From Candidatus Hadarchaeum sp. (lineage in GTDB: Archaea; Hadarchaeota; Hadarchaeia; Hadarchaeales; Hadarchaeaceae): a DNA stretch of 11,488 bases. The notes under the pieces were generated by a model. It saw only the letters and a program-made list of their open reading frames with translations. It had not been told where the DNA came from and ran no database searches. Position numbers and translations under genes: made by a program. Positions 1 through 11,488 of the stretch are shown here, piece after piece. Location: the NCBI RefSeq assembly GCF_049969415.1, contig NZ_JBMFOX010000031.1, positions 1 to 11,488 on the forward strand. Direction: 5' to 3'. Each line of letters begins with the position of its first letter. Position 1 is the first letter of the stretch.

Positions 1-101
1 ATCGTGGTGCACTTGGTGCACCAATTACTTAAGTTATGCTTTCATTCCAGTGCTGAACTTTTACCTGCGGGAGTACTGTGCTGAGGAAGGTAAGATGGAA
101 A

Positions 102-109
102 TTAAAAAA
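102..109 (-). terminator. Oligo-T terminator after the tRNA
   Basis: TTTTTTAA immediately follows CCA on the minus strand. Confidence 0.6.
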
Positions 110-148
110 TGGCGCCGGGGAGAGGACTCGAACCTCTGACCGCTCGGT

Positions 149-207
149 TGCCGTATCCAGACGTGTCGTCAGTTTAATTGAGGTTCGTTCTTCATCCACG
201 TCCAGTT
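149..207 (-). other. tRNA intron 2 (59 nt), canonical position 37/38
   Basis: BHB motif: central helix CUGU/ACGG, bulges UA|A and CA|A, closed by the anticodon stem on one side and the intron stem CUGGACGUG/CACGUCUGG on the other. Confidence 0.92.
157..205 (-). ncRNA. Putative intron-encoded box C/D-like sRNA (single K-turn)
   Basis: Inside the intron 2 stem: box C-like AUGAAGA (189-195), a 16-nt spacer ACGAACCUCAAUUAAA (173-188) and a perfect box D CUGA (169-172), in the order and position expected for a C/D K-turn. Confidence 0.6.
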
Positions 208-222
208 TAACAGCCGAGCACT

Positions 223-251
223 TTAGGCGAAGCAGCTCACGCTTAACTTCT
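223..251 (-). other. tRNA intron 1 (29 nt), non-canonical position 22/23
   Basis: The central 4-bp helix AGGU/GCCU is flanked by 3-nt bulges AG|A and AA|A. The intron hairpin is GAAGU/GCUUC plus AGC-GUGA-GCU (GNRA loop). The exon-side helix is weak, so this is a relaxed BHL-type motif. Sequence alone allows 22/23, 23/24 or 24/25; bulge geometry favours 22/23. Confidence 0.85.
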
Positions 252-300
252 CTACCTACTGAGCTACCCCGGCTGCCGAGGATAATATCCTAACTTTTTC

Positions 301-316
301 CATATAAGTTATTTCC
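301..316 (-). promoter_or_regulatory. BRE/TATA promoter of tRNA-Asn
   Basis: The minus strand reads GGAAATAA-CTTATATG, ending about 28 nt upstream of tRNA position 1 (273). Confidence 0.7.
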
Positions 317-404
317 GTAAGCACCTTTTGATCGTTGGTTTCACCATCTGAGCTGCCCTGTAATGGGTAAGTTACATCCCGGTGTGGTTCATGGTTTTTA
401 TGAA

Positions 405-1187
405 CTAGCCATAGAAGGTCTTGGCGATATCTCGGCTAAGTCGCTCAAGGCGTTTGAACATCAATTTTAGCGTGGCGGAAATGTTCGCGTTATTGTCGAA
501 ACTTCTGATGATAGCAAGGAGCCTCGCCTCCTTCTTTCCTGACAAATCTCTTGCGTTCGACACCAGCAAAGGGAAAGCACGAACGATATTGTCCACTATC
601 GTGATGTTGGCCGCACGCGCTGTCCTCGAGATAGGATTTAGGTCGACGGCGATTACCTGTTTTCCCAGCCGCCTAAGCGCCTCGGTCCGGTCGCCGTCCT
701 CAAGCGGGACCAGCACCACATCTGCTGCCGCTATACCGCGCTGATCTACTTTTCGCCGGTTGCTGTGGATTTCCTCGATTTTTTGAGAGAACTTTGGCTC
801 CAGCCCATAAACTTCATCTGCCCCATGCTGGCGGAGCCATCTAGCGATAGCCGCCTCCCTTTTTTCGGAAGGGTGAAATAGATTGACCTCAATCTTTGCC
901 CCGGTGACCTTTGAGAGATCCACTACCTCGTTTGGGACGAGCGCCGCCGCATTCCCGTTCACCGAAATCACCGGGTTCTTTGCCAAAAGCATCGCGGCAG
1001 CGGCGGCCCTTATCGCCCTTCTGGCCTCGCGCGTGGTCTTCTCCCCTAAAAGATAGTCAAAGGCCTCCCCCCTGCCGTGCGCCGCCAGTCCCTCCTCTAC
1101 GACCAGACCCCTTTTGAAACCTTCCACAAGCTTTTTTCTTATCCTCAGCGATTCCGCCCGAGGATGGAGGGGAGAGAGTTCTTCCAT
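405..1187 (-). CDS. pps: 4-phosphopantoate--beta-alanine ligase (archaeal phosphopantothenate synthetase, CoA biosynthesis)
   Basis: Family motifs HPRxxSL, GLAAHGRGEAFDYLLGEKT, SVNGN, EVNLFH, VPLEDGDR, DLNPISRT and DNIVRA; 260 aa; GGAGG RBS upstream. Confidence 0.95.
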   Translation of the reverse strand: MEELSPLHPRAESLRIRKKLVEGFKRGLVVEEGLAAHGRGEAFDYLLGEKTTREARRAIRAAAAAMLLAKNPVISVNGNAAALVPNEVVDLSKVTGAKIEVNLFHPSEKREAAIARWLRQHGADEVYGLEPKFSQKIEEIHSNRRKVDQRGIAAADVVLVPLEDGDRTEALRRLGKQVIAVDLNPISRTARAANITIVDNIVRAFPLLVSNARDLSGKKEARLLAIIRSFDNNANISATLKLMFKRLERLSRDIAKTFYG

Positions 1188-1230
1188 GAAACTTTCCTCC
1201 CAGAGTCAATTTAGTTCCTACCAGCAACAC

Positions 1231-1244
1231 CAAAAAGCTTTTTG
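1231..1244. promoter_or_regulatory. Perfect palindrome CAAAAAGCTTTTTG in the divergent promoter region
   Basis: 14-bp perfect inverted repeat roughly midway between the pps start (1187) and the membrane-protein start (1281). It gives AAAAAGCTTTTTG, a BRE/TATA-like element, on both strands. Confidence 0.5.
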
Positions 1245-1280
1245 AACGAGGAGAGAAGGTCTAAAGCGGTGAGGTTTGAT

Positions 1281-2111
1281 ATGCGGTTATACCCACTCGC
1301 GATAATACCGCTGGTTCTCTCCCTTGGCGCGATAGTGGTTTCGGCCATAAACCCCGGGCCTCAGTCCTACCTCACCGTAGGCGTTGCTGGTGCCACTTTT
1401 TTAGTCTCAGCAGCGATACTCTTCGCTTACTCTCGAAAATCTACCGAGGCCAAACAAATCCCGCTGGAAAATTTCTCCCTCTGGGCCGATGTCGGCGAGC
1501 CAGCGGCGGAGCTGAGAAGGCTAGGGTTGGATGAAACCTTCGCTGCTGTCCAGATTGTGGCTACTGATCTAGATTCACTTGCCGCAAACGCCGAACTGCT
1601 CCGCGCGCGGACCAGTCTGCTGGTGGGGCGGCCCGGTTTTGAATCCGTTACCGAGGAGAAGATGCACCGGCGAGTGGAAAGTCTCGTGAACGATATCGAC
1701 AAGATTGCGAGATCCATCAGGGACACAAAGGAGCTAACCAAAGAGGTCATACCTAAAATCGAGGACTGTGCTGCCCAAGCCGACCGAATCGCTGGCAAAT
1801 TTTTCGAGCTCGAGGAGGGAAAACCAGAGACCGTCTACATTTACCTAGAGCCGCTGAGGAGAGCAGCCGAAAAGCTCTCCCGGGACCTGAGAATGGCGGC
1901 GGTTAACATCTCCAAATACTTGCTGTGGCTGGAAAAAGCACCCAGCGAAGTTCCCGCCCCAGCCCCGCCGGCTGCTCCCGCTGTCGAGACCCCTCCCGCG
2001 CCGCAGCCGACACCGGCGGCACCGCTGAAACCCGAGCCACAGAATGTCCCAAACCCTGAACTACCCACACAAAACGAAACAGGGCTTCAACCACCTACCG
2101 ACAACAAATAA
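1281..2111 (+). CDS. Hypothetical membrane protein: two N-terminal TM helices, helical/coiled-coil domain, Pro/Ala-rich C-terminal tail
   Basis: ATG at 1281 follows the RBS GGTGAGG and is preferred over TTG 1242; 276 aa. Two hydrophobic segments (LYPLAIIPLVLSLGAIVVSAI; YLTVGVAGATFLVSAAILFAY), charged amphipathic helices, and a PAPAPPAAPA-type tail. No family recognised. Confidence 0.8.
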   Translation: MRLYPLAIIPLVLSLGAIVVSAINPGPQSYLTVGVAGATFLVSAAILFAYSRKSTEAKQIPLENFSLWADVGEPAAELRRLGLDETFAAVQIVATDLDSLAANAELLRARTSLLVGRPGFESVTEEKMHRRVESLVNDIDKIARSIRDTKELTKEVIPKIEDCAAQADRIAGKFFELEEGKPETVYIYLEPLRRAAEKLSRDLRMAAVNISKYLLWLEKAPSEVPAPAPPAAPAVETPPAPQPTPAAPLKPEPQNVPNPELPTQNETGLQPPTDNK

Positions 2112-2125
2112 AAGGGGCGGTTAAT

Positions 2126-3379
2126 CTGAAGCCGCATTTGAACTTGGTCTTCATCGGTCACGTTGACCACGGCAAGTCAACGCTCATCGGCAGGCTGCTG
2201 GTGGAGATGGGGGTCGTCAAGGAGAAGGACCTCTTAGATGAGGCCGGGAGCTTCAAGTTCGCCTGGGTGATGGACCGTGAGAAAGAGGAGCGGGCCCGGG
2301 GGGTGACCATCGACATCGCCTATCAGAAAATCGAGACCCAGAAAAACATCATCACGATAATCGATGCTCCCGGCCACCGCGACTTCGTCAAGAACATGAT
2401 CACGGGAGCGAGCCAAGCCGATGCCGCGGTGCTGGTCGTGGCCGCCGACGATGGGATCATGCCGCAGACGCGCGAGCACGCGGCGCTGGCGTTCACGCTT
2501 GGAGTCGGACAAATCATTGTGGCCATTAACAAGATGGATCTCGTCGGCTTTCGCAAGGAGGTTTACGAGGAGATAAAAAACAGCATGATTACACTGCTCA
2601 GCAGCATTGGCTACCGAAATGCCTCGGAGCTGCCCTTTATCCCCGTGGCAGCTTTCTACGGTGAGGGAATTACCAAACCCAGCGAAAAGATGCCTTGGTA
2701 CAAAGGTCCTACCCTGCTCGGAGCGCTGGAGCAGCTAAAGGAACCTGAAAAGCCGATCAAAAAGCCGCTGAGGATTCCAATTCAAGATGTTTTTTCAATT
2801 ACTGGGGTGGGCACAGTACCCATTGGCCGAGTAGAAACAGGTATCCTAAGAGTCAAAGACATCGTCATTTTTGAACCGTCTGGTAGCAGCGGTGAGGTCC
2901 GCAGCATCGAGATGCATCACGAACAAATCCAGCAGGCGGTTCCCGGTGATAACATCGGCTTTAGCGTGAGAGGTGTTTCAAAGGATGAGGTGAGGCGAGG
3001 CGACGTAGCCGGACACCTGACTAACCCACCAACTGTCACCAACGAATTCATCGGCAAGGTAGTCATCCTCGCCGTTCCGACCGAAATCTCGCCCGGATTC
3101 ACGCCGCTCTTCCACTGCCACTCTGCACACGTTCCCGGAACCATCGTCGAGATTCTGCAGAAGATAGATCCAAAAACGGGCTCCGTGGTTGAGGAAAATC
3201 CCCGATCGCTGAGAAAGGGCGACGCGGGTTTAATTAAGGTCAAGCTAGCCAAGCCGATGGTAATCGAGCGCGCCAGCGATATTCCGGAGCTTAGCCGGTT
3301 TGCCATCAGACATTCGGGGCAGACCATCGCCGCCGGAATGTGCGTTGACCTCGTCGAGCTGAAGAAGGGCACCAGATAG
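2126..3379 (+). CDS. tuf: Elongation factor 1-alpha family GTPase (aEF1A; probably a divergent paralog)
   Basis: G1 GHVDHGKST, switch I ERARGVTID, G3 DAPGHRDFVKNMITGASQAD, G4 NKMD, domain II PLRIPIQDV..GVGTVPIGRVETG, SIEMHHE and PGDNIG. Start extended from TTG 2138 to CTG 2126 to include the conserved KPHLN. Confidence 0.93.
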   Translation: MKPHLNLVFIGHVDHGKSTLIGRLLVEMGVVKEKDLLDEAGSFKFAWVMDREKEERARGVTIDIAYQKIETQKNIITIIDAPGHRDFVKNMITGASQADAAVLVVAADDGIMPQTREHAALAFTLGVGQIIVAINKMDLVGFRKEVYEEIKNSMITLLSSIGYRNASELPFIPVAAFYGEGITKPSEKMPWYKGPTLLGALEQLKEPEKPIKKPLRIPIQDVFSITGVGTVPIGRVETGILRVKDIVIFEPSGSSGEVRSIEMHHEQIQQAVPGDNIGFSVRGVSKDEVRRGDVAGHLTNPPTVTNEFIGKVVILAVPTEISPGFTPLFHCHSAHVPGTIVEILQKIDPKTGSVVEENPRSLRKGDAGLIKVKLAKPMVIERASDIPELSRFAIRHSGQTIAAGMCVDLVELKKGTR

Positions 3380-3408
3380 CAGGAGTGGGTTAAAGCGCTG
3401 AAAATGGA

Positions 3409-3708
3409 TCACTTTATCTTTTCTCTGACCGCTTCCACTTTTGACTCCATGGTCATCTTCTTGTCACGGCGCTCGTCCAAGTATATCTTGGTCACAATTC
3501 TAGAAACGCCCATTTTGAAAACTGCCTCCTGCATCTCCTGGGCCAGCCTTAGCAACTCTCTAGTTTCTCCTTCGACTATTGTACCCATAGCGGTGACTTG
3601 ATACTTGGCCCCCCTTTTTTCCAGAACCTTCACCGCTGCCGCCACATAATTGCTGACTGAGGTCGCCCCGGTGCCCACGGGGACGATGCTAATTTCCATC
3701 AACGCCAT
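3409..3708 (-). CDS. MTH1187/UPF0045 family thiamine-binding protein
   Basis: Motifs EISIVPVG, SVSNYVA, YQVTAMGTIVEG and KIYLDERRDK; 99 aa; ATG 3708 follows a GGTG RBS. Confidence 0.9.
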   Translation of the reverse strand: MALMEISIVPVGTGATSVSNYVAAAVKVLEKRGAKYQVTAMGTIVEGETRELLRLAQEMQEAVFKMGVSRIVTKIYLDERRDKKMTMESKVEAVREKIK

Positions 3709-3815
3709 GCGAAACACCAGACTAATATTGTCCTTAATGTCAAATAAAATAAATGGCCTGATATCAATCGTCTGAAACGCCGGCCAGCGTCTAAATGCAG
3801 ATATCGGTTTTCCGG

Positions 3816-4388
3816 CTAGTAATTTTCACTCAGCAGCTCGTAGTAGGCTTGCGGATGCTTGCAGGCGGGGCAAATCTTCGGAGCCTCTGTTCCCTCGTGG
3901 ACATAGCCGCAGTTTCGGCACTTCCACTTCACGACCTTGTCCTTGCGGAAAACGGTGCCGTTCTCCAGATTCTCCAGCAGCTTACGGTATCTCCTCTCGT
4001 GGTGCTCCTCAACCTCGGCTATCTCCCGAAAGGAGTTGGCTATCTCGATAAAGCCCTCCTCCCGTGCCACCCTTTCAAACTCAGGATAGAGCGCCCCCCA
4101 CTCCATCCTTTCGCCCTCGGCTGCGGCCAGCAGGTTCTCCTTGGTGGTCCCAATCTTTCCCGCAGGGTACGCCGCCTCGATGGTGACCTCGCCGCCCTGG
4201 AGATATTCAAAGAACACCTTGGCGTGCTCCTTCTCGTTGTCCGCGGTCTCCAGAAATATCGCGCTGATCTGCTCGTAGCCTTCCTTTTTGGCGACGCTGG
4301 CGAAGTAGGTGTACCTGTTTCTGGCCTGACTTTCCCCGGCAAAGGCCTTCAAGAGGTTCTTCTCCGTTCGACTGCCCTTCAATTTCAT
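3816..4388 (-). CDS. rbr: Rubrerythrin
   Basis: TEKNLLKAFAGESQARNRY, di-iron ExxH motifs (EKEH, EEHH) and a C-terminal rubredoxin-like CRNC...CPAC domain. ATG 4388 follows a GGTGGTGG RBS. Confidence 0.96.
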   Translation of the reverse strand: MKLKGSRTEKNLLKAFAGESQARNRYTYFASVAKKEGYEQISAIFLETADNEKEHAKVFFEYLQGGEVTIEAAYPAGKIGTTKENLLAAAEGERMEWGALYPEFERVAREEGFIEIANSFREIAEVEEHHERRYRKLLENLENGTVFRKDKVVKWKCRNCGYVHEGTEAPKICPACKHPQAYYELLSENY

Positions 4389-4431
4389 CCCATCCACCAC
4401 CAATAGACTAAAGTCTCTAACTAAAAAACTT

Positions 4432-5238
4432 TCAGAGGCGCGGTATTTCCGGAGGCCTGAGCTTATGGAGATTTCTGCGCTCCCGTTTAATAACCGATTT
4501 CACCTCATCCCGACTCAGGCCAACCGCCTTGGCAATCGTCGCTGGGCCGAGACCAAGGTCCAAGCCGACGAAAATCAGGTCAAGGTTTCTATAGCTAATC
4601 CCTAGCTCGGCCTCGTCAGTTTGGCCCCGCCACAACCCCGCGGTGGGCGTCTTGGTTATTATCTGCTCGGGAAGGCCCAGAAAAGAGGCCAGTTCTTTGA
4701 CCTGTGTCTTGTAAAGTGATCCCAGCGGGGCTAGATCCGAGGCCCCGTCCCCGTACTTGGTGAAGTAGCCCGTCCTAAGCTCGCTACGGTTGCTGCCGCC
4801 CACGACCAGCCGGTTCAATAGATTGGAATAGTAGTAAAGAACGGCCATGCGGATTCTCGGCAGGATGTTGGCGGCGGGCAGCCTAGCCTCGGGTTTAAAC
4901 TCCAGCTGCCCGCGCAACGCCTTCACCGCCGGAGCAATATCGATAACTTTGAAATCTATGCCAAGGTTCTCGGCAACCAGCCGGGCATCGGCTACATCGC
5001 TGGGGTCGGAAACCCCGATCTCGGGAAGTGAAATTCCCAGCACCTTTTTAGGACCAAGGGCCCTCGCGCAAAGGGTTGCCGCGACCGAAGAGTCAATCCC
5101 GCCGCTGAGCCCAATGACAACGCCATCGGCCCCCGCTTCCGCAACCTTCTTCCGGATGAAAGCCACCAGCCTCCGCTCCACCCTCTGGGGGTTAATTCTC
5201 AGCGCCTTAGTGATCAGCGCCAATTTATCCTCGGTCAC
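4432..5238 (-). CDS. nadE: NH3-dependent NAD+ synthetase
   Basis: PP-loop GLSGGIDS, ANILPRIRM, NRSE..GYFTKYGDG, LYKTQV and PTAGLW.GQTDE; no glutaminase domain. Confidence 0.96.
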   Translation of the reverse strand: MTEDKLALITKALRINPQRVERRLVAFIRKKVAEAGADGVVIGLSGGIDSSVAATLCARALGPKKVLGISLPEIGVSDPSDVADARLVAENLGIDFKVIDIAPAVKALRGQLEFKPEARLPAANILPRIRMAVLYYYSNLLNRLVVGGSNRSELRTGYFTKYGDGASDLAPLGSLYKTQVKELASFLGLPEQIITKTPTAGLWRGQTDEAELGISYRNLDLIFVGLDLGLGPATIAKAVGLSRDEVKSVIKRERRNLHKLRPPEIPRL

Positions 5239-5246
5239 GCCACCAC

Positions 5247-6068
5247 CTAGAACTTCCTCGGGTAGGAGCCCAGCACCCGCAGCATCGCGGTCTTCTTCTC
5301 GACCTCTTTCAGGGCCTCTTTAACCTTTCTGTCCTCCCGGTGTCCCTCCAAGTCGATGAAGAAGAGGTAGTCGCCCAGCGCCTTCTTTGAGGGGCGCGAC
5401 TCTATCTTGGTGAGATTTATCTTCCTCGTCGCAAACTCGCCCAGAATCTCGTAGAGGATACCGGGTCGATCGTCCGCCGTGTAAAAAACGATGGAGGTCT
5501 TGTCCCTACCAGTTCTGGGACCGTCCTCCTTAGCGATAAGCAGGAAGCGGGTGATGTTCTTTTCGCCGCTTTGAATGTTGTCCCTCAGCACCTGCAGGCC
5601 GTAAATCCTGGCCAGCATCCGCGGGCCGATGGCGGCGATGTGGGGCTGTCCCAGCTTGCTCACCTGTTCCGCCGACCTAGCCGTGCTGCCCATCTCGACT
5701 ATCTCCGCCATGGGCAGATATTTTCTCAGGAATTCCCGGCACTGGGCAATTGCCTGCGGGTGTGAAAGAACCTGGGTTATCTGTCCGATCTTGGATCCCT
5801 TCACCCCAAGCAGGGCATGCGTTATCGGTAGAACAATTTCTCCCTTTATCCTAACATCGGCCCAGGTGAGCGCATCGAGCGACTCACCCACCGATCCTTC
5901 CCTCATGCTCTCCACAGGGATGACGCCGGCATCTACTTCCTGTCGTGCAACTGCCTCAACGACATCCGAAATCGTCGGGTAGAGCACCACCTCGGCCCGT
6001 CCCTTGAACTGGGTCCATGCGGCAATTTCCGAATAGGTGCCGCGGGGACCAAGCGCTCCCACTTTCAT
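5247..6068 (-). CDS. pheA: Prephenate dehydratase with ACT domain (no chorismate mutase domain)
   Basis: LGPRGTYSE, SHPQAIAQC, NITRF, and ACT motifs DRPGIL, INLTKIESRP and LGSYP. Confidence 0.96.
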   Translation of the reverse strand: MKVGALGPRGTYSEIAAWTQFKGRAEVVLYPTISDVVEAVARQEVDAGVIPVESMREGSVGESLDALTWADVRIKGEIVLPITHALLGVKGSKIGQITQVLSHPQAIAQCREFLRKYLPMAEIVEMGSTARSAEQVSKLGQPHIAAIGPRMLARIYGLQVLRDNIQSGEKNITRFLLIAKEDGPRTGRDKTSIVFYTADDRPGILYEILGEFATRKINLTKIESRPSKKALGDYLFFIDLEGHREDRKVKEALKEVEKKTAMLRVLGSYPRKF

Positions 6069-6919
6069 TGCTTCCCCTCCTCAAATTGCCGGTACAACTC
6101 CGCATAGGCGCGCTTAATCTCATTCCTCCCGAACAACGCCTCTGCCCCCGCGACAATATCCTTCAATGCCTTTAAATCCCCCTTAGTAAAGTTGGCGTCC
6201 AATGAATGAAAGGCCTCTAACGCTGAACACCTCGCCGGCCCGGCATATTTGTTCTGCTGCTGAATTTCCAGATAAAGTTCCGGTCTCCCCGCCGCGGCCG
6301 CCTTCGCCAAGTCCACGAGTGCAGAAAAAATCGGCGTCCGCATCCGCCCTGAAATCTTTCCTCCCAGTGACCGCAGGGTCTGAACATAGCCTAACAACAC
6401 AAAGTGGGAAAGGCATTGAACCACAGCCATGGTCCTGTCGTGGGATTCGGCATCCATCTCAATAACGCGCGCGCCGCTCCTCTCCAGAAATCTCCTCAAC
6501 CTCTGATATTTTTCACCCGGCCTGACCGGAATGACCACCACGTCCTTGTTTTTCAGGCGGGAGGCCCCGGGCCCGAACAGGGGATGCATAGACACCAGCT
6601 CAACTTCCTGTTTTATTTTCTCCATCGTTTTTACCACCTCAAGTTTGACCGAGGCCACATCAACCAAAAGCGCCCCTTTCTGGGCCTGCTCCGCCGCCCC
6701 CAGCAAAACCTTTGGGGTCTTTGAAATCGGGACCGCGATGAACACGATATCCGCACTCGCCACGGCTTTTTTTCCGGGAGCTGCTTCAACCCTCAATTCC
6801 GCCGCTAACCTCCTGGCCTTCGAGCGGTTGACATCGGATACCACGACCTCGCCCAGACGCTTACAGAACTTTGCCAGCCGCCTCCCCATCTCGCCGACGC
6901 CGATGACCGCTATCCTCAT
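6065..6919 (-). CDS. tyrA: Prephenate/arogenate dehydrogenase
   Basis: Rossmann GxGxxG (GVGEMG), DVASVK, HPLFGP and HDRTMAVVQCLSH; ATGA overlaps with both neighbours. Confidence 0.93.
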   Translation of the reverse strand: MRIAVIGVGEMGRRLAKFCKRLGEVVVSDVNRSKARRLAAELRVEAAPGKKAVASADIVFIAVPISKTPKVLLGAAEQAQKGALLVDVASVKLEVVKTMEKIKQEVELVSMHPLFGPGASRLKNKDVVVIPVRPGEKYQRLRRFLERSGARVIEMDAESHDRTMAVVQCLSHFVLLGYVQTLRSLGGKISGRMRTPIFSALVDLAKAAAAGRPELYLEIQQQNKYAGPARCSALEAFHSLDANFTKGDLKALKDIVAGAEALFGRNEIKRAYAELYRQFEEGKQ

Positions 6920-7770
6920 CCGATCACGTCCCCAATTTCACGTCTGGCGGCAGCTTCCATAACCTTGATGGGTGCCCTCCTCCCCGTCCAGATCTCAAGC
7001 GCCAAAGCACCTTGCCGCACCAGCATGCCCAACCCGTCGATGGTCATGGCCCCGGCCTTCCCCGCCTCGCGCAGGAGACGCGTCCGCAACGGCTTGTAAA
7101 CGATATCATAAACGATTAGATTCCTATGCATCATGTCAGCCGTCACCAAGGTTTCATTTACCTTCGGTCGCATGCCCACCGACGTTGCATTTATCAGAAC
7201 CTCTGCGTCGGCAATGGCCTTCTTAAGCTTGTTGGGGTCCATTGAGATGATTTTCAACTTTTTCCCCAGTTTCTTCTCGATTAGCGCTGCCAGCTCCTCG
7301 GCGCGCGCCAGCGTCCGGTTGGCAATGGTCAACTCGGCCCCGGCGCAGAGCAGGGAGAAGGCAATGGCCCGCGCGGCACCTCCGGCGCCGAGAAGCAGCA
7401 CCTTTCTGCCCCTCACCCGTCCGATCCTTTCCTCAAGATTTCTCAGCGCGCCCTCACCATCCGTGTTAAAGCCCAACAACTTTCCTCGGCTGTTTTTTAT
7501 CGTGTTGACCGCCCCCGCTAGTGATGCCGACTCATCGAGCCCATCCAAGAACTTCATCACGGCAATTTTGTGAGGTATGGTTACATTGAGCCCCGCAATG
7601 CCAATCTTCCTAGCCCCGGTGATGGCAGATTCAAGCAATTTTTGAGGAACCCGGACCGCCACATAAATATAATTTAGCTTCAATGCCCTGAAGGCAGCGT
7701 TCATCATCGCTGGGGAAAGGGAACCCTCAACGGGATCTCCGATCAGCATGAAGACCTTCAACTCACCCAT
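6916..7770 (-). CDS. aroE: Shikimate dehydrogenase
   Basis: SLSPAM, GLNVTIPHK, GAVNT, NTDGEG, GAGGAARA, NATSVGM, YDIVYKP and DGLGMLVRQG. Confidence 0.97.
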   Translation of the reverse strand: MGELKVFMLIGDPVEGSLSPAMMNAAFRALKLNYIYVAVRVPQKLLESAITGARKIGIAGLNVTIPHKIAVMKFLDGLDESASLAGAVNTIKNSRGKLLGFNTDGEGALRNLEERIGRVRGRKVLLLGAGGAARAIAFSLLCAGAELTIANRTLARAEELAALIEKKLGKKLKIISMDPNKLKKAIADAEVLINATSVGMRPKVNETLVTADMMHRNLIVYDIVYKPLRTRLLREAGKAGAMTIDGLGMLVRQGALALEIWTGRRAPIKVMEAAARREIGDVIG

Positions 7771-8511
7771 CTACACGCCTCCCCGCGGCAGCAGTCTTTG
7801 CAGCAGCAGCTTGGTCCCAGCAACATCGAGCTGCCCCGGAGCCGTCGGCCGTCCGACACTGGCGTAGGTAAATGGCGATCCCAGCAGTGGACTAGCAATT
7901 CTGGTTATCTTGCCCGCCTCACCCATGGCAAAGGCGATGACTGGAATGGAAATTTTATCCTGGATATCGACCAAGAAATCCAAAATCCTAATCGCATCCG
8001 CAGGCTCACGGGCCAGCGTCACCACTTTGATCAAATCACCCCCGGAACTAACCATTTTTTCAGCCATCGTCTTGAGCACCTTAGTCGCTGGTGTTCTCGA
8101 AAAATCGTGCCAGGACATTAGCACTGAAACCCCCTCGCGCTTGGCGGCATTCACGACCTCATCACGCAGATCTCTGGGGGTGGAAAATTCAATGTCGATG
8201 CAGGGGACCTTATTTTCGATAGCCTCGAGGATTATCCTCACGCGTTCCTTCTCGCTGCCGGCAAAGGCGCCTCCCTCTCTTTTTGGCCGATTGGTGAAAA
8301 TTAACGGCAAATTGATTTTAAGTATCTTTTGCCATTCCCATCTGTCCCGAAGGCTGTCAATCCTAAGCTCCACAAGCTCGGCCCCCTTTTTCAGTGCCAG
8401 TGAAACGGCTCGGCTCATCTCACGAACATCTCTACCCTGTATCACGCCGCAGACCGCAGGAGTCTTGAGAGCGAGCCCACCGAGCTTAAGCTCATTCAAA
8501 GACAACACCAA
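7771..8511 (-). CDS. aroD: Type I 3-dehydroquinate dehydratase
   Basis: ELRID, TNRPKREGG, SWHDF (catalytic His), DLIKVV (Schiff-base Lys), FAMGEAG..TR and APGQ. Exact start uncertain (TTG/GTG codons at 8511-8499). Confidence 0.95.
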   Translation of the reverse strand: MVLSLNELKLGGLALKTPAVCGVIQGRDVREMSRAVSLALKKGAELVELRIDSLRDRWEWQKILKINLPLIFTNRPKREGGAFAGSEKERVRIILEAIENKVPCIDIEFSTPRDLRDEVVNAAKREGVSVLMSWHDFSRTPATKVLKTMAEKMVSSGGDLIKVVTLAREPADAIRILDFLVDIQDKISIPVIAFAMGEAGKITRIASPLLGSPFTYASVGRPTAPGQLDVAGTKLLLQRLLPRGGV

Positions 8512-8513
8512 GG

Positions 8514-9635
8514 CTATTTCTCAACCACGGTCTCCTCGACCTTGACGCCGAAGTGCCTCCCTGTCTTCTCCACATGGATGAGGACCTCGTCTCCGGGCCT
8601 CAGCTTGGTCACGGAGATGGGGTTGCCATCCTTGCCGACGAGGTTGATCGTCTCCGCGTTCTGGAGGAGCGTCTTGTAAATCTCACCACCGTGCTCGACC
8701 TCAACCAAGAGCAGCGGTCGTCTCTCGATCTTAACCCTGCCCACCGTGGCGACCCTAGTCTCGCCCTTGCAGTTAACCAGAAGGACCTCGTCCCCGGCAC
8801 TGAGCTCCGACATGTACTTGGTCTTACCTCCCGGTACCCTGACGTAAGAATGTACAGCTCCGGCGTTAACCCGGAAGGGCCTCGGGGCCACAAACTCGCT
8901 GGCCAAGGTCTCAGAATGCACCAAAAACATGCCGCTGCTCTGGCTACCCACCAACATGCCTTCCCCCAAAGACATAAGCGAGGTGGTGTCGATGCAAGCT
9001 CGATCGCCCATTCCCACCGGACGCGCCGACTTCACTTTTGCCGGGACCAACTCCAGCTTTTCCCTCTCCAGCGACTCGAAAAGCTCACCGACCTTTTTCA
9101 CCTCCTCGGGTCCCCTCTCCCGCGCATCAAGGAGGACACCGGCCGTGCCCACCTCCAGCGTCTCCACTGCCACCTTGGCCTCGGCGGCATCTTTCACCCC
9201 GGCGAGAACCTTGACATCAGAGCGCTGCAGCTCGGCAATCAGGTTTTCCAGAGGGATGATTTTCCAGTCCGGAGTAACAACAATCAGGTAATCCACGGAC
9301 TTCCCGACCTCCGCGGCAGCTCTTTCCATTTCCTTGCTCGAGACCTCGACCTGAACCGCAACCTTCAGCTGGTCACGCAGGTTTTTCGCGCGCTTCAGCA
9401 ACTCCTCAACCCTCTCGCCCCTCTCCAACTTAAGGACAGCAATGCTGATTCCAGGTGCAGGTTTCTCGGCGGCCATCAGGATGGTGCCCAGCTTAAGCAC
9501 CTCCGAGGCCTCTTCCGCTTTAATCAGGACCGCATCGGCCCCGTTATCTATGGCCGCCCGCACGAAGGGCTTCTTGGTCTCCCACGCCTCATCCCAGTCC
9601 GCCCTGACCCAGAGAAGTCTGCGCAAGAAGTTCAC
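8514..9635 (-). CDS. aroB': 3-dehydroquinate synthase II (archaeal type)
   Basis: [64 protein letters not shown] and GRHFG..VEE. Confidence 0.96.
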
Positions 9636-10432
9636 CGCTTAAGCTCACGCATCGCTTGCTCAACCGTGGCCCCTTCATGAACGATGCGTGCTAATGCCCG
9701 GGTCATCGCGGTCGGGTTCTTGTGCTGGAAGATGTTACGACCAATAGAAACTCCGATGGCACCGGCGCTCATCGCCTCCGCCGCCAGCTTTAAGACGTCC
9801 AAATCCGTCGACATCTTCGGGCCACCGGCAATCACGACGGGTACCGGACATCCCTTGACCACCTTGCTGAAGGACTTGACATCGCCGGTGTAAACAGTCT
9901 TCACGATATCGGCACCGAGCTCGGCACCCACCCGGGCCGCATGGGCAACCAATACCGGGTCATGCTGATCCTTGACCTTGGGGCCGCGCGGGTACATCAT
10001 CGCGAATAGAGGCATACCCCAAGCCTCGCAGGACTCCGCCACCTCGCCCAAGTGCTGCAGCTGCTCCGGCTCGTTAGGCGCGCCCACGTTGATATGGACC
10101 GAGACCCCATCGGCGCCCAGTGCAATCGCCTCCTCCACGGTGGCGACCGGCACCTTGCAGTTGGGATCCGGACCGATCGAGGTACTGCCGGAAAGATGGA
10201 TGATCAAGCCCAGGTCCCTTCCGTAACCTCGATGACCGGCACGAACGATCCCCTTGTGCAGCACCACGGCGTTGGCGCCACCATCAGCCACCTTGTTCAC
10301 GATTGCTGCCATGTTCTCCAACCCAGAGATGGGGCCCATGGACAGCCCGTGATCCATCGGGACAATCACCGTCCGCTTGGTCTTGCGGTCAATTATCCGC
10401 TCCAGCCTGATGCGCTTACCGGCTTCGGACAA
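9632..10432 (-). CDS. aroA': 2-amino-3,7-dideoxy-D-threo-hept-6-ulosonate (ADH) synthase, class I aldolase family
   Basis: [26 protein letters not shown] (Schiff-base Lys), AGGPK and GRNIFQH. GTGA overlap with DHQ synthase II supports ADH synthase rather than FBP aldolase. TTG start after GGAGGTG. Confidence 0.93.
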
Positions 10433-10467
10433 TTCTTACACCTCCTTTTGAGATATGCCGCGCTTGG

Positions 10468-10475
10468 ATTAAAAA
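10468..10475 (-). promoter_or_regulatory. Probable TATA box of the aro operon
   Basis: TTTTTAAT on the minus strand, about 35 nt upstream of the aroA' start and upstream of its RBS. Confidence 0.5.
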
Positions 10476-10501
10476 CGTGTAGGGGAGCGTTCCGCGGAGC
10501 A

Positions 10502-11362
10502 CTAAAATGAAAGAAGAACCAAGCCTAGTAAAAATGAAACAATACCGATCTTTTGGTTGGCCTCGACGGTCTCCTTGAAAAATATCTTGGCCAGAGCGAT
10601 GGTAACAATCGGTGAAAAGGCGGTGATCGGCGCCACGATGGCGGTGTATTCCGAGTTCACCCCTAAACCATAACCCAAGAAGGCTAGAAATTCTAACAGG
10701 CCTATTGTGACCACAAACGGTGCCGCGCTTTTCGGAAAGGAGATTTTCTGCCTCACTGCCCGGGAGTAAAACAGAAGGAGGGGAAGTGAAAATGATTTGA
10801 TGAAGAAAATCGGCAGAAACCAGCCTAGTTCGGAAACTAGATAATCCACAATGGCATACTGAACGCCAAAGGCAAATAGCGCGAAGAGCGCATAATCGAC
10901 CCCCGCGGCTAGGCTCTTCAACCGCAAGCCCCGCAGGTCACGCCATTTGAAGGATACCAATACCACGGCGCAAATCACAAGGGCCACTCCGGCCAGTTGG
11001 GTCCCGGTCAAGCCTTCGTTTAAAAAGATCAGGCATAGAATCACGGTGAGAACCACCTAAGACGCCGAAACCGGCGTCACCACGGACACCTTCCCCGCCT
11101 GTAGGCTCTTGTAGAGGGCCAAGTATGCGGTGATGTGAAGAAAACTGCAGACCAAAATTGCCACCAGCGTGAACACTGAAATTGGTGGCAATTCAAAGAA
11201 AAACACGGAAAATAGAAAATAAAACAATAAACTGATTAATTCCCCCCACATAAACGCCCTGAACACGCTGATGCTCCTGACGACTTTTACCACCAAAAAA
11301 TCTGCAAACCCCCAACCAAACATGGCAAGGAGCCCAAAAATGATGCCAATCGGTAAACTCAT
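10502..11362 (-). pseudogene. EamA/DMT-family transporter interrupted by one in-frame TAG (11057-11059)
   Basis: The 101-aa and 184-aa ORFs are in the same frame and separated only by TAG. Joined, they give 286 codons with about 10 hydrophobic segments and two EamA repeats (GKVSVVTPVSAS*VVLTVIL..IFLNE; AIVAPITAFSPIVTIALAKIFFKE). Confidence 0.8.
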
Positions 11363-11385
11363 AACACAATTTTTGTAAGGTAACT

Positions 11386-11400
11386 ACTTAAGCTATTCCG
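11386..11400 (-). promoter_or_regulatory. BRE/TATA promoter of the EamA gene (near-leaderless)
   Basis: The minus strand reads CGGAATAGCTTAAGT, about 23 nt upstream of ATG 11362; no RBS is visible. Confidence 0.5.
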
Positions 11401-11488
11401 AAAAAAATCTCGCCACCATGTGCATTGTTGCACAAAAAACGCGAAATCTCCTGCGCAAGCTCCGGTTTGGCTCATCGAGCCAATTCTT

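Follow-up and report, generated by a model that had tools for sequence, protein, structure and literature searches.

The tRNA-Asn gene and its introns

The window, i.e. the whole stretch of 11,488 nucleotides that was analysed, carries a tRNA-Asn(GUU) gene on its reverse strand, at positions 110-273. The Rfam tRNA model (RF00005) matched it from position 273 to 113 with 39.5 bits (E 2.3e-07) and with insertions of 30 and 61 positions; the CCA end is encoded at 110-112. No second tRNA-Asn was detected in the assembly. Nothing was found at this locus by ARAGORN with default settings or by Rfam at the gathering threshold, and aragorn -i placed a gene at 110-273 with the wrong anticodon, as a miscalled tRNA-Val. 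Since default finders miss the sole gene and intron options miscall it, annotations of this phylum may list tRNA-Asn as absent.

Two introns lie within the gene. The larger one, 59 nt long (149-207, reverse strand), was read from the sequence as a canonical 37/38 bulge-helix-bulge (BHB) intron, and the RNAalifold structure agrees with this reading. The central helix of 4 bp is formed by C32-U35 (window 213-210) and ACGG of the intron (154-151), and 96.2% of cells are paired across 52 distinct orthologs. It is flanked by two bulges of 3 nt each, read as U-A-A and C-A-A. A 4-bp helix with two 3-nt bulges that hold the predicted splice sites corresponds to the archaeal BHB motif at 37/38. The second intron, of about 29 nt (221-249, reverse strand), interrupts the D-stem between positions 24 and 25. 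Its boundary was set, to within 1 nt, by comparison with orthologs devoid of it, as some orthologs have one and others none, and it appears in the Rfam alignment as the insertion of 30.

The comparison set consisted of 60 orthologous tRNA-Asn genes from 65 species of one class, assigned to the Hadarchaeota from record titles; 54 introns were aligned, and 53 were scored for boxes. The intron was present in 60 of the 60 tRNA-Asn genes seen in the class, with no intronless copy. Two open reading frames overlap it, 78-293 on the forward strand and 29-199 on the reverse strand. We judged them to be mechanical only, because the length of a linker inside the intron differs among orthologs by non-multiples of 3. 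A contig of one relative carries the unspliced tRNA-Asn gene, an observation that is uninformative on expression, splicing or circularisation.

Intron stem, kink-turn motif and box D-like element

The intron stem, with its 5′ strand at 197-205 and its 3′ strand at 157-165 (both on the reverse strand), serves as the C-stem of a kink-turn (K-turn) and, in the BHB, as the outer helix. In the window this stem has 9 bp, 7 Watson-Crick and 2 G-U. Double compensatory changes were found in 7 of the 8 scored pairs, with 94.3% paired. In a pairing test 96.5% of cells were paired, and none of 500 shuffles matched either that percentage or the covariation score. RNAalifold independently gave the same structure as its consensus fold, with columns 25-58 unpaired.

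Next to the stem, at 189-196, come a bulge G-A-U (196-194) and a box C-like AUGAAGA (195-189). Three elements are invariant in 54 of the 54 aligned introns: A-U of the bulge, the GA that follows (193-192) and the GA that abuts the stem on the 3′ side. The 3-nt bulge reads GAU in 46 of the 53 scored introns and AAU in 7, hence R-A-U in all 53. Box C is AUGAAGA, one mismatch away from RUGAUGA, in 48 of 53, the canonical AUGAUGA in 2, and a variant that retains UGA in the remaining three. Its middle is free to vary (AGA, UGA, CAU, AAG, GGG) while GA is retained, as expected for a K-turn. A canonical helix, a 3-nt bulge and tandem GA/GA make up the K-turn signature, which predicts an L7Ae site at the level of sequence; a box C that follows a 3-nt bulge beside the terminal stem is also the arrangement of archaeal C/D sRNAs. 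A strict automated count found the K-turn in 53 of the 60 introns. Four more were recognised by eye, being mis-registered or having a weaker closing helix, and the three introns of a family that we call f5 lack the motif. We conclude that a box C/D-type K-turn conserved over the whole class is supported by the ortholog comparison.

The original prediction had described a 59-nt intron with a 9-bp stem, G-AUGAAGA, a 16-nt spacer and CUGA, all of which are present exactly as claimed, and had assigned C/D K-turn geometry to it. The stem, the bulge and the GA/GA pairs are indeed conserved, but box D had been misassigned: the CUGA (169-172) lies 3 nt upstream, with CGA between it and the 3′ stem strand. 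In a K-turn, the GA of box D has to be immediately next to the stem, and the box D-like tetramer in that place is the ACGA at 166-169 (reverse strand); its GA (167-166) provides the invariant partner in the K-turn. In the 53 scored introns this tetramer is ACGA (42), UCGA (4), UUGA (3), AUGA (2), CGGA (1) or AGGA (1), and two further orthologs, L026 and L072, have a CUGA abutting the stem. A CUGA at the position chosen originally occurs in 1 of 53, which is the window itself. ACGA leads to A-C and G-A oppositions in most orthologs, so that stem II is mostly non-canonical and the recruitment of Nop5 is made uncertain.

Between the conserved elements lies a variable, purine-rich linker (170-179, reverse strand), where the first two positions (M, A) are the only conserved ones. 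No co-evolution of this linker with its own pre-tRNA was found, and no conserved GA that could serve as box D′ was present in it across orthologs. The distance between boxes C and D is 16-22 nt among orthologs, which bears out the original view that no C′/D′ pair would fit. Without a D′ box or room for C′/D′, the standard N+5 rule does not apply to this intron. No guide of 10-12 nt directly upstream of D or D′ with an rRNA or tRNA target at N+5 was found in it.

This bears directly on the target first proposed, i.e. that the intron is a single-guide C/D RNA in which UCAAUUAAA, placed before CUGA, directs methylation of the 16S A equivalent to E. coli A959. Both the 9-mer and the CUGA are present in the window, and GGUUUAAUUGG is found in the 16S of one relative (G038). 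However, most of that guide falls in the hypervariable linker, the 9-mer occurs in 1 of 60 introns, and its CUGA neither abuts the stem nor is kept among relatives. The 16S gene of the organism (C19:13989-15466, 99% identical to that of a congener) reads GCGGUUCAAUCGGAUUC at the proposed site, i.e. GGUUCAAUCGG, leaving two internal mismatches in the duplex; the congener G001 also has GGUUCAAUCGG, and three other relatives have GGUUCAAUUGG. The sequence UUUAAUUG, on which the original prediction had itself staked the proposal, is not in the 16S of the host. Because of the GGUUCAAUCGG reading, the rRNA target is refuted, and we give this version of a guide practically no credit.

The organism does encode the proteins of a C/D machinery: fibrillarin (317.5 bits) and Nop5 (246.6 bits), which are adjacent, and L7Ae (106.5 bits); the genes lie at C12:4727-5005 and C2:29419-30803. 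Two other tRNA introns of the same genome look like guides of a conventional kind. The tRNA-Met(CAU) intron holds a guide, CUGA, 6 nt and GAUGAUG, and a 10-bp duplex over the exon-intron junction would place C34 at N+5. In the tRNA-Trp intron, CUGA is followed after 6 nt by GAUGAUGA; for the upstream guide, C39 stands at N+5, and for the downstream guide, C34 faces spacer position 8. Both introns have canonical D′/C′ boxes, and the targets of their predicted guides, each in the pre-tRNA that carries the intron, conform to the N+5 rule. Three strict regular-expression searches of the genome for canonical C/D sRNAs gave 0 matches, and of the 47 matches to a looser expression, none showed convincing internal boxes on inspection. 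A genome scan for K-turn hairpins returned 27, against 4-11 in shuffles.

Complementarity between the intron and the T arm

What the original prediction overlooked is the conserved part of the intron, a sequence beside box C that reads as antisense to the T arm of the tRNA hosting it. This element, CGAACCUC (180-187, reverse strand; consensus CGARCCUC), is present in 59 of the 60 orthologous introns, and the consensus fold leaves it single-stranded. Its complementarity to G50-G57, a segment on the 5′ side of the T stem and in the T loop, is perfect. This segment is encoded in the 3′ exon as GAGGUUCG (129-136, reverse strand) and is invariant in all orthologs. Among the stable RNAs of the genome, the 8-mer GAGGUUCG occurs in tRNA-Asn and nowhere else. 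When the core was shuffled, a Watson-Crick match of at least 8 nt to the mature tRNA was obtained in 944 of 200,000 cases (p ∼0.005). The sole variable position of the element faces U54, and as it is either A or G, pairing with U54 is kept both ways. The antisense follows the GA of the K-turn at a distance of 4 nt, without exception among orthologs, which suggests that K-turn and antisense form a single unit and not two independent modules.

In trans, the duplex between the antisense and the T arm is predicted at −15.1 kcal/mol. It comprises 8 bp, with a ninth pair in introns where a C faces G49. A criterion of 9 contiguous pairs has been used for guide duplexes (PMC6009581), and an 8-bp duplex falls below it, which counts against a guide. 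Forcing the duplex of intron and T arm in RNAfold was uninformative: it is a pseudoknot, the intron stem is broken, and nested folding cannot evaluate it. Covariation between intron and T arm is impossible, since both partners are invariant. We had considered the invariance of the T stem as a sign of constraint and rejected it, as positions 50-53 of tRNA-Asp, used as a control, are equally invariant (30 of 30 orthologs). The position just after the duplex, scored against N49, gave A with A49 in 39 introns, C with G49 in 14 (plus 2 f5 introns by eye) and A with G49 in 4; the pair is not kept, and the covariation is ambiguous.

Two natural variants separate the K-turn from the antisense. In family f5 (three species of one genus), the intron is 42 nt long and has no 3′ GA, hence no K-turn; it retains a 19-nt core, displayed in a plain hairpin loop. 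Retention of the core after loss of the K-turn argues that the core is valuable in its own right. Conversely, one species (G035) has retained the K-turn with an antisense core decayed to about 5 pairs.

The G035 intron is what would be expected if the K-turn were a structural, L7Ae-binding clamp, stabilising the hairpin and the splicing motif at high temperature or marking the pre-tRNA, the T-arm match being incidental and the antisense sequence being conserved for contact with a protein instead of pairing. The shared use of the intron stem by K-turn and BHB fits with such a clamp, as does the absence of a D′ box and of a C′/D′ motif, and the T-arm match is beyond the reach of a covariation test. 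Yet a chance match of 8 nt is rare in the shuffles, the variable position keeps U54 paired, family f5 has kept its core with no K-turn left to clamp, and other introns of this genome hold bona fide cis guides. We regard the clamp as a serious possibility, against which we nevertheless lean.

Family f5 can also be read the other way, with the antisense acting independently of any protein: the loop would sequester the 5′ strand of the T stem and delay the cloverleaf until splicing, with the K-turn as a mere presenter. Besides the plain hairpin loop of f5, the gene order speaks for such a timer, as the element is transcribed ahead of the T arm, and so does the stability predicted for the trans duplex. 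A mere presenter, however, needs neither the K-turn nucleotides nor the spacing, and these are invariant in the 54 aligned introns outside f5. On balance, we find it improbable.

Possible activities of the intron

The account that we prefer, tentatively and at slightly less than even confidence, is that the tRNA-Asn intron is a conserved functional RNA, a C/D-like element with a single K-turn and an antisense anchored on box C, which would act on its own T arm. L7Ae would bind the K-turn, either before splicing or once the intron has been excised, possibly joined by Nop5-fibrillarin, and the antisense would pair with the T arm of tRNA-Asn or its precursor. The complex would then either 2′-O-methylate a ribose of the T arm, or keep the T arm open until splicing, as a folding or timing chaperone; either output is conceivable. 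If methylation took place, a ruler starting from box C would point to A51, which faces spacer position 8. Should the conserved M-A that follows the duplex be a vestigial D′, U54 would be the target instead. To our knowledge, no tRNA modification occurs at A51. For U54, no guide has ever been reported, according to a review (PMC7912444).

Two statements in the literature were counted in favour of an element that acts on the T arm: a C/D guide has been predicted on C50 of the T stem, in tRNA-Gly of Sulfolobus (PMC7668247), and intron removal is described as a late step in Methanopyrus (PMC3695527). A canonical intron in tRNA-Asn is on record for Methanopyrus kandleri (PMC5829648). The more specific proposal, a minimal RNA-guided modification particle with one K-turn and a guide on box C only, 2′-O-methylating its own T arm at A51 or U54, is in our opinion rather unlikely. 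If true, it would be a new class, devoid of D′ and C′/D′ and carried phylum-wide by the tRNA-Asn intron; an active particle made of a single K-turn and a box-C-anchored antisense would challenge the need for juxtaposed C/D and C′/D′ motifs. We know of no enzyme or guide for ribose methylation of the T arm, a modification for which this intron is a concrete candidate.

The half-mer box C/D RNAs of structural studies have one K-turn and one guide strand, as here. They are anchored on box D, at the 3′ end of the guide, whereas the tRNA-Asn antisense is anchored on box C, at its 5′ end. A close counterpart is the guide that euryarchaeal tRNA-Trp introns carry (Haloferax volcanii, Pyrococcus sR50), in which a 37/38 intron likewise has K-turn-type boxes and an antisense to its host tRNA; such an intron occurs in the present genome too. 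It has D′/C′ boxes and two 12-nt guides, with targets in the anticodon arm (C34 and position 39) at N+5; in the tRNA-Asn intron, by contrast, there is a single K-turn, the boxes are 16-22 nt apart, D′ is absent, and a box-C-anchored antisense would face the T arm. The guides for C34 of elongator tRNA-Met (sR-tMet) likewise serve ribose methylation of a tRNA, and the one found here is intron-borne with a single K-loop. It differs from the tRNA-Asn intron by its canonical CUGA/GAUGAUG, by a guide directly upstream of CUGA, and by its 10-bp duplex with an N+5 target. A 2014 review called the tRNA-Trp intron a unique example, among archaeal tRNA introns, of a functional unit modifying its own tRNA (PMC4090602). 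The present data would add tRNA-Asn, and tRNA-Met in passing, to the archaeal introns with a function of their own, in a little-studied uncultured phylum.

Pairing of a C/D RNA with the T arm has a precedent, as Renalier et al. 2005 reportedly described a C/D sRNP responsible for Cm56 in Pyrobaculum aerophilum. According to the review, this is a stand-alone sRNA with two guides, which pairs with the T arm or T loop of many tRNAs in an organism without aTrm56 (PMC7912444). A guide of this type replacing the protein enzyme could be imagined here too, C56 being within the duplex. Unlike the Pyrobaculum RNA, however, the tRNA-Asn element is intronic and specific to one tRNA, and C56 does not stand at N+5: it faces spacer position 3, far from any C/D ruler position. 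Moreover, this genome has a gene for aTrm56 (168.4 bits), and so have 38 of the 65 genomes of the class, with no link to the intron, genera without the enzyme having the same one. We consider a Cm56 guide hardly tenable.

The element could also act elsewhere, as a stable small RNA made of the excised and possibly circular intron, on an rRNA or mRNA in trans. Archaeal introns and C/D RNAs do circularise (PMC7994747), and a site near the tip of helix 44 in the 16S, GAGGCUCGUUC, is predicted to pair at −16.6 kcal/mol. We rejected this site as a target, as 4 of the 5 relatives examined differ there. The best other rRNA site is no better than −12.7 kcal/mol, and none of the other stable RNAs of the genome contains the 8-mer target. 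A role in trans is therefore quite doubtful.

An element acting on its own T arm would offer a possible reason for the retention of the intron in all 60 genes. A 16-mer of the core, with at most 1 mismatch, was found in 57 of the 65 genomes of the class, and the reversed control in 6. Extra matches obtained with a looser pattern were considered as paralogous or stand-alone cores and dismissed: they fall in apparent coding sequence, with no tRNA or box context, and look like chance. In the single genome of the sister class, no match was obtained at E 1e-6 or better. A scan of the whole collection for the core gave 70 matches, with a pattern that demanded CGARCC plus GGUUCGA and is thus blind to analogous introns with another T arm; judged from record titles and by reading, 14 were bacterial and not in tRNA genes, and 56 were tRNA-Asn genes of the phylum. 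The 56 include records labelled Methanobacteriota and Hodarchaeaceae, in which the intron is identical to that of the genomes G005 and G009.

An intron conserved in tRNA-Asn genes across the class

The tRNA-Asn(GUU) gene, whose sequence was read by eye, occupies positions 273-110 of the window on the minus strand, with an encoded CCA and a T-run behind the gene. It was not detected by ARAGORN with default settings (0 genes in the window), nor by Rfam at the gathering threshold (0 matches). With permissive filters, the Rfam tRNA model matched positions 113-273 (39.5 bits, E 2.3e-07) in an alignment that requires two insertions, of 30 and 61 positions, and ARAGORN run with introns found the locus, which it called a tRNA-Val with a 67-nt intron. 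Set against its orthologs, the gene shows two introns. The canonical intron separates A37 from A38 (207..149, 59 nt, minus strand), at exactly the coordinates originally predicted; the second, of ~29 nt, lies at D-stem position 24/25 (~249..221, minus strand) and is absent from some orthologs. The canonical intron has a regular bulge-helix-bulge, in which C32-U35 are paired with ACGG near the intron 3′ end, the bulges are U-A-A and C-A-A, and the outer helix is the 9-bp stem already recognised in the original prediction. No further tRNA-Asn gene was found in the assembly (1.47 Mb, 138 contigs, 54% G+C, 95% completeness), of which the window is contig C31.

The class is made up of a single order with five families, represented by 65 species genomes (66 genomes for the phylum). 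In a BLAST search with the locus, 40 of the 41 genomes sampled matched, that of the window included, and the intron was covered at 72-91% identity. The 16-mer AUGAAGARCGAACCUC, with at most one mismatch, was present in 57 of the 65 class genomes, nearly always once, and the reversed 16-mer, used as a control, in 6. The 57 introns extracted (54 of 57-64 nt, three of 42 nt) were later completed by three divergent ones (genomes G006, G035 and G059), bringing the total to 60 tRNA-Asn genes, all of which carry the intron; no tRNA-Asn was detected in the other five class genomes (completeness 75-88%). The introns of two loci, L380 and L374, have the same reading as their counterparts in G009 and G005, so that the public titles of these loci, Hodarchaeaceae and Methanobacteriota, disagree with the class placement.

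The 54 long introns were aligned, leaving out the three of 42 nt. Invariant in all 54 are the last stem pair G-C, the A-U of the bulge, the G-A that follows and then the G-A of the box C-like heptamer, a C-G-A, a C-C-U-C, one A two positions further, and a G-A abutting the 3′ strand of the stem. A hand-written structure was 96.5% paired, with double-sided changes in 10 of 17 pairs (7 of the 8 scored pairs in the intron stem); the orthologs being related by descent, these counts overstate independence, but compensatory changes still recur across different families. None of 500 shuffles reached the observed paired percentage or covariation score, and slid controls all dropped to 24-42% paired. 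RNAalifold returned exactly the same three helices, the region between the stem strands being wholly unpaired. We conclude that the intron is very probably a real RNA element under selection.

Further introns make the tRNA-Asn genes of the class a patchwork, with up to three extra sites, in the D-arm (24/25), in the 5′ acceptor region and in the T loop after G59. The T-loop intron (23-30 nt, 12 of 58 scored genes) leaves positions 50-57 intact. Increased tRNA gene disruption in Hadesarchaea, and a canonical intron in Methanopyrus tRNA-Asn, are mentioned in an earlier study (PMC5829648).

A kink-turn signature and the position of box D

From 5′ to 3′, the consensus reads: stem, 3-nt bulge, G-A, 3 variable nucleotides, one purine, CGARCCUC, M-A, 8-11 variable purine-rich nucleotides (the linker), N-N-G-A, stem. 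Kink-turns (K-turns) are defined by a stem, a 3-nt bulge and tandem G-A oppositions. At the sequence level, the intron pattern is that of a box C/D-type K-turn, and the RNA probably folds as one. A strict regular-expression script found the motif in 53 of the 60 introns. By eye, two of the seven misses were registration errors (loci L029 and L060) and two had weaker closing helices (L026 and L072); the remaining three, the 42-nt introns of family f5, are truly without the 3′ GA.

The bulge is GAU in 46 of the 53 scored introns and AAU in 7. For box C, 48 introns have AUGAAGA and 2 the textbook AUGAUGA, with AUGACAU, AUGAAAG or AUGAGGG in single species: its GA never changes and the three nucleotides behind it do, a pattern to be expected if it is the tandem G-A pairs that count. 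Box D is better placed at the tetranucleotide that touches the stem (ACGA 42, UCGA 4, UUGA 3, AUGA 2, CGGA 1, AGGA 1); it is CUGA in L026 and L072, both dropped by the strict script for their imperfect closing pairs. The CUGA first proposed as box D lies 3 nt off the stem and is there in 1 of the 53, the window itself. The comparative evidence for a minimal C/D-type K-turn RNA in the intron, the general idea of the original prediction, is strong; the box D of that prediction had been mis-registered.

Among known systems, the box C/D RNA of the euryarchaeal tRNA-Trp intron comes closest; a 2014 review describes it as a unique example of a modification unit for the own tRNA being encoded in an archaeal tRNA intron (PMC4090602; cf. 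PMC7994747). The tRNA-Asn element shares with it an intronic location, a K-turn and an antisense to the host tRNA. It departs from canonical C/D sRNAs in lacking C′/D′, a guide upstream of box D and a target at the rule position. In a search that covered mainly freely available main texts of the archaeal tRNA-intron, C/D-sRNA, Cm56 and Hadesarchaea literature, we found no published account of such an element.

From a 16S target to a possible T-arm target

The original prediction made the intron a guide for the 16S nucleotide equivalent to E. coli A959. The proposed guide, UCAAUUAAA, spans the last two nucleotides of the conserved core and the variable linker, and was found in 1 of the 60 introns. 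The host's own rRNA operon was placed on contig C19, because the C19 16S is 99% identical to that of a congener (86-90% to three other genera examined; a match in two pieces, 80-86%, to a fifth relative). At the target site this 16S reads GCGGUUCAAUCGGAUUC, as does the congener's, and UUUAAUUG is absent from both rRNAs; three other relatives have GGUUCAAUUGG and one GGUUUAAUUGG. The proposed duplex with the own 16S would contain two internal mismatches. Since guide and box are unconserved and the own 16S lacks the site, observations that the prediction itself had named as decisive, an action in trans on rRNA is refuted. A single D guide for 16S was rejected, given an unconserved linker and a different site in the host. 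Nor did the linker show any sign of co-evolution with its own pre-tRNA or flanks when mean duplex energies were compared (−6.87 kcal/mol in its own context vs −6.77 with the other 53, ranks spread evenly).

Within the core, CGAACCUC is complementary at every position to GAGGUUCG, which makes up nucleotides 50-57 of the own tRNA-Asn (window 136-129), i.e. the 5′ strand of four T-stem pairs plus U54-G57 of the T loop. By complementarity, the conserved business end of the intron is an antisense to the T arm of its own tRNA. Only one core position varies, with A in most introns and G in families f2 and f5 and in part of f1; it lies opposite U54, with which both nucleotides can pair. Among 200,000 shuffled 19-nt cores, 944 (~0.5%) had a Watson-Crick match of at least 8 nt to the 73-nt mature tRNA. 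The T-arm 8-mer occurs 57 times in the genome, both strands counted, and, the intron antisense strand aside, twice in stable RNA genes: in the own T arm and at the variable-loop/T-stem junction of a tRNA-Ala on C69, a contig taken as contamination because, of all SSU genes, the one it carries has the lowest score with the archaeal model (431.8 bits). No conserved antisense target emerged from scans of 16S, 23S and 5S: the top-scoring 16S site falls in the variable helix 44 tip and is not the same in 4 of the 5 relatives, and the best 23S site had −12.7 kcal/mol.

Antisense and T arm do not covary, since both partners are invariant. The T stem of tRNA-Asn is not unusually frozen: 30 tRNA-Asp orthologs show no change at positions 50-53 either, their one variable pair being 49-65. 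Directly after the duplex, a C is seen only in combination with G49 (14 scored introns, plus two f5 introns by eye), and an A stands with A49 in 39 introns and with G49 in 4; neither a C with A49 nor any U occurs. A ninth pair would explain this, and shared ancestry would do so equally well.

K-turn and antisense come apart in two lineages. In family f5 (three species of one genus), the 42-nt intron has a 5-bp stem closing a loop with AUGAAGARCGAGCCUCCAU and no GA on the 3′ side. In G035, the stem, bulge and both GA are kept and the core is altered, leaving ~5 pairs to the T arm. That the intron acts through T-arm pairing seems to us an evenly balanced proposition. The observations are equally compatible with a non-catalytic role, in which the element would keep the T arm from closing up to the moment of intron removal; this would be a better fit to family f5, and intron removal is given as a late step in Methanopyrus in PMC3695527.

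Possible output, and guide introns of the same genome

We infer the function of the element from sequence comparison. L7Ae would bind the K-turn of the pre-tRNA-Asn or of the excised intron, and the antisense, beginning at the second nucleotide after box C, would pair with G57 to G50, the purine-rich linker leading back to box D. If Nop5-fibrillarin then assembled as on a normal D′ guide, it would methylate the nucleotide opposite spacer position 8, A51. Alternatively, M-A may be a vestigial D′ directly after the duplex, which would place U54 at N+5. A review mentions a possible Um54 in Sulfolobus and states that guides for U54 have not been reported (PMC7912444), and a predicted C/D target at C50 of a Sulfolobus tRNA-Gly is cited in PMC7668247. 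Overall, that the element directs methylation at all is a tentative and rather doubtful proposal.

Guiding of Cm56, another nucleotide within the duplex, is unlikely: C56 would be opposite spacer position 3, the protein methyltransferase aTrm56 (PF01994) is encoded in the source genome and in 38 of the 65 class genomes, and the intron is no different in genera that lack the enzyme, two of which retain pseudogene remnants. By genus, aTrm56 was found in 0 of 6 genomes of g9 and 0 of 2 of g11, two short fragments with in-frame stops were seen among the 14 of g8, and the gene is intact in most genera outside these three. Example sites in genera without an intact gene are G051:C11:465-602 and G056:C11:18839-18976.

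The source genome encodes fibrillarin and Nop5 side by side, as well as L7Ae, and two of its other tRNA introns, in tRNA-Met(CAU) and tRNA-Trp, are clear guides. C/D guides follow the N+5 rule and have a 12-nt spacer. Machinery genes and sister introns together raise the prior for a cis-guide in tRNA-Asn. The tRNA-Met or Ile2 (CAU) gene (C1:23232-23353, plus strand, locus L327; called tRNA-Ser(cga) by ARAGORN) has a 46-nt intron with the order guide, CUGA, 6 nt, GAUGAUG. A 10-bp duplex (−15.0 kcal/mol) links the 11 nt that precede CUGA to A31-A37 and the first three intron nucleotides; this guide across the exon-intron junction would place C34 at N+5. This intron appears to be the intron-borne counterpart of the sR-tMet type guide.

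The gene at C18:4350-4505 (minus strand, locus L326 51-206) is called tRNA-Pro(tgg) by ARAGORN with introns, and is a tRNA-Trp because its anticodon loop reads CU-CCA-G, anticodon CCA. An additional intron lies in the D-arm region of this gene, and the long 37/38 intron contains CUGA, 6 nt and GAUGAUGA. With pairings made by eye, the upstream guide, across the intron-exon junction, has C39 at N+5; in the 12 nt after GAUGAUGA, positions 2-11 pair with G31-G37 and three intron nucleotides, C34 being opposite spacer position 8. Of 30 loci fetched from the class, all but one keep this arrangement (29). The box D slot after the 12-nt spacer is GUGC/GUGU with a ~5-nt insertion in most species, the source genome included, and GUGA in few species only, a hint that what is conserved as a ruler in this intron is the spacing from box C′.

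Strict pattern searches of the source genome, which were simple and crude, gave no canonical stand-alone C/D sRNA. A scan for hairpins of the form stem, NRU, GA...GA, stem returned 27 vs 4-11 in shuffles, e.g. at C5:26844 (11-bp stem) and C15:17337 (9-bp stem).

The assembly includes rRNA genes from other organisms. Contigs C41, C62, C68, C69, C73, C74, C80, C84, C85, C87 and C136 hold several additional SSU/LSU rRNA genes, whole or in fragments, and tRNA-Ile/tRNA-Ala pairs of bacterial style, all of them foreign to the window's organism; over most of its length, the C41 16S has only ~67-74% identity to relatives. The own 23S gene (C19:15670-20342) is 4673 nt long vs the 2987 positions of the model, and probably contains ~1.7 kb of insertions or introns.
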